64,000 nucleotides of DNA from contig JABIFX010000214.1 of assembly GCA_018650445.1 (NCBI GenBank), positions 2,174-66,173 of the forward strand, given 5' to 3'. This document shows positions 1-64,000 of the stretch, piece after piece. Under the pieces are notes generated by a model. That model was not told where the DNA came from, ran no database searches, and saw nothing but the letters and a program-made list of their open reading frames with translations. Within the stretch, counting starts at the first letter, position 1. The number at the start of each line of letters is the position of its first letter. Made by a program: the position numbers and the translations under genes. The DNA comes from Fidelibacterota bacterium (GTDB taxonomy: Bacteria > Fidelibacterota > UBA8477 > JABMPR01).

Positions 1-617
1 AACTCTGAGGTATCTACAAAAAATAATGCCAGTGCTGAGCTAACCAAATACAACCAGAAGCTATAGGTCAGTGTGCTCATATGCTGGTTAATATTTGATG
101 AAATGAGTGTCAGGAAAGCCCATGTACCTGCACACAACACAAAATATTGATTTCCACTGGTGAAGATGGCAGACCAGCCGTCTTGCCAGACATTAATCAG
201 GATACTTCCGCCAAATATTCCCAGGAGCAGACCGCCTAACGAACGACCTCTCGGTAATTTCTTATGAACAATTGAGATGAGCAGAAAAGTCAAAACCGGA
301 TTTAGGGTGGTAACCAACACCCCACCGGCCCCTGCTGCCCCAAGCCGAGTCCCTGCAAAATAAAAATGATTGTAAAGGACGAGAAAAACAGCGCTCCCTA
401 GGATTGAGGGTAGTCCTGCCAGAGTGAATTTCCATTCAACCCCTCGCAGGATCAAAATGAACCACATAAATATCCCTGCTATAAAAAAGCGCCAGAACAT
501 CAAAATGGGGATGCTGGTATAAGCACCCAGGATCTTTCCATTGGTCCACGAAAGCCCCCATAGTACCATGGCGAGAATCATAATAACATAGAGAAAGGTG
601 TGTTCTGATCTTTTCAT
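1..617 (-). CDS. EamA/DMT-family permease, N-terminal part (C-terminus lies beyond the window edge)
   Basis: Not in the ORF track because it runs off the window. Reverse-complement reading from ATG (615-617) gives MKRSEHTFLYVIMILAMVLWGLSWTNGKILGAYTSIPILMFWRFF..., open to position 1 with no in-frame stop. It has repeated hydrophobic helices typical of EamA-type transporters. Confidence 0.6.
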   Translation of the reverse strand, partial: MKRSEHTFLYVIMILAMVLWGLSWTNGKILGAYTSIPILMFWRFFIAGIFMWFILILRGVEWKFTLAGLPSILGSAVFLVLYNHFYFAGTRLGAAGAGGVLVTTLNPVLTFLLISIVHKKLPRGRSLGGLLLGIFGGSILINVWQDGWSAIFTSGNQYFVLCAGTWAFLTLISSNINQHMSTLTYSFWLYLVSSALALFFVDTSE

Positions 618-659
618 CTGACAGGTTAATCAGGGGAACTGAATTTACCCTAACTCAAA

Positions 660-696
660 TTAAAAAAGTCCCCACCAATTTCTTGATAGGGACTTT
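660..696 (-). terminator. Weak intrinsic terminator candidate after the malic enzyme gene
   Basis: On the minus strand, AAGTCCC-N16-GGGACTT is followed by a T-run, about 22 nt after the stop at 718. The loop is long, so support is weak. Confidence 0.3.
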
Positions 697-717
697 GTAT
701 TGAGTGTTAGCTAGGTT

Positions 718-2415
718 TTACTCAGAAGCTGCGACGTAGCGTGGATATACAGGTTGAAACATATTTCCTTTTACCCAGGCTTTGATATTCTTAGGTCTCT
801 CAACTCGAGCCAGGCCTTCATCAAAGGCCATTTCGCAAATAGCTGAGGCAATAGTCAGAGATATTTTTCTGATCTTCCGTAGATCTGGATATACTGTTCT
901 AAGGGCGAGTTCTTCCTCTGTGACCATGTCAGCAAGAGTCTTCGCGGCCATATAAAACATGGCATCAGTCACTTTTTTGGCCTGACATAATGAAGCACCT
1001 AAACCCACACCTGGAAAAATGAACATATTGTTGCCTTGTCCAGGAACATAGATTTTTCCACGCATTCTCACGGGATCAAAAGGACTACCACTGGCAAAGA
1101 TGACTTTGCCTTTTGTCCACTTATATGCCTGTTGAGCCGTGCACTCTGACTTTGATGTGGGGTTGGAAAGAGCGAAAATGATGGGCTGTTTGGAATAGTT
1201 CATCATTTCTTTGACAACTTCTTCGGTGAAGGTCTGACCCTGACCACTGACGCCAACCAGAATAGTAGGTTTAACTGCTTTGATAACATCCATGAGATTG
1301 TCGATGAGATCTTCATCCCTGGCATAGGGAACTTTATGATCCTGAAGTGGACGGGGACCATTCTTCACAACCAATCCCTGGCTATCAATTAACCAGAATA
1401 GTTTTCTGGCTTCTTCTTCACTCATACCGCTTTCTTCAATAATTCCAGCCACAATCATATCTGCGATACCAACCGCTGCTGATCCAGCTCCGTAGAAAAT
1501 AATACGCTGATCTGCGAGTTTTTCTTGCTTCATGCGCATCCCACCGAGTAGACCAGATAAAGCAACTGCGCCAGTACCCTGGATGTCGTCATTAAAGCAC
1601 AGCACATCTTCTCGGTATTTATTCAGGATTGGGAAGGCATGATTATTGGTAAAATCTTCCCACTGAATCAAAGCTTTGGGCCATCTATCCTGTACTGCAT
1701 TGACAAATTCTTCAACGATCTCATAGTATTCATCATCATCGATACGATGCTGATTGAGACCCAGATAGAGTGGATCGGCCAGTAATTCTTCATTGTTGGT
1801 TCCTGTGTCCAGAAGAATAGGTAATGTCTTGCAAGGATACACACCCCCACCAGCGACATAGAGGGCCAGTTTCCCGATAGGTATACCCATTCCATTGGCA
1901 CCTAGATCTCCTAATCCAAGGATTCTGGATCCATCTGAGATCACGATAATGTCAATTTCATCCTGGTTCCAGTTATCGAAGATATTTCTAATTTGTCCTT
2001 TGTCTTTAGCACTGATATACATCCCGCGATTTTTGCGATATATATGACCAAATTGCTGACAGGCTGCACCGACAACGGGCGTATAGACAATGGGTGTCAT
2101 CTCCATCAGGTTCTCAGTGAGTACCTTATAATAAAGCGTCTCGTTTCTATCATGAAGACTTGTCAGGAAGATGAATTTCTCCAACGGATCAGTTTTGCGC
2201 CGATAGTTTTCCAGAACTCGGACAACTTGTTCTTCAATATCCACGACTTTTGGTGGAACCAGACCTTGAAGACCCAATTCCTTCCGCTCGTCCTCTGAAA
2301 ATGCTGTTCCTTTATTGAGCAATGGCTCATTTAGAACATCTGTGCCTCTGATGATCACCTCAAGCGGTTCATCCAAACTTTCCATTTGATAACGACGTTT
2401 TTTTACAATTCCCAT
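718..2415 (-). CDS. maeA: NAD(P)-dependent malic enzyme (565 aa)
   Basis: N-terminus has LNEPLLNKGTAFSEDERKELGLQGLVPP and the protein shows full-length malic-enzyme architecture. An AAGGGG Shine-Dalgarno lies 6 nt before ATG 2415. Confidence 0.85.
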   Translation of the reverse strand: MGIVKKRRYQMESLDEPLEVIIRGTDVLNEPLLNKGTAFSEDERKELGLQGLVPPKVVDIEEQVVRVLENYRRKTDPLEKFIFLTSLHDRNETLYYKVLTENLMEMTPIVYTPVVGAACQQFGHIYRKNRGMYISAKDKGQIRNIFDNWNQDEIDIIVISDGSRILGLGDLGANGMGIPIGKLALYVAGGGVYPCKTLPILLDTGTNNEELLADPLYLGLNQHRIDDDEYYEIVEEFVNAVQDRWPKALIQWEDFTNNHAFPILNKYREDVLCFNDDIQGTGAVALSGLLGGMRMKQEKLADQRIIFYGAGSAAVGIADMIVAGIIEESGMSEEEARKLFWLIDSQGLVVKNGPRPLQDHKVPYARDEDLIDNLMDVIKAVKPTILVGVSGQGQTFTEEVVKEMMNYSKQPIIFALSNPTSKSECTAQQAYKWTKGKVIFASGSPFDPVRMRGKIYVPGQGNNMFIFPGVGLGASLCQAKKVTDAMFYMAAKTLADMVTEEELALRTVYPDLRKIRKISLTIASAICEMAFDEGLARVERPKNIKAWVKGNMFQPVYPRYVAASE

Positions 2416-2614
2416 GATTAACCCCTTCTAAAACTATTTTTAAACATTAAGGGACACAATGTGCTGAAGTGAACCCTTTGCTGGTGTTGATCTTTCATGT
2501 TGACATAAATATGCAAAAATGATGCAAGCTTGGCACTATTCATGCAAATAAAATTGAACGATTAGAGATTTTTTAATCACCAGTCGATTCATTTTTAATA
2601 ATAGCGGAGGAACA

Positions 2615-3862
2615 ATGAAAATTAAAAATCGTTGGTTTGTTGTTTTGGGGGCAGTTCTCATTCAGTTAGCATTGGGGGCAATTTACGCATGGTCAGTTTT
2701 TACTCCATCACTGGTCGATGCTGGGTGGACAAAAGCAATGACACAGGCTGTTTTTGCTACAGGCTTGTTCTTTTTTGCAGTTGTCATGGTCATCGCAGGT
2801 AGAATTATGCCCAAATTGGGACCACGCAAGGTTGCCATGTCGGGTGGATTTGTTTTGGGTTCTGGATATCTGCTTGCAGGTCTCTTCGGTGGTACCAATT
2901 TTATTGCTCTTCTTATATTTATCGGAATGATAGGTGGAGCTGGAATCGGTCTCGCTTATGTAGTACCAATTGCAGTGGGCATGCGTTGGTTTCCAGATAA
3001 AAAGGGCTTGATTACAGGAATGGCTGTTTCAGGATTTGGCTTTGGCGCAACTCTATGGGTCAAATTAGCTGGATCATGGGGCACACTCATCGCCCTCTAC
3101 GGGTTGAGTACAACCTTCACCGCTCTGGGTGCTATCTTCATGCTCATGATTCTGGTTGGAGGCATCTGGATGATTTTTCCACCAGAAGGTTGGTTACCCG
3201 CCGGATACACCCTACCCGTCGCTTCTGATGGATCAGCCATCGGCGATGAGAATCATTTTAACAGTACTGAAATGTTAAAGACACCACAGTTCCACTTTAT
3301 CTCCATGACTTTCGCCTTTGGTGCCAGCGCAGGGCTCATGAGTATAGGCCTTATGAAATTGTGGCCTATGGTAGCCTTAACTGGCAACGGTATCGATAAA
3401 GTTGCTGCCAGCGCCATTGCTGGTACTGCTATGGCTGTGTTTTTCTCACTTGCCAATGGTCTGGGACGAATTGCCTGGGGTGCCATTAGTGACAAGCTGG
3501 GTCGCAAGCAATCCATTGTTATTATGATGGCCACTCAAGGTATTTTTGTCATTCTTTTCCAATGGATGGCTGGAACACCTGCACTCCTGTATCTGGGTGC
3601 AACTCTGATTGGTTTTAACTTTGGCGGAAATTTTTCGCTCTTCCCAACTATCACAGCTGATACATTTGGTAGTAAGTTTATCGGACAGAATTATGGATGG
3701 GTATTTTTAGCCTATGGTTTTGGTGGAATACTTGGTCCAATCATGGGTGGCTGGCTAGGAGACATGGGTAACTTCCCATTGGCCTTCACCATTTGTGGAA
3801 TACTCTGTTTAGTAGCTGCAGTCATCATGTCACAAATAAAGCCTGCAACAAAAACAGTTTAA
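2615..3862 (+). CDS. MFS transporter, oxalate/formate antiporter (OFA)-like
   Basis: 415 aa with about 12 hydrophobic helices. N-terminus WFVVLGAVLIQLALGAIYAWSVF is typical of the OFA family. GGAGG RBS precedes the ATG. Confidence 0.75.
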   Translation: MKIKNRWFVVLGAVLIQLALGAIYAWSVFTPSLVDAGWTKAMTQAVFATGLFFFAVVMVIAGRIMPKLGPRKVAMSGGFVLGSGYLLAGLFGGTNFIALLIFIGMIGGAGIGLAYVVPIAVGMRWFPDKKGLITGMAVSGFGFGATLWVKLAGSWGTLIALYGLSTTFTALGAIFMLMILVGGIWMIFPPEGWLPAGYTLPVASDGSAIGDENHFNSTEMLKTPQFHFISMTFAFGASAGLMSIGLMKLWPMVALTGNGIDKVAASAIAGTAMAVFFSLANGLGRIAWGAISDKLGRKQSIVIMMATQGIFVILFQWMAGTPALLYLGATLIGFNFGGNFSLFPTITADTFGSKFIGQNYGWVFLAYGFGGILGPIMGGWLGDMGNFPLAFTICGILCLVAAVIMSQIKPATKTV

Positions 3863-3879
3863 ATCCAGCACCAATTAAC

Positions 3880-3919
3880 AAAAAAAAAGAGACAGCCTTT
3901 GCTGTCTCTTTTTTTTTAT
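3880..3919. terminator. Bidirectional rho-independent terminator between the convergent MFS and mtaB genes
   Basis: A9-AGAGACAGC-CTTT-GCTGTCTCT-T10. It is a perfect 9-bp stem with a 4-nt loop, an A-run on one side and a T-run on the other. Confidence 0.85.
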
Positions 3920-3934
3920 TCTTTACCTAGAAGT

Positions 3935-5239
3935 TCAGGTAGATATTGAAGCTAATATTTTTGAGTTTTGTAAACCTGTGAGCTCAACAGCTACAATGCT
4001 ATTCAACAATGCTTCTGAACTACTGCTAATATGGACTTTCAGGTAATTTTCTGTCATTCCAGTCAGAATCCCTTCATTAGAACTCTCAAGCAGGACCTGC
4101 TTTGACTGATTTAGTTGTCGCAGAGCAAAGGTCTGACGCTTTTTCTCTGAAAGCTGTGTCAAGCGCTTGTTTCTATCTTTTCGATCCCTCATGCCTACTT
4201 TACCAGACATTTTGATAGCATCGGTATTTGGTCTCTCTGAATAGGTAAAAACATGGAGATAAGAAATATCTAATGATTCTATTAGGTCGTAGGTCTCCTG
4301 GAATTCAACTGCACCCTCACCTGGGAATCCAACGATAACATCCACACCTATGCCCGCATCAGGCATAACTGATCTCACGGCTTTAATCCGGTCTTTGTAC
4401 AGTTCAACACCATATCTCCGTTTCATAAGACTCAGTATTTTATCTGAGCCAGCCTGTAGCGGAATATGAAAGTGTGGCAGGATGCTTTTTGATTTTGAGA
4501 CAAAGTCGATAATCTCATCCGTAAGTAAGTTTGGTTCTATAGATGAGATTCTGATGCGGTCAATACCTTCTACAACATCCAACCTTTTCAATAGATCGAT
4601 AAGCGCTAAATCCGACCCAAATCGGTAGTCACCGACATTTACGCCTGTGAGAACAATCTCCTTGACGCCTTGAGCCGCAATTTCGTGAGCCTGATTGACC
4701 AGTATCTCAGGATCAATGCTGCGACTTTTCCCCCTGGCCAATGGGATAGTACAATAGGTACATGGGTAATCACATCCATCCTGTATTTTTAAAAATGATC
4801 GAGTTCTATCGCCAACAGAATAGGATGGCGTGCAACCATGCAATTCATCAATCGCTGTGTCTTGAATAATCAGGGGAGTTTTTCGGGGGGAATCAAAATC
4901 AAGATGCTGAAGAAGATTAAATTTTTCCTTCATCCCCAGTACAACATCTACCTTGGATGTTGCGACAATATTTTCTGGGCGCAACTGCGCATAACAGCCA
5001 ATGACAGCTACTTTTGATTCAGGCGCCTGTCTTTTCGCTTTGTTCACAATCTTACGAAACTCGCGGTCAGCATTCTCAGTTACTGAACAGGTATTGATAA
5101 CATAGAGATCAGCCGCTTGATTAAAGTCGATCTTTTCATATCCAGCTGCTGTGAATTGCCGACCAATGGTTGATGTTTCGGCGTAATTGAGCTTACATCC
5201 GAGTGTATGAAAGGCGACCTTTTTTGCTCTACTATTCAT
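3935..5239 (-). CDS. mtaB: Radical-SAM methylthiotransferase, MtaB-like (MiaB family)
   Basis: N-terminal UPF0004 pattern VAFHTLGCKLNYAETS. Radical-SAM motif CDYPCTYC (Cx3Cx2C). C-terminal TRAM-like region. Confidence 0.8.
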   Translation of the reverse strand: MNSRAKKVAFHTLGCKLNYAETSTIGRQFTAAGYEKIDFNQAADLYVINTCSVTENADREFRKIVNKAKRQAPESKVAVIGCYAQLRPENIVATSKVDVVLGMKEKFNLLQHLDFDSPRKTPLIIQDTAIDELHGCTPSYSVGDRTRSFLKIQDGCDYPCTYCTIPLARGKSRSIDPEILVNQAHEIAAQGVKEIVLTGVNVGDYRFGSDLALIDLLKRLDVVEGIDRIRISSIEPNLLTDEIIDFVSKSKSILPHFHIPLQAGSDKILSLMKRRYGVELYKDRIKAVRSVMPDAGIGVDVIVGFPGEGAVEFQETYDLIESLDISYLHVFTYSERPNTDAIKMSGKVGMRDRKDRNKRLTQLSEKKRQTFALRQLNQSKQVLLESSNEGILTGMTENYLKVHISSSSEALLNSIVAVELTGLQNSKILASIST

Positions 5240-5417
5240 CGTTATATAATAGTCACCACGACACTGTTGGAAAGTTCATTCTGATTGAGAATTCGGTTTC
5301 AATTTTGTGAATGGAATGATCCCATAAAATGACGATATTAACGAATATGCCGCCCCGATTTCAGTTTGATTTAGTACAGAGCAAATTATTTTGTTTTCTC
5401 ATATCAAAGGAGTAAAT

Positions 5418-5720
5418 ATGAACCTATTTTCACATTCCTGGCTTCCTTTCATCTACCTGTATGGTCTAGGAGGAATCCTATTCATCGCAGGAATCATCAT
5501 CACCATGAAAGCCGGTTCGTGTGACCTGAAACGTCCCAAACATAAAAAGTGGATGTGGATTTTAATCTTTGGTTTTGTCTGGTACTTTACCATGCACGCA
5601 TTAATGACGTGGGCTGCCCTAGGAACCATCTCTCCCTATACTGTACTCTATACCCTGTTAGCTATGGTTGCAGTATTTATTGTTGTAACTCTAAGATTTG
5701 GAAAAGGAGCGAGGGCATAA
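5418..5720 (+). CDS. Small 3-TM membrane protein translationally coupled to the symporter
   Basis: ATG 5418 has a GGAG 6 nt upstream; the track start at 5391 is an upstream TTG. The stop overlaps the symporter start as TAATG at 5718-5722. The sequence has three hydrophobic segments. Confidence 0.55.
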   Translation: MNLFSHSWLPFIYLYGLGGILFIAGIIITMKAGSCDLKRPKHKKWMWILIFGFVWYFTMHALMTWAALGTISPYTVLYTLLAMVAVFIVVTLRFGKGARA

Positions 5721-7816
5721 TGCAGACCTTTCATAGCATCGGAACTACCACTGATTGGATTGTTATGGTGGTCTATTTCATGGCCATTATGCTTTTTGGT
5801 AGCTATTTCGGACGATATACTAAGAACACATCAGATTTTTTCTTTGGCGGTCGTCGATTCTCCTGGTGGCTGATTACCATGTCTATTGTCGCTACTGGAG
5901 TAGGAAGTCATAGTTTTGTAAAATATTCAGCTAAGGGTTTTGAGCACGGAATTTCTTCCTCAATGACTTACCTGAATGACTGGTTTTTTATTGCCTTCTT
6001 CATGTTTGGCTGGCTACCAATTATCGTCTATTCAAAAGTACGATCCATTCCTGAATATTTTGAGAAGAGATTCAGTCCATCATCACGATTTATCGCGACT
6101 ATTCTCTTATTGCTCTACATGATCGGATATATTGGTATAGGCTTCCTTACTCTTGGCAAGGCTGTCATTCCCATGTTACCCAGCGCATTTGTATTCTTTG
6201 GAATGACCATACCCATTACTCTCATGGGCGCCATCATTGTCATTGCGATAATTACGGGTATTTATATTACATTTGGCGGACAAACTGCCGTTATTTTTAC
6301 CGACCTTTTACAAGGCTTTATCCTCCTTTTTGCAGGATTACTACTCTTCTTCTTTGGCATTACCTATTTGGGCGGGTTTGATATCTTCTGGAATCTTCTG
6401 CCTACGGAGTGGAAACTCCCCATGGCGGACTTTAATCAACCCTCCAATTTCAATTTTGTGGGAATATTCTGGCAGGATGCCATCGCCGGATCTATTGGGT
6501 TCTTATTTATGAATCAAGGACTTATCATGCGCTTTATGGCCTGTAAAAATGTAAATGAAGGTCGCAAAGCTGCTGGAATCAATATTCTCTTCGTCCTGCC
6601 AATATCAGCCATCGTAGTTGGTAATGCAGGCTGGGTTGGCAAGGCAATATCAATCGCCAGTCCAGAGGTTGTAAGTCCCTCTGTTTCACCGGACCAAATT
6701 TTTGTAGTGGTTGCAAATATCATTGCCAGTCCTGGAATGTTCGGATTCATTATGGCTGCTCTGACGGCTGCCTTAATGAGTACTGTCGATACGTTAATTA
6801 ATGCTACGGCTGCCATTTATATCAATGATGTGTATCGTCCTATAAGGCAGTTTCTTAAGAAGGCTACAGGAACAGTTGCTGAAAGTGATAGACGTGAACT
6901 GAGGGCAGCACGTTATGCATCTATCGCTGTCACCACACTGGGCGTTTTAGCTGTACTGGCTTTTAAAAACTTCCCAACCGTTTACGAAGCTCATGGATTT
7001 TTCCACTCAACCTTGACCCCACCTCTGGTCGTAGGAATATTCCTTGGAGTATTCTGGAAGCGATTTACGGCATCAGCTGTTATTACCACCTTTGTGGGTG
7101 GTGTAGCTTTGATGATACTTGGGGCGAGATTTCCGGGAATATTAATTGCTCCTTTTGACCATGGCATTGAAATGAATGAAGCTCACCCCTATTCTTACAT
7201 CCGAGCCCTTTACAATACATTAGTATGTGGGGGCGTTGGACTCCTGGCAGCTTATACTACTCAGTTCCAACTTAGTCTCATCTCGAACATTCGAAGTATG
7301 GCCAATAGCAAAATGACTATGAATGGATTGCTTGGACTTGCTATTCTATTGTTTGGAATAGTGCTGTTCGGAATTGCTGGAATGACAATCCAACTCTTTG
7401 CAGCTTTTGGTGTCATTCTTTTTGTTCCATTGGTCGTGACATACTTTGTCAAATATGATCAGGATGTGAACACGCTAGGATTAACAGCAAGTTCTATTCA
7501 GATAGCTCGAAAGCAATTTAAAGGCAGTGAGCCAAATGATCAAGAAGGTGAAAACGTACTCGTCCATTGGAAACTGATTGAAAGTGATGAAAGTATGATG
7601 CGTTTTTCAAATAATGATATGTCTCTGATGAAAGCAAATCAGGGAGATCTCGTGTATCTTTCTGATAAGCGAGGATGGCTGGGCGGCTTGAAATCTGTTC
7701 ATGCATCATATGCCGAACCCCACGATGAAGATGGTGTCGTTTATATGACACAAGATCTGGCTGAATCAGGTCTATTTGTTGAGGGTCGTGAGCTCCGCGC
7801 TGAAAAAGAAATGTAG
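5720..7816 (+). CDS. Sodium:solute symporter (SSS family) with about 110-aa soluble C-terminal extension
   Basis: MQTFHSIGTTTDWIVMVVYFMAIMLFGSYFGRY...FFFGGRRFSWW is a typical SSS N-terminus. The track ORF start at 5549 overlaps the upstream gene and is rejected. The tail after the last TM is hydrophilic (ENVLVHWKLIESDESMMRFSNNDMSLMKANQGDLVYLSDKRG...). Confidence 0.85.
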   Translation: MQTFHSIGTTTDWIVMVVYFMAIMLFGSYFGRYTKNTSDFFFGGRRFSWWLITMSIVATGVGSHSFVKYSAKGFEHGISSSMTYLNDWFFIAFFMFGWLPIIVYSKVRSIPEYFEKRFSPSSRFIATILLLLYMIGYIGIGFLTLGKAVIPMLPSAFVFFGMTIPITLMGAIIVIAIITGIYITFGGQTAVIFTDLLQGFILLFAGLLLFFFGITYLGGFDIFWNLLPTEWKLPMADFNQPSNFNFVGIFWQDAIAGSIGFLFMNQGLIMRFMACKNVNEGRKAAGINILFVLPISAIVVGNAGWVGKAISIASPEVVSPSVSPDQIFVVVANIIASPGMFGFIMAALTAALMSTVDTLINATAAIYINDVYRPIRQFLKKATGTVAESDRRELRAARYASIAVTTLGVLAVLAFKNFPTVYEAHGFFHSTLTPPLVVGIFLGVFWKRFTASAVITTFVGGVALMILGARFPGILIAPFDHGIEMNEAHPYSYIRALYNTLVCGGVGLLAAYTTQFQLSLISNIRSMANSKMTMNGLLGLAILLFGIVLFGIAGMTIQLFAAFGVILFVPLVVTYFVKYDQDVNTLGLTASSIQIARKQFKGSEPNDQEGENVLVHWKLIESDESMMRFSNNDMSLMKANQGDLVYLSDKRGWLGGLKSVHASYAEPHDEDGVVYMTQDLAESGLFVEGRELRAEKEM

Positions 7817-7824
7817 AACCTAAA

Positions 7825-8841
7825 GTGCGCCTTCTCTTCCTCTCACTAATCGTTATCATAGGGTCGAGTGGGCTGTTTGCTCAAAGTCAATTTAAAGCTG
7901 CATTCTGGAATATAGAGAATCTATTCGATACTACGAATGCAGCTCATATCCGGGATGACGATTTTACTCCCTCCGGTAAATATCAATGGACTGAAGAAAG
8001 ACTGACAAAAAAGTTCCAGGATCTATCCAGGGTTATCCATGATATTGATAGGTCCAATGATCTTGCCATATTGGGTCTGGCAGAGATTGAAAATAAATTC
8101 GTTTTGAATCGTTTAAATGAAGATTTCATAAAACGTGGAATGAAGATGGTTCACAAGGAATCTCCTGATGAACGGGGCATTGACTGTGCTTTGCTTTATG
8201 ATCCCAGCCTGGTCACTGCCAGGAACATTCAGTTCCACCCCATTTATCTGGCGGGAGATGAGAAAACCAGAGATATTGTTGAGACTGAATTTAGTTTTAA
8301 CAATACCGATGAGAGCAAAACGCTCTACGTCTTTGTTAATCACTGGCCTTCTCGCTGGGGAGGTCAGAAAAAAACAGATCCGCTCCGTCGAAGCGCTGCC
8401 AGTACGCTACGAATTCGCATAGATCAAATTCTTTTAAAGAATCCTCAGGCAGATATTTTAATCATGGGTGATTTTAATGATTATCCAGATGATCCCTCAT
8501 TATATGATATCCTCAGAGCTCATGAAGCAGGTCCCCATTCCTATCCAGGTGACCTGGTTAATACAACCTGGTCGTTAGATAAAAACCCTGATGCCGGAAC
8601 CTGTATGTACCGAGGCAAATGGACAGTACTGGATCAAATTATCATTTCAGCTGGTATGCGGGACAAAAAGAATTTTGATTGGGCATTCGAATCCACACAG
8701 ACTTTTATGCCTGCTTATCTCATTGAAAAAGACGGAAGGTACAAAGGCTGGCCTTACCGGATGTATCGTAGTAGTAATTATCATGGTGGATATTCTGACC
8801 ATTTGCCCATTATATGTAATATCCTAGTAAGTCATAATTAA
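7825..8841 (+). CDS. Secreted endonuclease/exonuclease/phosphatase (EEP) family protein
   Basis: GTG start and signal peptide MRLLFLSLIVIIGSSGLFAQ. EEP-type motifs WNIENLFD, VNHWPSR, GDFND and SDHLPI are present. Confidence 0.75.
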   Translation: MRLLFLSLIVIIGSSGLFAQSQFKAAFWNIENLFDTTNAAHIRDDDFTPSGKYQWTEERLTKKFQDLSRVIHDIDRSNDLAILGLAEIENKFVLNRLNEDFIKRGMKMVHKESPDERGIDCALLYDPSLVTARNIQFHPIYLAGDEKTRDIVETEFSFNNTDESKTLYVFVNHWPSRWGGQKKTDPLRRSAASTLRIRIDQILLKNPQADILIMGDFNDYPDDPSLYDILRAHEAGPHSYPGDLVNTTWSLDKNPDAGTCMYRGKWTVLDQIIISAGMRDKKNFDWAFESTQTFMPAYLIEKDGRYKGWPYRMYRSSNYHGGYSDHLPIICNILVSHN

Positions 8842-8842
8842 G

Positions 8843-10285
8843 ATGAACATAGTCTTCGCTTCAGCTGAAGTTGCGCCTTACTCCAAGGCTGGTGGTCTGG
8901 CTGATGTCGCTGGAAGTCTGCCCCAGGCAATGGCTCCTTATGTAAACTCGGTTCAGGTTCTTACACCGCTGTACGGAGAAATTGACCAAAATAAATATGA
9001 CATTCACCCTACCACCATTCGTGGTAAAGTTGCTTTAGGTGATAAGGTCGCCCCCTATTCACTGTATCAAACCACTGACGTTGATCAAATTACTCAAATA
9101 GGATTTATTAGATGTGATCGCTTTTTTGGACGTGATGGTATCTACACAGAATCAGACGGTGAAGGGTTTGCAGACAATAATCTACGATATTTCTTTTTTC
9201 AATTGGTAGTGTTGGATCTGATTTCATCAGGAACACTCCCTACAGATATTTTGCATTGTAATGATCATCATACTGGACTTCTACCCCTTATGATGAAGGC
9301 CATGCACTTAAAAGTTAAAACCATTTTTACCATTCACAATTTTCTATACCATGGTCATTTCTCTACACAAGAGATAAGTTTACTACCCAAATCAACTGGT
9401 CCGCTCCTTACAAAAACCCAATTGGATAATTACAGTGCTCTTCTGGAAGGGATTGATCATAGTGATATTGTGACCACAGTGAGCCCAGGATACGCTCTGG
9501 AGCTCCTGGCAGGTGTGAATGTGGATGAGTATAGCCTTACGAGAATACAGGCTGTAGAGTCTAATTTCTATGGGATTGTGAATGGGATTGATACTGAGTA
9601 TTGGTCCCCCGAACATGATCAATTTACCCCATTTCATTTTTCAAAAGATGATCTTGCGGGAAAAAGAAAAAATAAAGCAGCATTATTGACAAAAGTTGGG
9701 CTATCTCCAGATATGGATGCGCCCCTTCTGGGATCCATTTCACGATTGGTTGAGAATAAGGGTTTCCCCTTAATTATTGAACTGCTGGACGAATTCGTTG
9801 AGTTGGGAGCAAAATTTATTTTTCTTGGATCTGGAAGTCCTGAAATTTCTGATCAACTGCAAAAAGCGAGTAAACGTCATCCACAACATATTGCATTTGA
9901 TGATGGATTTAATGAACCACTGGCCCATTTGATTGAGGCGGGTTCTGATATGTTTCTTATGCCCAGTAGATTTGAGCCCTGTGGATTGAATCAACTCTAC
10001 AGTTTACGATATGGTACTATTCCAATCGTCCATAGTACAGGCGGTCTCGGTGATACTGTTGATGCATGGACATCAGATTCAGGGACAGGATTTGTCTTTG
10101 AGCCTTATGCTATCAACGAGCTGCGAAAATCAATGGAACTGGCTCTCAAGGTATATCATTCAGAGTCAGATTGGATGACACTCATGCATAGAGCCATGTT
10201 AATGGATTTTTCATGGGATCAATCCGCCAAGCAATATTTACATTTATATAATCTTTTAATTGGAGGTTCGAGTGAAAATATCTGA
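8843..10285 (+). CDS. glgA: Glycogen synthase (ADP-glucose type, GT5)
   Basis: N-terminus is MNIVFASAEVAPYSKAGGLADVAGSLP, containing the KxGGL motif. At 480 aa it has both GT-B halves. Confidence 0.9.
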   Translation: MNIVFASAEVAPYSKAGGLADVAGSLPQAMAPYVNSVQVLTPLYGEIDQNKYDIHPTTIRGKVALGDKVAPYSLYQTTDVDQITQIGFIRCDRFFGRDGIYTESDGEGFADNNLRYFFFQLVVLDLISSGTLPTDILHCNDHHTGLLPLMMKAMHLKVKTIFTIHNFLYHGHFSTQEISLLPKSTGPLLTKTQLDNYSALLEGIDHSDIVTTVSPGYALELLAGVNVDEYSLTRIQAVESNFYGIVNGIDTEYWSPEHDQFTPFHFSKDDLAGKRKNKAALLTKVGLSPDMDAPLLGSISRLVENKGFPLIIELLDEFVELGAKFIFLGSGSPEISDQLQKASKRHPQHIAFDDGFNEPLAHLIEAGSDMFLMPSRFEPCGLNQLYSLRYGTIPIVHSTGGLGDTVDAWTSDSGTGFVFEPYAINELRKSMELALKVYHSESDWMTLMHRAMLMDFSWDQSAKQYLHLYNLLIGGSSENI

Positions 10286-11516
10286 AGTGCGTTTGGGAGC
10301 TATTATCCTTGGTGGTGGGCGTGGAGAAAGATTGGCCCCTCTGACTTCCTATCGAGCAAAACCAGCGGTACATATTGGGGGTAAATATCGCTTGATTGAT
10401 GTCCCTATTAGCAACTGCATTAACTCCGGGATTAACCTCATACACGTATTGACTCAATTCAATACCACATCCTTACATCGACACATCTCCCGTACCTACA
10501 AATTTGATATCTATTCTGGTGGTGACATTGAAATATTGGCTGCCCAGCAAACAGCTAAGAACAAAGATTGGTTCCAGGGCACAGCTGATGCTGTGAGATC
10601 TTATTGGGATAGATTCGAGCAGATGAATGCCACTCATTATATCATTTTAGCTGGTGATCATCTCTATAAAATGGATTATTCCGAGTTTTTTGATCATCAT
10701 CTTGCTACTGGAGCTGATGTATCCGTAGGTGTTAGACCCATGCCTTGCTCTACTGCTCCTGAACTGGGCATTTTAAAAGCCAATAGTGATGACGAGATTA
10801 CCAGATTTGTTGAAAAACCACAGTCTGATGAACTCATTGAGGAATTAGCGGATATCATGGATGGCGAGAAAAAAGTATTGGCTTCCATGGGTATATATAT
10901 TTTCAATAAAGAAGTACTTACTGAAGTATTAAAAATTCAAGGCGATGATTTCGGTAAAAATATCATCCCCCACGCCATTAATACCCTCAAAACTACTGCC
11001 TTCAGATTTAAGGGTTATTGGGAAGATATTGGGACAATTCGAACATTCTTTGAGTCGAGCATTGCGCTGACAAAAGAGAATCCAAATTTTACTTTTTACA
11101 ACGAAGAGAATCCAGTCTATACACGACAAAGGTTCTTACCTGGCAGTGAGATTCGTGGAGCTAAAATTGACCACTCAATCATTTCTGAAGGCTGCAAGGT
11201 TGGTAATGCTCAGCTCAAGGATTCAATTATCGGTATTCGAAGTATAATTGGAGATGGTGTTAAACTTGATCGAACCTACTTCATGGGGGCTGATCTATAT
11301 GACAATGACGAATCACAGTCTATCATTCCAATGGGAGTCGGTGAAAATTCTATTCTATCCAATGTCATCGCAGATAAGAATGTACGCATAGGTAAGAATG
11401 TTAAATTGACTAACAAGGATAACCTCAAAGAGTTCAGCAGTGACATAATCACAATAAAGGATGGTATCATCATTATCCCGAAGAACGTGACAGTTCCTGA
11501 CAATTTTGAGATTTAG
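10272..11516 (+). CDS. glgC: Glucose-1-phosphate adenylyltransferase
   Basis: GGGRGERLAPLT motif and a left-handed beta-helix C-terminus. GTG 10272 has GGAGG 5 nt upstream and is preferred over the track TTG 10260. It overlaps the glgA stop by 14 nt. Confidence 0.9.
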   Translation: MKISEVRLGAIILGGGRGERLAPLTSYRAKPAVHIGGKYRLIDVPISNCINSGINLIHVLTQFNTTSLHRHISRTYKFDIYSGGDIEILAAQQTAKNKDWFQGTADAVRSYWDRFEQMNATHYIILAGDHLYKMDYSEFFDHHLATGADVSVGVRPMPCSTAPELGILKANSDDEITRFVEKPQSDELIEELADIMDGEKKVLASMGIYIFNKEVLTEVLKIQGDDFGKNIIPHAINTLKTTAFRFKGYWEDIGTIRTFFESSIALTKENPNFTFYNEENPVYTRQRFLPGSEIRGAKIDHSIISEGCKVGNAQLKDSIIGIRSIIGDGVKLDRTYFMGADLYDNDESQSIIPMGVGENSILSNVIADKNVRIGKNVKLTNKDNLKEFSSDIITIKDGIIIIPKNVTVPDNFEI

Positions 11517-11582
11517 GCTAAGTTTTTTAAAAGTTGATGTACGGGGAAGGCTTTTACCAGCAGACTGCTAATCAGGCTCGAG

Positions 11583-11867
11583 CTATTTATCCTTGGTGCT
11601 GGAGGCTTTGGTAGCTTTGGATTCAGATGATGTTGAAGTAGCAGATTTCTTTTTGGATTTTACGGTTTCAGTTTTCTCTGCTTTTCCTTTGGCATAGTCG
11701 GTGATGTAAAATCCAGACCCTTTAAAAATAAGTCCACTACCACCACTAATGATTCTCCTGACACTTCCTTTGCAATGGACACACTTCTCCAAATGAGAAT
11801 CAGACATTTTCTGGAAAGCATCGAAATGATTACCACAACTCAGGCATTCATATTCATATGTGGGCAT
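11583..11867 (-). CDS. FmdB-family zinc-ribbon protein with S/T/K-rich tail
   Basis: MPTYEYECLSCGNHFDAFQKMSD...CVHCKG shows the two CxxC pairs of the FmdB/CxxC_CxxC_SSSS family. Confidence 0.8.
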   Translation of the reverse strand: MPTYEYECLSCGNHFDAFQKMSDSHLEKCVHCKGSVRRIISGGSGLIFKGSGFYITDYAKGKAEKTETVKSKKKSATSTSSESKATKASSTKDK

Positions 11868-11884
11868 TATCTTAAACCTTAATC

Positions 11885-12376
11885 TTAAGTATTTATGTGG
11901 AACTTTTCATGAAGAACTTCAGCGACGTATGGTGTGACAAAAGAACTGATATCACCACCAAAACTTGATACTTCTCTGACAATGGTTGAATTCAAATGCG
12001 TGTAGGCTTCATGGGGCATCAGAAATACTTGAACCAGATCAGGATACAAAGTTCTATTCACGAGGGCCATCTGAAACTCAAATTCAAAGTCTGACATAGC
12101 TCTCAAGCCTCTGATCATGGCAACCGCTTTCAATTTGCGGGCATAATCAACGATGAGACCATCAAAATAGGTTACTTTGACATTTTCAAGGTGGGCAGTC
12201 GTCCTTTCGATCATTTCCATACGTTCTTCAACAGTGAATAAAGGTTTTTTACCTATATTCCTTCCAACTGCTACCACGACTTCATCGAAAACAGAAACGG
12301 CTCTTTCAATAATGTCGAGATGACCCAGAGTGATTGGATCAAAAGTACCTGGGTATATGGCTAATCGCTTTTTCAT
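11885..12376 (-). CDS. coaD: Phosphopantetheine adenylyltransferase
   Basis: MKKRLAIYPGTFDPITLGHLDII. The start is moved to ATG 12376, just after the rsmD stop at 12378; the track start 12415 would overlap rsmD. Confidence 0.9.
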   Translation of the reverse strand: MKKRLAIYPGTFDPITLGHLDIIERAVSVFDEVVVAVGRNIGKKPLFTVEERMEMIERTTAHLENVKVTYFDGLIVDYARKLKAVAMIRGLRAMSDFEFEFQMALVNRTLYPDLVQVFLMPHEAYTHLNSTIVREVSSFGGDISSFVTPYVAEVLHEKFHINT

Positions 12377-12377
12377 T

Positions 12378-12908
12378 TCAGTGCGCCTTATATATTTGAA
12401 TTCTTGTTTCTGCAACCACTTTTTCTTTTAGCAATTTGAATTTATCTGAGTCAAGAGTGATTTCATCTCTTCTGGCAGATTCATAGACAAAATAAGCATT
12501 CTCAGCACTATGTGCCTCAATTAGATGCATTATTGTTGAAGAAAGTTTCTCTGCATACGGCGGGTCTGCGAGGATCAGATCAAATTTTTGATTCAATTTT
12601 CTGAGTACTCCCTGAACATCTCCAACATATGCCTTGAAATATTTTTGGCGATCCCTCATCCAGAGTTTCTGTTCATTGATATATTTACTATCTCTGTCGA
12701 TTGATACCAGGGTAGCAGCCCCACGACTCAGTGCTTCGAACCCTAAAGCACCAGTGCCACTGTATAGATCCAATACATTCAAGTCCATTACATCCCGCAA
12801 GGTGTCAAATAATATGGTACGAGCGCGATCCGTCGTCGGTCTAACCGACCCTGACTTAAGCTTGGGTAGCGGATGTCCCCTCCACTCCCCGGCTATAATG
12901 CGGGTCAT
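12378..12908 (-). CDS. rsmD: 16S rRNA (guanine966-N2)-methyltransferase RsmD-like
   Basis: RPTTDRARTILFDTL and ADPPY motifs. The rsmD-coaD pairing is classical. Confidence 0.85.
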   Translation of the reverse strand: MTRIIAGEWRGHPLPKLKSGSVRPTTDRARTILFDTLRDVMDLNVLDLYSGTGALGFEALSRGAATLVSIDRDSKYINEQKLWMRDRQKYFKAYVGDVQGVLRKLNQKFDLILADPPYAEKLSSTIMHLIEAHSAENAYFVYESARRDEITLDSDKFKLLKEKVVAETRIQIYKAH

Positions 12909-14083
12909 GGTGAGTAATTAAAAAAGGTGACGCTGAATGTGAGAACGAGAGTTTCACTTTGAAAATCAATATCAATTGATCCGATGAGGTAATTGCTCCG
13001 TGATTCAGACCATGATGAAAGGATATACTGAATTTCCTGAGCAGAACCTGAGAATACAATCTGAACAGGATTATCGTCCGTCTGACGAACAGGATCAATG
13101 ACAATTTCCTCTAAATATTCGGTAAATGGGTTTGCCAGAATATCTAACAGCCGCATGGCATCAAAGGATTGACCTTGAAAATCTTTTTCAGCATTCATGA
13201 TAATCTCAAATTTGCTGGAAATATTTGCTGTACCCGAGCTATAGTCCTCATTGTAGGAGCCCAGCACGAATTTATCCAGAGTGGATTTCATTTCTGCGAC
13301 CCATTCACCACCCCGAGGGGCAGTCATTGAGAGAGCATCTCTCTTTAGAAATAGATGCCCAGAGCCATATTCAATCGGGAAATTACTAACCATTTCTGTA
13401 ACCATGAGTAACAGAGAGCGATTGTTTATGATGGAAATATCATCATCTGTAAGATTAACGACTTCTTCGGAAACCTGTGTGAACTCCTGATATACAATAA
13501 CCGTGTCTCTTCCACCAGGTAATTGGACATGCAAAGATTCTGGTTTGGCACTGGCAATTGAATCTGCCAGAGCTGCGATGTCCTCAGTCATTGGCATGAG
13601 TTCATTAAAGACTTCATCTGGCAGCACTTCTTCTGAAGTCACATCATCGATGACCAAAGAATCTCCAGAAAAATACTCATCATACTGGTCAAGCTCTGTG
13701 TCATCCTCTATTGGGAGAACGGGATCTATGCCTAAGAGGTCGTATACATATTCCTCGGCCATATCGATGGTAGAAAATAATATCCCTTTATCATGTAGAT
13801 AATATGCAGTTATTGAAACCATCAGGATCAAGAGAATAAATTCACGCAGGGGATTTCTTTTGCTGTCTTTTTTCTTTTTCCCGGCCTTTGATTTGGCCTG
13901 CGGTTCAGTTGTTTCGCTCTCGATGTTCTCTTCATCATGAGTATCCGGTTTGTGCGCTGTACGGCGTCTACGCATGGTTTCAGCAATAAGTTCATCTTCA
14001 GATAGCTCAGGGGTTGAGGATTCATCAGCCAGAAACTTCCTGGGTTCAAGAATTCCTCGGTCTTTTCTAAGATCAATTTTCAC
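12905..14083 (-). CDS. Hypothetical bitopic membrane protein (392 aa)
   Basis: Charged N-terminal region of about 80 aa (KSKAGKKKKDSKR), one TM (FILLILMVSITAYYL) and an acidic extracytoplasmic domain. It overlaps both neighbours (ATGA with rsmD, 11 nt with the upstream gene). I recognise no family. Confidence 0.6.
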   Translation of the reverse strand: MKIDLRKDRGILEPRKFLADESSTPELSEDELIAETMRRRRTAHKPDTHDEENIESETTEPQAKSKAGKKKKDSKRNPLREFILLILMVSITAYYLHDKGILFSTIDMAEEYVYDLLGIDPVLPIEDDTELDQYDEYFSGDSLVIDDVTSEEVLPDEVFNELMPMTEDIAALADSIASAKPESLHVQLPGGRDTVIVYQEFTQVSEEVVNLTDDDISIINNRSLLLMVTEMVSNFPIEYGSGHLFLKRDALSMTAPRGGEWVAEMKSTLDKFVLGSYNEDYSSGTANISSKFEIIMNAEKDFQGQSFDAMRLLDILANPFTEYLEEIVIDPVRQTDDNPVQIVFSGSAQEIQYILSSWSESRSNYLIGSIDIDFQSETLVLTFSVTFFNYSP

Positions 14084-15014
14084 TGAAGCGCTCCTGTATT
14101 TCTACATTCAGAGCACCGAGGACAGCTGCATATTCATCAACATTCTCAGTATCCGGATCTTTAAAATTAAAATGATTACCAAGCTTAAGCGGTTGGCAAC
14201 TCACTTCATAATTTTCCAGGTTGCTCAGCAGAGATGGATCACCAGTGGAAGAGAAGTAGAATAAATTCGTAATTACATTATCAGGATCGCGTTTGCCTTT
14301 AATCGCTCTCTCGATGGCTTCCTTCACAAGTTGAATAAGGCTGGCATCCCCCCGGACATGATCTAGTGTAATTTTGTAATCCCAATTCAGTGACCCATGA
14401 AAAAGTCCTGAAAATTCCTGGTTTTGGTACATTTGACAGTTAATCGTATTTTCACGATTTTCCAAGACGACTTGAATTCCACCTTCAAAATCAAGGAGCT
14501 TGGTGGCGGTTAGGATATTGCCAACGGCTTCCATCTCGGTAATGACCTTCTTTAATTCTAATTCGGAAGGTCCGAAAATCCGTTCTACCCATGAGTCAAA
14601 AGATTGAGGGATGGCCATAGAGAGATATTGAGTCGCCTTGGCTGAAGATCGATTAAGTTCCTGGTGAACCATAGAATATTGAGAAACTGATCCTTCCAGC
14701 ATCTCTTTCATATACCAATTGAGATATTTATTTAGATCATTCCCGGTCAAAGCCCCATCTACGGGATGAATTCCAAGTGGAAACCAGTCGCTATCGATGA
14801 CAAGATGGGTAGTTGTATCTGGAAAATCGGTAGAATTTCGAATGGAAGAGATTTTCTCAGCCAAAGCCATGATGACGTGAGTATTCGTCATGTCTGGGTT
14901 CTGAAATTCCTCACTCAAACTAACTTTACCAAGACTCTCGATAAATGGTGTGCCTTTAAAATTCACCAGTTGAGCAAATTTAATAGTACTTCGAGATATG
15001 TGAATTGCCAGCAT
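14073..15014 (-). CDS. PilM/FtsA-like actin-fold protein, degenerate nucleotide site (tentative)
   Basis: MLAIHISRSTIKFAQLVNFKGTPFIESLGKV parallels PilM LGIDISSTSVKLLEL...YKVEAY. The C-terminal AAVLGALN parallels PilM ACGLALR. The phosphate-1 Asp is replaced (HIS instead of DIS/DIG). Confidence 0.45.
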   Translation of the reverse strand: MLAIHISRSTIKFAQLVNFKGTPFIESLGKVSLSEEFQNPDMTNTHVIMALAEKISSIRNSTDFPDTTTHLVIDSDWFPLGIHPVDGALTGNDLNKYLNWYMKEMLEGSVSQYSMVHQELNRSSAKATQYLSMAIPQSFDSWVERIFGPSELELKKVITEMEAVGNILTATKLLDFEGGIQVVLENRENTINCQMYQNQEFSGLFHGSLNWDYKITLDHVRGDASLIQLVKEAIERAIKGKRDPDNVITNLFYFSSTGDPSLLSNLENYEVSCQPLKLGNHFNFKDPDTENVDEYAAVLGALNVEIQERFSEN

Positions 15015-15028
15015 AATGTGTTAGCCTA

Positions 15029-17260
15029 TTACTTGGCCCAGCTCTCCTCACCGTCAACCAGACTACCGTGGGTTGAATCAATCTGGGTAAAGAAAACATA
15101 TCGTCTGGTTTCAATTGGATGTGCTATTGGGGACTCAATGCTCAGATTCACATTATTTCTCACAGTAATGCGATATGGTAATTCTGTTACTGTACATTGT
15201 GTCAGCGCAGAATCAAACAGATAGTGAGAGAATAGTTGCTTCTTGATGTATTTTTTATTGATTGTCGTATCAACCCAGCCACCAAAGGAATCTTTCCCCA
15301 TGAAGAGATCCTTTTCATTGTCTCCGGCAACAAATTCATCAGAGACAATACTGAGACTATCAATCTGAATAGAGTCAAACTCAGCATAACTGTCAACAAT
15401 CTGGAATAAATTTTCGAGCAGGCTATCTCCAGCAAAAACAAGGATGAATTTATCTATGCCGAAAAAGACTTTCTCTACGTAGGCAGTATCACTTTTTTCC
15501 AGGATATTCATTGACAGTACGCTATCGGTACCATTGAAATCATAACGATAGTCGGAATTAGCCAATGGGGTCAGGAAGGGCAATGAATCGAGGGAGAAAT
15601 CCTGGGACACGCCAACCTTGTTTCTATACCAGACACCATTAAAGGTACTATCATCAATTTGCACGACAGTATCACGGGCTATGGTGAATGTGGTATCATA
15701 TTCAGATAGGTAGCTTGGGAAGACATCTACCAGCAATGTATCAGCGGCGAATTCTATTACCTGTTCACCATGCCAGTCAAGTGTATCGACACCTGCCATA
15801 TGCTCTGCAATTCCGACAATCTCACCGGCCTGCGTGTGTACATTAATGAATTCACCAGTGAGTTTCTCGGCCAGTTTTAAATTCATATCATCGTACTTAC
15901 GCAAGAATTCGTCGTAAACATTCACATTAAATGTATCAGTCTCGACTTCAACGACTTGCCATTTCAGAAAATCATATTTTTTAATAAGTCTTGCAGCCAC
16001 ATACTCCACCACTTCAACCGCAGCTTTTTCCCAGTCCAGATCACTCATATTCACAACAGATTTATAGTAGGCTTGTTCCAGACTCACTTTATGAAAATAT
16101 TCTGAAACATTAGTGTGAACGTTAATGTTAAATACAGCCTCTGTTAAGTCTATATCCAAATGGATTGAGTCCAATCCAGCATTGGGGCTGTCCATAGAAT
16201 CCAGGGCGACAGCTATGACCTGCTCAGCAATGTAAGGACTTGGTTCAGAATACCCGGTTAAGCGTTTGTATAAGTTGTTCCTGCGTTTTGCAAGGGCGGC
16301 TTCCATATCCCCTACTTTGACTTCAACGGGGATCTCAATTTCAATACCACTTGTGTCAGAATACATCAGGGCCATATAGTCAGGCATGGTTTCCAGAGTA
16401 TCGTTTACTAAAAGGAACTCTGCCAGTGCCATATCATAAAGTGTGTCACCATATGTAGCTGAATCATATGAATCAAATACAAATGGTTTCTTTAATGTTT
16501 CCAGAGTTTTCGCCATAGTTTCCTCGAAAGTAGCAGGAATGATGAAATCAACCCTTACATCGCCATCATAGATACCGCGAAACTCAGTACGACCTGAAAG
16601 TTCTGGATTTTTCGCGATGCTATCCATGACTGCATCAACCAGAGGATTAGAGAAGGATGGATATTTTGTGTAACTCGTGGTAAGTGCATTGAACATAGAA
16701 GTCTTAATATTCTGATATAAAATATCGAACTTGTCAGAAACAGTGAAGTTCAAATTTACACTATCAATTTCCATACTTTGGTCACCAACGTAGTTACCTG
16801 CATCAAAGAGAGTTTTAATACTATCAAGAACGAGGTTAATAGAATTTGGATCCATATTGTGGTTGGGCTCGAGGGTTTTGAATAGCTCAAGATGCAACTC
16901 AGTGTATAATTTTTTGTATTCATCAGAATAGTTGACTGAAATGGATTTGGGAGCCAGGGGTATTCTCTGGATACCATAATAGCTATAATTGGTATCCATG
17001 GTTGCCGCAAGCAGGCTGTCTTTGACACTGTTAACTACGAGTAAAAGTTGATCAGGATCTGTCGTATACTCTTTAACCAATTGATAATGCAGTTTTTCAG
17101 CAAGACTTACAGCATTCATCCGAAATCTAGCCGCATCACGGAGTTCGGCTTCATAATCCCAGATAGTCTTAGGAAGATATATCACACTGATAAACAGTGC
17201 GATCAGAACAATAATTATTATTGAATTGGTTCTGTGGTTAGCGAAAACATCTTTAATCAC
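15029..17260 (-). CDS. Hypothetical 743-aa bitopic membrane protein
   Basis: Single N-terminal TM (IIIIVLIALFISVIYL) followed by PKTIWDYEAELRDAARFRMNAVSLAEKLHYQL, then a large acidic domain. The post-TM helix loosely resembles a pilin alpha-1 helix, but the G-1/E+5 prepilin signature is absent. Confidence 0.6.
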   Translation of the reverse strand: MIKDVFANHRTNSIIIIVLIALFISVIYLPKTIWDYEAELRDAARFRMNAVSLAEKLHYQLVKEYTTDPDQLLLVVNSVKDSLLAATMDTNYSYYGIQRIPLAPKSISVNYSDEYKKLYTELHLELFKTLEPNHNMDPNSINLVLDSIKTLFDAGNYVGDQSMEIDSVNLNFTVSDKFDILYQNIKTSMFNALTTSYTKYPSFSNPLVDAVMDSIAKNPELSGRTEFRGIYDGDVRVDFIIPATFEETMAKTLETLKKPFVFDSYDSATYGDTLYDMALAEFLLVNDTLETMPDYMALMYSDTSGIEIEIPVEVKVGDMEAALAKRRNNLYKRLTGYSEPSPYIAEQVIAVALDSMDSPNAGLDSIHLDIDLTEAVFNINVHTNVSEYFHKVSLEQAYYKSVVNMSDLDWEKAAVEVVEYVAARLIKKYDFLKWQVVEVETDTFNVNVYDEFLRKYDDMNLKLAEKLTGEFINVHTQAGEIVGIAEHMAGVDTLDWHGEQVIEFAADTLLVDVFPSYLSEYDTTFTIARDTVVQIDDSTFNGVWYRNKVGVSQDFSLDSLPFLTPLANSDYRYDFNGTDSVLSMNILEKSDTAYVEKVFFGIDKFILVFAGDSLLENLFQIVDSYAEFDSIQIDSLSIVSDEFVAGDNEKDLFMGKDSFGGWVDTTINKKYIKKQLFSHYLFDSALTQCTVTELPYRITVRNNVNLSIESPIAHPIETRRYVFFTQIDSTHGSLVDGEESWAK

Positions 17261-17273
17261 GAGTCCTCCTCGA

Positions 17274-17729
17274 CTACTCTGTCGTAACTAAACCCTCAAG
17301 ACGGGTATATATTTTTTCTCCGATCCCCTTAACGAGGATAATATCAGATTTATTCTTAAATGGACCATTTTGATCCGTATAAGCTTTAATTCTTTTTGCT
17401 TTGGCTGGGCCAATACCTGGCAGTTCAGCAAGTTCACTTATTCCAGCCGTATTCAAATTAACAAGTTTGACTCCACCTACGCTCACTTCTGACGACATAT
17501 CAATTATCGTAGAGTCAGGAGTTGAAATGGCTTTGTCAACAAACTGGATCGAGTCAGAATTAATCTGCTCTGCAATCTTTTTGAATTGCTGCTCTTCTTC
17601 GTAAAAGCGATTCGGAGCTAACTGATTTTCAAGATGCTGATTTCTAACCAGCCTTAGAACCGCGCCTACTCCCAGTGTGACAACTAAAAAGTAAATTACG
17701 ATTCGTTCCTGGCGGGTAAAATTTAGCAA
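17274..17729 (-). CDS. comEA: ComEA-family helix-hairpin-helix DNA-binding protein
   Basis: TTG start and N-terminal TM. The C-terminal region has VNLNTAGISELAELPGIGPAKAKRIKAYTDQNGPFKNKSDIILVKGIGEK, a tandem HhH. Confidence 0.8.
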   Translation of the reverse strand: MLNFTRQERIVIYFLVVTLGVGAVLRLVRNQHLENQLAPNRFYEEEQQFKKIAEQINSDSIQFVDKAISTPDSTIIDMSSEVSVGGVKLVNLNTAGISELAELPGIGPAKAKRIKAYTDQNGPFKNKSDIILVKGIGEKIYTRLEGLVTTE

Positions 17730-17742
17730 GTTTCCTGCCTCA

Positions 17743-18912
17743 TCATAGTAAGGATTTTATTTTTCTAAAGATACTACTCTTGTTGCCCTTGCTTTTTTGT
17801 CCACTGTAATAGTCAGCGAGCTGTTTATACAGCGCTTTCTCTTCTTTGCTGGGCTTGACAGGTGTTTCGATCTGAATCTTTACCATTTGATCACCAACCA
17901 TATGGCTATTAATACGTGGAATACCCTTGCCCCTTAATCTCAGGAGTTTCCCTGACTGAGAACCAGCAGGGATCTTCAAATTGACTTTGCCCGTCAGCGT
18001 TGGGATTTCCAATTCTGTGCCTGTAACAGCTTGGGCAATATTAATACCCAGTTCAAGATAGATATTGTCCTCATCTCGAATGAATAAGTCATGTTCTTTT
18101 TCATCAATTAGAACAATCAAGTCGCCGTGCTGTCCACCGCGTCTGGCTGAATTGCCTTCACCTTTGAGGGTCATGTAATTGCCTGCATGAACACCAGCTG
18201 GAATTTTGGCCGATACAACCGATTCTTTCCGTGCTCTTCCATCACCATTACAGGTCTTACATGGGTGAGCGATGATCTCACCAGTACCATCACAATTTGA
18301 ACAAGGTTGAATATTTACAAATTGACCAAACATTGATCGGGAAACCTGTTGAACTTCTCCTCGTCCATGACAGACTGAGCAAGTTGTTTTACTGGCTTTA
18401 TCCCGAGCACCGGAGCCATCACAATCGTTGCAAGATTCAAATCGTTTGACTTTCATCTTCTTGGTAACACCAGCAGCAATTTCTTCAAGTGTAAGTGGCA
18501 ATTTTATTTTAAGATCTGAACCTCTGGCACGTCCCCGGGAGCGAGATCCACCTCCACCACCAAATATATCTCCAAAGCCACCCCCTCCGCCACCGCCGAA
18601 TCCATCCATAAAGATTCGTAGCGCATCGGACAGATCAACACCAAAACCACCCCCACCAAAACCGTCAAACGGACTACCGCCCATTCCTCCTTCAGGAGCA
18701 TGACCGAATTGATCGTAGTGAGCTTTTTTCTGCTCGTCATTTAAGACTGAGTATGCTTCAGCCGCTTCTTTAAATTTTGCTTCAGCTTCTTTATCGCCGG
18801 GATTTTTGTCAGGATGATACTTCATCGCAATCTGGCGGTAAGATTTTTTTACATCTGCTTTATTGGCCCCTTTGGATAGACCAAGCACTTCATAGTAATC
18901 GCGTTTTGCCAT
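17743..18912 (-). CDS. dnaJ: Chaperone DnaJ
   Basis: J-domain with HPDKN, a G/F-rich linker and four CxxCxGxG zinc-finger repeats (CNDCDGSG, CSVCHGRG, CSNCDGTG, CKTCNGDG). Confidence 0.95.
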   Translation of the reverse strand: MAKRDYYEVLGLSKGANKADVKKSYRQIAMKYHPDKNPGDKEAEAKFKEAAEAYSVLNDEQKKAHYDQFGHAPEGGMGGSPFDGFGGGGFGVDLSDALRIFMDGFGGGGGGGFGDIFGGGGGSRSRGRARGSDLKIKLPLTLEEIAAGVTKKMKVKRFESCNDCDGSGARDKASKTTCSVCHGRGEVQQVSRSMFGQFVNIQPCSNCDGTGEIIAHPCKTCNGDGRARKESVVSAKIPAGVHAGNYMTLKGEGNSARRGGQHGDLIVLIDEKEHDLFIRDEDNIYLELGINIAQAVTGTELEIPTLTGKVNLKIPAGSQSGKLLRLRGKGIPRINSHMVGDQMVKIQIETPVKPSKEEKALYKQLADYYSGQKSKGNKSSIFRKIKSLL

Positions 18913-18914
18913 AA

Positions 18915-19496
18915 TTATTGACTTACCACTACTTTTGCGGCTCTAAGCACACGGTCGCCCGATTTGTAGCCCTTTTCAAAGACCTGAATGATGATACCGG
19001 AATCATATTCCTCAGATGGTTGCATGGCCATCGCCTCATGTAGTTCAGGATCGAAAGTCTCTCCCGTAGGATCGTAGGCCTCAACATCGTCAGTATCTTT
19101 CAAATATTTTTGAATCTGATCTAAAACCAGAGTAATTCCTTTGGATGAAGCTTCTGCATCGGTCTCATCCTTCTCATATTGGGCAGATCGCTCAAGATTA
19201 TCAATAATTGGGAAGAGTCCCATGAGTACACGATCCTTGGCAAAGGTTAAGGAACGTTCCTTCTCTCTCTCAACTCTTTTTTTCCCATTCTCGTATTCGG
19301 CAACCACGCGTAGCATTTTTTCTTCTGCTGCTTGCACGCGTAGTTGTTGATCAACAAGTTCATCCGTGAGTTGATCTACCGTTTCTTCGAGTTTGTCAAT
19401 CTTTTTGGTGAGTGCTTTCTCTTTAGTACTTAGCTTAGGCTTAGGAGCGGCCTTCTTTGGCTTCGTCTTCTTCTTCTTTGTTGTTTTATCAGTCAT
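18915..19496 (-). CDS. grpE: Nucleotide exchange factor GrpE
   Basis: Coiled-coil N-terminus, then RVQAAEEKMLRVVAEYENGKKRVERE and a C-terminal beta domain (VFEKGYKSGDRVLRAAKVVV). Confidence 0.9.
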   Translation of the reverse strand: MTDKTTKKKKTKPKKAAPKPKLSTKEKALTKKIDKLEETVDQLTDELVDQQLRVQAAEEKMLRVVAEYENGKKRVEREKERSLTFAKDRVLMGLFPIIDNLERSAQYEKDETDAEASSKGITLVLDQIQKYLKDTDDVEAYDPTGETFDPELHEAMAMQPSEEYDSGIIIQVFEKGYKSGDRVLRAAKVVVSQ

Positions 19497-19497
19497 T

Positions 19498-20553
19498 TCA
19501 CTTTGTGTATTTTGTGTTAATTAATGTTTCAATTTTATCTGCAGTAAATTCTGCAAGTCCAATGATCCGTTCATATTCCATGCGTGTGGGACCTAAAATA
19601 TGAATCTCACCACTACAATTATTACCCTTATAGGCAATTGAGATAAGTGACATATTCTGAAAGAATGTCTGTCCTAATTCACCACCGATAAAGACGCTAG
19701 GTTTCCCGTTGTATAATGGAGCAGGTAAGTATCTCTGGAGAGTATCAGTCTCAATAGCTTCCAATAGAAATTCTAATTTTGCAGGTTCTGCAATTTCAGG
19801 ATAGTGTAATAGCTGGTGTGTACCGTAAGTCCTATAATCATGGTTGGTATTGGAATCCAGCACGGTATTAAAACTCTTTAAAATCTGATCAATGATGGGA
19901 TTTTTACGCACTGACTCATCGGCTCCCTGTTCAACCTGTAGTTGAACTTCATCAATCTCGCGACCAGCGAATAAATCATTCAGAATATTTTCAGCTTCCT
20001 GCATCATGATCCGGGAGAGCTTACTTTCCAATTCGAAGGCAACCGTTTTGACCTGCTCAAGCGACATATGCACAATAAGCAGAACTGAATCTTTGTCCAG
20101 CTCATGCAGGGCAATTGATCTAATCCGAGTTGCCCGTTCCTGAGGACGTGACATCAGTACGAGTGCGTGGGACATATCTCCCAAGAACTGAGCGGTATTC
20201 TTGATCAATCTATCAAGATCTCTACTGAGATTATCCAGGCCAGATTCATAATCTTTGGTGACATGCTGTTCTGGCTGGCCAGGCTCCATAAGCCTATCTA
20301 CAAAGTATCGGTAGCCCTTATCAGTAGGAATACGTCCAGCAGATGTATGAGGCTGTAATAAATAGCCCCCTACTTCAAGATCACTCAAAACATGACGAAG
20401 TGTTGCTGAACCCACTTTAAAATAATCCATGGCGACCAGACGTGAAGAGCCTACTGGGTGGCCGTTTACGGCATAATCCCTTACCAGCCATTTAAGGACT
20501 TTTTCTTCTCGTTCTTTGAGTTCCAGAAGCGCTTGTCTAGTCATTCGATTCAT
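19498..20553 (-). CDS. hrcA: Heat-inducible transcription repressor HrcA
   Basis: N-terminal winged helix (LKWLVRDYAVNGHPVGSSRL), 351 aa, located upstream of grpE-dnaJ. Confidence 0.9.
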   Translation of the reverse strand: MNRMTRQALLELKEREEKVLKWLVRDYAVNGHPVGSSRLVAMDYFKVGSATLRHVLSDLEVGGYLLQPHTSAGRIPTDKGYRYFVDRLMEPGQPEQHVTKDYESGLDNLSRDLDRLIKNTAQFLGDMSHALVLMSRPQERATRIRSIALHELDKDSVLLIVHMSLEQVKTVAFELESKLSRIMMQEAENILNDLFAGREIDEVQLQVEQGADESVRKNPIIDQILKSFNTVLDSNTNHDYRTYGTHQLLHYPEIAEPAKLEFLLEAIETDTLQRYLPAPLYNGKPSVFIGGELGQTFFQNMSLISIAYKGNNCSGEIHILGPTRMEYERIIGLAEFTADKIETLINTKYTK

Positions 20554-20661
20554 AACCGAACATAATAATTTTCGGTCCTAATTAATACAACATTTTAAAT
20601 GTGTAAAGAGTTGGTATATAAGGCTTGGAAGGATTTGCTTATTAATCAAGAATCGGTGAAT

Positions 20662-21534
20662 TTAGGCAACGAAGCGGAGCATTTTTCTGACCGCTTTTAA
20701 AACGCCTAATGAGGAAAGGCTAACTCCAAATAGAATAAGACCCAAAATCAGTTCTGGATGATCCATTATCTTTACAGGTAGATCGAGATGGATGTAATAT
20801 TTGATGCCGTATTCTGCCAGAATGATCAGGAGTACAGACAGAGATGCTCCAAGGAAACCGAGAATTCCACCTTCGAGAAAGAAAGGTGCTTTAACCAGGA
20901 AATCACTGGCACCTAGAAGTCGCACTGTTTCTATAAATTCGTATCTAGCCAGTATCATCAAGCGAAGATTGCTTGCGGTGAGAAAGACTGTGGATAAAAT
21001 AATTAGAAATAAGGTGATGGTTGCCACGGTGTAAACCAGTTGCATAATACCCTGGACCCGGTTGAAAAGATCCTTCTTAAATATGACTTCATCCACCCCA
21101 TCCAATTCATTCATGTTCTGAATAAATGACAAAATATAGTCGGCAGAACGGTGATCTTCTTCAAAGGTGATACGAAATGAGCTGGGCAATGGATTATCAT
21201 CCAGTAGGGAAAGCACATCTTCACCAAACTCGGCATTATAGAGGGCCGCTGCATCTTCCTTTGACAAGTAATCCATCCTGAAAATACCTGGATAATCCTT
21301 AACGATGGCTGCCAATTCATGTTTTTGATATGCAGTCGCTTCATTTTCCAAAAATATCTCAAGATCATAATCTGCCTGAAATTCACCGAGAAATTGTAAG
21401 CTATTGTCAACGGCCAACACGCCCAGACCGACAACCAGTAGTGCAATCGTTACTGAGAAAACAGATATCATAAAAGGCATACGGGATCGTTTGATGCCAA
21501 TAATCCCCTCTCTGATGATATAGCTTAATTTCAT
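20662..21534 (-). CDS. ftsX: Cell-division ABC transporter permease FtsX
   Basis: 290 aa with 4 TM and a periplasmic loop. It overlaps the ftsE stop (ATGA type). Confidence 0.85.
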   Translation of the reverse strand: MKLSYIIREGIIGIKRSRMPFMISVFSVTIALLVVGLGVLAVDNSLQFLGEFQADYDLEIFLENEATAYQKHELAAIVKDYPGIFRMDYLSKEDAAALYNAEFGEDVLSLLDDNPLPSSFRITFEEDHRSADYILSFIQNMNELDGVDEVIFKKDLFNRVQGIMQLVYTVATITLFLIILSTVFLTASNLRLMILARYEFIETVRLLGASDFLVKAPFFLEGGILGFLGASLSVLLIILAEYGIKYYIHLDLPVKIMDHPELILGLILFGVSLSSLGVLKAVRKMLRFVA

Positions 21535-22193
21535 AATTGCCTGTCCTTCACTACCTCACCTGAGACCAGTGTCATGACCCTGGCCGGATCTTTTTTGATG
21601 AGGGATTTATTATGAGTAGCAAAAATGACGCTGGTTCCAGCCTCATGAATTTCCCAGATATACTTAAGAACCTCGGCCGCAGCTTTTTCATCGAGGTGTG
21701 CGATGGGTTCATCTGCCAGCAAAATGTCTGGAGCATTTACCATTGCGCGGGCCAGAGCGACCCTTTGCTGCTCACCGGCAGATAGTTCATGGGGATAATG
21801 TGATAATCTCGAGCGAATACCAAGCTGATCTGCTTTTAGTGTAACTTTACTCCGAACCACGTCAGCCTTGATACCTTGAAGCTCAAGAGGAAGTGCAATA
21901 TTGGAATAGATATCTCTATCTGACAAGAGATAGAAATCCTGGAATACCATACCTATCCTCTGGCGAATCTTTGCAATGTCTCTTCTTTTAATATTGCTGG
22001 AATCAGAACCCAGGACATCAACCGTTCCAGTATTGGGAAAGAGATCCATGTAAATCATTTTTAGTATGGAGGACTTGCCACTTCCTGAATCTCCATAGAG
22101 ATATACAAATTCATCCTTATCGATTGTAAAATCCAGATCCCGTAGTGATATGCCAGTATCGTATCTCAGGAATACGTTTTCGAATCGAATCAT
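21531..22193 (-). CDS. ftsE: Cell-division ABC transporter ATPase FtsE
   Basis: Walker A GDSGSGKSS, signature LSAGEQQRVALARA and Walker B ILLADEP. Confidence 0.85.
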   Translation of the reverse strand: MIRFENVFLRYDTGISLRDLDFTIDKDEFVYLYGDSGSGKSSILKMIYMDLFPNTGTVDVLGSDSSNIKRRDIAKIRQRIGMVFQDFYLLSDRDIYSNIALPLELQGIKADVVRSKVTLKADQLGIRSRLSHYPHELSAGEQQRVALARAMVNAPDILLADEPIAHLDEKAAAEVLKYIWEIHEAGTSVIFATHNKSLIKKDPARVMTLVSGEVVKDRQL

Positions 22194-22954
22194 GCACTTT
22201 TCCTTAGCATGACTATAAAGCGCTCCGTTTTAGAAGTTGTCTGCTCCAAAGTTTCATCATCTAGAATCTGCCACCCTTCAAAATCAGAGGATTCACAGAA
22301 CCCTTCCACATCTGTTTGTTCGTATGCTTTTTGAATATGCGATTCAACATCAACAGTATCTGATTTATCCGTTTTCAAAGTGAACACTGACTCCGCTAGT
22401 CGGGAATTGGGATCATAATTTGTGTATCTCTCGTAACCACCTCGTTCATCGTTGAATATCTCACGATACCCACGGAAATGAGTTTGACATAATAAAGGTG
22501 TAACCACATCGAAAAGTAAAATACCACCAGGTTTAAGAAGTGCATAAGTATTTTTAAGGAATAGCTCAATATCAGAGGTCTCAAGTAGATAGTTCAGACC
22601 ATCATGCAAGTTAATGATAACATCAAATTCTTTTTTTGATGAATAATTGACCATATTTCCAATACTGAAATCGATATTGAGCTTTTCTGTCAGGGCTTTA
22701 TCACGCGCAATATCAATCATATGCTCACTCAGGTCAACCGCAGTCATATCGATACCGAGATGTGCAAGTCTGAGGGCCATAGAGCCGGTACCACAGGAAA
22801 TATCCAGCCATGTTTTGCCAGGTTCATATGGTGCCACCAGGGCTTCAATGTCTTCTACCCAGATGTCATAGTCAATATAGTCCATGAGAAGGTCATAATA
22901 TGCAGCGAGACGTTGGTATGGTTGAATCTTCTGTATATTCTGCTTGTCAAGCAT
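22190..22954 (-). CDS. Class I SAM-dependent methyltransferase
   Basis: WLDISCGTGSMALRLA motif I. The start is moved to ATG 22954 to avoid overlap with the upstream gene ending at 22971. Confidence 0.75.
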   Translation of the reverse strand: MLDKQNIQKIQPYQRLAAYYDLLMDYIDYDIWVEDIEALVAPYEPGKTWLDISCGTGSMALRLAHLGIDMTAVDLSEHMIDIARDKALTEKLNIDFSIGNMVNYSSKKEFDVIINLHDGLNYLLETSDIELFLKNTYALLKPGGILLFDVVTPLLCQTHFRGYREIFNDERGGYERYTNYDPNSRLAESVFTLKTDKSDTVDVESHIQKAYEQTDVEGFCESSDFEGWQILDDETLEQTTSKTERFIVMLRKSA

Positions 22955-22970
22955 GGGGCTCAGTTTCCTA

Positions 22971-23960
22971 TCAGGAGCGGCCGTAGAAAAGGTAGACATA
23001 GAAACCAAAATAACCGAGAACTAGAATGGTGCCAGTAAGACGACCGATTTTATGGCGAAGTCCAAGTGGAATAAGGACCAGCCCAAACATCATCATGATG
23101 ATGTATTGAGCATGGGGAAATAATTTTACTACCTCGCCGGCAATAGTCCGACTCTCAAGGACATCAAGTGGTTTAATAAATCCCACCCCGCCCATAATAA
23201 AGAGGATATTAAAAATATTGCTGCCGATAATATTTCCAACTGAGATTTCACCATGTTTCCTGAAAGCAGCCACCAGAGAGGTGGCTAGTTCCGGTAAACT
23301 GGTTCCAACGGCGACAATGGTTAACCCGATGACCATCTTTGGAATATCAAATTCCTCGGCAATCCAGACAGCACTCTTTACAAAGAGCCAGGCCCCCACA
23401 GAAAGTGCAATACTTCCAGCAAGAACCAGTTGAAGATTTTTGGCCTTACTTTTAAATTCTCCTTCAGTCTCCTCGATGGGTATTTCACCAGGATGTCGAT
23501 ATAAATAGAAGATATAACCAACTAGAACGAGGACCATAATCAATCCATCAATTCGAGAAACCGATCCATCCAGTGAAAGTCCGTAGAGTAGTAGACTGAT
23601 GCCGAATAAGAAGATGAGTCCTTTATAGGTTTGCTTGAAATGAATTGTAATGGGAAATATCAAGCCACTGACCCCCAGAATCAATCCAATGTTGGTCACA
23701 TTGCTTCCAATAATATTACCAATAGCTATCGTGGATGAGTTTTCAAAAACATTGGCGATTAAACTGACCACAAACTCTGGCATGGAAGTACCAAACGCCA
23801 CGATGGAAAGCCCAACAATAAGTGGCTTAACTCCCATCTGTTTAGCGAACTGACTACCCCCTCTTACAAGCCATTCCGCTCCAAAAAAGAGCAAAGCAGC
23901 ACTGAATGCGATGACAATACTATTGCCACCCATACCGATTGAAGCAATCAGGTTACCCAT
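22971..23960 (-). CDS. Ca2+/Na+ antiporter (CaCA family, YrbG-like)
   Basis: Two alpha-repeats (GTSMPEFVVSL and GTSLPELATSL) and 10 hydrophobic helices. Confidence 0.85.
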   Translation of the reverse strand: MGNLIASIGMGGNSIVIAFSAALLFFGAEWLVRGGSQFAKQMGVKPLIVGLSIVAFGTSMPEFVVSLIANVFENSSTIAIGNIIGSNVTNIGLILGVSGLIFPITIHFKQTYKGLIFLFGISLLLYGLSLDGSVSRIDGLIMVLVLVGYIFYLYRHPGEIPIEETEGEFKSKAKNLQLVLAGSIALSVGAWLFVKSAVWIAEEFDIPKMVIGLTIVAVGTSLPELATSLVAAFRKHGEISVGNIIGSNIFNILFIMGGVGFIKPLDVLESRTIAGEVVKLFPHAQYIIMMMFGLVLIPLGLRHKIGRLTGTILVLGYFGFYVYLFYGRS

Positions 23961-24553
23961 TACTCTGATCCATAAAGTTTGAAATTTTGAATGTATTCTG
24001 AAACAACTGTTGGAACATAAAAGCGAGTCATACGGTCTGCATGAAACCGATCTCTTATTTCTGTGCTACTTATTTCCATTCGAGGTAAATTTAAGAACTG
24101 AACTCTGTCAATAATATCAGCATCAATATCAGATTTTTCAAATCTGGGTCGTCGGGCCACAATGACCTGACTTTCGTTAAGAATGTCCTCCCAGTCCTTC
24201 CAGGATTTAAACTTGGCCAGACTGTCGCTACCAATCAAAAAGTGCAAATCACTGGAGGAAATATTCTTTTCCTTTTTCATCTCACGGATCGTATCGATGG
24301 TATAGGACACACCTCCACGCACGATTTCAATATCAGAATACTCAAATTGAGAAATATCATCGATGCATAGCTTCAACATGGCAATTCTGTGTTCAACTGG
24401 TGTAACTGGTTTGATCTCAAACTTATGAGGAGGTCTGTAGGCTGGAATGAATACAATTTTATTCAAATCCAGGGATTCTCTAATCGCCTCAGCAATGATA
24501 AAATGTGCATTGTGCGGTGGATCGAACGTACCGCCAAAGAGACAGACCTTCAA
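23960..24553 (-). CDS. nadD: Nicotinate-nucleotide adenylyltransferase
   Basis: LKVCLFGGTFDPPHNAH. TTG 24553 gives the canonical N-terminus and lies 11 nt after the bamD stop. The track ATG 24604 would overlap bamD by 41 nt. Confidence 0.85.
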   Translation of the reverse strand: MKVCLFGGTFDPPHNAHFIIAEAIRESLDLNKIVFIPAYRPPHKFEIKPVTPVEHRIAMLKLCIDDISQFEYSDIEIVRGGVSYTIDTIREMKKEKNISSSDLHFLIGSDSLAKFKSWKDWEDILNESQVIVARRPRFEKSDIDADIIDRVQFLNLPRMEISSTEIRDRFHADRMTRFYVPTVVSEYIQNFKLYGSE

Positions 24554-24563
24554 GAGTTTGAAC

Positions 24564-25361
24564 TCACTTCTTTGGGGATTCGGTTTCTGCGACCACTTGT
24601 TCACCCAAGCTACGCATTCTCAGTATCTCCTTGGGAGTAAGGTCATTTTTACCATTAAGCGCAATGGAGTTCATCAATTCTCTGGCTTCAGACCAGCGGC
24701 CGAGAGCAACCATATCTCCGGCTTTACCCAGTCGGGCAGATGCATATAAACCAGTATCTCCATAGTCGCTGATGACATTGTCATAGTAATATATCGCCGA
24801 TTCATACTCGCGTAGTGTATCATATAGTCTGGCACTTTCCAGCAGTTTCCTGGCTAGTTTTTCGCGCATTTCCATGATCCGGGTTTGAGCCTGTTCAGAA
24901 TACTTACTATCTGGATAAATATCTACAAAATCATACAGAAATCTTAAGGCTTTATCGGTCATATCTCGCTCCAAACGGTAATCAGGAGATAATTCACAGT
25001 AGGATTCTGTTTTTTTCCAGAAGGCATCCTCTACAAAGCTTGAATTTTTCATTCGACGAATAAGTCGATCATATTCACTGATTGCCAGGAGATACTCTTC
25101 TCTCTCGAAATAAGTTTCAGCAAGTTGAAACTGTGCATCGTCAGCATAAGCGCCACCTGGATCATTATAGATGATGAAGGTGAAAACTTCTTCGGCCTTG
25201 ATATAGTTGTCTTTTTCAAAATATTCGAGACCACGCTGGTAAGTATCGCTAATGTTTGAAGCTTCCAGGTCTTCTTTCCCGCTGGCACAATGCTGCAAGG
25301 ATATTCCCATAATAATAACAGCGGGAATGATAATTCTTTTTCGGGTAGAGCTTTTAATCAA
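24564..25361 (-). CDS. bamD: Outer-membrane assembly lipoprotein BamD (YfiO)-like, TPR
   Basis: Lipobox-like ISLQHC. TPR-like repeats carry the BamD pattern (YQRGLEYFEKDNYIKAEEVF..., DAQFQLAETYFEREEY..., IYPDSKYSEQAQ). Confidence 0.7.
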   Translation of the reverse strand: MIKSSTRKRIIIPAVIIMGISLQHCASGKEDLEASNISDTYQRGLEYFEKDNYIKAEEVFTFIIYNDPGGAYADDAQFQLAETYFEREEYLLAISEYDRLIRRMKNSSFVEDAFWKKTESYCELSPDYRLERDMTDKALRFLYDFVDIYPDSKYSEQAQTRIMEMREKLARKLLESARLYDTLREYESAIYYYDNVISDYGDTGLYASARLGKAGDMVALGRWSEARELMNSIALNGKNDLTPKEILRMRSLGEQVVAETESPKK

Positions 25362-26077
25362 AATGTAACCTCCATCGTGATGCCTCTTGAGACATTCAGC
25401 GGATTAATATAGAATTTTCCATCGAAACTAGTTGATTCAAATGATGTCATATCTGTACCTAGAGCTGCATCAAAAGCACTGATGAGATGATTGACCATGA
25501 TCAGGGTTCCAGCCAACTGTGCATTACGGTACAATTCATTCGAAAGCGTGCGCATTTCAATGTAGGCAAGCTTATTAGGTGTTAAGTCTTCATCATCTTT
25601 TTGAGCAATATCATCCCAACCACAAACGAATTCTGGATATTTGCTGATATTTTCGTAGAAATGATGATCTTTTATTGGTCTGATAATATTATCTGAGTCA
25701 ATATAGGTTTGCATTCCGTGTGTCCTGAGATTGCCGCAAGCAGTCTCACCATTGTCGCTAAACGACCATGTCGTGTAATCCCAATGCTCATCTCCAAACA
25801 ATTTAAACTCTGACTCTTTATCTGCTCCGGCCTGATAATTTGTCTTGTAGCCATAGATGCCTGCTATCTCGGCCGTAACATAGAGAATGCCACGAACTTT
25901 ATTGCCGTTCTCCAGCTGTCCCCACCCGGGAATTAGCATTGATTTTACAAAGTTTTTCAGCATCTGCTTATCTACTTTGAGTTTTGCAGGAGACTGAGGT
26001 GGTTCCTGAGTATACCCTGTTGAGAGGATCAGAAACCCGACAAGAGAGATAAATAATATTTTCTTAAGCTTAGTCAA
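25358..26077 (-). CDS. Hypothetical envelope protein, DUF5683-like (tentative)
   Basis: TTG 26077 gives the signal peptide LTKLKKILFISLVGFLILSTGYTQ. SMLIPGWGQLENGNKVRGILYVTAEIAGIYGY resembles the DUF5683 PG(L/W)GQ motif. The start is uncertain. Confidence 0.4.
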   Translation of the reverse strand: MTKLKKILFISLVGFLILSTGYTQEPPQSPAKLKVDKQMLKNFVKSMLIPGWGQLENGNKVRGILYVTAEIAGIYGYKTNYQAGADKESEFKLFGDEHWDYTTWSFSDNGETACGNLRTHGMQTYIDSDNIIRPIKDHHFYENISKYPEFVCGWDDIAQKDDEDLTPNKLAYIEMRTLSNELYRNAQLAGTLIMVNHLISAFDAALGTDMTSFESTSFDGKFYINPLNVSRGITMEVTF

Positions 26078-29000
26078 AACCAAACAAAACCTTCCAATAA
26101 TAGCGCCATTCCTTACCATATCGAATCACATCACCTGAACTGGTTTCCGAATCCACATCGTCCAGACCATAATATGCACCAAACTCGAATGCAGTCGGGA
26201 AGGCATAATATGAATTGAGAGACAATCTAAGATCAACACCAACATCTCGAACTATTGAGATCTGATCTTTTTCATGGGTCATCCAGGCAGAAAAATCATT
26301 GGGTGTCACAAATTCAGGATCTGCCGACCATACGCCCCCCAATTGTCCATGAAATCCTATATAAAGATCCCGGACTGTGAGGTGAGCTACCCTACTATAG
26401 TTATCCCTAAATAGAGGAAATCTCATGGTTGTTGTGGAAATAATTCGCCGGCTACCCTTCATTGAATAGAATGGGTACCCCTTTAAACCAGGCATTCCCC
26501 CACCAAATTCCCAGAAAAAATCATCGATAGCATTATTATCGATGAGATTAAGCTCAGTTGTATTGGATAGAACAATATTACCAGGCATGGGCAAGAGATA
26601 TCCATAAAACGCTGAAGCATTCAATTTCGTGTAGCGATAGTTCCCGAAGATATTCCCCCAGCGCTCAGTAGATTCATCATAGCCGTAATGATCAAGGAAA
26701 TTGTGATGATTGTCTCTGATGGACAGACTGGCTTTGTAACCTGAAGGATTGATGCCTCGTTCCTGTCTGATATTGATGCGAGACATATCCCATTTGATAC
26801 CCCAGTCCCAACCCTTAAAGTAATCATAGCTAATTCCACCAGCTGGTAAATTCGCAGGTCCCACCGTATGCAAACCGATGGCAGTACGGTAATTGGAAGC
26901 TGAAATGTCGATCTTTAAAGCGTGAATGGGTGGAACTCGTATATCAGCTGATAATACACCCTGTGAGAGACTAAATGTGAGATCACTCTCTGCTGGATAT
27001 ACACCACTATAATAGAGTAATTCTTCATTTGTGTGACGAACCATCTGATAAAATTCAAACGTAAGTGTGGGTAAAAATCCTTTGTACTTAGCTGAAAGAA
27101 ACAAATCCATATCCAGATTAGGCGCAAGACCAAATCCACCAATCATGGAATAATTGCTAATAATCTCATCGGAGAAAAAGTATAAGCCAGGTTTAACGAG
27201 TATATCATTTTTCGACTGATCCATTTCAATTTGCAGACGTGGCAGCAAAAATAAGGGACCCGCACGAAACGTGTATTCTTCTGCAATTAAATCATGCTCA
27301 TGACGTGACCAGGTTGGTTCAATAATTCGGTCCAAAGAAGCACTCACTGGACCGGTTTCGACATGTATCAATTCAGATTCATCAAGTACAGCAATATTGA
27401 AACCCAGACTATCGTAGAGTGAATAATAGAGTTCATTATTATGCCATTCTGCCTGAAATGCCCCACCGATGACATTGGTCACGCGATAATTTGAGGTATC
27501 CCGTAGGTTGTGTTCGTAAATATTAAAGATACCTGTTCTATCATCGCTGTAATAGATGGTTGAATCGTCTTTAAAGACGGGGTTACGCTCATCCCATACG
27601 GCTGTCAGCAGAGGCTGGACAGTCTGATTAGCCAGATCATAGATAGCGATATCACGATTGCTGCCTGAGGTATAGTCAAAAATTACCTGGTCACCACGAG
27701 GTGACCATCTTGGACCATATACTTGAGTACCGGGCTCAAAATAGGTGAGCTGCTGAATACTATCAGGATATTCAGGGAATGCAAAACAGAGGTTATTAGT
27801 ACCATCTCGGAGATTCACAAAGGCAATTTTATCGCCTTGCGGTGACCAGTCCGGGTTTTTAACTCTTTCTCCAAAGGTAATCTGGCGCTCCTCCTTAAGA
27901 CTATCAGGATGAATGATAAAGAGATCTGAAAAGCGGGAACCACTGATGACCAATTGACATTTTTCACAGGTAGAAACTGAATTGGTGGAGACAAACTCAT
28001 TTAATCCATGGCTGCTGTGATTCAAGGTACGAGTTTCCGGTGTGCCGCCGTCATAATACTCTTTCCGGGCATACACAAGATGTGCCGCGTCAGGACTCCA
28101 GTCAAAACCTTCAACGCCTGGGAGTAATTTTTCTGCTTTATCAGAGCTGTCTTTTATAAATAAAGCGGTTCTGGAGAGATAGGTTTCACCTGCACTGGAG
28201 ATATAAGCCATCTTGTCGCCAGTTGAATTGAATCTTGGATAGTGATTCGCGTCTCCCTCACGTTGCACAAAGTGAATGGGGCTGATGGGTTCACCTTCTT
28301 GATATGAAAGAGTATGTCTATCAGCGAGAGAGGTTACCCAGTTGGACCATAAGCGGTTTGCCGGCAATCCCGTCTCTGCCTCCAGAGCTTTATAAAAACC
28401 ATAATTCAATGGTCCGCTGATTCGATCAGTAATACGCTGAATGATATCCTGACCATATTCATGACCGATATAATTGACCAGTCCGAATCCATGATCATAG
28501 ACGCTTTCATTACCAATTCCAACTTTACCAAATGCATCCATCTCATTGAGTGTCAACACGTTATCGTATTTGATTCTATCGCGGAGAATCATATCACGAA
28601 TACTATCCCACCAATCCCATCGAGAGGTATCACTTTGGAATTGGGCAATACCTTCAGCCCACCACATGGGAACTGAAACCGAGGGAATCGGATATGAAGC
28701 GATACCATTGGGATAGCCATATAGAACGTCTTCACGACGTTCAGGTTCATAAGAGATAACCTGCAAATAAGCTGCCGGAACGTTCCCATGCATCTTTCTT
28801 GAGGCGCGGAGACTTATTATATGAGTGAATTCGTGGGTAATCACATCTCTAAGCCAATAGTGCGAACCTCTCAAATTATAATCTAAGGGCATGGCCCATA
28901 TTTCAATCTTGTTGTCGAAATAATAGGCTCCGCCGTTGGCATAATCATCGGTATCCCTGATAATGAGTTGTGTTTTCTCCTCAGGTGCATATTGGTAGAG

Positions 29001-29195
29001 GGAGGTAATATCGTCATAAATGTCATCTGCCACAAACAAAGCCTCATTGGCCGTCCACTCAGTCCCCTGATGATAGTGAACGATGAAGTGTTTACCCTCA
29101 ATGGTCTTCCATTCCAATTCAGGATGGTTGAATCCCTGGGCTATGAGAACACTTCCGGTGCTGATTAGAAATATTATGGTTTTCAGGGTGTTCAT
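26070..29195 (-). CDS. 1041-aa outer-membrane protein: HExxH metallopeptidase-like domain + TolB-like (PD40) beta-propeller + Omp85-like C-terminal barrel
   Basis: Signal peptide followed by VITHEFTHIIS (intact HExxH). PD40-type repeats DWSPDAAHLVYA, DWSPQGDKIAFV and RWSPRGDQVIFD. The C-terminus has GGGMPGLKGYPFYSMKGSRRIISTTTMRFPLF...GFHGQLGGVW and ends KVLFGFD, as in Omp85/BamA barrels. Confidence 0.65.
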   Translation of the reverse strand: MNTLKTIIFLISTGSVLIAQGFNHPELEWKTIEGKHFIVHYHQGTEWTANEALFVADDIYDDITSLYQYAPEEKTQLIIRDTDDYANGGAYYFDNKIEIWAMPLDYNLRGSHYWLRDVITHEFTHIISLRASRKMHGNVPAAYLQVISYEPERREDVLYGYPNGIASYPIPSVSVPMWWAEGIAQFQSDTSRWDWWDSIRDMILRDRIKYDNVLTLNEMDAFGKVGIGNESVYDHGFGLVNYIGHEYGQDIIQRITDRISGPLNYGFYKALEAETGLPANRLWSNWVTSLADRHTLSYQEGEPISPIHFVQREGDANHYPRFNSTGDKMAYISSAGETYLSRTALFIKDSSDKAEKLLPGVEGFDWSPDAAHLVYARKEYYDGGTPETRTLNHSSHGLNEFVSTNSVSTCEKCQLVISGSRFSDLFIIHPDSLKEERQITFGERVKNPDWSPQGDKIAFVNLRDGTNNLCFAFPEYPDSIQQLTYFEPGTQVYGPRWSPRGDQVIFDYTSGSNRDIAIYDLANQTVQPLLTAVWDERNPVFKDDSTIYYSDDRTGIFNIYEHNLRDTSNYRVTNVIGGAFQAEWHNNELYYSLYDSLGFNIAVLDESELIHVETGPVSASLDRIIEPTWSRHEHDLIAEEYTFRAGPLFLLPRLQIEMDQSKNDILVKPGLYFFSDEIISNYSMIGGFGLAPNLDMDLFLSAKYKGFLPTLTFEFYQMVRHTNEELLYYSGVYPAESDLTFSLSQGVLSADIRVPPIHALKIDISASNYRTAIGLHTVGPANLPAGGISYDYFKGWDWGIKWDMSRINIRQERGINPSGYKASLSIRDNHHNFLDHYGYDESTERWGNIFGNYRYTKLNASAFYGYLLPMPGNIVLSNTTELNLIDNNAIDDFFWEFGGGMPGLKGYPFYSMKGSRRIISTTTMRFPLFRDNYSRVAHLTVRDLYIGFHGQLGGVWSADPEFVTPNDFSAWMTHEKDQISIVRDVGVDLRLSLNSYYAFPTAFEFGAYYGLDDVDSETSSGDVIRYGKEWRYYWKVLFGFD

Positions 29196-31999
29196 CGAAT
29201 AACGGCGATCTTGATTATCTCTGATGAACTGCCGGCAACAATTTGTGCGAGGTAAACACCATTAGACACGTCTGAGGCATCCCAGAGCCATTCATTAAAG
29301 CTATTCGGTTGAAGTACATCCTGTTCAATATGGGCAACTTGTGCCCCATTCATGGAGAATATCTCAATGCTCCAGGTCTCCACGTCCCCGAGCCAGGCAC
29401 GGATGGTGGTAGTGCTGCCCTTTATGGGATTCGGATAATTATAAACAGATTTGGATTGGATTGCGGGCAGTGGCACAGGGGTAACAACGGGTGTCAATAC
29501 GACTCGATCACCTGCTCTATTACCCTGTGGATCGGACCAGAAGGCCATGGTCTCAGTTGTTTGATCATATTCAAAGTAAAGCAGCTCCTGGCCACTGAGA
29601 ATCAGACTCAGGCCATTTGAAGCGCTGAGGTAGTTATCAATACTGGTGGATACTTCTGGCAAGACACCTCTATCCAACAAACCTCCGTTATAGTCGAATA
29701 TAGAATACCCATTGGTGTGCCGTAAAAAGATACTGGGCTGACCATCTATGGTTGAACCAACAATTGGATTGCCAACATAGGGTTCAACGTGGAAAGGATT
29801 ACCATTATATGCAATCCCGGTTTGATTGATAATCTTAATTGAATTTTCATAAAGTAGAGCGATCTCATAATATCCATCCAAATCTGCATCGAAAGGAATA
29901 ATGTGCAGTGGTTTATCACTGCTGATGTAGTCAACTTCATCAGAAGGAAGATGAGATATCATTAAAGCATTTTCACCATTGGACCATGAGATTACATCCA
30001 CTTCTTCAGGTAAGCCTGTAAAGACGCCAGCAGGATCACGGTATGGTGTAACCCCAACAGGAGTTGGGTCCCCAGTAATACTTGAGTAGAAGGGCTGAAT
30101 GCCCGAAGTTGTCTGAAATCTGGCTACAGGTGGTCCAGGAAGTTGTTCACTTATGAATTGTCCCTGCTGTTCGAACCATTTCACGAGATAGTAGGACCCA
30201 TTGTCCTCAGAAAAATATGAAAGGGTTAGTAGTGGATTATTTCCGCCAATTATCTCAAAAGGGTTGCTTTTGGTCGGGTGAGAATGGAAGACACCACTCT
30301 CAATATCAATAAATCTGGATCCAATATCCATATTTGGAAATACCCATGGATACCTGAATTGAAAAGTACTGTCACTGCTTGTGTGAAGGATATCAGCTGG
30401 CGTCACAATGAGATTTGGAGTATGGGATAGACGCCCTTCAGCAAAGACCGTCTCAATGATCTGAGATGAGTCGGTATTGAAGGCCCAGAGTGAGTTTGAG
30501 GCTGCACCCCACCCAATATAGCTTGAGATAAAATCCGTATCAGCCAATCTATCCGATGAGACTGTAAAGCTCATAGTTGTACCATTTTTAGAAATATTCT
30601 CAATATTAAGGTGACTGGGAGCTCCTGAATTGGAAGTGGTTGCTGGGAAAGTCGCTGAATTGAAGCTGAGAAGACTATCTCCGATCACATCTTCGTAACG
30701 GTTGATATGAAACCAGCCTTCATTACCAGCAAACCAAGGATCAAACCACCACCCAGTTTCCAGATAGCCAGCAAAAAGCAACTGCGTGTCATGTCCCATA
30801 TCCTGGGCACCATCAGCTTCGACGAAATCCACCAGCTGTATTGGTCCCCCATTTGGATTGTCTGCTGTGAATCTTGCATTCTCATCGATGTGCCAGATAT
30901 TGAGTCCATTACCTGGTAACCCAGCATGCTGCTCGTCAACATTAAGAACAACTCCAGCGGTGCTTAAAACTACAGATACCGTATCAAACCCCGCCTCATC
31001 GATCCAAAGGGGCATGCTGCTAGGATGCAGTATATTTCTCTGGCGATTCTCTATGAGATAATATTCAGTGACACTGATTGAAATTTTAACAGGAGGATCA
31101 TCGACATGAATCGAGACCGAATCCCCTATGTGCATCTCGTTGGCTGTTACCCAGCCCTTTTCAATGCGTGTATAAGGATCTGGATAGGCCGGGACAACGC
31201 CGTGAAAATTATTTGAACCCTGGTCCATGAGGGCAAAACCACCCACAAGGGACACACCTGTCTCGGTATTATAGAGTGGTGGTAGATCAAGATGAAAGCC
31301 CAGCATAAGCGCCAGTGTCCCATTTAGTCCTACCTGATAAAAACAGGGATCCTCCGCATCCTCAAAGAGGCTACGAGTTTCTTTATACTGAAGAAAGTTT
31401 TGTGATTCCGGGATAATAATTAGATCAGTAAGATTCCCTTCATCAGTTACAAGATTTCGATATTCTGCAAAATCCGTTTGGGAAAGATATGCTGACGGAA
31501 TGTTTCCTGGTGTGGGATCAAGGGCAAATGCGAAATCCCCACCCATGCCGGCATGTGCAATAATGATAGTGGTATATTCATCAAAATTGATGTCAGGATC
31601 TGCAAGCACGATAACATCTTCACTCAACTCAAAAAGTTTCTCGGTTTCATCATATTCTTGTAAATAGGGATGATAATAGAGCATGTCATGAGGCAATTGA
31701 TAGACATCATCATCGTTTAGAGGAAATACATCTGAATCAGCAAAATTCACATGAACTGCACCGCTACTCACCCGTTGCCAGTAGTTGTCCATTGCTGTGA
31801 GGTGATCCTGAAAATAGGACCGACCATGAGGAGGTGGATCAAGAGACCAATCACTACAATCGAGATCAACCGTATCCTCCAGGACAAAACTGCCATCTCC
31901 AGTTGTTGCCGGTGAGGAGTCTGGTTGAAAAGCGACTCGCAGAACAGCGACCTTTAACTCTTGACCTGAAAGGGTGAGGACTGACAGAATAGTCAGCAA
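29192..31999 (-). CDS. T9SS-sorted M6 (immune inhibitor A)-like protein with degenerate zinc site
   Basis: IIAHAGMGGDFA parallels M6 HAGxGQE. GTLALMLGFHLDLPPLYNT parallels GVFAHEYGHDLGLPDEYDT with both His and the Glu of HExxH replaced. The C-terminal 85 aa (YNYPNPIKGSTTTIRAW...NGVYLAQIV...IKIAVIR) is a type-A T9SS sorting domain. The TTG start gives a short uncharged signal peptide, so the start is uncertain. Confidence 0.6.
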   Translation of the reverse strand: MLTILSVLTLSGQELKVAVLRVAFQPDSSPATTGDGSFVLEDTVDLDCSDWSLDPPPHGRSYFQDHLTAMDNYWQRVSSGAVHVNFADSDVFPLNDDDVYQLPHDMLYYHPYLQEYDETEKLFELSEDVIVLADPDINFDEYTTIIIAHAGMGGDFAFALDPTPGNIPSAYLSQTDFAEYRNLVTDEGNLTDLIIIPESQNFLQYKETRSLFEDAEDPCFYQVGLNGTLALMLGFHLDLPPLYNTETGVSLVGGFALMDQGSNNFHGVVPAYPDPYTRIEKGWVTANEMHIGDSVSIHVDDPPVKISISVTEYYLIENRQRNILHPSSMPLWIDEAGFDTVSVVLSTAGVVLNVDEQHAGLPGNGLNIWHIDENARFTADNPNGGPIQLVDFVEADGAQDMGHDTQLLFAGYLETGWWFDPWFAGNEGWFHINRYEDVIGDSLLSFNSATFPATTSNSGAPSHLNIENISKNGTTMSFTVSSDRLADTDFISSYIGWGAASNSLWAFNTDSSQIIETVFAEGRLSHTPNLIVTPADILHTSSDSTFQFRYPWVFPNMDIGSRFIDIESGVFHSHPTKSNPFEIIGGNNPLLTLSYFSEDNGSYYLVKWFEQQGQFISEQLPGPPVARFQTTSGIQPFYSSITGDPTPVGVTPYRDPAGVFTGLPEEVDVISWSNGENALMISHLPSDEVDYISSDKPLHIIPFDADLDGYYEIALLYENSIKIINQTGIAYNGNPFHVEPYVGNPIVGSTIDGQPSIFLRHTNGYSIFDYNGGLLDRGVLPEVSTSIDNYLSASNGLSLILSGQELLYFEYDQTTETMAFWSDPQGNRAGDRVVLTPVVTPVPLPAIQSKSVYNYPNPIKGSTTTIRAWLGDVETWSIEIFSMNGAQVAHIEQDVLQPNSFNEWLWDASDVSNGVYLAQIVAGSSSEIIKIAVIR

Positions 32000-32087
32000 T
32001 ATTCTTACTATGAATTGATTGATATTATCCCCGCTAGTTATTGAGGGTAAAAATTAAAGATCGACGATCAGATTAATCCGATCAACC

Positions 32088-33353
32088 TTAAAATTTTAAC
32101 ATCAGCGAGAATCGCATGGTGTTGTTCAGAGGGTGTGTTTCCTCTGCCACAGTATATCCGAAATCAAAACCGTAGTTTCCATAACGCAAACCAGCCCCTA
32201 CCGTTGGTGTGGTAATCTTGCCTTCAGAATCGTAGTAGTAACCACCACGGATAGCAAACATCTCATTGTACCAGTATTCGAGACCAACACTATGGATAAG
32301 CGATTTAAATTCATCAGATGCACTTCTATCATCGCTATTGCCTACTTCGAGTACTCCCTTTGAATTATAGAGTCCTCCAGCAGTAGCTGAAGTATCAGCA
32401 CCGTAGCCACCAATAATTCTATCACTATCTAAATCACGGTCACCACCAAGATACCAATCATCCAGGAATGAGGTAAAAAGACCTTTCCACCATGAATCAG
32501 TGTGGGCAAGCTCATTCTGCCCATCCTTATTGAAATTACCTGATTGATTCTCAGAGCCATCATCATTATAACCACCAATTATAAGATCACCATCCCAATC
32601 CATGGAGGCATACTCTCCCACCAGCAATTTATTTACATCATATACAACATTTAGTCGATTAAATTTTGATTCATATACACGCATATTGAAGCCAAGTTTC
32701 AAATTCGTCGGTAAAGGATCGGCTTGCTCTTCATCATTGAAAATGACTTTGGGACCCAAGTTTGCCACCATAGCACCAATATCCAGTTTGCCCCCCAAAT
32801 AGCCTTTACTCAGATACCCAACATCAAAACCAAAATTAGTTGCTGTTCCCTTCGTATCTTCAGTACCAACCTTTTTATCAGTTAGATGCTGATATAATAT
32901 TTTAAAGTTAAAGCCAACACTTGAATTCTCAGAAATCATGGTGGCATAACTTATTGCGCCAGAAGAAAAGTAGGTCAGGAAGGTTCCAAGTGAGGTTCCG
33001 TTTGCATCAGTATACTGCTGTTCACCAGCATTCAGGTAGATGATATGTCCTCCAAAAACGCCGAGACCTTCCACTGGTGCGCGACCGGCCAGAAAGTCAT
33101 AGTACATGTCATCTACAAGCCCGGGAAGCCAATTTACGTGCATTCCTGAAACTTCATAACCACTTTGGAATCCTAGTCCTGCTGGATTCCAATAGGTTGC
33201 GTAGGAGTCATCTGCAAGAGCAACTTGTGCTTCACCCATACCACCAGCCCGTGCACCGGGTGCAATCAGCAGAAATAAGGCACTCTGTGAGAATGCGACA
33301 GATAAAAGCATCAAACTTCCGATGGTGAGATTAATAATTTTATTCATTTTCAT
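32088..33353 (-). CDS. porV: PorV/PorQ-family (FadL-like) outer-membrane barrel, PorV candidate
   Basis: Signal peptide MKMNKIINLTIGSLMLLSVAFSQ, with GAGGAG RBS 9 nt upstream of ATG 33353. LLIAPGARAGGMGEAQVALADDSYATYWNPAGL is the family N-terminal motif. The protein ends in F. Confidence 0.6.
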   Translation of the reverse strand: MKMNKIINLTIGSLMLLSVAFSQSALFLLIAPGARAGGMGEAQVALADDSYATYWNPAGLGFQSGYEVSGMHVNWLPGLVDDMYYDFLAGRAPVEGLGVFGGHIIYLNAGEQQYTDANGTSLGTFLTYFSSGAISYATMISENSSVGFNFKILYQHLTDKKVGTEDTKGTATNFGFDVGYLSKGYLGGKLDIGAMVANLGPKVIFNDEEQADPLPTNLKLGFNMRVYESKFNRLNVVYDVNKLLVGEYASMDWDGDLIIGGYNDDGSENQSGNFNKDGQNELAHTDSWWKGLFTSFLDDWYLGGDRDLDSDRIIGGYGADTSATAGGLYNSKGVLEVGNSDDRSASDEFKSLIHSVGLEYWYNEMFAIRGGYYYDSEGKITTPTVGAGLRYGNYGFDFGYTVAEETHPLNNTMRFSLMLKF

Positions 33354-33374
33354 TGTAACTAACTCCTCATTCAT

Positions 33375-33406
33375 AAAAAAACCGAATATTACTAATAACA
33401 TTCGGT
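33375..33406 (-). terminator. Strong rho-independent terminator inside the porV leader
   Basis: The minus-strand RNA reads ACCGAAUGUUA-UUAG-UAAUAUUCGGU-UUUUUU. It forms an 11-bp stem (one G:U that would be an A:C mismatch on the other strand) with a 4-nt loop. The T-run ends about 22 nt before the porV ATG. Confidence 0.7.
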
Positions 33407-33539
33407 ATCAACTTTAAAAAAGATGAACGCCAGGTTCGTATTTTGTTTTCGGCGGATTCTCATTAAAAAATCCCAGTAACATTTTCTCTCTTAAAGTTCT
33501 CCTCTATTAAAGCGGGCGAATATAGGTTTACACCTTACG

Positions 33540-33803
33540 CTAATCAACGGATTTCCCTGTGTTTAAGCCCTCAAGTGATATGGATAACCCTGGAATAAGC
33601 TGTGGGATACCCTGAAGAATGACATAGGCAATGTCCTGATTTTTGTTGACCAGCAAATCTGCTAATTTCCCTTGTAGAAGCTCACCATTCCCCTTAAAAA
33701 CCTGTCCACTTTCAACCCAACTATTAATAGCATTTAAAAGGGTATCGCTGACTGGCTCGAGCGCAGTTTTGGAAATGGGGCAATACAAGCGGTGTAGATT
33801 CAA
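33540..33803 (-). CDS. Trm112/UPF0434-like small protein lacking the zinc cysteines (tentative)
   Basis: LHRLYCPISKTAL...IAYVILQGIPQLIPG parallels YcaR LLEIIACPVCNGKL...AFPLRDGIPVLL. Only one Cys is retained and there is an internal insertion. Confidence 0.45.
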   Translation of the reverse strand: MNLHRLYCPISKTALEPVSDTLLNAINSWVESGQVFKGNGELLQGKLADLLVNKNQDIAYVILQGIPQLIPGLSISLEGLNTGKSVD

Positions 33804-33807
33804 ATTA

Positions 33808-34557
33808 TTACCTAAAGTTTATATCTGTTTCTTCTTTATAGCCACTGATAAAATCCTGCACAGATTTTAATTCAGACTTTCTCATTTCTTCGACGCTACC
33901 AACAAAGGAAAAGTTCCCCTGATCCAGTAAAACAATTTTATCTGCCAGAAAAAAGCCAGTGGGTATGTCGTGTGTCACAATAATACTGGTCACACTTAGA
34001 TCATGCTGCATTTCTTTAATCAACAATGCAATCTGCGCACTGGTGACTGGGTCCAGACCAGTTGTAGGTTCGTCATATAAAATATATTTTGGTTCCATGG
34101 CTATTACACGAGCCAAACCGACACGTTTGCGCATACCCCCGCTCAATTGTGCTGGGAATTTCTGACCGACATCTTCCAGACTAACACGTTCAAGGCTTTC
34201 CTGGACTTTGGACTGAATCTCTGAATCTGAGTATCGGTTTTTGGCTTTTAACCCAATACCAACATTGTCACAGATATTTAAACTATCAAATAAAGCAGCT
34301 GACTGGAACAGCATACCAAATTTCAAGCGACATTTAACCAACTGTTTTGAATTAAGACTACCCAGATCTTCCCCATCAATATAAATATTTCCAGCATCAG
34401 GATAAAGAAGGCGGGTAATTAGTTTAAGAAGAACGCTTTTGCCCTGGCCACTTTTGCCCATGACGACGAGGCTCTGGCCATCATCAACTTTTATACTTGC
34501 ACCGTCAAAAACGGTAAGATCACCAAATGATTTATGAAGATTTTTAATTTCGATCAT
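33808..34557 (-). CDS. ABC transporter ATP-binding protein (MlaF-like)
   Basis: Walker A GKSGQGKS, signature LSGGMRKRVGLARV and Walker B ILYDEPTTGLD. No permease gene is adjacent. Confidence 0.8.
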   Translation of the reverse strand: MIEIKNLHKSFGDLTVFDGASIKVDDGQSLVVMGKSGQGKSVLLKLITRLLYPDAGNIYIDGEDLGSLNSKQLVKCRLKFGMLFQSAALFDSLNICDNVGIGLKAKNRYSDSEIQSKVQESLERVSLEDVGQKFPAQLSGGMRKRVGLARVIAMEPKYILYDEPTTGLDPVTSAQIALLIKEMQHDLSVTSIIVTHDIPTGFFLADKIVLLDQGNFSFVGSVEEMRKSELKSVQDFISGYKEETDINFR

Positions 34558-34593
34558 GTCGATACATTTCTGAATCAGATCGTTTTCATGGTT

Positions 34594-35037
34594 CTAGATG
34601 TCGTCCAGTTCCGCTCTGAACTCTTTAACATCCTCGAATTTCCGATACACACTGGCGAAGCGGACATAGGCAATTTCATCAAGATCTTTGAGATGCTTCA
34701 TCACCAGTTCACCAACATCCTTGGCATGCACTTCAGAAGATCCGAAAGTATTTACATCCTGAATTACCAGATCGACTGTCTGACTCATCTGGGCACTATT
34801 CACAGGACGTTTACTACAGGCAATGGCAATACTTTTAAGAATCTTTTCCCTGTCAAAAGGCTCACGACGTTGATTGCTCTTAATGACCAGCAGTGGTTGG
34901 GTCTCGACATACTCATAGGTCGTAAATCGATAGGAACAGCTACCACACTCCCTACGGCGTCGAATTGCTCGACCATCCTGGGTATGACGAGAATCAATAA
35001 CTCGAGTATCATCCTGTTGACATTGGGGGCAATTCAT
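34594..35037 (-). CDS. nrdR: Transcriptional repressor NrdR
   Basis: MNCPQCQQDDTRVIDSRHTQDGRAIRRRRECGSCSYRFTTYE (zinc ribbon) followed by an ATP-cone. Confidence 0.95.
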   Translation of the reverse strand: MNCPQCQQDDTRVIDSRHTQDGRAIRRRRECGSCSYRFTTYEYVETQPLLVIKSNQRREPFDREKILKSIAIACSKRPVNSAQMSQTVDLVIQDVNTFGSSEVHAKDVGELVMKHLKDLDEIAYVRFASVYRKFEDVKEFRAELDDI

Positions 35038-35042
35038 AATAC

Positions 35043-36341
35043 TTACTCTACATCCTGATAGTGTGGGAAATCTTTGACGAGTTCTCGTACCTTGGAGCGG
35101 ACTGATTGGTTGACACCCTCATTGTCGGGGTCAGCAATGACATCGTTGATGTATCCTGCTATTAACTTCATCTCATTCTCCTTAAAACCACGGGTGGTTA
35201 AAGCAGCAGTTCCAATACGAATTCCACTTGTAACAAGTGGGCTGCGTTGATCAAAGGGAACCATGTTTTTATTGGTAGTCATCCCGGCTTCTTCCAGCAG
35301 ACGCTCTGCTTTTTTGCCACTTATATTATTCGCGGTCAAATCAATAAGAAGCAAGTGGTTATCAGTACCACCTGAGATAAGTTTAAAGCCATAATCGTTA
35401 AGTGCAACGCCGAGCGCTTTGGCGTTGGAAATGACCTGTTTGGCATAGGTTTTAAAAGATGGCTTTAAAGCTTCGCCAAAGGCCACTGCTTTTGCAGCAA
35501 TAACATGCATAAGTGGACCACCTTGTATGCCTGGCATCACAGTACTATCCAGAAGCTCACTCATCATTTTAGTTCGGCCACTTTTTGGCGCAACTATCCC
35601 AAAAGTATTTTCAAAATCTTTCCCCATCATCACCAATCCACCGCGAGGTCCACGTAGGGTTTTATGTGTCGTAGATGTCACTACATGGCAATGTGGCATG
35701 GGACTAGGATGTTCTCCTGCTGCAATCAACCCAGCAGGATGGGCAACATCGGCCATGAGAAATGCCCCAACTTCATCTGCAATTTCCCTGAATAATTTAA
35801 AATCATAGTGTCTTGGATATGCCGACCCACCGGCTATGATCATTTTTGGTTGATGCTTCTTTGCTTGATCACGAACCATATCATAGTCAATATATCCGGA
35901 TTCAGCATTAACTCCATAGGCCACTATGTTGTAGAATTTACCAGAGAAATTTACATGGGATCCGTGGGTTAAATGACCACCATGAGATAAATCCATACCA
36001 AGAACAGTATCACCAGGTTTCACCAGAGTGAAGTAAACAGACATGTTTGCCTGACTACCAGAGTGCGGTTGGACATTGGCATATTCAGCGCCAAAAAGTT
36101 CCTTCACACGGTCTCTGGCAAGATTCTCAGCTGTATCTACAGCCTCACACCCACCATAGTATCGTTTCCCAGGATAACCCTCGGCATATTTGTTGGTCAT
36201 GACGCTGCCTGCAGCCTGCAGGACAGACTTGCTAACGAAATTCTCTGAAGCGATTAATTCTAAGGTATCGTTTTCGCGATCGCGCTCTGCCATGATCGCA
36301 GCATATATGGCCGGATCAAACGTTTTTAGTTCATTCAGCAT
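35043..36341 (-). CDS. glyA: Serine hydroxymethyltransferase
   Basis: LIASENFVS and the [15 protein letters not shown]-lysine motif; 432 aa. Confidence 0.95.
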
Positions 36342-36783
36342 CTTGACCTCGAGAATTTAATTCAATTTTATTAAGTCTTCTCGCATGTCTGTCACCCTCC
36401 CACTCTGTGGTTAACCAGAGGGAGAGAATACTTTTCATGGATTCAACAGATTGTGTTCTGGCACCCAGACAAAGCACATTTGCATCATTGTGAAGTCTAC
36501 TCAGTTCAGCGAGCTCTTCAGTGAAACAAAGTGCGGCTCGGATGCCTTGAAAGCGATTGGCTGCTATGGACATCCCTAAACCTGTACCACAAATCAAGAT
36601 TCCGCGCTCAGCTACACCAGATTGAACCTTTTGGCTTACTTTGGCAGCATAATCTGGATAGTCAACAGATTCGAGGCTGTGAGTACCTTCATCGATTATG
36701 TCATGTCCTAATGATTTGAGATATTGAACAATCTCAGTTTTTGCATCAATAGCGGCATGATCACACCCGATGACAAGTTCCAT
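36331..36783 (-). CDS. rpiB: Ribose-5-phosphate isomerase B
   Basis: LVIGCDHAA and [13 protein letters not shown] motifs; 150 aa. It overlaps the glyA start by 11 nt. Confidence 0.9.
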
Positions 36784-36795
36784 AGCTGACCTATA

Positions 36796-38070
36796 CTAGC
36801 CCTTAGGAGCTGTGACACTCCGTTTTAACCAGGCATAACATTCCTTCTTAGGTTTAGCTTTACCTGCTTTAACGTATTCGTCTCTATTGAAGAACCAGTC
36901 GCCACTCTGTGGAATACGGGCTTCTTTTAGAAAATCAATTTTGTTGGTCGCTTTATAATAGCCTTTTGCTTTGGCTTTTATATAATCCTCATATGCCATC
37001 ATAAATACGAGTTTATCATCAAAATCGGGGACTGAACCAGCACAAGCCATACCTACTGCTTCATATACTGAGGCACGATTTGCGTAGGTCTGACCATTTT
37101 GAGAATCCATGTTAATGGCTTTACCCGCCCAGGACATAGCCGATTTAAGCTGTCCATCATCGATGTAGGCTTGTGTCATGTCAAAATAGATGCGGACATC
37201 TTCAGGATTGGCAGTATTCAATTTTTTCAGCCAACTAATGACTGTTTTTGTTTGACCCAACTCACGATAAGCTTCAACAAGATCCTTCATGATATTGTTC
37301 ATTCCTGGTGAAATGGTAAGGATTCCTTCTAAGACTTTGATGGCTGTATCATTTTCGCCAGCATCGCGAAGTACACGCACATAGTCCTGGGCATTGGAAA
37401 TATTGGCAGGATTATTCTTGTATTCTTCTTCAACAAAGCCCCTTACATCACCACCCTGTGCTTCAATTGCTTCGCGGATGATATTCCTAAGGTTTTTATT
37501 CTCAGGGTTCGTTAGGAGTAGTTGTTCTGAGATAGCAATAGCTTCTGGATACATGGAGAAGGTGATGTAATCTTCGGCAATTTGTTCACCAAGGATTGAA
37601 TCTTGAGGGAAGGCAGCATACATATCTACCTTTGCTTGAAGGATCAAGTCTTCGTCATCCATCATTTTCAAGGTAAAGAGTTTATTCTCCCATAGATATT
37701 TGTTCTGAGGGATGATGCTCAAACCCTCTTCGTAGTATATCATGGCAGTATCAAGATGGTCTAATTCGCGATAAGAGTTACCCATATAGACATAAACATT
37801 TTGAGCCATTTGCTCATCGACACATTCATATTCAAACAATTTCTTATAATTATATAAAGCATCTGGATAGGCTTTATTCTTATAGTACTCAGTGGCAAAA
37901 CTTAAGTGCTTCATGCAGTATCGCGAATTGGCTTTGCGTACTGAATCTTTACGTGCTTTTTCCATGGCGGCCAATTCTTCAGCGGTAGCTTGTGGAGGCA
38001 TGCAGGCGGACAAGACCAGTGTAAATAACATGATGCCCATAGTAATAATTGACACAACTTTTAACTTCAT
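36796..38070 (-). CDS. TPR-repeat lipoprotein
   Basis: Lipobox LVLSAC, followed by multiple TPR-like repeats (for example AYPDALYNYKKLFEY and YRELDHLDTAMIYYEEGL). Confidence 0.7.
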   Translation of the reverse strand: MKLKVVSIITMGIMLFTLVLSACMPPQATAEELAAMEKARKDSVRKANSRYCMKHLSFATEYYKNKAYPDALYNYKKLFEYECVDEQMAQNVYVYMGNSYRELDHLDTAMIYYEEGLSIIPQNKYLWENKLFTLKMMDDEDLILQAKVDMYAAFPQDSILGEQIAEDYITFSMYPEAIAISEQLLLTNPENKNLRNIIREAIEAQGGDVRGFVEEEYKNNPANISNAQDYVRVLRDAGENDTAIKVLEGILTISPGMNNIMKDLVEAYRELGQTKTVISWLKKLNTANPEDVRIYFDMTQAYIDDGQLKSAMSWAGKAINMDSQNGQTYANRASVYEAVGMACAGSVPDFDDKLVFMMAYEDYIKAKAKGYYKATNKIDFLKEARIPQSGDWFFNRDEYVKAGKAKPKKECYAWLKRSVTAPKG

Positions 38071-38080
38071 GAGTTAATCC

Positions 38081-39256
38081 TCATCTTCTTTTAACTTTTT
38101 TGAACCACATATCATTAATTTGAATTCCTAATTTCATGCGGGCGAATAACTCATCAGGCAGACTTTCATCTCCACCACGTGAGCCGAATTCACCAGAAAT
38201 CTCAAACAAACTTCTTCCATTTCTCAGATCGAGATTGGCACCAGTTATCAATGAATATTCATATATCATATTGTCATTGGCTGGTGACAGATAGTAATTT
38301 TTAATGGATACTCCCGTCTGAAAACCCGTTCTTTTGGTCCAGTAACGTGAAGTTCTATCAGTAGGTAATTTTTGCATCGCAATTTGAAACGATGCCACAG
38401 GAACAGTTTTCCAGCCGGCAGGTAAAGCAAATACCCTGGCCAGGTTGAAATCTGAATCAGAAAAGAGCTGCTGTGCAATGCCAACCATAAAATTCATCGT
38501 TTTTGAGTGATGGTAGATGACACCAAGTTTAATAGTGCTTGGCCAGGCATCCATCTCTTCATCTATGTCAGCAAACGCAGACGATCCAGCCAGACTATCC
38601 TGACCAGATAAAGTAGGCTTGTCGTAAGGAATATTTACAGTTAGACCGAGAGATACTTTCTCTCTCACATTGGTAATAGCGCCTGCTTCAATACTCTTTC
38701 CTGATATGTCACCCTTGATCACATATAATTCTTGAATATCATCCATCTGAATGGTGGTTTCACGTCTTAATTGACCCTGAAACGCGTGTAGCTTTAGCCC
38801 CAGCTTCACAACAGGAGAAAGTGAATAACCCAGACCTAGATGAAAATCCCAGATTCCTCCAGTAGATTGCTCAGTGAAAGAACCCATGTCCAGGGTTGCC
38901 TCATAGTCAGAAGCAAAATCAGCTACTGCATGCGTTCCAAAACTCATCCCAAATCGTTTTCCGACTGGGAAGGAAACAAAGAGCTGTTCAAGTCGGGTAT
39001 TATTAGTAACAATATCGTCAATTGCTCTAAACTCTGATCCCAGACTTACTCCAAAATGAACTCGGTTGGAGCTGGTCAACGAAGCAGGATTGTGTGTCGT
39101 GACGTGGGCAGAATCATCCAGAGCTACAACGCCATGACCAAGACTGCTCCCCAGGGGCTCTGTGGTTGGAAAAATGTCACCGTACCCGAGTCGATAGTAG
39201 GCTGATTGCCCCATGAGCGAAATAGCGAGGATAAGAAAAAGGATTAATTTTCTCAT
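38081..39256 (-). CDS. Second PorV/PorQ/FadL-like outer-membrane barrel (tentative)
   Basis: Signal peptide MRKLILFLILAISLMGQ. GSSLGHGVVALDDSAHVTTHNPASL parallels GGMGEAQVALADDSYATYWNPAGL of the PorV candidate in this window. The remainder has alternating beta-strand character. Confidence 0.45.
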   Translation of the reverse strand: MRKLILFLILAISLMGQSAYYRLGYGDIFPTTEPLGSSLGHGVVALDDSAHVTTHNPASLTSSNRVHFGVSLGSEFRAIDDIVTNNTRLEQLFVSFPVGKRFGMSFGTHAVADFASDYEATLDMGSFTEQSTGGIWDFHLGLGYSLSPVVKLGLKLHAFQGQLRRETTIQMDDIQELYVIKGDISGKSIEAGAITNVREKVSLGLTVNIPYDKPTLSGQDSLAGSSAFADIDEEMDAWPSTIKLGVIYHHSKTMNFMVGIAQQLFSDSDFNLARVFALPAGWKTVPVASFQIAMQKLPTDRTSRYWTKRTGFQTGVSIKNYYLSPANDNMIYEYSLITGANLDLRNGRSLFEISGEFGSRGGDESLPDELFARMKLGIQINDMWFKKVKRR

Positions 39257-40368
39257 GGTCGCACCGCCAGGGAGGATTTTACATAGAGAGCTGAAGCAGA
39301 AGCATCTTTGGAGATGGCAATAAATCCGGGATTATAACCAGCGGTAGCAGGGCGTAAGAGCACCTCTATTTCATCCCTCTCATCATCGATAGCAGATTGA
39401 ATGATATTATTTATCTGATTGGAGTTATACCCATCTCCTCCATATTCGATTGTAGAGGACACCCCTGAGACAATATCTTCGACAAGCATACTAAACCTGA
39501 AAACACTATCAGGCATGTGAAGGGAGGATGCAAAATTATCAATTGCTGGCAAAAGACTGGAAGCAACGATATGCTGTATTGTATCACCCGTTACAGTAAA
39601 GCCTTGCAGATTCAGTGTAATAATAAGTGAATCACTTTTTAGTTGGCTAACATATTCATATTGCCCTCGATCAAAAGTTCCAGATTTCTCAGCAAAATGC
39701 ATAAATAGTGTGTCAGCCAGAACTGGAAGAACCGTCACGGAGTCGTTACCAGCAGAATCAGGTTCATGAAAGAAAAAATTCAGTAATGGTCTTGAAACTG
39801 AGCCGCCCCCATAGAATGCTGAAAAGTAATCAGTAGCCTGTGGAAAGAGTCCCAGGCTTACAATAGTATCACCTTCTGCAATGAGATCAGCGGGTAAATT
39901 ATATTTCCAGGAGTTATTACCACCTGCAATATTCATCGAATCGGTTCCGAGAATAATGCCATAGGCAGAATTTTCTATATCAATTAATTGATCCATGGTT
40001 TCGTAAAACCCAAAGCTGGAATAATTGGAAGCAAGCGAATCAGCTCCATTATCTGGATAAGTCACAACATGATTAACTTGAAATTGAACACTGTCAACCG
40101 CACTAATGTTCAATAAAGTATCAGAGAGGATAAACTCAACTGTAAAGCCTGATTTGTAATATTGAGTTTCACCAACCCAGGCTCTGAAATGTGAGCCCCA
40201 CTCTATGTCTGCAGTCCCTGCTTCAATAGCAGTTACATTATTAAGTGTGTCTTCGGTTATTGAGAATGGGTTGTAGATAAAGCTACTATTATCATACGCG
40301 ATTGGTTCATCACACGACCACAAGAAAAGTGCGGTGATAATAACTGCAAAAGGAATCCGGATTTTCAT
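39253..40368 (-). CDS. Hypothetical lipoprotein
   Basis: ATG 40368 gives MKIRIPFAVIITALFLWSC (lipobox). The track start 40404 lies inside the upstream terminator hairpin. ATGA overlap with the downstream barrel gene. Confidence 0.6.
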   Translation of the reverse strand: MKIRIPFAVIITALFLWSCDEPIAYDNSSFIYNPFSITEDTLNNVTAIEAGTADIEWGSHFRAWVGETQYYKSGFTVEFILSDTLLNISAVDSVQFQVNHVVTYPDNGADSLASNYSSFGFYETMDQLIDIENSAYGIILGTDSMNIAGGNNSWKYNLPADLIAEGDTIVSLGLFPQATDYFSAFYGGGSVSRPLLNFFFHEPDSAGNDSVTVLPVLADTLFMHFAEKSGTFDRGQYEYVSQLKSDSLIITLNLQGFTVTGDTIQHIVASSLLPAIDNFASSLHMPDSVFRFSMLVEDIVSGVSSTIEYGGDGYNSNQINNIIQSAIDDERDEIEVLLRPATAGYNPGFIAISKDASASALYVKSSLAVRP

Positions 40369-40380
40369 AAGCCCCTTTAA

Positions 40381-40412
40381 AAAAAGAGTTAAGTGTTCAA
40401 ACACTTAACTCT
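40381..40412 (-). terminator. Rho-independent terminator after the GlgA-N-like gene
   Basis: The minus strand reads GAGTTAAGTGTT-TGA-ACACTTAACTC-TTTTT. It is a perfect stem of 11-12 bp followed by a T-run. Confidence 0.75.
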
Positions 40413-40448
40413 GTTGGTTTAGAGTCAACACTGTCAATATTCAGAGTT

Positions 40449-41282
40449 TTAATTCTCAACTCCAAAGAATGTTTCCAATTCCAAATTGAGCTGTTGCCAT
40501 TCCTCTTCACTTTCATCAGAAATCGTAAAATACTTAACTTTTTTGCCAGTAGCTTTCAAAGCTTCCTGAATCTTGTCATGTTTTTCAATTTGATCTTTAT
40601 TGCTCTTGCCATTTATAGAGATACTAATGATCTCATCAGCATGCTTAATAGCAAGTCCGAGTAGATTGTCTTCATAACCAGCATAGTCTTCAGGCTCCAG
40701 ACCGGCCATTTCGTACTGTTTTGCTCCAACTTTTCCCATCTCTTCGATATTGACCAGGTTCAGGACCGTCTTCATGTCTGTGAAGAACTCTTCTTCAGCA
40801 TAAACGGTCTTAAACAGGACAGGAACCATGGCAGTGGTCCAGTCATTACAAAGAATAAAATCTGGTTGCCAGTACAAATAGGTGAGATTTTCGATGGCTA
40901 TTTTTGAAAAATAGAAATACTTCTCAGCATTCCGTTGATTGTAACGATTTTCAGCAACCTTGTATAAAGTTTTATTTTTACCGCCAAAATAAGGTTGGTA
41001 TTCCATAAAATAGACTTGAACACGGGTTGAGGGCACAAAGGCTGATTTGGCAGCGCCAAATCCGACCTCACCCTTGTATTCTACTTCAATTTCTTTGAGG
41101 CGAATAACTTCACGAATTACATATCGACGTTCGCTGACAAATCCATACCGTGGGGTAAAGATCCTCAAATCTTGTTTTTTTTCTTGAAAATGTGTGGGAA
41201 CCTTGTTGGAAATTTTAGCAAGGTCAGTTCCCTCAGAAAATGGAGAGACTTCTGAGGAGAGATAGTAAATTTTTGTTGGCAT
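40449..41282 (-). CDS. Stand-alone glycogen/starch-synthase N-terminal (GT5 catalytic-domain-like) protein with degenerate KxGGL
   Basis: TKIYYLSSEVSPFSEGTDLAKISNKVP aligns with GlgA in this window (NIVFASAEVAPYSKAGGLADVAGSLP). It is only 277 aa and lacks the second Rossmann half. Confidence 0.55.
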   Translation of the reverse strand: MPTKIYYLSSEVSPFSEGTDLAKISNKVPTHFQEKKQDLRIFTPRYGFVSERRYVIREVIRLKEIEVEYKGEVGFGAAKSAFVPSTRVQVYFMEYQPYFGGKNKTLYKVAENRYNQRNAEKYFYFSKIAIENLTYLYWQPDFILCNDWTTAMVPVLFKTVYAEEEFFTDMKTVLNLVNIEEMGKVGAKQYEMAGLEPEDYAGYEDNLLGLAIKHADEIISISINGKSNKDQIEKHDKIQEALKATGKKVKYFTISDESEEEWQQLNLELETFFGVEN

Positions 41283-41308
41283 AGATTTCTTTTTTTTTTA
41301 TAACCTAT

Positions 41309-42472
41309 TTATCTGGAGGCGAGGATTTGCTTGACTTTTTCCCGGTAGGAACTTTCAGGGAACATATCCAGTAGCCGTTCTAATTCATCGTAACCGCGGG
41401 CTTGATCGCCGCTATTGAGGTAGGAATATCCAATCTTGAATTGTGCAGCATCGGCTTTATTGGTATCTTTAAATTGAATCACTTTTCTAAATGCTCCGAT
41501 AGCCTTTGAGTACTCATCCAAAGCGTAATAGGACTCTCCGATCCAATACTGAGCATTGTCAGCATAATCATTTTGCGAATCATTACGAATCAACATCTCA
41601 AAAGCATCAATAGCGCCCATGAAGTCACCATTTTGATACGCGCTTAATGCATCAATATAGTGTTGCTTGTATGTCTCGTAGTCCATCTTTGCAGCAGTTG
41701 GAGATTGTTTGACAGGTGTTTGAGAAACTGGAGTTCGAACAATATTTGGAGTCGTCGAAGGCATGGCCATGAGCTCGTTAAATGAGTTCGTAAGCGAGAT
41801 TATTTTATTCTCCAGGAATACTAACTGCGATAGAATATCATAATTTGAACTATCCTGAACTCTAGCGTTCATTTCTAAAGTACTTAACTGATCATCGGAA
41901 CTCATCATGTGATCAGCGACATTCAGTTGAAATTCTGAGAAGGATGAATCCAACATGGAGAACTGACTTACGATGTTCAGTAAATTTTCTTCAAGAACTG
42001 CCATTTTTTCTGGATCCATGGTTGCATAGATGCTATCCACCTGAAATTGAGTATTTTGAATAGATGTACCAAGTCCTGCGATAGACTCTCTAATGCCATC
42101 CTGCTCAGCCTGCAAGCCTGCTATCTGCTCACCACTTGTTTTGGATGATTCACTGGTAACAGAATCTGTTCTGCTTCGCTCACTTGCCAGCTTATTATCA
42201 ATCTCGGAGGAAAGTTCATCAATCGAACGTTTAGATTCGGCATTGAGCTTATAGAGATTTTCGAGACTAATATGGTTCTCGTTGTATGTTTCACGCATAG
42301 CTTTCACTTCTTGGGAGAACTCTTTTAATCTGGCATCAAGAACAACCAGAGTACTGTCCGTACCTTGACTGCCCTGTTTCACCTCACTAAGTTCCTGCTT
42401 CAGTTCTTTCGAACCACCACAACCAAGGATGAGTGCTAATATCAAAATGAGAGCGAACGTTCTTTTGTACAT
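41309..42472 (-). CDS. Coiled-coil lipoprotein with CpoB/YbgF-like C-terminal TPR domain
   Basis: Lipobox LILGCGG and a long coiled-coil. The C-terminus has YIDALSAYQNGDFMGAIDAFEMLI...ADNAQYWIGESYYALDEYSKAIGAFRKVI...KADAAQFKIGYSY, the YbgF pattern. Confidence 0.55.
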   Translation of the reverse strand: MYKRTFALILILALILGCGGSKELKQELSEVKQGSQGTDSTLVVLDARLKEFSQEVKAMRETYNENHISLENLYKLNAESKRSIDELSSEIDNKLASERSRTDSVTSESSKTSGEQIAGLQAEQDGIRESIAGLGTSIQNTQFQVDSIYATMDPEKMAVLEENLLNIVSQFSMLDSSFSEFQLNVADHMMSSDDQLSTLEMNARVQDSSNYDILSQLVFLENKIISLTNSFNELMAMPSTTPNIVRTPVSQTPVKQSPTAAKMDYETYKQHYIDALSAYQNGDFMGAIDAFEMLIRNDSQNDYADNAQYWIGESYYALDEYSKAIGAFRKVIQFKDTNKADAAQFKIGYSYLNSGDQARGYDELERLLDMFPESSYREKVKQILASR

Positions 42473-42585
42473 TGCTTAAGCCACTTTCTGCTGGGAGTTA
42501 AGACAAGAAATCATACGGGCGTCAATTTAACCTCACCACAGGGACTCGCAACGCTAAATGTAGTGGTTTCAGGGGGCTTGAGGCT

Positions 42586-43818
42586 CTACCCAACAGCTCT
42601 GCGGACTGAGGACATATTAGCAGAAAGACCAGCCAATATCATTGAGGTAATCATAAATGACCCTCCATAGCTGATGAACGGCAATGGAATACCTGTTACG
42701 GGCATGATACCAACTATCATCCCAAGATTGACAAACACATGAAATATATAGATGGATGTGATACCAATCAGGATGACACTATCAAATCTGAATTTGCTGT
42801 TGTAGGCTTGTGTAATCAATTTTGCTATCAGTAAATAGAAGAGTGTGATCACCACCATAACACCGACAAACCCAAATTCCTCCCCAATCACGGTCATGAT
42901 AAAATCTGTATGTTGCTCTGGGAGAAACTTCAAATGAGTTTGCGTGCCTTCTCCAAGACCTTTTCCAAATGGACCGCCAGATCCAAAAGCTGTTAATGAT
43001 TGAGAAACCTGATATCCCGCACCGAGTGGGTCGGAGTCGGAGTCAATCATTGACAGAATTCGCTGCTGCTGATATGGTTTTAGTAGGGCCCAGAGCAAGT
43101 TGGTAATTCCGCCTAGTCCAACATTAATTATAAAGTTTAGAGTTTTTGTCCAAAATGGGAGGTGGTTAAAATACAGAATAACAATAATGACTCCCATCCA
43201 GATAAAGAAGGACAAAGTCTGAAAAGATGCTAGCATGGAGAGAATCGGTGCTAGCAGGAGAAAGAAATGAAGTGGTTTTATACCTGCCCAAAATATTATC
43301 ACAATCAATATCCCAAAATATGTAAGAGCGGTGCCTAAATCTGGTTGAGCAAGAACAAGAATAGTGGGTCCCAGAGTCATCGCAACGGGAGTCATTATTT
43401 CTTTAATATTTGAAAGCTTTCGTTTGTGGTCCGCAAAATATTTTGCATGGGCTAAAAGCAAAAATATTTTCATGAATTCAGATGGTTGGATTCCAATACT
43501 CCCAAACATAATCCATCTGCTAACGGCTCCGCTACTTTTCATGAGTATGGGAACCAATAAGAGGAGAATTCCAAAGCCATAGGCAGGGTATGTAAAATTG
43601 TGAAGGACCTTTCTAGGGATGAAATATGCTGTCAGGAATAATCCAATTCCAACCACTGTCCAGATACTTTGCCTGAAAAAATAATCGGAGCTTGATTCAT
43701 GCTGCGCTTCAATGCTATAAATGGCTGTTAATCCACTTACTGAGAGCAGTACGACCAATATGAGTGTACTCCACTCCAACTCTTTAAGTTTTACAATTAT
43801 ATAGCTTTTAATATTCAT
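42586..43818 (-). CDS. rodA: SEDS peptidoglycan polymerase RodA
   Basis: 410 aa with about 10 TM and SEDS motifs (QPSEFMKI, PEQHTDFIM, GIPLPFISYGGS). It overlaps the mrdA stop. Confidence 0.9.
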   Translation of the reverse strand: MNIKSYIIVKLKELEWSTLILVVLLSVSGLTAIYSIEAQHESSSDYFFRQSIWTVVGIGLFLTAYFIPRKVLHNFTYPAYGFGILLLLVPILMKSSGAVSRWIMFGSIGIQPSEFMKIFLLLAHAKYFADHKRKLSNIKEIMTPVAMTLGPTILVLAQPDLGTALTYFGILIVIIFWAGIKPLHFFLLLAPILSMLASFQTLSFFIWMGVIIVILYFNHLPFWTKTLNFIINVGLGGITNLLWALLKPYQQQRILSMIDSDSDPLGAGYQVSQSLTAFGSGGPFGKGLGEGTQTHLKFLPEQHTDFIMTVIGEEFGFVGVMVVITLFYLLIAKLITQAYNSKFRFDSVILIGITSIYIFHVFVNLGMIVGIMPVTGIPLPFISYGGSFMITSMILAGLSANMSSVRRAVG

Positions 43819-45593
43819 GAAGGTCGCTTCGCAATGTTTCTTAACACTTTACCTATGAGTGGAGCAGCCTTACCACCGCCGCCGCCACCATTTTCCAACA
43901 GAACTGCCCAGGAATATGGATAACGCTCGTCCAGACTAAAACCAATGAACCAGGCATGATCTTCGCCATGGGGATTCTGGGCTGTCCCCGTTTTACCATA
44001 GATATCCCAATCTTTTTGGCGGGCAGCCTTGGCAGTGCCTTTTTTACCGTTCACAACATCCCACATTGACTGATGTACAAAATCCCAGGAATCTTTTGAA
44101 GCAGTGACCCTATCATTGGGTTGTGAAATATTCACTTGTATTACGTCCCCATTTTTGGACACTACCTTATTTACGAAATGCGGCTGAAATTGAGTCCCAC
44201 GTTGAGCTAACATTCCAGCAAATTGAGCGAGTTGTAACGGTGTTACCAAAACATCACCCTGACCCACAACAATATTCAACAAGTTTCCTCTCGTCCATTT
44301 ATTCTGCCCATACTTACGATTCATATATTTCGTATCAGGAACCAGACCTTTATTTTCACCGGGAATATCAATATTGGCACGCTGCCCAAATCCAAAATCA
44401 CGGGCGATATGAGCCCAATCTTCAATCCCAATATCCTGGATTAGGTTAAAGAAATAAACATTACAAGATTGTTGAATAGCATCGTGGAGGTTCATTTTGC
44501 CATGTCCAACTTTTTTCCAGCAACCAAAGGAGCGATTACCCAATCGATAAGATCCGCGACAGACATAAGTTCGCTCTTTTGCATTAGAATGATTTTCCAA
44601 CGAGTAGAGTGCTGCCAGGGGCTTGAGTGTGGAACCAGCAGGATACAGACCCTGTATCCCCCTATCATATAGAGGTTTACGAGGATCTTGAATCAGTGCT
44701 TCCCAATCCTTTGAAGAAATCCTACCAGATAACATTTCAAGATTGTAGCCAGGACGACTGGCATAGGCGAGAATCTCTCCTGTTTTATGATTCAGGATTA
44801 CCACGGACCCTGAAGAATCTGCAAGGGCTTTTTCTACGGTATGCTGAATATATGAATCTATGCTTAGAACCAGGTCATGTCCGGGAATTGGATTGATGGG
44901 AGCACGATCCTGAACCTCACCAATTTCCTGACCGAGGGCATTTACCTCAACATATCTAAAACCCCTCTGACCATGTAATACTGATTCATGAAATTTTTCC
45001 AGACCCTTCCACCCTACCTGGTCACCAGGCTGATAGTCAGAATCCTTATTAAAGCGATTAAGATCGTCCCTGTTTATTTCTCGGGTATACCCTAGAGCAT
45101 GTGACAAATCTAGTTCAGACACATAGTTACGAATGGGTTCAATACTGTAGGTCACACCAATAAGTTCGAGGCGGTGCTCCTGTAGGTGAGATATCTTCTC
45201 AAAGGGGACCCGACTGAATACTTTGGCTGGAGCAAAAGATCCGCGACGATTTTTTACTATGCGACGATTTATCTCTTCAACAGAAATTTCCATAACGCTG
45301 GATAGACGCTCCAGTGATTCCGGCTTTTTCTTTACCTCAATAGGTATGACAGAGATGGTGTAACTGGGCGCATTATCCACAATAAGATTGCCAGCACGAT
45401 CATAGATTACGCCGCGGGATGCCAGCACGGGAACCGCACGAATATGATTTGCAGTTGCCTTCTCAGCGTATTTCTCATGTAATACGATCATCAAGTAGTA
45501 ATAACGACCGATGAGAATCAGAAAAAGGAGTGCGAGAAGACCGTGGACAAGAAGTGACCTCCAGCCCTCAACGATATTCCTGCCCTGGAGCAT
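43815..45593 (-). CDS. mrdA: Penicillin-binding protein 2 (elongasome transpeptidase)
   Basis: N-terminal TM plus the SxxK (GSTLKP), SxN (SCN) and KTG (KTGTAQ) motifs. Confidence 0.9.
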   Translation of the reverse strand: MLQGRNIVEGWRSLLVHGLLALLFLILIGRYYYLMIVLHEKYAEKATANHIRAVPVLASRGVIYDRAGNLIVDNAPSYTISVIPIEVKKKPESLERLSSVMEISVEEINRRIVKNRRGSFAPAKVFSRVPFEKISHLQEHRLELIGVTYSIEPIRNYVSELDLSHALGYTREINRDDLNRFNKDSDYQPGDQVGWKGLEKFHESVLHGQRGFRYVEVNALGQEIGEVQDRAPINPIPGHDLVLSIDSYIQHTVEKALADSSGSVVILNHKTGEILAYASRPGYNLEMLSGRISSKDWEALIQDPRKPLYDRGIQGLYPAGSTLKPLAALYSLENHSNAKERTYVCRGSYRLGNRSFGCWKKVGHGKMNLHDAIQQSCNVYFFNLIQDIGIEDWAHIARDFGFGQRANIDIPGENKGLVPDTKYMNRKYGQNKWTRGNLLNIVVGQGDVLVTPLQLAQFAGMLAQRGTQFQPHFVNKVVSKNGDVIQVNISQPNDRVTASKDSWDFVHQSMWDVVNGKKGTAKAARQKDWDIYGKTGTAQNPHGEDHAWFIGFSLDERYPYSWAVLLENGGGGGGKAAPLIGKVLRNIAKRPS

Positions 45594-46069
45594 TATTCTG
45601 CTCCGACTCGAAGCACTATGAAACTTCCACTCAGAAGCGCAAGCGTATATATCGTCTTTGGAAGGAGAATCAGAAAAACAATGTTACCTGTGGCAAACTG
45701 TGAATCCTGGAGAGAAATCATGACGGTGAGTATAAAAAAGACCAGCAGGAAACCCGTATATAACAAATATTGAACTATGACTGGTATTCTGACAATCCGA
45801 CCATGAAATATTCCTGATAGATATCCTACTACAGCCAGAGCAAGTGCAGTAATACCCATCATATCAGTACCTGTTAAAGCATCGATAATAAATCCAAAAA
45901 AGAATCCCAACCAGATAGCATGCAGTTGGCTTTTGGTTAATCCGATGTAGATGATAAATATGACCAGGAAACTTGGGGTCAGACCATAAATGCTGAATAT
46001 ATCACCTATCATCCATTGGAAAATGAGTACGAGAAGACCAAGGATACTATTTTTGATGATACCAAACAT
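45593..46069 (-). CDS. mreD: Rod shape-determining protein MreD
   Basis: 158-aa polytopic membrane protein located between mreC and mrdA. Confidence 0.8.
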   Translation of the reverse strand: MFGIIKNSILGLLVLIFQWMIGDIFSIYGLTPSFLVIFIIYIGLTKSQLHAIWLGFFFGFIIDALTGTDMMGITALALAVVGYLSGIFHGRIVRIPVIVQYLLYTGFLLVFFILTVMISLQDSQFATGNIVFLILLPKTIYTLALLSGSFIVLRVGAE

Positions 46070-46070
46070 A

Positions 46071-46853
46071 CTATTTAAGTATAAATACTTCCTCTACGCG
46101 ATTAAAGTCTGTTGCCAGATCAACTCGAACAGATTTCACATAATCTTCCACAACAGGTGAGATGGTTGAGACCCAGCCAACGAAAATGTGCTCTGGAAAT
46201 ATGTCACTAAAGCCAGAGGTTACTACTGAGTCCCCCGCAATCACTTCAGCATTTTTAGGGACATCCTGAATGACATATCCAGTTTTCAAGGTGTAGCTCA
46301 AAATGCCCACATCTCTTGAGCGCATCTCTCTAACAGAAACCCTGAAATTTTTATCGTTTACCAATTGAACGAGTGCTGTGTGTGGTGAAATTGCCACAAC
46401 CTTACCCACCAACTGTGCTTCTGCATCAACTACGCCGGAAAGCAGCGTAACACCATCATCAGAACCTTGATCAACAGTGAGACTATTCATAGTGTGGCTA
46501 CCTACATCTGAAAGCACGTTTGCCGGGATCACACTGAAATGCTTATCACCTTTGAACCCAAGCATACTGCGAAGTCGCTGATTTTCTTTCGCAAGCGTTC
46601 TTGTTTTATTTAGTTCGATCTGAGCTTTAATATGACGCTGTTGAAGCTCGCGGTAATCCTTTTCGACAGAAAAGATGGTTTTCATCCATTGGATGGGTAC
46701 ATATAGATAGGCTGATGATTCCAGAACGATAGCACGAGTTCGATCCATGGTAGCAGTTCCGTTGGATGCTATAATCAGCAGAGACAGAATGATAGCTGCA
46801 AGCAGGTTTACCAGGGATTTATATCGAGAGATGGATGGTGCTTTTGATGCCAA
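46071..46853 (-). CDS. mreC: Rod shape-determining protein MreC
   Basis: TTG start, N-terminal TM, a coiled-coil (ELNKTRTLAKENQRLRSMLGFK) and beta domains. Confidence 0.9.
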   Translation of the reverse strand: MASKAPSISRYKSLVNLLAAIILSLLIIASNGTATMDRTRAIVLESSAYLYVPIQWMKTIFSVEKDYRELQQRHIKAQIELNKTRTLAKENQRLRSMLGFKGDKHFSVIPANVLSDVGSHTMNSLTVDQGSDDGVTLLSGVVDAEAQLVGKVVAISPHTALVQLVNDKNFRVSVREMRSRDVGILSYTLKTGYVIQDVPKNAEVIAGDSVVTSGFSDIFPEHIFVGWVSTISPVVEDYVKSVRVDLATDFNRVEEVFILK

Positions 46854-46881
46854 GATTTAACCTATCGCGCGGGTAAAAAGC

Positions 46882-47904
46882 TTAATAAAGAACATCCTCA
46901 AAGCGCTCAACGGCGTCCAGAACTTTGCCGGTGCCTTGAACGATGGAAAGCAATGGATATTCAGCCACGTTTACAGGAAGATCAACTTCCAGACGCATTC
47001 TTTTGTCAAACCCTTGTAGAAGCGCTCCACCGCCTGTGAGAATGATACCACGGTCCAGGAGATCGGAACTTAGCTCCGGAGGTGTTCGTTCCAGGCACAT
47101 TTTCACTGCATCTACAATAAGATCTATGGTATCTCTTAAAGCGTCTCTGATTTCTGAGGATGATACCTCGATGGTTTTGGGGATACCGGCGATCATGTTC
47201 CGGCCTTTGACTGACAACTTGTAATCAGTGCCCTGAAGAGCTGAGCCAACATTCATTTTTATACTCTCAGCGGTTCTTTCTCCAATGAGTAGATTGTGAT
47301 CGCGTTTGAAATGTTGAATTATGGCTTCATCCATTTCATCCCCGGCAACTCTAAGTGATTCTTTGGTCACAATTCCATTCAAAGCAATAATGGCGATTTC
47401 TGTCGTTCCACCACCAATATCCACAATCATGTTACCAACGGGTTCGCTAATATCAATTCCGATACCAATAGCTGCGGCCACAGGTTCTTCTATTAGAAAC
47501 ACTTCGCGGGCATTACGTCTTTCAGCAGATTCTTTTACTGCCCTTTTTTCCACTTCAGTAATACCTGAGGGAACGCAGATGATCATACGAGGACGAGCTA
47601 ATTTTGAAATGGGTAGTTTATTTAGAAAACCTTGTAGCATACTGTCCGCCATTTCAAAGTCTGCAATAACACCGTCTCGCAATGGGCGGATTGTTTCAAT
47701 CTCCTGGTGAACCTTACCAACCATACGCTTGGCTTCGTTTCCTACTGCAATGACTCTTGAGGTGGATTTTGATTTTGCTACAATAGAGGGTTCATTTAAA
47801 ACAATACCCTGACCACGAACGTAGATAAGTGTATTTGCCGTTCCAAGGTCAACTGCGATGTCTACGCCCATCCAGTTTCGGAAATTTGAAAATTTTGTAG
47901 CCAT
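46882..47904 (-). CDS. mreB: Actin-like rod shape-determining protein MreB
   Basis: DIAVDLGTANTLIYVRGQGIVLNEPSIVA and DIGGGTTEIAIIAL motifs; 340 aa. Confidence 0.95.
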   Translation of the reverse strand: MATKFSNFRNWMGVDIAVDLGTANTLIYVRGQGIVLNEPSIVAKSKSTSRVIAVGNEAKRMVGKVHQEIETIRPLRDGVIADFEMADSMLQGFLNKLPISKLARPRMIICVPSGITEVEKRAVKESAERRNAREVFLIEEPVAAAIGIGIDISEPVGNMIVDIGGGTTEIAIIALNGIVTKESLRVAGDEMDEAIIQHFKRDHNLLIGERTAESIKMNVGSALQGTDYKLSVKGRNMIAGIPKTIEVSSSEIRDALRDTIDLIVDAVKMCLERTPPELSSDLLDRGIILTGGGALLQGFDKRMRLEVDLPVNVAEYPLLSIVQGTGKVLDAVERFEDVLY

Positions 47905-48118
47905 CTACCCTCTCGTGCCTGAAAAGTGGTCTCAGGTCTATGAAAACAACACTTTATCTATTGCCCGAAAAACACTTTTTTTTGGGCAGTGCAAAATCTA
48001 TCAATTTTTGAGCCAATAGCACCCATTAATTGGCGTGTCAGGTCTTTATTTTAAGGGCTTAGAACGCAGGAGCTAAAGTAAGGCTTCTATGATCCATGAC
48101 AGAGATAGAGGGACTAAT

Positions 48119-49387
48119 TTAATATCTAAAACGCCAATCTCCCTGATCTAGATAAGTATGATCCAGTCTGTAGTCTCCGAACCCTGTCTCGTCTTTGAAA
48201 ACAAATTGCTTCCCGATGAGATAGTACTCCCACACTTGATATGGTTTTCGATCAAGTTCCAATGGACCACGTTGAATTTCATCGGGAGGACCAAATAGGA
48301 TATAGATCATGCCTCGATCTGTTTTCCAGCCTTCCTGCACGACTGTGAAAGCCTCCATGGAGAATGCCACCCGTCGATAATATTCTTCCATTAGTTCATT
48401 TTCTATCGTCCCGGGGGTTGGATCTAGGGCTGCCCAAAAGGCTTTGAAATTTTTAGTTTTCTCAAGTTCATTACCCTTCATCATTGCTTTTATCTGACGA
48501 TCACTGGTAAGATAGACAAGCTGTTTTATAGCGTCGTCCATATTATCAACCTCAAAGTTAACACCTCTGATTCTTACTCTGAAATTCGACTTAGTCATCA
48601 CCTGATTCCCCTTGAGGTCTTCAGCAGAAAGAAAAAGAGAGTAATTGGAATAATGCATATCAGTGAGTGGCACGACAAAATCGAGCAGTGAGTCTATTGG
48701 CCCAATATGATCCAGTAAGATTGTTTTGTTTACTTTAGTTTCATCTTTCACTTTCAATTCATAGTTGATCTTAAAAGGGTGATGGTCACCCAGTAATCGG
48801 GCTTTGAACCTAAGGGTGTCAATGATTTCATAAAAAGATTCATTCATGAGGAGCTTTGACCTGCCTTCGGCTCCATTATCCATAATGATGATATTGCCCA
48901 AGGACAATTCACCAGCATACATTTTTGATTGATCAACCCCATCACTGAGAACGGAGGATTTTTTGGTATATAGATCTGTGACACGAACATTGATGGTCAA
49001 TTCGGAGGCAGGTACCTTGAAAGTTTTGACTGAGGTAATAGTATTCGAATTACTGCGAGTATCTTTATACTCTGACAAGCGCAAGGTATCACTCCATATT
49101 GCTCCAGCTATCCGCTCTTTGTCCTTATCGGCAAGATTGACGGCAACTTCATATCTGGCAATAAATTCATCCCCAGTTCGAATAAACTGAAGTTCAGTAT
49201 ACGGAATTTTTACATGCACTGAGACCTGAATGTTTTCTTTGTCAACAAGAGGTTCAGACAGACCAATGAAGGAAAAATGGGGTAAGGTCAGATCATTTTC
49301 CCTGCTCATATTTTGCTCAGCACATCCCAGGAACAGAAATGCTGATATCAGGGTAGGAATTGCTATTCTCAATATAAATTTTTCCAC
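48119..49387 (-). CDS. GWxTD-domain lipoprotein
   Basis: The C-terminus FWAALDPTPGT...EEYYRRVAFSMEAF...EGWKTDRGMIYILFGPPDEI matches the GWxTD domain. GTG 49387 gives a lipoprotein signal peptide ending LFLGC, but the start is uncertain (track start 49423). Confidence 0.75.
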   Translation of the reverse strand: MEKFILRIAIPTLISAFLFLGCAEQNMSRENDLTLPHFSFIGLSEPLVDKENIQVSVHVKIPYTELQFIRTGDEFIARYEVAVNLADKDKERIAGAIWSDTLRLSEYKDTRSNSNTITSVKTFKVPASELTINVRVTDLYTKKSSVLSDGVDQSKMYAGELSLGNIIIMDNGAEGRSKLLMNESFYEIIDTLRFKARLLGDHHPFKINYELKVKDETKVNKTILLDHIGPIDSLLDFVVPLTDMHYSNYSLFLSAEDLKGNQVMTKSNFRVRIRGVNFEVDNMDDAIKQLVYLTSDRQIKAMMKGNELEKTKNFKAFWAALDPTPGTIENELMEEYYRRVAFSMEAFTVVQEGWKTDRGMIYILFGPPDEIQRGPLELDRKPYQVWEYYLIGKQFVFKDETGFGDYRLDHTYLDQGDWRFRY

Positions 49388-51024
49388 TTTATCCTCGTCA
49401 ATCCTAAGTTGGTGCCAACCCAAATATAGCCATCTCTCGTGATCAATTTAGTGACAAAATTACTGATCAATCCGTCACTAACCGTGTAATGTCGCCACGA
49501 TGATGATTTGGAAGTAAAGCAAAATAGTCCAATATCTGTTCCAATCCACACACTTTTCCCTGTAGATGCCAATCCTCTAGGTTTGAATGGAGTATTTGGT
49601 GATAGGTGGAAGGCGCCTTCTCCTGTGAGGAGATCTAAAACCATGAGTCCCCTGTGTGTAGTAGCCCATAATTTATCACCTACCATAACACTCTCATAAA
49701 TCGGATCTATTGCAGCGTCATCTGAAACTGGCAGGGTATTACCTGATGAATTAGCTTTTAGAGTAAATCCTAACGTTGCTTCATCATAAACGTACAGTCC
49801 ATAATAGGTTGAGAGATAAAATTGACCAGCATCATACTTTATATCAAAAACTGGCCAGTCAAGACCAATTGGGAACAGCGTTCGTAGAATCAAACCGGAT
49901 TCATGAAAAAGAAAGGCATTGCGTTCTGTCGCAACCATGAGATTGCCACCACTTCCTGCAGCAATGGAATAAATTCGTTTACTTGTCAAATCTTTTTTAG
50001 AAATCACTCGATCCCAGCCCCTATGGGTCAAGCTTCCACGAAATACACCACCTCGACCTGCAATCAGCAAATCGTTTGCTGATGCATCGATATCAGTGAT
50101 AAATGAATAGTCGAAGGCAATATCACGAATGGCCTCATCATATTCAAAAGCTGAACTATCCATATATGTCAAACCAGCCCGGCCGCCTATGACAAGTTTG
50201 TCATTAAAGATATCCATAGCCATGATGTCTGGTGATAATAGTCCATATGGTAAACTGGTAAATTCACCCCCAATAATATCTTGATGAAAGATGCCCATTC
50301 CGTAAGTACTCAGGAATGATTCACCTACAGCTTGTTCCCCTGTGAGGGATGAAACCTCTCCTGACGAATTTCTGGGATGACCATCCAGATGCAGCTTGCC
50401 TTCTGCATCAAATGATCCTGCCGCCACGGTCTGGACGGGTAGAGATTCGTAAATATCATTCAACCCACGAGAAATGGGATGAATCCATTCCACATTCTCC
50501 CACACTATATTCAGATCTTCGTTGGCACCCCACAATTCAAAGCTTGCGGCTGTTTTTGAAAATAGAGCTGAATACTTGCCACCCCCATCTGGAGAAGACG
50601 ATGACACGATGACATAGGCATCAGAAATCCCCAAATCATAGGTTCCTGAAAAATTGGGATCAACAGGTAATGGTACTCTTGACATCCAACCCGCCAGCTC
50701 ATCATAGACAAAGACATAATCCGGTGTCACAATCCAGACATCCTGTGTAAGTGCATTCTGCCATACCAGTAAAACTGGATATTGGCTTAATCCGTTACTC
50801 GCAGTGATGGGTTCAAGCCATTCACCTTTGTGATGGTTGTATACGATGACGCCATCTTCAACAGCAAAATAGACATTCCACGTGCTGTAAAAGCTGTGAT
50901 TGACATGCTTGCCAGCAGGAAAACTTACAAAAGTCCCTCTTTCGTAAACATGTTGTGCATTGGCACCCATAATCAGGGAACATATCAGCAGGGCGCGGAG
51001 AATCATAGATTGTGAACGAAGCAT
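49369..51024 (-). CDS. Secreted beta-propeller protein (two-component-regulator-propeller-like repeats)
   Basis: Signal peptide MLRSQSMILRALLICSLIMGANAQ. Repeated W/G-rich blades and a C-terminal VSDGLISNFVTKLITRDGYIWVGTNLGLTRI, typical of Reg_prop repeats. Confidence 0.55.
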   Translation of the reverse strand: MLRSQSMILRALLICSLIMGANAQHVYERGTFVSFPAGKHVNHSFYSTWNVYFAVEDGVIVYNHHKGEWLEPITASNGLSQYPVLLVWQNALTQDVWIVTPDYVFVYDELAGWMSRVPLPVDPNFSGTYDLGISDAYVIVSSSSPDGGGKYSALFSKTAASFELWGANEDLNIVWENVEWIHPISRGLNDIYESLPVQTVAAGSFDAEGKLHLDGHPRNSSGEVSSLTGEQAVGESFLSTYGMGIFHQDIIGGEFTSLPYGLLSPDIMAMDIFNDKLVIGGRAGLTYMDSSAFEYDEAIRDIAFDYSFITDIDASANDLLIAGRGGVFRGSLTHRGWDRVISKKDLTSKRIYSIAAGSGGNLMVATERNAFLFHESGLILRTLFPIGLDWPVFDIKYDAGQFYLSTYYGLYVYDEATLGFTLKANSSGNTLPVSDDAAIDPIYESVMVGDKLWATTHRGLMVLDLLTGEGAFHLSPNTPFKPRGLASTGKSVWIGTDIGLFCFTSKSSSWRHYTVSDGLISNFVTKLITRDGYIWVGTNLGLTRIKWKNLY

Positions 51025-51073
51025 ATTTTTTCCAGGAGATTAGATATCAGTATGTGAATGTCAACCGTGCCGG

Positions 51074-51706
51074 TTAATCAGATTCACTTAGATATATAGC
51101 AAGTATGGCATATGCTAATGCACCGAGACCAATAGACCCCAATGTAGCAACTGCCCAGAATATGCGGATAATGTTGGAATCTATATCAAAGTATTGACCT
51201 ATTCCACCGCATACGCCCGAAATCTTTCTATCTGATCGCGACTTGTAAAGCTTTTTACTGGGTGGAAATATCTCATCCATTGAAGGTTTGCTTGCGTCAC
51301 CTTCACCGCTGTTGAAATATAGATATAGACCTAGACCAATAATCAGTACTGGCCAGAGAACATGACCCATAGCCAGGGCTATTCCAGCAAATACGCCTGC
51401 AATAGGACCAACAATACCAAATAGTAACAGGATACCGGCAATGACCATGATAACACCCCAAAACCTATTTGAATACGTCTCAGGAGTCACATCTGGCTCT
51501 GGTTGAATTTCTTCATCTCCCAGATCGGGATTTTTGGGTATAATCAACATGGCGATGAGATAGGCCACAATTCCAGTGCCCCCAAATACTACCAGAACCA
51601 CCCACATAAGGCGGATGATAACCGGGTCTACATCGAAATATTCTCCTATGCCTCCACAGACACCTTCAAATACTTTATCTTTGTCGGATTTATATAATCT
51701 ATTCAT
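51074..51706 (-). CDS. Membrane protein with two PspC domains
   Basis: ATG 51706 follows the pcm stop. The two copies are LYKSDKDKVFEGVCGGIGEYFDVDPVIIRLMWVV and LYKSRSDRKISGVCGGIGQYFDIDSNIIRIFWAV. Confidence 0.8.
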   Translation of the reverse strand: MNRLYKSDKDKVFEGVCGGIGEYFDVDPVIIRLMWVVLVVFGGTGIVAYLIAMLIIPKNPDLGDEEIQPEPDVTPETYSNRFWGVIMVIAGILLLFGIVGPIAGVFAGIALAMGHVLWPVLIIGLGLYLYFNSGEGDASKPSMDEIFPPSKKLYKSRSDRKISGVCGGIGQYFDIDSNIIRIFWAVATLGSIGLGALAYAILAIYLSESD

Positions 51707-51713
51707 CTTATCC

Positions 51714-52391
51714 TCATTTCCCCTGCCTGTTTCTATCAATTTCTTGAACTGACCCCTGTACCAAGGGTACAAATCTTACGGGATCTTTTCTTTTCCTCAA
51801 AATATCGCTATCTTTTTTTGTGCAAATCCATACATATTGCTCTGCTTTTCCCTCTGGTGCAATCAGAATCCCACCCTCTTTCAAACTATCAAAGATATGT
51901 TCGGGTATCCTTGGAGGGCTGGCCCATAGAATGATACGATCATAAACTATTCCCTCCTGTAAATGTTCCCAGGCACTACCATGTATCAGATCAATATTGG
52001 GTAGTTCGAGCTGCTTAATAATAGCCTTCGAATCCTCAAGTAATTCTCCATATACTTCCATTGCAGTAACACGATGGCATAATTTTGACATAATTGCCGT
52101 GGCATACCCGCTACCACTCCCTATTTCAAGGACATGATGATTGGGCCGAAGGTCAAGATAGCTCAGCATGAGTGCAACAACATATGGCTGACTGATGGTC
52201 TGTCCTGATTTTATTGGGAGCGGTTGATCCCCATATGCATCACCTGGTAAAATGTGAGGAACAAACAGATGTCTAGGAATGTCTTTGAAAGCGTTCAGAA
52301 TAGCGGGATGAAGAATACCCCTTTTCATGAGCTGATCTGATACCATTTCGTGGAGGAGATCCTGTATGTCTCCATTCTCTGTATTTCCCAT
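51714..52391 (-). CDS. pcm: Protein-L-isoaspartate O-methyltransferase
   Basis: IPRHLFVP, TISQPYVVALM and VLEIGSGSGYATA motifs. The start is ambiguous between ATG 52391 and TTG 52418. Confidence 0.85.
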   Translation of the reverse strand: MGNTENGDIQDLLHEMVSDQLMKRGILHPAILNAFKDIPRHLFVPHILPGDAYGDQPLPIKSGQTISQPYVVALMLSYLDLRPNHHVLEIGSGSGYATAIMSKLCHRVTAMEVYGELLEDSKAIIKQLELPNIDLIHGSAWEHLQEGIVYDRIILWASPPRIPEHIFDSLKEGGILIAPEGKAEQYVWICTKKDSDILRKRKDPVRFVPLVQGSVQEIDRNRQGK

Positions 52392-52537
52392 AGTGGGTAA
52401 TTTAACCGTTTTCCCCAACCAAGCATTAACTTATCGAAAAACATTAATTTCTGGTCCGTGTTCAATTATATTTTGAGATATTTCCAACGCCAGGGACAAA
52501 GCAGGTTAGTACCATTTAATATGGGGAGATTTTACAC

Positions 52538-52834
52538 ATGGATATTGGGAAACAATTGAGACTCGTACGAGAAGCGCATCAGATGCTACAAAAAGATCTC
52601 GCTGCGAATGCTGGTTTAGATAAAAGCTATATCAGCAAACTTGAGCGCGGTTTAGCAGACCCAACCTTTTCGACCTTGTCGAAAATTTCAAAGGCTTACA
52701 ATCTCTCAGTAGCTCACATGCTAAATTACGGGAGTGAGGAAACATTCAGCCTAGATATCGATGCAGCCCTTGATGCCCTGAAGACGCTCAAATATAACAT
52801 GGTAAATGTTGAGATAAATATAAAGCCACTCTAA
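52538..52834 (+). CDS. XRE-family helix-turn-helix transcriptional regulator
   Basis: LRLVREAHQMLQKDLAANAGLDKSYISKLERGLADPTFSTLSKISKAY is an HTH_3 pattern. GGGGAG RBS is present. Confidence 0.8.
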   Translation: MDIGKQLRLVREAHQMLQKDLAANAGLDKSYISKLERGLADPTFSTLSKISKAYNLSVAHMLNYGSEETFSLDIDAALDALKTLKYNMVNVEINIKPL

Positions 52835-52936
52835 AAAGAAGAGACAAGCTACCGAAGTAGATGGTTATTTAAATATCCGAAATGACCATTTTTTTAGTAA
52901 TCAACTCTGAAGGAGATAATTAGAGGGAAAAATAGT

Positions 52937-52964
52937 TTGCCCCGCCATTGGCGAGATTTATATT
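52937..52964 (+). promoter_or_regulatory. Possible sigma70-type promoter for tRNA-Gly
   Basis: TTGCCC-N16-TATATT lies about 40 nt upstream of the tRNA 5' end. It is pattern only, and FCB-type promoters may use different consensus elements. Confidence 0.3.
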
Positions 52965-53005
52965 CACGCCGCTTTTAAGCCATCCTTGATGGCATGACAG
53001 CTCAT

Positions 53006-53078
53006 GCGAGAGTAGCTCAGTTGGTAGAGCTCCACGTTGCCAACGTGGTTGTCGCCGGTTCGAGTCCGGTCTCTCGCT
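53006..53078 (+). tRNA. tRNA-Gly (anticodon GCC)
   Basis: Cloverleaf read by eye. Acceptor GCGAGAG/CTCTCGC. D-arm GCTC-AGTTGGTA-GAGC. Anticodon arm CCACG-TTGCCAA-CGTGG. T-arm GCCGG-TTCGAGT-CCGGT. Discriminator is T. CCA is not encoded. Confidence 0.9.
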
Positions 53079-53081
53079 CAC

Positions 53082-53118
53082 AAAAAAAAGAGGCTGAAAT
53101 ATTCAGCCTCTTTTTTTT
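53082..53118. terminator. Bidirectional rho-independent terminator (tRNA-Gly on plus, lipoprotein gene on minus)
   Basis: A8-GAGGCTGAA-ATA-TTCAGCCTC-T8. Confidence 0.85.
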
Positions 53119-53137
53119 GGTCAATTTTAATTACTTG

Positions 53138-54286
53138 TTAGTGCCTTTTGACTTTATCCTTTTTAGTTTTCTCTTTTTCTTTAGGCATGTAATCTTTTAC
53201 TATGAGCGCAACCTCAGGAGTATCCTCGATTTTTTCATTTAATGCAATCGGTTCAAGATAATAGCTATTCTTCAGTTTCTTGATTAGATCTATATTGGTT
53301 TTACGCTCATCGCGAAGTCGGGTGATTAGCTTTAATCTATTTTCATCTTTGGCGAAATGTTCTTCCAAGGTCATACCCTCTTCAAGCCCTTTTGACATGG
53401 CCTTGAGGCGATTATCTGTAAATTTGATGCGCGTGTATTGTGAGCTCACATTCTTCATTTGACTTACATCATCAACATTCCTGATCTTCAATACACCGGC
53501 ATACTTACCTTGTTTACCGATCCGAATGATGGTAGTACCATCCTGCTGTTTAGGAATTCGTTGAAGGGATCCAGACTTAGACCGGATGAGAAAATCGATG
53601 CCTTTAACCTTTGCAATCAAAGCCGTTTCTAATTTATCATCCGCATTGGCCATTAAAAAAACCAGATCAACTTTGTCCTTAATTTCATCAATTGCTTTTT
53701 GAGCAGCTTCAATTGGATCTGAAAAAGCAAATTCCTGTACTCGTTTATCCCCCTTCGTGACCCCGACAAATCCAAGAGTCTGGTCATGGGTTTTAACAAT
53801 TGTATAGGGTTCGAACAGAAATTTATCCGTGCTGGCATCTTTTGTATTTGCTGATATAAAGGGAAAATTGGCTGTATTCTTCATTTCCAATATAAAGTCA
53901 AGACCTGCAGCGAGATCATTGGTACCCACATTCATGACCTGACATTCCATCACATTGTAGGCTGCAATGATTGCCTGGGCTACCTCTTTTAAGTGAACAC
54001 GCTGTGCTTCTGCAATATATGGGTATTTGAACAATGCATCTCCAGCATCAACAAGGTAAGTTGCCTCTTTTTCTGCAAGTCCCTTAATTATCGTATGCTT
54101 CCTGGCAAGACCGCCAAGTGGATTAGATCGTCAGCCGCAGGGACCTACTTCCCCATCATTGCTGGCTGCAACCATGAGGGTGAACTCATTTGGATTATAT
54201 TTGGGAGTTGTCTCACTTTTACATCCCACTGCCACCAGGACAATGAGCAGGAGCATCAATCCTGAACGTTTAAGAAGTAACTTCAT
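53138..54286 (-). CDS. Lipoprotein, degenerate 5'-nucleotidase/metallophosphoesterase-like; one in-frame TGA (54131-54133) = candidate selenocysteine codon, otherwise a pseudogene
   Basis: ATG 54286 lies 13 nt after the pepP stop. It gives MKLLLKRSGLMLLLIVLVAVGC (lipobox) and continues to ...FTLMVAASNDGEVGPCG-TGA-RSNPLGGLARKHTIIKGLAEKEATYLVDAGDALFKYPY... The reading frame then runs unchanged into track ORF 53138..54034, whose start is an internal TTG. GGLAR and DAGD parallel the CD73/UshA N-domain (GGVARL, LLLDAGD). Confidence 0.55.
54101..54118 (-). promoter_or_regulatory. Hairpin 12 nt downstream of the in-frame UGA (candidate minimal SECIS)
   Basis: The mRNA reads UGA-CGAUCUAAUCCA-CUUGGC-GGUCUU-GCCAGG. 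It forms a 6-bp stem (one G:U) with a GGU-containing 6-nt loop. This is modest support only. Confidence 0.3.
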
Positions 54287-54299
54287 TATTTTTCCTGAT

Positions 54300-55607
54300 T
54301 CAACCTTTATTCATAAGTGCTTCAATTTCAGATATCTCTTTAGGAACAGCAGCTGTGAGGTTTTTGTTCCCCGATTCAGTAATGACAATATCGTCCTCTA
54401 TTCGTATCCCAATACCGCGGAATTTTTCAGGCGCTTTGGATTTTGAATTGACATAAATACCAGGTTCCACGGTAAATGTCATACCGGGTTTAAGCACGAT
54501 GGATTCACCATCAGCCATATAGTTACCCATATCATGTACATCCAATCCCAACCAATGACCGGTTTTATGCATGAAATAGTCTTGATAACTCTCATTTTGA
54601 ATAACTTCGTCAGCAGTGCCCTTTAACAATCCAATCTCTATCATCCCCTCAACAAGAAGCCTTAAATCGATATCATGGAGTTCCTGAAAGGTGACCCCTG
54701 GTTTTGAAGCTTCGATGACTGCCTTCTGGGCTTTAAGAACTACTTCGTAGATGGCCTTCTGGGATTCAGAAAAATGGCCATTTGCAGGAAAGGTTCTGGT
54801 TATGTCTGCAGCATACATATCGTATTCGGCTGCTGCATCAATGAGTATCATGTCACCATCAACTATTTGGTCACGATTTTTGATGTAATGCAGGACGGTG
54901 GCATTGTCCCCAGCCCCGACGATTGATGTATAGGCAGGACCTGAACTCCCTTCATGGACAAAATGACTCTCAAGCACAGCCTGGAGTTGATACTCATACA
55001 TACCTGGTGAACAGGCCTGCATGGCTTTTGAGTGAGCGTCAGCAGAGATATCTGCAGCTTTTTGCATAAGCTCCAACTCATGCTCATCCTTGATTAGTCG
55101 CATACTATGAGTGAGAGAACCCACAGATTCGAGACCCACTGGTCCTCCCCCGGTCCTTTGCACTTCTTTGCGCACCTGCCCAACATGGTCAAGCATTTTG
55201 TACTGGTGAACCTTATCATGATTCAGGTTAGTATATACTTTTGACGACGTCTTCATGGCAGCTAGTGCGGCTGCTTGGAATTCGGCAATATCCAGTGCCT
55301 GATCAGCGTTATACTTTGCAACCGTATCTTCAAAACTGAGTCTCCAACCGGTCCATACTTCCTTTTTAGGGTCCTGGGGAAGCACAAATAGAGTGAACGG
55401 ATTTTCCTTATTGTTGGGATCGATAATGCAAGCAGATCCAGGTTCAGTATATCCCGTGAGATAAAAGAAGTCCGAATCCTGTCTGTAGGGGTATTCGGTA
55501 TCATTTGTACGAATTTGCTCAGGTGCCCCTTTCAGAATAGCAACACCCTTCCCCATAAGATTTATCAAGTTTTGTCGGCGTTTATTATAAATATTGCTGT
55601 TAACCAT
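54300..55607 (-). CDS. pepP: Xaa-Pro aminopeptidase (M24B)
   Basis: N-terminal creatinase-like domain plus the M24 metal ligands (DAAAEYDMYAADITRT, HKTGHWLGLDVHD, VEPGIY, IRIEDD). Confidence 0.9.
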   Translation of the reverse strand: MVNSNIYNKRRQNLINLMGKGVAILKGAPEQIRTNDTEYPYRQDSDFFYLTGYTEPGSACIIDPNNKENPFTLFVLPQDPKKEVWTGWRLSFEDTVAKYNADQALDIAEFQAAALAAMKTSSKVYTNLNHDKVHQYKMLDHVGQVRKEVQRTGGGPVGLESVGSLTHSMRLIKDEHELELMQKAADISADAHSKAMQACSPGMYEYQLQAVLESHFVHEGSSGPAYTSIVGAGDNATVLHYIKNRDQIVDGDMILIDAAAEYDMYAADITRTFPANGHFSESQKAIYEVVLKAQKAVIEASKPGVTFQELHDIDLRLLVEGMIEIGLLKGTADEVIQNESYQDYFMHKTGHWLGLDVHDMGNYMADGESIVLKPGMTFTVEPGIYVNSKSKAPEKFRGIGIRIEDDIVITESGNKNLTAAVPKEISEIEALMNKG

Positions 55608-55804
55608 ATTATTTCAATGCTCCTATTATAAGACGATGAAAATAAATTGAGTGACCCCCGTGAACAAGGTACAACTTTATCGATTCTTGATTCCCAATGT
55701 GACGGTTTTCAGGTTTATAGCTTGGCTATTCCAATTGGTTTCACCCATGCTCCTCTTTAGATTGAATAGTAATGAACACACCAATCGAAGGAATTTTCAC
55801 ATAA

Positions 55805-57724
55805 ATGAGTTCTCATTTCTCTGAGTCACTTGAAACCCTAACCCGCTATCAGCGTTATCAAAGTCGAGTGGTGAACATTGGCGATATTCCCATGGGTGGA
55901 GACAATCCCATTCGAGTTCAATCCATGACAAACACCAACACCATGGATACTCTGGCCACCGTTGAACAAACGATTCGTCTGGTGGATGCCGGTTGTGAAT
56001 ATGTCAGAATTACTGCCCCGAGTGTCAAAGAAGCCCAAAATCTGGCCGCAATAAAAGCTGAGTTAAAGAAACGGGGCTACACCGTTCCTCTAATCGCAGA
56101 TATACATTTTGTGCCACGAGCAGCTGAAGAAGCTGCCAAATTGGTAGAGAAAGTGCGCGTGAATCCAGGGAATTACGTAGATCGTAAAAGATTTCAAGAA
56201 CTGGAATACAACCAGAACGAGTACCAGGCCGAATTGGATCGCATCGAAAAGAGATTCACACCTCTGGTGAATCTGTGCCGAGAAGAAGGAACGGCTATGC
56301 GCATAGGTTCCAACCACGGATCACTTTCGGACAGAATCCTCAGTCACTATGGTGATACTCCACAGGGCATGGTTGAGTCAGCCATGGAATTTGTGCGGAT
56401 CTGTGCAGCAAATCAATACCATGAGCTGGTCATCTCCATGAAAGCCAGTAATACTCGGATCATGATACAGGCCTATCGATTGCTGGTGCATCAGATGCAT
56501 CGTGAGGGATTTAGCTATCCCCTCCATCTGGGAGTGACTGAGGCTGGTGATGGTGATGATGCACGCATCAAATCATCACTGGGAATTGGTTCTCTCCTTC
56601 GTGATGGCCTAGGTGACACAATCAGGGTTTCACTAACAGAAGCTCCAGAGGCAGAAATTCCAGTGGCACTTTCAATCGTAAAATCAATTGAAAGCCTTCC
56701 ACAGCACCAGGCTATTGCGCCTCTATCCAATCTTCCAATCAATTTATTTGAATACCAGCGCAGAGAGACCCCAGCGACAACATCCATTGGTGCAGACAAT
56801 GTCCCCGTCGTCATAGCTGACCTATCTGAAATGAAAGAGGTCAACGACGATCTACTGATCTCAGCTGGATACTATTTTGATTTGTTAAGCAATACCTGGA
56901 TAAGTGGTGATCAGGGAGCAGATATTCTCTATTTTGGTCAGAATACTCCAGATATTCGACTTTCAGATAATACGCTAAGACTCTATGACTCAGAGATATG
57001 GACTGATTTGATGCCCAAGGATAGTTGCTATCCATTATATACTCTGGATTCGTATTCATCTGCGTTGGTAAAACATGATGTAGCCAATTTCATTCACATT
57101 AGTACAAGCACATCAATCGATGAACTGCCCAGAGCGTCCAATATTATCTGGCTTCTCGGTTCGGACAATGAACATCAAATCGCTGATTTGCGAAGATTCA
57201 TTTTTGAATTAATGAACATGGGAATCCAGCAGCCCGTCATCCTATTAAACCGATTCACAGATCAGCACCGTGGGGAATTCTTGCTGGCTGCATCTGCTGA
57301 AATCGGCTCTATTCTAAACGATGGTCTGGCTGATGGCATATGGTTGCGGTCAACCCAGCTTGAGACCAAAGATCTGAATGAAATTGCATTCGGTGTCCTA
57401 CAGGCCAGCCGAAGTCGTATGACCAAGACTGAATACATCGCCTGTCCCTCCTGTGGTAGAACTCTTTTCGATTTGGAGGAAGTGACTGCTCAAATCCGTG
57501 AACGTACCAGTCATTTGAAGGGTGTTAAAATTGGGATCATGGGTTGCATTGTGAATGGACCCGGTGAAATGGCAGATGCTGATTTTGGCTATGTTGGTAC
57601 TGGGCCAGGCAAAATTTCTCTATATCGTGGTCAGATGGTGGTTCGACCTCATGTCCCACAAATTGAGGCCGTGGATTCATTGATTGACCTGATAAAAAGT
57701 GAAGGCTATTGGATCGATCCTTGA
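55805..57724 (+). CDS. ispG: 4-hydroxy-3-methylbut-2-enyl diphosphate synthase, long form with inserted domain
   Basis: N-terminal TIM barrel (IRVQSMTNT, RVNPGN) and an insert of about 270 aa. The C-terminal 4Fe-4S domain has CPSCGRT and GCIVNGPGE. At 639 aa it matches the long IspG type known from Bacteroidota, Chlamydiae and plastids. Confidence 0.95.
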   Translation: MSSHFSESLETLTRYQRYQSRVVNIGDIPMGGDNPIRVQSMTNTNTMDTLATVEQTIRLVDAGCEYVRITAPSVKEAQNLAAIKAELKKRGYTVPLIADIHFVPRAAEEAAKLVEKVRVNPGNYVDRKRFQELEYNQNEYQAELDRIEKRFTPLVNLCREEGTAMRIGSNHGSLSDRILSHYGDTPQGMVESAMEFVRICAANQYHELVISMKASNTRIMIQAYRLLVHQMHREGFSYPLHLGVTEAGDGDDARIKSSLGIGSLLRDGLGDTIRVSLTEAPEAEIPVALSIVKSIESLPQHQAIAPLSNLPINLFEYQRRETPATTSIGADNVPVVIADLSEMKEVNDDLLISAGYYFDLLSNTWISGDQGADILYFGQNTPDIRLSDNTLRLYDSEIWTDLMPKDSCYPLYTLDSYSSALVKHDVANFIHISTSTSIDELPRASNIIWLLGSDNEHQIADLRRFIFELMNMGIQQPVILLNRFTDQHRGEFLLAASAEIGSILNDGLADGIWLRSTQLETKDLNEIAFGVLQASRSRMTKTEYIACPSCGRTLFDLEEVTAQIRERTSHLKGVKIGIMGCIVNGPGEMADADFGYVGTGPGKISLYRGQMVVRPHVPQIEAVDSLIDLIKSEGYWIDP

Positions 57725-57859
57725 TTCCATCATTTTTTAACCAGGATGGCGTTGGTAATTCCTGATTAAGTAGTCCTTGTTCTTAGGTATTTTTTTGTAT
57801 ACTGTATTTGAATCTGAGCTTAGATTTAGCGTATTATTAATAAACCAGTAGGAAATTCT

Positions 57860-58723
57860 ATGAGGCACCCTCTTTTTTGCATTGCAGTTTTCACATTATC
57901 CCTGTTCCAGCCCTCGTTTGCTCAAGATGCCAGAAACCTTGGCACTGCAGAAGAGCATGTAGCCTTTGCTCAAAGTATTTATTGGTCTGCCCTGACTCCC
58001 TCTGAGAAGCAGACTTTTCTGTTCGCCTATATTTCCAGCGCATATGAAATGCGTAAACTCGTCAATTCTACTATCGCCACCTCTCCACGGAATACGCATC
58101 AATTTAATGAGGAAATTGATAATTTATTTTTGATCTGGCAAAATCTTTTGGTTATGGAAGACAATGGCGATGCAGCCATGGATGAATTCATCGGTTGGAT
58201 TGATCTGTATTTCGAAATTGACGCTAACAAATCAAATCCATTTATCAATGCCATAAAATATGCCCATCAAAAAATCAAATCTGACGATAAATCAGTCCTG
58301 GAATTGTTCTGGGGTAAAAAAACAGCTCCCGACTCCCGACTTCCTAAGGACGAGGTTCTTGAGCAAAAGGCGATCGAACGCAAAATCGCTGCATCTGAAG
58401 CAAGAAAGAGTGTTGATTCTGCTGTGGAGATAGATCCTCCCATGGCATATAAGCCCCTGGGCGCCTCGCCTACCACTGCTTTTCTCCTCACTGATGAGGA
58501 GCTCAGAATCATTGCCCTGGCTGTTGAAACAGAATGTCTAAATAAGAATCAGCCTGATGCTTTACAAGATCCTGTCAGACTCGAAACTCTCGCTCGCAAA
58601 CACGGCTTTGAGAGTATGTCCGCTTTCAATCTTAAATTTTCACATGCTCAATCAAATGAGCAGCGCTGGAAATACATGAACAAACTCATTATCGAACAGG
58701 CTTTCGATCAAAACTGTATGTAA
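57860..58723 (+). CDS. Hypothetical secreted protein
   Basis: Signal peptide MRHPLFCIAVFTLSLFQPSFAQ. I recognise no family. Confidence 0.55.
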   Translation: MRHPLFCIAVFTLSLFQPSFAQDARNLGTAEEHVAFAQSIYWSALTPSEKQTFLFAYISSAYEMRKLVNSTIATSPRNTHQFNEEIDNLFLIWQNLLVMEDNGDAAMDEFIGWIDLYFEIDANKSNPFINAIKYAHQKIKSDDKSVLELFWGKKTAPDSRLPKDEVLEQKAIERKIAASEARKSVDSAVEIDPPMAYKPLGASPTTAFLLTDEELRIIALAVETECLNKNQPDALQDPVRLETLARKHGFESMSAFNLKFSHAQSNEQRWKYMNKLIIEQAFDQNCM

Positions 58724-58862
58724 GATCCTGTTCCATAACTTGATCTAGAGAATATGTCCAGCTAACCAGGTACATTCTCTACCGCTCCACTCTAAAACAG
58801 TATCCTCATTAGAAAGGTTTTCTTGCCTTTCAATTTTGTCATTCTTCAAAAAGGAGTTTGCT

Positions 58863-60398
58863 ATGCTGGCACGTGTATTAAGCAGTTCACTAATTGGAAT
58901 AGATCCCTATCTGGTTGAAGTCGAGGTCAATGTTGAGGGCCACGCCTTTCGATACTCAACGGTTGGACTACCAGAGTTGGCAGTGAGAGAAAGTAAGGAC
59001 AGGGTGATCTCAGCCATCAAAAATAGTGGGTTCAGATTCCCACCCAAGGCATACACAATCAATCTGGCCCCTGCTGACATTAAAAAAGAGGGCTCAGCGT
59101 TTGATCTTCCCATCGCCATTGGCATTCTGGCCGCTTTGGGGATAGTCATCCATGAAGACCTCGATGACTATGTGCTTATGGGTGAATTGTCATTAGATGG
59201 TACTCTACGTGGCGTAAAGGGGGCTCTACCTTCAGCTGTGGGTGTACATGAGCATGAGATGAAGGGACTCATTCTACCCGCTCAGAATGCCCGTGAGGCA
59301 GCTGTAACTGGAAATATTGATGTTATACCCATTAACACCTTGCTGGAAGCCATCCGTTTTCTAAATGGGGAGCAAATAATTGAGCCAGTAGAAGTAAATG
59401 CAGAACATCTGTTTTCAGAAGCACAGTGCTATCCAGTTGATCTAGCTGATGTCAGAGGACAAGCCCATGTAAAGCGGGCACTTGAAGTAGCTGCATCAGG
59501 TGGTCACAATGTCCTCATGATAGGTCCTCCTGGATCAGGCAAAACCATGCTGGCTAAACGATTTCCAACCATTCTTCCTCAAATGACTCTCGAGGAAGCC
59601 CTGGAAACCACCAAGATTCATTCCATAGCAGGCATGGTCAAAACTGAAGGTCTTGTAGCCACCCGACCTTTCAGATCACCTCATCATACCATTTCAGACG
59701 CTGCATTGGTTGGTGGTGGTCGTATTCCGCGCCCAGGAGAGGTTAGTCTGGCGCATCATGGTGTGTTATTCCTGGATGAACTGCCGGAGTTTCAGAAAAA
59801 TGTACTGGAGGTGTTACGACAACCTCTTGAAAACACAGAAGTCACTATCAGTCGTGCCAGCATGAGCCTCACCTATCCTGCCAATTTTATCCTTCTGAGC
59901 GCAATGAATCCCTGCCCCTGTGGTTATAGCAGTGATCCCCGGCATGAATGCACCTGCAGCAGTGTAGGCATTCAGAAATACATGGCTAAAATCTCTGGAC
60001 CACTTCTAGATCGGATTGACCTGCATATAGAGGTACCAGCAATCCCCTTTGAAGCCTTATCCAGTAAAGAAGAAGGAGAATCCTCATATGAGGTCAGAAA
60101 GCGGGTTCAGTTAGCCAGGAACACTCAAATCAAACGCTTTGCAGATGAGCCACATATTCATTCCAATGCTGATATGCCGCCAAAAATGATCCGAGGGCTC
60201 TGCAAGGTTGATGGTGAGTCAGCTTCCTTGCTTAAATCTGCTATCACCAACCTCGGTTTAAGTGCTCGAGCCTATGATCGCATTCTTAAGGTTTCACGGA
60301 CAATAGCTGATCTATCAGAGTGCTCTGAAATTCGAGCTGAGCATATATCAGAAGCCATTCAGTACCGTACTCTGGATAGACAATTATGGATGTCCTGA
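58863..60398 (+). CDS. comM: Mg-chelatase-like AAA+ protein YifB/ComM
   Basis: ATG 58863 has AAGGAG upstream and starts MLARVLSSSLIGIDPYLVEVE. It has a Lon-protease-like N-domain, Walker A GPPGSGKT, Walker B VLFLDELPEF, and CPCGY...C.C. Confidence 0.9.
   Translation: MLARVLSSSLIGIDPYLVEVEVNVEGHAFRYSTVGLPELAVRESKDRVISAIKNSGFRFPPKAYTINLAPADIKKEGSAFDLPIAIGILAALGIVIHEDLDDYVLMGELSLDGTLRGVKGALPSAVGVHEHEMKGLILPAQNAREAAVTGNIDVIPINTLLEAIRFLNGEQIIEPVEVNAEHLFSEAQCYPVDLADVRGQAHVKRALEVAASGGHNVLMIGPPGSGKTMLAKRFPTILPQMTLEEALETTKIHSIAGMVKTEGLVATRPFRSPHHTISDAALVGGGRIPRPGEVSLAHHGVLFLDELPEFQKNVLEVLRQPLENTEVTISRASMSLTYPANFILLSAMNPCPCGYSSDPRHECTCSSVGIQKYMAKISGPLLDRIDLHIEVPAIPFEALSSKEEGESSYEVRKRVQLARNTQIKRFADEPHIHSNADMPPKMIRGLCKVDGESASLLKSAITNLGLSARAYDRILKVSRTIADLSECSEIRAEHISEAIQYRTLDRQLWMS
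60308..60392. repeat. 85-bp direct repeat, copy 1 (functional 3' end of comM)
   Basis: TGATCTATCAGAGTGCTCTGAAATTCGAGCTGAGCATATATCAGAAGCCATTCAGTACCGTACTCTGGATAGACAATTATGGATG is identical base-for-base to 62116-62200. Confidence 0.95.
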
Positions 60399-60672
60399 TT
60401 AGCAATTCATGCGTTTTTGAGTTGGTGGGTTAGTGTCTCCCTGAGGATGAGCACTTCGGTCAACTCAGTACAATCTGCGCAGTGTTTCGAAGGGAGTATT
60501 TTTCTATTTGGCGAAGTTTCTGAGTTTTGGTCTCATAGACTCGATTATTGGGCCATATCGTATCATTAAATGCATATGCTGATTTCAGTGTTGCTGTAAT
60601 TAACTGTGGGATAGAGTGTTACGGGATAACGCCGTGGGATACATAATCCCTAGCCGTTCAACTTGAACATGT

Positions 60673-60701
60673 TAAAAAGCCCCAGACAATTGTCTGGGGC
60701 T
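60673..60701 (-). terminator. Rho-independent terminator of the esterase gene
   Basis: The minus strand reads GCCCCAGACA-AT-TGTCTGGGGC followed by TTTTT, 25 nt after the stop at 60727. The effective stem is about 8 bp. Confidence 0.7.
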
Positions 60702-60726
60702 TCCATAAGTGTGGCACAGTTACTGG

Positions 60727-61947
60727 TTATTTGAGATACAACATCTTGATCGTTTGACTATACTGTCCGGCTTGGAGTCGAGTAAAATAGACACCCGTAG
60801 TCACTTGATTCCCGGATTGATCCACCCCACTCCAGTTGATCTCATAGTGACCTGCAAGCTGCTCTTCATTCTCAAGAGTAACGACTTCTCGACCGGTCAC
60901 ATCATAAATAGTGATATTTACATTTGAGATTTCTGGCAAATCGTAGTTGATTGTGGTAGTGGGGTTGAAGGGGTTGGGGTGGTTCTCATACAAGCTGGGT
61001 TCCGCTATTCCTGAAAAATCATGGTCATCAATTTGTACCGCTCCAGTGGGATGAGGATTTGCCTGAAAGAATTTCATGATCTCATCATTCGCAGAAATAT
61101 CCCGATTGGATAATCCAGGTGTTGTCACACCAGGCCATCGGTGTTTTCCATTATTTATCCTATAAAACAATACTTCTGTTTCTGCCTCACAATTCTGGTA
61201 TGTAATCAAAGTTACGGTACTACTATCTTCAGTGTTGATATTGGGTAGATCCGTGACAAGCGAATCTGATATGCAGCCATTGGCATGAGCAAAGAAGGAT
61301 GGAGTAGCGGCAATGGGTGGGTAATTCTGGTCTCCAGCTTCTGGAAACCAGGGGTCATCTGTCCCAAATATCACGAGGGCTGAGATCGGTCTTGAGGGCT
61401 GCAATGAATCCAGATGATGATAGTATAGGCCACCTGACACACCTGCAACAGAAGCTACCTTATCTGCGAGTACACAGCCGAGATAGAAAACCATTTCTGC
61501 TCCAGTTGAAAATCCAGTCACATGGATTCTGCTCGAGTCCACATTGTAATTGGATTTGATATCATTGATCAATTCTTCCGTAAAGCTGATATCATTATGA
61601 CCAGCAGAATATGCACCTGGGACATTCCAACCGTAATCTGAATCCCCCCAAATTAGATCTGTAACAACGAGTCCCTGTGGATAAACAACTAAAAACTCTG
61701 CCGTATCTGCATCAACATTCATAACAGTATAGTTCATATGTAGATCTGCAGTGTGAGTGTACCCATGAAAATTAATGATAACTGGCCATGCATTTTGACC
61801 AGTATAAGTAGCTGGGGTATAGGTTTTATAAGTTCTCGTTGTATCAAAATGTGTGAATGAATGCGTGAAAACGGTTCCAGTTTGACAGAAGCATATCTTT
61901 GTGATTATAGAAATCACTATAGATATATTAATAATAATCCTGATCAT
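60727..61947 (-). CDS. Esterase (PHB-depolymerase/feruloyl-esterase-like alpha/beta hydrolase) with T9SS C-terminal sorting domain
   Basis: TRTYKTYTPATYTGQNAWPVIINFHGY and the nucleophile elbow GFSTGAEM. The C-terminus YENHPNPFNPTTTINYDLPEISNVNITIYDVTGREVVTL...GVYFTRLQAGQYSQTIKMLYLK is a type-A T9SS CTD. Confidence 0.8.
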   Translation of the reverse strand: MIRIIINISIVISIITKICFCQTGTVFTHSFTHFDTTRTYKTYTPATYTGQNAWPVIINFHGYTHTADLHMNYTVMNVDADTAEFLVVYPQGLVVTDLIWGDSDYGWNVPGAYSAGHNDISFTEELINDIKSNYNVDSSRIHVTGFSTGAEMVFYLGCVLADKVASVAGVSGGLYYHHLDSLQPSRPISALVIFGTDDPWFPEAGDQNYPPIAATPSFFAHANGCISDSLVTDLPNINTEDSSTVTLITYQNCEAETEVLFYRINNGKHRWPGVTTPGLSNRDISANDEIMKFFQANPHPTGAVQIDDHDFSGIAEPSLYENHPNPFNPTTTINYDLPEISNVNITIYDVTGREVVTLENEEQLAGHYEINWSGVDQSGNQVTTGVYFTRLQAGQYSQTIKMLYLK

Positions 61948-62115
61948 GCTGTCCCCCTATCGGTTGGATTCCCCAAGTGTTGAGCAGTGAGAAGGAGTCT
62001 CAGATGAGGTAGATCGAGATCGAATGTGAATGTGGCAACTATAATAACCTTATTTCTGCTAATTAGCAAATGGAGTGGAGGAAGCAAGCGGTCTTAGATA
62101 TATGTGCTACACCTA

Positions 62116-62200
62116 TGATCTATCAGAGTGCTCTGAAATTCGAGCTGAGCATATATCAGAAGCCATTCAGTACCGTACTCTGGATAGACAATTATGGATG
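62116..62200. repeat. 85-bp direct repeat, copy 2
   Basis: Identical to 60308-60392. The flanks diverge immediately on both sides. Confidence 0.95.
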
Positions 62201-62206
62201 GCGTAG
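62117..62206 (+). pseudogene. Displaced 3'-terminal fragment of comM (29 codons + TAG)
   Basis: It translates to DLSECSEIRAEHISEAIQYRTLDRQLWMA*. The intact gene ends ...QLWMS* (TGA). Confidence 0.8.
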
Positions 62207-62255
62207 CTGGGTTCTTGAGTTTTATGCACTTTATGAGTTTGAGAGTTAATATGGT

Positions 62256-64000
62256 TTATGAGTTGGTTGGTGATGCGGTTTTTGGGTTGACCTGGGGTAG
62301 CATTTTAGCTTGAGGACGACCAATTTGGCGTGATACTTTCACTTTATCAAGGAACTCTATATGCCTGACTGTCAGAGAGATTGCCCCAAAGTCCTCTTCT
62401 ACAAGGCCGCGCAAAAGATAGGGACGTGCATTGCTGAGCATACGACAAAACTTCCGATAGACTTTTGGAAAGAAGACGGTTTCATATATGGCTGTCGTAT
62501 CCTCAAAGCTAATGAACTCCATAGGTTCATCATTTTTCGTATGAACCACCTTTCCCGTGATAAGCCAGCCAATCACTGGCACTTCCTTCCCGATGTACTT
62601 CCGTAGATCGCAGGCCCGTACATAGGTCAAATGCTGCAGTAGCTTTGCGTACAGATTCAATGGATGACGTGAGATAAGAAAGCCCAATACATCGGCCTCA
62701 TGGATGAGCATTGTTTTTTCAGAGTATGCCCCTGTGTCAGGAATGTAGTAGCTGTCACGTTCATTTAGATCCAGCAGAGATACTGGTTTATCACGTCGCT
62801 GTTGGCTGGCTCTGGCCTGATACAGCTGCCACATGAGTCCAGGTCGAGCTTCTATGCCTTCTACACCATCAAAGCAGCCTGCTTTTATCAGGATGCGAAC
62901 ATCTGACTGGTCCAGTTCAGGCATGCGTCTTAAAAAACTCTCAAATGAGTCAAAACGGCCATTTGACTCGCGCTCAGCAATGATGTGCTCCAGAGCTGTT
63001 CGTTTGATCCCCTTAAGTTGCATAAAGCCGATCTGCACCCAGTCATTTAGCCCAGTATGGCGAATTTCTGAGATATTGATACTGGGAAGCAAGACTTTCA
63101 GACCAAGACGACGTGCTTCAGAGTAATACCCAAAGGTGGAGTAGTAACCACCCAGATTGGTCATGACGGATGCGATAAACTCCGCAGGATAGTGGGCTTT
63201 CAGGTAGGCTGATTTGAATGAAACCAGAGCATATGAGGCAGAATGGGGCTTACAAAAGGAATAGCCTGAAAAGGACATGATCATTTCCCAGAGGGTCTCG
63301 ATGATGCTATCTGCCACACCATTCTGACGGGCACCCCTCACAAACTTCTCACAATAATCACGGAGCTTGGCCTCTTTGTGTTTCTTGGACATGACCTTAC
63401 GCAATTCATTGCCTTCATCAGCATTAAAACCGGCAAGACGCATGGCGACTCTGGTGACATCTTCCTGGTAAACCATTATGCCATAGGTCTCTTTGAGGGT
63501 TTCATCAAGTAAGGGATGAAGCGGATCATAGTCACCACCATGGAGGCGACGGACAAATTCCCGGATCCATTTGTTGGCTGCAGGGCGAATAATACTGGAG
63601 GCAATGACCAGGTTTTCATAGTCACCGGTTTGCATCTTGCTCAGCAGTTGCCGTGTGGCTGGAGACTCAACATAAAAGCAGCCCATGGTGCGGGCAGTAC
63701 GGATAAGTTCCTGCGTTCGTAAATCTTCAAGGGGGTTTAGCTTCCAATATGGGATATCTACTCCATAATGTTCATGGACATCGGCTAGAATATCCCGAAT
63801 AACAGCCAGGGAACGATTCCCGAGAAGATCAATCTTAATCAATCCAAAGTCTTCTGCCTGATCTTTCTCCCATTGGATAATCTGAACTCCCTTGGGTGCA
63901 CGCTGGATCGGGACATAGCTTCTGATTTCCTGTGGTGTCAAGACAACTCCCCCGGGATGCACGCTCAGGTGTCTGGGAAATCCAGCAAGATAGAAGCCAT
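62256..64000 (-). CDS. DNA polymerase III alpha-family protein, C-terminal about 580 aa (DnaE2/ImuC-like, N-terminus beyond window)
   Basis: The ORF is open to the window edge. It has ...HPGGVVLTP (HxxG palm motif), LLGNRSL, GCFYVESP, YQEDV and an OB-fold region near the C-terminus. The length after the HPGG motif (about 565 aa) fits short DnaE2-type enzymes better than DnaE1. Confidence 0.8.
   Translation of the reverse strand, partial: GFYLAGFPRHLSVHPGGVVLTPQEIRSYVPIQRAPKGVQIIQWEKDQAEDFGLIKIDLLGNRSLAVIRDILADVHEHYGVDIPYWKLNPLEDLRTQELIRTARTMGCFYVESPATRQLLSKMQTGDYENLVIASSIIRPAANKWIREFVRRLHGGDYDPLHPLLDETLKETYGIMVYQEDVTRVAMRLAGFNADEGNELRKVMSKKHKEAKLRDYCEKFVRGARQNGVADSIIETLWEMIMSFSGYSFCKPHSASYALVSFKSAYLKAHYPAEFIASVMTNLGGYYSTFGYYSEARRLGLKVLLPSINISEIRHTGLNDWVQIGFMQLKGIKRTALEHIIAERESNGRFDSFESFLRRMPELDQSDVRILIKAGCFDGVEGIEARPGLMWQLYQARASQQRRDKPVSLLDLNERDSYYIPDTGAYSEKTMLIHEADVLGFLISRHPLNLYAKLLQHLTYVRACDLRKYIGKEVPVIGWLITGKVVHTKNDEPMEFISFEDTTAIYETVFFPKVYRKFCRMLSNARPYLLRGLVEEDFGAISLTVRHIEFLDKVKVSRQIGRPQAKMLPQVNPKTASPTNS

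Follow-up and report, generated by a model that had tools for sequence, protein, structure and literature searches.

On the minus strand of the window (the whole 64-kb stretch of DNA analysed here), the Xaa-Pro aminopeptidase gene pepP is followed after 13 nt by a reading frame that opens with an ATG (54286-54284), has an AGGA 6 nt 5' of this start and contains a single internal stop, a TGA, before its terminal TAA (Table 1). The 51 sense codons preceding the TGA end in the residues NDGEVGPCG, and the ORF listing splits the gene into 54131..54286 (51 aa) and 53138..54034 (298 aa, TTG start). The ATG, the 51 sense codons, the TGA, the gap to pepP, the 298-aa ORF and a hairpin downstream of the TGA had been placed by the initial annotation, and all of its coordinates were reproduced. 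The public annotation of the locus consists of a truncated 298-aa 'hypothetical protein' and an unannotated 51-aa ORF; in the public records examined the gene is either divided into a 51-52-aa ORF and a truncated 'hypothetical protein' or carries Trp at the Sec codon, the latter in translations from short metagenome contigs. No convincing second candidate for a TGA-interrupted ORF was found when all frames of the window were scanned.

The predicted protein begins with a lipoprotein signal peptide, as had been proposed. This call is a pattern match only (lipobox), and the Marinimicrobia orthologues keep a positive N-terminal region, a hydrophobic core and [AGS]-C, whereas relatives of the P0078 and P0086 types have a plain signal peptide without the Cys. 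The upstream gene pepP itself ends in a TGA and is probably co-transcribed with the selenoprotein gene, an arrangement that recurs in the window-type clade (loci L031-L037). Within the window and for 10 kb past its left end the neighbourhoods showed housekeeping genes only. Some short marine relatives (L024, L026 and L027) are encoded in operons that also contain genes for a rhodanese and a MauE/DoxX membrane protein, and longer relatives have the same module fused to a tetrahaem c-type cytochrome.

Table 1. Coordinates of the features at the locus, numbered along the window.
Feature	Position	Strand	Details
Predicted UshA-like C-G-Sec lipoprotein CDS	53138..54286	-	382 codons + TAA 53138-53140; Sec = codon 52
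Lipoprotein signal peptide MKLLLKRSGLMLLLIVLVAVG|C	54221..54286	-	lipobox Cys22 at 54221-54223; read from sequence
UshA/5'-nucleotidase-like N-terminal metallophosphatase-fold domain	53450..54181	-	~residues 36-279; profile and Foldseek matches
C50-G51-U52 motif, TGC GGC TGA	54131..54139	-	predicted Sec codon TGA at 54131-54133
Putative SECIS hairpin CUUGGC/GGUCUU/GCCAGG	54101..54118	-	MFE structure, pairing, covariation, pS; starts 12 nt after UGA
GGCGGUCU core, nt 19-26 after U of UGA	54108..54115	-	invariant in short Sec forms
C-terminal mostly helical region	53141..53449	-	~residues 280-382; NF041198 linker region, to profile position 387
pepP (Xaa-Pro aminopeptidase; AMP_N + Peptidase_M24)	54300..55607	-	ends TGA 54302-54300, 13 nt before ATG
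Terminator-like hairpin, T-runs both sides	53081..53119		between gene stop and tRNA-Gly(GCC)
tRNA-Gly(GCC)	53006-53079		convergent to selenoprotein gene

Conservation of the in-frame TGA and the downstream hairpin

The 26 species-level loci comprised 24 with TGA, one with TGC and one C-terminal fragment, with no other stops, i.e. the TGA is found at the equivalent column in 24 of 25 species-level genomes (26-88% identity). The gene keeps its full length in these 24 genomes, and their TGA orthologues contain neither extra stops nor frameshifts, so that the decay in relatives envisaged by the initial annotation as a sign of a pseudogene was not seen. This recurrence goes far beyond chance: the TGA in its PCG* context is shared by the 24 species-representative genomes and by additional metagenome contigs, and all 25 Sec-type sequences (window and genomes) have it. 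Alignment of the homologues gave the expected counterpart, Cys at the same column: the Cys-form genes (L025, P0088, P0090 and P0091) use TGC or TGT there, and other homologues show CGC or CDC at the motif. At E <= 1e-10 the homologues number 1,315 representatives. Among the best 148 cluster representatives, 33 have Cys at the Sec column and 15 have 'W'; the three 'W' entries that were checked at the DNA level were all TGA. Both C50 and the position-52 residue are invariant in a 20-sequence family alignment.

Nucleotide substitutions on the two sides of the TGA were those of a protein-coding sequence under strong purifying selection, with a pN/pS of 0.087/0.64 (= 0.14) over the 20 codons upstream and of 0.18/0.68 over codons +12 to +33 downstream. 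Judged by this pattern, both sides of the TGA are evidently translated. Over the codons that include the hairpin (+4 to +11), by contrast, pS was 0.05, against 0.64-0.68 in the flanks. Here Gly+6 is encoded by GGC and Gly+7 by GGT in 25 of 25 sequences, while upstream Gly codons vary. Columns 19-26 were invariant across the 22 distinct short Sec-form sequences (28 in total), and all 28 short Sec forms carried the core GGCGGUCU, which was missing from the equivalent Gly-Gly-Leu codons of the four Cys forms compared.

Numbered from the U of the UGA, the hairpin is formed by the pairs C16-G33, U17.G32, U18-A31, G19-C30, G20-C29, C21-G28 and possibly G22.U27, with an apical loop of G23 U24 C25 U26. 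Covariation across the sequences agreed with this structure: 90.9% of the helix cells are paired (17-52% with the partner slid), two pairs (16:33 and 18:31) have changed on both sides in a compensatory manner, and the covariation score was reached by 0 of 500 shuffles. Divergent members retain a GGUCU-loop hairpin by means of different pairs, and the long form L042 has another 9-bp stem, again with a GGU loop. The hairpin is not unusually stable (z = -1.0; 37 of 200 shuffles fold equally well) and, as this is not significant, stability alone was left out of the evidence. No SECIS family of Rfam was detected at gathering or permissive thresholds, the lone match being a meaningless lncRNA (E 3.1). 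Published bacterial SECIS criteria specify a loop of 3-9 nt, a stem of 4-16 bp, a spacing of 16-37 nt, an MFE of -7.5 kcal/mol or lower and a G in the first two loop positions (G then G/U) (PMC13188914); the present hairpin, with a loop of 4-6 nt starting G-G-U, a stem of 6-7 bp, a spacing of 18-19 nt from the UGA and an MFE of -8.9 kcal/mol, falls within all of these ranges. Its conservation, covariation and fdhF-like spacing support the view that this GGU-loop hairpin, singled out in the initial annotation, behaves as a SECIS element.

Family membership, fold and metal site

The best family for the read-through protein was NCBIfam NF041198, 'UshA-like (seleno)protein, PCGU' (E 4.6e-67; 226.8 bits; residues 13-379), a curated selenoprotein family that was also the top family for 20 of 20 family members tested, in agreement with the first suggestion of a candidate selenoprotein. 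NF041198 is the selenoprotein family that Zhang & Gladyshev catalogued in 2008 as 'COG0737 UshA-like, CxU' (PMC2398784), for which the GOS data yielded 76 Sec and 92 Cys sequences; the family is abundant in marine metagenomes and has coexisting Sec and Cys forms. It also appears in two later reviews (PMC9312934, PMC13188914), the 2026 one citing the NCBIfam model. The initial annotation regarded a C-x-U motif in this fold as unusual, a view that this record contradicts. The window gene shares the defining features of the family, i.e. COG0737 homology, an in-frame TGA within C-x-U, Cys homologues and a putative SECIS element. Since this C-x-Sec family has been known since 2008, our result is a correct re-annotation within it and not a discovery.

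The window protein is a short lipoprotein form without the tetrahaem cytochrome in which the NF041198 model ends, and its score (226.8 bits) therefore lies below the curated cut-off of this equivalog model (275 bits). Its match ends at model position 387 of 519, it contains no CxxCH, and the multihaem region (CxxCH x4, cytochrome c554-like, model ~388-519) is absent. The scores of the other short forms tested ranged from 151 to 219 bits, and L025, which has 543 aa and carries the cytochrome, was the only protein to pass (291.9 bits); the cytochrome part of P0092 maps to model positions 349-517. The curated cut-off therefore misses the entire short form.

The N-terminal metallophosphatase fold of UshA and CD73, recognized by eye in the initial annotation, was recovered by profile alignments and by structural comparison. 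The NCBIfam models for UshA, CpdB and SoxB match the window protein at 1e-13 to 1e-16, and the family profile matches PDB 3ivd, 3gve, 1ush (1.3e-22) and 2z1a as well as CD73 and SoxB. The AF2 model of the homologue P0086 (pLDDT 85), which stands in for the window protein, matched UshA (4e-17), YfkN, CpdB and CD73 in Foldseek; its Sec loop (residues 36-46) is of low confidence (pLDDT <50). The earlier alignment of the Cys-bearing loop to CD73 stood as regards the fold but not as a residue-exact Cys match: when E. coli UshA is aligned with the profile, P-C-G-[C/U]-x comes out as five inserted residues following motif I.

The replacement of the metal ligands was likewise borne out. Of the canonical positions of E. 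coli UshA, D41, H43, N116 and H117 correspond to S42, D44, T122 and N123 in the window protein, and H217 and H252 to N214 and K237 (alignment to 3ivd). D84 is the only ligand kept (D83), and it is N in some members; the DAGD motif lies at 54038-54049, and GTND occupies residues 121-124. None of the seven dimetal-ligand/catalytic-His columns is conserved across the family. Pfam detected neither Metallophos nor 5_nucleotid_C (PF02872) in the window protein. In place of the nucleotide-binding domain of true 5'-nucleotidases stands the C-terminal helical region, for which long helices are predicted in the homologue P0086 model.

Decoding of the TGA

Global recoding of TGA (code 4 or 25) was ruled out by stop-codon usage. 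Among the ordinary stops of the window TGA is the most frequent; it ends 22 of 49 long ORFs, including glgA, ispG and comM as the initial annotation had pointed out and pepP just upstream, and it is the terminal stop of the orthologous gene itself in L019, L021 and L024.

This usage, together with that in the three orthologues, also speaks against the account in which read-through of the UGA inserts a residue other than Sec, be it by near-cognate or suppressor insertion of Trp, Cys or Gly or by a SelB-independent route in an 'orphan' SelD lineage. Such a lineage is suggested by three SAR406 single-cell genomes listed as 'orphan SelD', with no SelA/SelB and no selenoprotein genes detected (PMC5029168), a table that was the only item found in the literature on selenocysteine or selenoproteins in Marinimicrobia/SAR406/Marinisomatota. 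These single-cell assemblies are probably incomplete, though, and the selenium donor SelD has been reported from SAR406. In our own searches, selA, selB, selC and selD were found neither in the 64-kb window nor in the readable 10-kb extensions, ARAGORN on the window and the 26 loci gave only tRNA-Gly, tRNA-Ala and tRNA-Cys and no tRNA-Sec, and the best 120 matches to E. coli SelA were all enterobacterial, hence uninformative on Marinimicrobia. Further points against non-Sec read-through are that the Sec column alternates only with Cys, the classic Sec/Cys signature, that the synonymous-site constraint on the hairpin is confined to TGA forms, and that the hairpin mimics the SelB-binding loop of fdhF in both sequence and spacing. 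We consider this account highly improbable.

Still less credible is the production of two separate polypeptides, a 51-residue lipopeptide that stops at the TGA and, from an internal start, a cytoplasmic protein made up of the C-terminal part. Gene callers do give exactly this split, and termination at UGA competes to some extent with Sec insertion in selenoprotein genes. Against this, the first in-frame ATG/GTG/TTG after the TGA in the window is the TTG at 54034, codon 85, which lies past the invariant G58, G59, D80 and G82 of the GG and DAGD motifs, themselves under purifying selection; internal re-initiation was rejected because no start codon precedes these conserved motifs. In addition, the called starts differ between orthologues, homology to a single UshA-type domain runs across the TGA, and the downstream part would be left without strand 1 of the fold and without a signal peptide.

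A decaying pseudogene or an assembly or sequencing error, in which the TGA would be a true premature stop or a miscall and no full-length protein would be made, has the truncated public annotation in its favour but retains next to no probability and is effectively refuted already by the retention of the TGA in 24 species-level genomes without added stops or frameshifts, by the strong purifying selection on both sides and by the identical TGA context in contigs of at least five separate assemblies with the same or near-identical sequence (L031-L037), an agreement between independent assemblies that excludes sequencing error.

We conclude that the in-frame TGA is genuine and that it almost certainly specifies selenocysteine in an exported lipoprotein of 5'-nucleotidase-like type. 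The locus very probably holds a single intact gene, whose product would be a lipid-anchored, exported member of the 'UshA-like, C-x-U' selenoprotein family that contains selenocysteine. In the mechanism we propose, ribosomes would not terminate at UGA-52; the mRNA just downstream would fold into the hairpin 54118-54101, whose apical loop would present G23 and U24 at the fdhF SECIS distance from the UGA. We infer that SelB, with GTP and Sec-tRNA(Sec), would bind this hairpin and insert selenocysteine.

The gene is conserved throughout one clade within the Marinimicrobia (SAR406), which are among the abundant uncultured bacteria of the dark and low-oxygen ocean; assemblies that carry it include GCA_018658395.1 (contig JABHVG010000212.1) and GCA_900089805.1 (1.06-Mb contig FLOH01000011.1). 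A conserved selenoprotein gene with a SECIS element implies selenocysteine use in these organisms; the earlier SAR406 record was of 'orphan' SelD only.

Possible role and comparison with known systems

In this family an invariant Cys-Gly-Sec/Cys loop, inserted beside the former metal site, stands in place of the dimetal ligands and the nucleotide-binding C-terminal domain. Given the non-conserved metal ligands, the absence of the C-terminal domain and the presence of this loop, the most likely role is that of an extracytoplasmic Cys/Sec-based redox or chalcogen-transfer centre rather than phosphoester hydrolysis. The fused cytochrome and the rhodanese/MauE/DoxX operons offer hints of electron or sulfur transfer partners, and the degenerate metal site, the long-form cytochrome fusion and the short-form rhodanese/DoxX operon are three leads that narrow the search for a substrate. 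More speculatively, and in our estimation unlikely, the short cytochrome-less lipoprotein might represent a distinct subfamily in which a hydrolase fold had its dimetal centre swapped for a Cys-Gly-Sec dyad, yielding an extracytoplasmic redox or sulfur/selenium-transfer enzyme with rhodanese and MauE/DoxX (L024, L026 and L027) or, in the long forms, the fused tetrahaem cytochrome as partners. If so, abundant ocean bacteria would possess a new enzyme chemistry and Marinimicrobia/SAR406 would be a Sec-using phylum and not an 'orphan SelD' one.

The closest known system is the curated NF041198 family, with which the window protein has in common P-C-G-U followed by P-x-GG-L-A-R and a degenerate UshA-type domain. 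The last ~130 positions of that model correspond to a four-CxxCH cytochrome c554-like domain in L025 and P0092, which the window protein does not have; it differs further from the curated form in being a predicted lipoprotein encoded among housekeeping genes (pepP / tRNA-Gly). UshA-like selenoprotein family 2 (NCBIfam NF049981; 262 model positions) is a more distant relative (E 1.6e-12) that has this fold and likewise includes a selenoprotein form, but its match to the window protein reaches 47 bits against a cut-off of 140 and its motif is CxxU, not CxU.

Like the window protein, E. coli UshA, human CD73, YfkN and CpdB have a calcineurin-like fold at the N-terminus, carry (D)AGD and SANI-type motifs and are exported. 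The UshA/CD73 ligands D41, H43, N116, H117, H217 and H252 are replaced or variable in the family, D84 being partly kept, and in contrast to UshA and CD73 the window protein lacks the C-terminal substrate-binding domain and has the extra P-C-G-U-x insertion. The SoxB thiosulfohydrolase (TIGR04486; PDB 2wdc) belongs to the same superfamily, is periplasmic and acts on a sulfur substrate. Its model was matched by 20 of 20 family members tested (best E 8.9e-24; window protein 8.8e-16), but the match of the window protein is far below the cut-off (57 vs 550 bits), and SoxB, which keeps a di-manganese site, lacks the CxU loop.

At the RNA level the comparison is with the E. coli fdhF SECIS, the sequence of which was verified in 5413 E. 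coli genomes. In that element SelB contacts G23, U24 and the bulged U17. Both hairpins are short and lie inside the coding sequence, and they have U17 U18 G19 and G22 G23 U24 C25 U26 in common, spaced equally from the UGA. The two elements differ in stem sequence, in U17, which is part of a U.G wobble pair in the window hairpin and bulged in fdhF, in loop closure (C21-G28, with or without G22.U27, vs A21-U26 in fdhF) and in the long lower stem of the fdhF SECIS, of which none is evident in the window hairpin.

An in-frame TGA read through in the gene

Sequence reading placed the frame, the TGA that the initial annotation proposed as a selenocysteine codon and the upstream gene exactly where that annotation had them (see the table below). 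Fifty-one sense codons, the last ones reading ...NDGEVGPCG, precede the TGA, after which the same frame runs unbroken to a TAA, with no shift and no further stop; the earliest in-frame ATG, GTG or TTG beyond the TGA is a TTG at codon 85. TGA was also rightly described as an ordinary stop codon here, terminating 22 of the 49 long ORFs in the window, the directly upstream gene included. In three orthologous loci (L019, L021 and L024) TGA is used twice, at the Sec column and as the real terminator.

Coordinates of the selenoprotein gene and related features (window positions unless a locus is named)
Feature	Location	Strand	Remark
Start codon ATG	54286	minus	the upstream aminopeptidase gene stops (TGA) 13 nt before it
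AGGA	6 nt 5' of the ATG	minus
Lipoprotein-type signal MKLLLKRSGLMLLLIVLVAVG/C	N-terminal end of the frame	minus	sequence reading
In-frame TGA	54133-54131	minus
First possible restart, TTG	54034	minus
Stop codon TAA	53140-53138	minus
Aminopeptidase gene (pepP)	54300-55607	minus	upstream; ends in TGA
tRNA-Gly(GCC)	53006-53079	plus
Terminator-like hairpin	53081-53119		separates selenoprotein gene and tRNA-Gly(GCC)
PspC-domain region	about 51714-52418	minus	59-nt overlap between the PCMT-like ORF and the PspC ORF
PspC-domain gene, NCBI MAG	L036:12755-12961		68 aa
PspC-domain gene, ENA contigs	L035:12329-12961		210 aa
FmdB-family gene	11583-11867	minus	94 aa
Type IX secretion-related genes	29192-33401; 60727-61947	minus
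LIM/DA1-like gene	L022:1688-2893	minus	401 aa
Rhodanese and MauE/DoxX genes	L024:4218-5161; L026:4052-4997; L027:2236-3203
Trp ('PCGW') in protein record, TGA in DNA	L027:1103-2236; L028:75-1244; L029:78-1256		P0053, P0078, P0086
Long-form gene of P0092 (L042)	~2750-3996	plus	annotated from an internal GTG

When one genome from each GTDB species was scanned, 26 loci came up, and the record titles of 18 name Candidatus (Neo)marinimicrobiota/Marinimicrobia. TGA stands at exactly the same column in 24, within N-x-G-E-x-x-P-C-G-(TGA)-x-x-x-P-x-G-G-L-A-R, and these orthologues (26% to 88% protein identity to the window) contain no other stops or frameshifts; one of the others (L025) has TGC at the Sec column and one is a C-terminal fragment. 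The expected alternation with Cys extends to the farther homologues P0088, P0090 and P0091, which read D-C-G-C or G-C-D-C. When 1.84 billion cluster representatives were searched exhaustively, 5,346 relatives turned up. Of the top 148, 33 have Cys at the Sec column and 15 have 'W'; roughly 100 lack the N-terminus or were left unclassified, many of them beginning right past that column.

The gene is systematically mis-annotated in public records. A Candidatus Marinimicrobia MAG lists an identical copy of its C-terminal ORF as a 'hypothetical protein', and the three 'W' entries checked (L027-L029) have TGA in their DNA, translation with table 11 not giving the database protein. By inference most of P0053-P0087 are likewise Trp-for-TGA records, likely produced by a gene caller that read short contigs with TGA=Trp. 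Translations from L026 (NZHL01000011.1) contain many X, reflecting ambiguous bases in the deposited MAG, the selenoprotein gene included.

Selection was measured on the window gene and 18 orthologues. Both the 20 codons 5' of the TGA (pS 0.64, pN 0.087) and codons +12 to +33 (pS 0.68, pN 0.18) show low pN relative to pS, and both flanks therefore behave as coding sequence under a single reading frame. The family-invariant residues G58, G59, D80 and G82 lie between the TGA and the earliest possible restart codon, and so can be produced only by read-through. The CCCTGCGGCTGA context is identical in contigs of independent assemblies, the same DNA being present on JABHVG010000212.1 (GCA_018658395.1) and several ENA contigs. 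Given the conserved TGA, this two-sided selection, the invariants ahead of any restart, the use of TGA as a terminator and the independent assemblies, re-initiation, global recoding, a sequencing error and a pseudogene are all excluded or very unlikely.

A SECIS-like hairpin downstream of the TGA

The small hairpin noticed just past the TGA is indeed the structure of minimum free energy. With the U of UGA as position 1, it pairs C16-G33, U17.G32, U18-A31, G19-C30, G20-C29, C21-G28 and optionally G22.U27 around the loop G23 U24 C25 U26. Its energy (-8.9 kcal/mol, z = -1.0, equalled by 37/200 shuffles) is unremarkable and therefore carries no weight; the evidence is evolutionary. From 0.64-0.68 in the flanks, pS falls to 0.05 across codons +4 to +11 (pN 0.012), with codons fixed at Gly+6 (GGC, 25/25), Gly+7 (GGT, 25/25), Ala+9 (GCC, 23/23) and Arg+10 (AGG, 23/25); each Gly codon 5' of the TGA uses several synonymous codons. 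Nucleotides 19-26, GGCGGUCU, are invariant in 28/28 Sec-form sequences of the short type lacking a cytochrome tail (22 distinct), down to 26-30% protein identity, and occur at the corresponding Gly-Gly-Leu/Ile codons in 0/4 Cys-form genes, so that the constraint goes with the TGA forms rather than with the protein.

Pairing in the 6-bp helix reaches 90.9% over the 22 distinct sequences and drops to 17-52% once the 3' partner is slid. Two-sided changes affect pair 16:33 (C-G to A-U or U-A) and pair 18:31 (U-A to G-C), and the covariation score was reached by 0/500 shuffles. Three divergent loci (L024, L026 and L027) re-form the stem one register off with other base pairs, keeping the GGUCU loop, and a different stem, of 9 bp and again with a GGU loop, lies over the Gly-Gly codons of the long-form gene L042. 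No Rfam model matches the hairpin. It lies within the published limits for bacterial SECIS elements, namely a loop of 3-9 nt, a stem of 4-16 bp, G within loop positions 1-2, a spacing of 16-37 nt after the UGA and an MFE <= -7.5 kcal/mol (PMC13188914).

Read from the UGA, E. coli fdhF (UGA CAC GGC CCA UCG GUU GCA GGU CUG; SECIS sequence checked against 5,413 genomes) and the window (UGA CGA UCU AAU CCA CUU GGC GGU CUU) have U17 U18 G19 and G22 G23 U24 C25 U26 in common at the same distances. In fdhF, the SelB determinants are G23, U24 and U17. The proposal of a small hairpin placed like the fdhF SECIS is thus supported by synonymous constraint, covariation, the published criteria and the fdhF match. 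Together with the conserved TGA and the family match described below, this RNA element makes the candidate call a correct and well-argued re-annotation, and we consider it highly probable that this is a genuine selenoprotein gene.

The DNA comes from a Marinimicrobia (SAR406 / Neomarinimicrobiota) bacterium. Neither selA, selB nor tRNA-Sec was found in the window or its readable flanks, and a SelA protein search gave only enterobacterial sequences among the matches listed. Three SAR406 single-cell genomes carry an 'orphan' SelD, without other selenium genes or selenoprotein genes (PMC5029168); these assemblies are probably partial. Clade-wide conservation of a SECIS-bearing selenoprotein gene argues that the Sec trait is present in the clade, which would mean that SAR406 uses selenocysteine. 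The window also encodes an FmdB-family zinc-ribbon protein (PF09723, CxxC...CxxC) in all-Cys form, FmdB being a UxxU selenoprotein family (PMC13188914).

Fold, gene context and proposed function

The CD73/UshA-type 5'-nucleotidase fold is borne out by the family profile, which matches solved 5'-nucleotidases, YfkN, CpdB, CD73 and SoxB, and by the AlphaFold model of homologue P0086 (pLDDT 85, pTM 0.83), for which Foldseek returned the same structures. The positions that correspond in this profile alignment to the metal ligands and catalytic histidine of UshA are S42, D44, D83, T122 and N123; alignment to 3ivd adds N214 and K237. D83 alone is kept in the window, confirming that the metal ligands are replaced, and none of the columns is conserved family-wide. 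The C-terminal nucleotide-binding domain is absent; the homologue model shows helices over residues 280-382. Loss of ligands and domain makes it very unlikely that the protein would act as a nucleotidase. Family invariants are C50, U/C52, G58, G59, D80, G82, A103, G121, D124, S145, N147, G175 and G260, and P-C-G-[C/U]-x forms a five-residue insertion immediately past the first metal-binding motif in the profile alignment, the lowest-confidence part of the P0086 model.

Throughout the window's clade the gene is flanked by pepP and a convergent tRNA-Gly(GCC), in a housekeeping neighbourhood (ispG, comM, mreBCD) that gave no functional hint. Wherever the flank is long enough (most of L001-L026), this tRNA adjoins the selenoprotein gene, being co-directional in L019-L022, L024 and L026. 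The PspC-domain gene differs in length between the NCBI MAG and ENA contigs, otherwise identical, which may be a start-site or assembly discrepancy. The window's PorV homologue, together with two large proteins that carry Por_Secre_tail sorting domains, is consistent with an FCB-group organism. The Marinimicrobia MAG of L022 encodes a protein with two LIM domains (2e-18) and a DA1-like peptidase region (2.5e-10), an architecture best known from eukaryotes.

The divergent short-form loci L024, L026 and L027, unlike the window's clade, have a rhodanese-domain gene and then a MauE/DoxX membrane-protein gene directly downstream, apparently as one operon; a sulfatase follows one Cys form. These contexts, the tetrahaem cytochrome of long forms, kinship with SoxB and the export signal suggest that an extracytoplasmic Cys/Sec redox or sulfur-transfer role is the most likely function. 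A redox-active C-x-U centre has perhaps an even chance of being correct, and a sulfur role specifically would be less probable still. Besides the mis-annotation in public records and the implied use of selenocysteine by SAR406, the remaining interest lies in the chemistry of a hydrolase fold lacking canonical dimetal ligands, with a Cys-Gly-Sec loop adjoining what was the metal site.

Relation to the known UshA-like family

With codon 52 written as Cys, the read-through protein had no Pfam match; its top NCBIfam match by a wide margin was NF041198 ('UshA_like_PCGU, UshA-like (seleno)protein'; E 4.6e-67, 226.8 bits; residues 13-379 against positions 2-387 of 519), ahead of SoxB, UshA, CpdB and 'UshA-like (seleno)protein family 2'. 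The family is no new kind of object, having been known since 2008: 'COG0737, UshA-like', with motif CxU, was one of twenty major selenoprotein families in Global Ocean Sampling data, with 76 Sec sequences (20 samples) and 92 Cys homologues (PMC2398784), and recurs in two reviews (PMC9312934; PMC13188914), the later citing NF041198.

Among the window protein and eight scanned members, only L025, a 543-residue Cys form with four CxxCH motifs at its C-terminus, passes the NF041198 cut-off of 275 bits (291.9 bits). The cytochrome c554-like part of P0092 aligns to model positions 349-517. Its gene also has an in-frame TGA, and a signal peptide and ...GYTEPCG-TGA-ADTGVQLGG lie in frame 5' of the annotated GTG, so on this reading it too is a mis-annotated selenoprotein. 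The window protein and other short forms end near position 387 and score 151-227 bits; an annotation pipeline using the cut-off would leave the window gene unnamed. NF041198 thus describes the cytochrome-fused architecture, whereas the window gene is the short, lipid-anchored form typical of Marinimicrobia.

Follow-up and report, generated by a model that had tools for sequence, protein, structure and literature searches.

In the window (the whole 64-kb stretch of DNA that was analysed), an intact comM/yifB gene is followed by one cargo gene, a second copy of the comM 3' end, and a dnaE2-type polymerase gene convergent to comM. The features of this interval are as follows.

58863–60398, plus strand: comM/yifB, 511 aa, intact (Pfam ChlI, Mg_chelatase and Mg_chelatase_C; homologues also 511 aa).
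60308–60392, plus strand: repeat copy 1, the functional comM 3' end, last 28 codons (exact repeat comparison).
60393–60398, plus strand: replacement last codon and stop, TCC TGA (Ser-stop), read from the sequence.
60433–60508, no strand assigned: conserved non-coding block of ~75 bp, ~91% identical to its counterpart in lineage L093, where the comM/dnaE2 gap is otherwise empty.
60527–60650, no strand assigned: seg125, a conserved left-arm segment (core 60594–60650) common to all three occupied alleles (window, L105, L109).
60677–60702, minus strand: intrinsic terminator serving the cargo gene: a perfect palindrome of 26 nt and then a T-run on the minus strand (from the sequence; kept in L109).
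60727–61947, minus strand: cargo gene for a secreted alpha/beta-hydrolase of 406 aa, an esterase of the PHB-depolymerase type with a C-terminal T9SS sorting domain (Pfam Abhydrolase_2, Esterase, Esterase_PHB, Por_Secre_tail and FlgD_ig).
61948–62115, minus strand: right arm, the esterase upstream region, with a promoter-like site at 62069–62041; no homologue in any relative.
62116–62200, plus strand: repeat copy 2, an orphan comM 3' fragment in the same frame (repeat comparison; weak Mg_chelatase_C match).
62201–62255, plus strand: GCG TAG, the original terminus in its displaced position, then 49 bp of native spacer between comM and dnaE2 (collinear with the empty sites of relatives).
62256–64000, minus strand: dnaE2, 3' part (encoding error-prone Pol III alpha); the gene closes a lexA/imuB-like/dnaE2 cassette and runs off the window.

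Positions 60308–60392 and 62116–62200 form a direct repeat without a mismatch over 85 bp. The pair is unique within the 64-kb window, with 0 expected in shuffles, and it duplicates the 3' end of the target gene on either side of the insert. Similarity stops at all four repeat edges. Directly beside the perfect 85-mers, 5 of the 6 bases differ between TCC TGA and GCG TAG. The final ComM residue is hypervariable from relative to relative, and L093 likewise ends in TCC-stop. The anchor gene is whole and has gained a new 3' end, and its former end lies orphaned downstream with a piece of comM. Local alignments of the arms against the flanks were no better than those of shuffled sequences (z ≤ 2.6), which gives no support to a larger decayed duplication with arms homologous to their own flanks. 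A weak 16/18 match between 60413–60430 and 62254–62271 is the sole residual similarity beyond the repeat. These comparisons bear out the earlier note, which had described the perfect 85-bp repeat with abrupt ends on four flanks, the 28 comM codons, the orphan second copy in frame and, beyond it, a convergent DnaE2-like gene, placed here from 62256.

The interval between the 85-mers measures 1723 bp and holds the esterase as its sole gene, with its own terminator and non-coding arms of 328 and 168 bp. It has no integrase or transposase, as had also been reported before. Beyond its near-clonal cluster, no homologue of the esterase exceeded 50% identity. Its last ~88 aa share 55% identity with the tail of the cargo protein in L109. 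Inspection of the arms revealed neither ORFs with a family match nor gene relics. Among structured RNAs, the arms gave no Rfam match at E ≤ 1 except a chance rliI hit, and a hammerhead-like reading of them was dropped for want of an Rfam match. The 75-bp block showed no Rfam match and no fold signal by z-score, and seg125 no real covariation. The composition of the insert is native (GC 0.423 vs 0.423, GC3 z = −0.4, codon usage within range), so that the comparison with the flanks proposed in the earlier note yielded no anomaly.

Synteny of comM and dnaE in related genomes, the check suggested for an empty site, did reveal such sites. The two genes are directly adjacent in nine related Marinimicrobia (SAR406) lineages, with gaps of 13–321 bp. 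The empty arrangement is seen in L012, L092, L093, L096, L099, L100, L102 and L112, and possibly in a near-identical strain, L108. These lineages span 83–94% ComM identity, together with L112 from the window's own 90% cluster. Copy 2 and the right flank of the window align collinearly with the direct comM/dnaE2 junctions of the relatives. Copy 2, beside dnaE2, is the displaced original comM terminus, and the earlier proposal of a terminus moved to the far junction and a replacement end on comM is thereby supported. The findings also support a directly adjacent, convergent comM and dnaE2 as the ancestral arrangement, relative to which the window carries an insertion. An old local duplication would have left all relatives duplicated with no empty site, which is not what they show. 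The 99.9%-identical strain contig L108 has a precise empty site in a low-coverage assembly (2.9x, SPAdes-style name) and is possibly one empty allele. The conspecific contigs that were fetched are near-clonal (0–2 SNPs per 8.2 kb, esterase variants being singletons), which leaves too little within-species variation to date the event by SNPs.

The same comM–dnaE2 interval in close relatives contains the esterase, other cargo, or nothing. L105–107 carry a DUF4386 gene and L109 a gene for a 1142-aa T9SS protein, both placed and oriented like the esterase. The two insertion ends are common to L105 and L109, which differ in the cargo between them; neither has a comM-end repeat. The left arm of the window matches L105 over 125 bp (74%), and the match to L109 is a 655-bp alignment running through the comM end, the arm, the terminator and the cargo tail. 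The comM-proximal ~330 bp of the insert is locus-native DNA. The arms are non-coding, as the earlier note had it, but they are not anonymous DNA: the left arm has same-locus homologues in relatives. The catalytic part of the esterase and the right arm have no homologue in relatives. The left flank of the window is 87–95% identical to L109, and the dnaE2 3' end is 81% identical to L109 as against 84–87% to L112/L105; by identity comparison, the nearest neighbours of the two flanks are thus discordant. The dnaE2 tail of the window is of the empty type, unlike the tails of L105 and L109.

Mobility genes are absent from the comM–dnaE2 interval in the window and in the alternative alleles. The insert and ~10 kb to each side of it contain no recombinase, and elsewhere in the window the top 25 families listed per library belong only to housekeeping genes. 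Among 106 downstream ORFs from 61 related genomes, no recombinase or integrase family recurs next to comM. The ends of the insert show no terminal inverted repeats. Neither the 85-mer, the 75-bp core nor the whole insert matched phage, plasmid or viral contigs, and no second copy of the insert turned up elsewhere in the window, among 114 loci, or in viral contigs, plasmids and phages. The search for further copies of the 85-bp core or the arms that the earlier note had proposed was therefore negative in the collections searched. The exact attB-type pattern gave 0 matches in a metagenome contig collection, a result of little weight because that collection misses the expected JGI contig L109; for the same reason, the 0 matches of the seg125 core there, with two abundant lineages excluded, are uninformative. 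A transposon or insertion sequence was rejected for lack of a transposase and terminal inverted repeats, and for a duplication of 85 bp, far longer than usual. An integron cassette was rejected as well, there being no integrase and the cargo having its own promoter-like site and terminator. By inspection, the conserved block lacks the RYYYAAC/GTTRRRY cores of an integron attC.

A second locus with this geometry was found in the Ignavibacteriae. L042 contains a 188-nt comM-end repeat, the copies of which are 88% identical, around a cargo of ~5.7 kb without an integrase. Sixteen of the 23 differences fall at codon position 3, and only 3 amino acids change. Since the copies differ mostly synonymously, the orphan in L042 is an orthologous comM end from another lineage, the mark of inter-genome recombination. 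The window copies, with 0 differences, are uninformative on whether they come from different genomes.

With the above results in hand, we favor, with modest confidence, the reading that the comM–dnaE2 interval is a gene-turnover hotspot free of mobile genetic elements (MGEs) in one SAR406 clade, and that the 85-bp repeat is a scar of host recombination. We infer how the recombination proceeded, how closely the donor was related and in which direction the event went. The incoming DNA would have been a related version of the locus, comprising a comM end, ~330 bp of downstream DNA of the occupied type, and the esterase with its terminator and promoter. Homologous pairing would have brought its comM end onto the conserved 3' end of the comM already present, and its other end would have been joined illegitimately at a point 85 bp upstream of where that homology stops. 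An equivalent route would be a single crossover within the 85 bp by a circularized 1.8-kb fragment (Campbell-type). By either route, comM would stay intact and take the incoming last codon and stop, and the resident terminus, made up of the 85 bp, GCG TAG and the spacer native to the site, would be left as an orphan beside dnaE2. Later RecA-type recombination between the 85-mers could delete the insert precisely. No donor context of the esterase is among the sampled genomes, and the illegitimate joint, with any microhomology at it, is a proposed one.

Several observations count against host recombination. The two copies are 100% identical over a stretch in which other lineages, even the nearest, differ by 7–20%; identical copies require that the resident sequence was duplicated at the event, that the partner was conspecific, or that gene conversion followed. 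Site-specific excision would account for the precise empty allele of L108 just as well. The genome may encode a trans-acting recombinase elsewhere, as the search covered the 64 kb and its flanks. Furthermore, homology-facilitated illegitimate recombination (HFIR) in experiments usually deletes recipient DNA rather than duplicating it.

Two known systems come close to the proposed host-recombination scar. Many hotspots of horizontal gene transfer (HGT) lack mobile-element genes and diversify when the core genes beside them recombine (Oliveira et al. 2017, PMC5635113). Like those, the locus is a fixed interval between conserved core genes with varying accessory genes, no integrase or transposase, and possible signs of recombination in the flanking genes. 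A clean double crossover is scarless, in contrast to the one presumed illegitimate junction and the 85-bp duplication here, and the comM–dnaE2 site holds single genes only. The other system is HFIR, or 'C-terminal displacement', in Rhs, CdiA and T6SS effector–immunity arrays (Kirchberger et al. 2017, PMC5361080, and references therein). There, too, incoming DNA anchored by homology brings a new 3' end without the help of a recombinase, and the former end, still attached to a piece of the conserved gene, becomes an orphan further downstream; the orthologous, mostly synonymous divergence of the L042 copies is a further likeness. The differences are that the anchor here is a housekeeping gene with a terminus that is not functionally polymorphic, that one codon changes and the payload is an unrelated neighboring gene, and that the mechanism is deduced. 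The comM–dnaE2 scar is best read as a new example of an already known kind of gene turnover.

The rival that survives best, although we consider it doubtful, is a small non-autonomous integrative element (CIME- or satellite-like), in which the 85-mers would be attL/attR cores and a 1.8-kb unit would be moved by a recombinase encoded elsewhere. Its appeal lies in the att-like geometry with an in-frame replacement terminus and in the precise empty site of L108; L042 would be a second cargo-only insertion with a duplicated comM end, and the conserved non-coding blocks of the left arm could be recombinase-binding arms. There is also precedent for cargo bounded by partial target-gene repeats in tycheposon islands. 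Such 3'-end islands, of which there are also degenerate remnants, integrate via tyrosine or serine recombinases into the 3' ends of tRNA, tmRNA and protein genes (tycheposons, bioRxiv 10.1101/2020.12.28.424599; Dehalococcoides ssrA islands, PMC3146451). The likeness extends to direct repeats that duplicate the target 3' end, to an element-supplied end that keeps the target intact, and to cargo lying between partial target repeats. Unlike these islands, the locus has no recombinase (nor do its sister alleles), its arms are locus-native, its alternative cargo alleles are repeat-free, and there is no tandem accretion.

Measured against what a site-specific element should show, the empty target site is present in relatives (nine lineages, plus the low-coverage L108), but the sole gene is an esterase and not a tyrosine or serine recombinase. 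Instead of a discrete foreign unit with related elements sharing the same att, we found left-arm homology with L093, L105 and L109, and no repeat in L105 or L109. The left arm, common to the empty site of L093, looks locus-native, and other cargo occupies the same site without the repeat. Repeat lengths (85 vs 188 nt) and left boundaries differ between the window and L042, the copies of which are only 88% identical. The recombinase searches around the insert and beside comM in the 61 genomes were negative, and no second copy or attP-type context appeared in any collection searched. In addition, the esterase lineage is near-clonal, with the insert fixed in >20 contigs. For these reasons, site-specific integration of a discrete element, which the earlier note had read from the geometry, is not upheld.

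The note had also suggested a decayed island that kept only its cargo. In such a history, a larger island with an integrase would have entered at the comM 3' end and then shrunk to one cargo gene and its att repeats. It would share the att-like geometry, and the esterase does lack a close homologue in relatives. We regard this history as unlikely. The arms contain no relics or ORFs with family matches, the 85-mers are still perfect, which is a misfit with long decay, and no intact island of this type occurs at comM in the 61 relatives. The left arm is homologous to sister alleles with other cargo, and the composition is native.

An older two-step history is slightly less plausible again: a local duplication of the comM/dnaE2 junction or an ancestral insertion into the dnaE2 tail, then replacement of the cargo, with gene conversion keeping the 85-mers identical. 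The 16/18 match may be a dnaE2-tail-like relic to the right of copy 1, a conversion tract would end exactly where the homology ends, and the shared insertion ends of L105 and L109 around different cargo would fit. The relic similarity is not significant (z = 2.6), however, the 5/6 difference between the two termini lies beside a perfect 85-mer, and the dnaE2 tail of the window is not that of L105 and L109.

A dedicated single-cassette exchange site is a very improbable, speculative variant. An unlinked, unrecognized recombinase would recognize seg125, the 75-bp block and the comM 3' end, and would exchange self-contained cassettes, most of them encoding T9SS-secreted products, at a point downstream of the SOS mutagenesis operon; its att core would be the 85-bp repeat, and L042 would be a distant second example. 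AbaR/Tn6019-type islands of Acinetobacter, Tn7-like transposons that carry transposition genes, lie inside comM, which they interrupt, and duplicate 5 bp of the target. They share the target family comM with the present locus, in which comM is intact, the duplication is 85 bp, and transposition genes and terminal inverted repeats are missing. Finally, a chimeric join at the repeat, the remaining suggestion of the note, has a negligible chance: the structure, with both 85-mers at equal spacing, recurs in 11 fetched loci and, across samples and assemblers, in >20 contigs. It is identical in MEGAHIT k141, JGI and NCBI assemblies, and since k = 141 exceeds the repeat length and the assemblies are independent, an assembly artefact is excluded for the window. 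The one doubtful assembly is that of the empty-site contig L108.

Read as a scar of host recombination, the locus is a clean, datable example of how marine SAR406 bacteria, streamlined and uncultured, gain or swap single secreted-enzyme genes without recognizable mobile elements. It also shows that an integrase-driven element should not be deduced from a duplicated gene end alone. Flanked by the 85-bp repeats, the esterase gene can be deleted reversibly. The L042 parallel suggests that 'anchor-end duplication' scars could mark one-ended homologous capture of foreign DNA generally.

The window carries one perfect 85-bp direct repeat, and identity stops at all four edges of the pair. No further copies of the 85-mer were found in the window, even with 3 mismatches allowed (0 expected in shuffles). 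Local alignment of the arms with the outer flanks did not rise above shuffles (best z = 2.6); the sole residual similarity beyond the repeat was a weak 16/18 match (60413-60430 vs 62254-62271). The earlier note's description of the repeat and its surroundings proved accurate on re-examination. The 1723 bp between the copies hold a single gene, and the layout is as follows:

53006-53079, tRNA-Gly(GCC)
58863-60398, intact comM/YifB gene, 511 aa (Pfam ChlI, Mg_chelatase and Mg_chelatase_C)
60308-60392, copy 1 of the repeat, the final 28 codons of comM, then TCC TGA
60677-60702, cargo terminator, a 26-nt perfect palindrome, then a T-run
60727-61947, minus strand, cargo gene, an alpha/beta-hydrolase of the esterase/PHB-depolymerase type with a T9SS sorting tail
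61948-62115, right arm, the 168-bp region upstream of the cargo gene, containing a promoter-like site and running on into TGATCTATC
62116-62200, copy 2, an orphan that keeps the comM reading frame, then GCG TAG
from 62256, dnaE2, convergent with comM, the final gene of a lexA/imuB-like/23S_rRNA_IVP/dnaE2 cassette

Positions 1-55600 appear to encode housekeeping functions (malic enzyme, SHMT, MreB/RodA/PBP2, HrcA-GrpE-DnaJ, glycogen synthesis and ABC transporters), with no mobility genes among the families listed. In locus L001 (13394-18981), which continues window 62256-64000, the cassette comprises lexA, an imuB-like gene (IMS), a 23S_rRNA_IVP four-helix-bundle gene and dnaE2; imuA was not recognisable in it. 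Inside the cassette, the relative L093 has an extra ORF (10729-11265) with a faint IS200-like Y1_Tnp match, and L105 (13925-14711) and L112 have two IVP genes.

Empty sites, which the earlier note had proposed to look for, were found when relatives were ordered by ComM identity. In nine lineages, comM and dnaE2 are adjacent and convergent, without the esterase:

L092, ComM identity 94%, comM-dnaE2 gap 135 bp
L093, ComM identity 92%, gap 119 bp
L096, ComM identity 90%, gap 33 bp
L100, ComM identity 88%, gap 321 bp
L102, ComM identity 88%, gap 14 bp
L012, ComM identity 86%, gap 20 bp
L099, ComM identity 83%, gap 13 bp
L112, in the same 90% ComM cluster as the window, gap 155 bp
L108, the ninth lineage, a 99.9%-identical strain on a low-coverage contig, gap 49 bp

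A synthetic empty site, composed of the window comM through copy 1 and the right flank of copy 2, aligned collinearly with L012 through the junction. Copy 2 and its flank aligned with L092, L093, L109 and L112. This collinearity shows copy 2, GCG TAG and the 49-bp spacer to be the original comM terminus, displaced as the earlier note had it. The final ComM residue is hypervariable across the clade (A, S, V, T, N or E). In relatives, the comM/dnaE2 gap contains tandem arrays of 7-8-nt units (GAGTTTAT/GGGTTAT) at L092 2274-2408, L112 8537-8691, L100 7537-7857 and L109 8537-8670. These arrays extend into the dnaE2 C-terminal tail, and DnaE2 length therefore varies between lineages (~1010-1040 aa).

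A candidate empty allele is present on contig L108 (sample ERZ508549), encoding ComM variant P0001, which equals the window protein except for its last residue, Ala. L108 fuses window position 60392 to 62201, giving comM, the 85-mer, GCG TAG, 49 bp and dnaE2. Six SNPs separate it from the window over 5 kb, one of them within the 85-mer, at a position that is T in both window copies. Recombination between the two 85-mers would be expected to give this structure. Coverage of the contig is 2.9x and its name is SPAdes-style; we consider a real empty allele and a collapsed loop about equally probable. The exact attB pattern gave 0 matches in metagenome_contigs (JGI contigs), a weak negative because this collection missed Ga0335112_10702073 (L109), which must match another pattern.

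The comM-dnaE2 site is a multi-allelic hotspot. In the 90% ComM cluster to which the window belongs, a different single gene occupies it, in the same orientation, in each of two lineages, and a third lineage has none:

L105-107, abundant, 85-88% DNA identity to the window, a 233-aa DUF4386 gene between comM and dnaE2
L109, left flank 87-95% identical to the window, a 1142-aa T9SS-tailed protein between comM and dnaE2
L112-114, empty comM-dnaE2 site

The comM-end repeat is absent from the L105 and L109 alleles. The insert of the window is native in composition, and the compositional difference considered in the earlier note was not seen: GC was 0.423 for both insert and window, the GC3 z-score was -0.4, the codon-usage distance fell inside the range of other genes, and the tetranucleotide distance was ~2 SD over the mean and under the maximum. 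Among 5.8 billion clustered proteins, no esterase homologues above 50% identity were found outside its own cluster, whose members show single-residue differences. Plasmids, phages and viral contigs gave no match to the insert.

The left arm (328 bp non-coding in the window), compared by pairwise and three-way alignment between the window, L105 and L109, is not foreign to the locus. L109 (8342-8977) aligned continuously with window 60204-60834, from comM through the arm and terminator hairpin to the last cargo codons; the cargo tails share 55% identity over 88 aa and both end in KMLYLK. Window 60527-60650 matched L105 9544-9667 at 74% over 125 bp. This segment (core 60594-60650 in the window; ~8690-8800 in L109) is common to all three occupied alleles despite their different cargo, and is missing from the empty alleles. 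Its core motif (CTGTAATTnnCTGTGGGAn6GTTACGG...) is single-copy, confined to occupied alleles and conserved above the expectation for neutral DNA. It shows two small hairpins with invariant stems and no covariation. A second, ~75-bp block (window 60433-60508) is ~91% identical to L093 7575-7648, where coding DNA is only ~79% identical to the window. In L093, it lies within an otherwise empty comM/dnaE2 gap, next to a comM that ends TCC-stop as in the window. The block is single-copy across all sequences examined; it may represent a very small mobile element, a site under constraint or a tract recombined between lineages. Neither the ~75-bp block nor the 125-bp segment had an Rfam match or a convincing structure (no fold signal for the former).

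No relative had a counterpart of the right arm or of the esterase's catalytic part. L105 and L109 have different dnaE2 tails, so their homology to the window dnaE2 does not begin before 62319; the window tail is of the type typical of empty sites. The window allele thus reads as a putative hybrid: an occupied-type left side meets, at 62115|62116, a right side of the empty type, which starts 91 nt before the comM stop. The nearest neighbours on the two sides also differ, consistent with a hybrid. On the left flank (ispG-comM), L109 is clearly nearest, at 87-95% identity. At the dnaE2 3' end (62320-62770), identity is 81% to L109 vs 84-87% to L112 and L105, and L109 is no nearer than L112, L092 or L105. 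This discordance may reflect recombination in one of the lineages, with its breakpoint at the hotspot.

We scanned 92 loci for second comM ends and found one further case, in the Ignavibacteriae MAG L042 (ComM identity 61%). There, the final 188 nt of comM (1894-2081) recur 5.9 kb downstream (7823-8010) at 88% identity, and similarity ends at the last codon, as in the window. The repeat brackets 5.7 kb with a rhodanese, sulphur-transport genes and a LytS/LytTR pair, and no recombinase or integrase was found in this interval. Third codon positions account for 16 of the 23 differences between the copies, with 3 amino-acid changes only; the orphan is therefore the end of an orthologous comM that came from a different genome, and no decayed in-situ duplicate. 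The orphan copy overlaps the 3' end of a GT87 glycosyltransferase gene. In 61 species-level genomes, the 106 ORFs located up to 4 kb downstream of comM included no recurrent integrase family, and T9SS-tailed proteins were among the commonest. Separately, 12 contigs of up to 127 kb, from NCBI, Logan and ENA, have an annotated 138-aa ORF, P0248, that corresponds to the C-terminal quarter of ComM and is ~96% identical to L109. This ORF represents either a comM with a frameshift or a further case of a displaced comM 3' end, in a sister lineage.

We propose that the 85-bp repeat is the scar of one imperfect exchange. The donor DNA would have come from a related, occupied allele. Homology would have aligned it with the conserved 3' end of comM, and its other end would have been joined illegitimately, at a point 85 bp upstream from where the homology ends. 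Such homology-facilitated illegitimate recombination is the proposed origin of orphan modules and displaced 3' ends at Rhs and T6SS loci (PMC5361080). The same product would arise from one crossover between the locus and a 1.8-kb circularised fragment. Only such products would survive in a 13-50 bp gap, because of selection for intact comM and dnaE2. The main loose end of the mechanism is the perfect identity of the copies, which requires that both derive from resident sequence duplicated at the event, that the partner was conspecific, or that gene conversion made them uniform.

The earlier note had read the feature as site-specific integration at the comM 3' end, with attL/attR-like copies and the esterase as sole cargo. 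That reading found no support, given the locus-native arm, the repeat-less sister alleles and the lack of a recombinase within ~10 kb of the insert. A site-specific recombinase acting in trans could also have made the repeat. We regard this as unlikely, since L105 and L109 lack the repeat, the left arm is locus-native, the repeat lengths differ (85 vs 188 nt) and the relatives examined have no recombinase-bearing element at comM. An assembly artefact was ruled out by the identical structure across ENA (MEGAHIT k141), JGI and NCBI MAG assemblies: dozens of contigs encode exactly the window's ComM and esterase proteins, all with the same gene order, and both 85-mers with the same spacing were present in 11/11 fetched loci (0-2 SNPs over 8.2 kb relative to the window).

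The source records name the organism as Candidatus Marinimicrobia/Neomarinimicrobiota, i.e. SAR406. In this uncultured marine phylum, the window feature adds a new example to two known phenomena: the turnover of genes at a hotspot and the displacement of a 3' end, here probably by one-ended homologous recombination.
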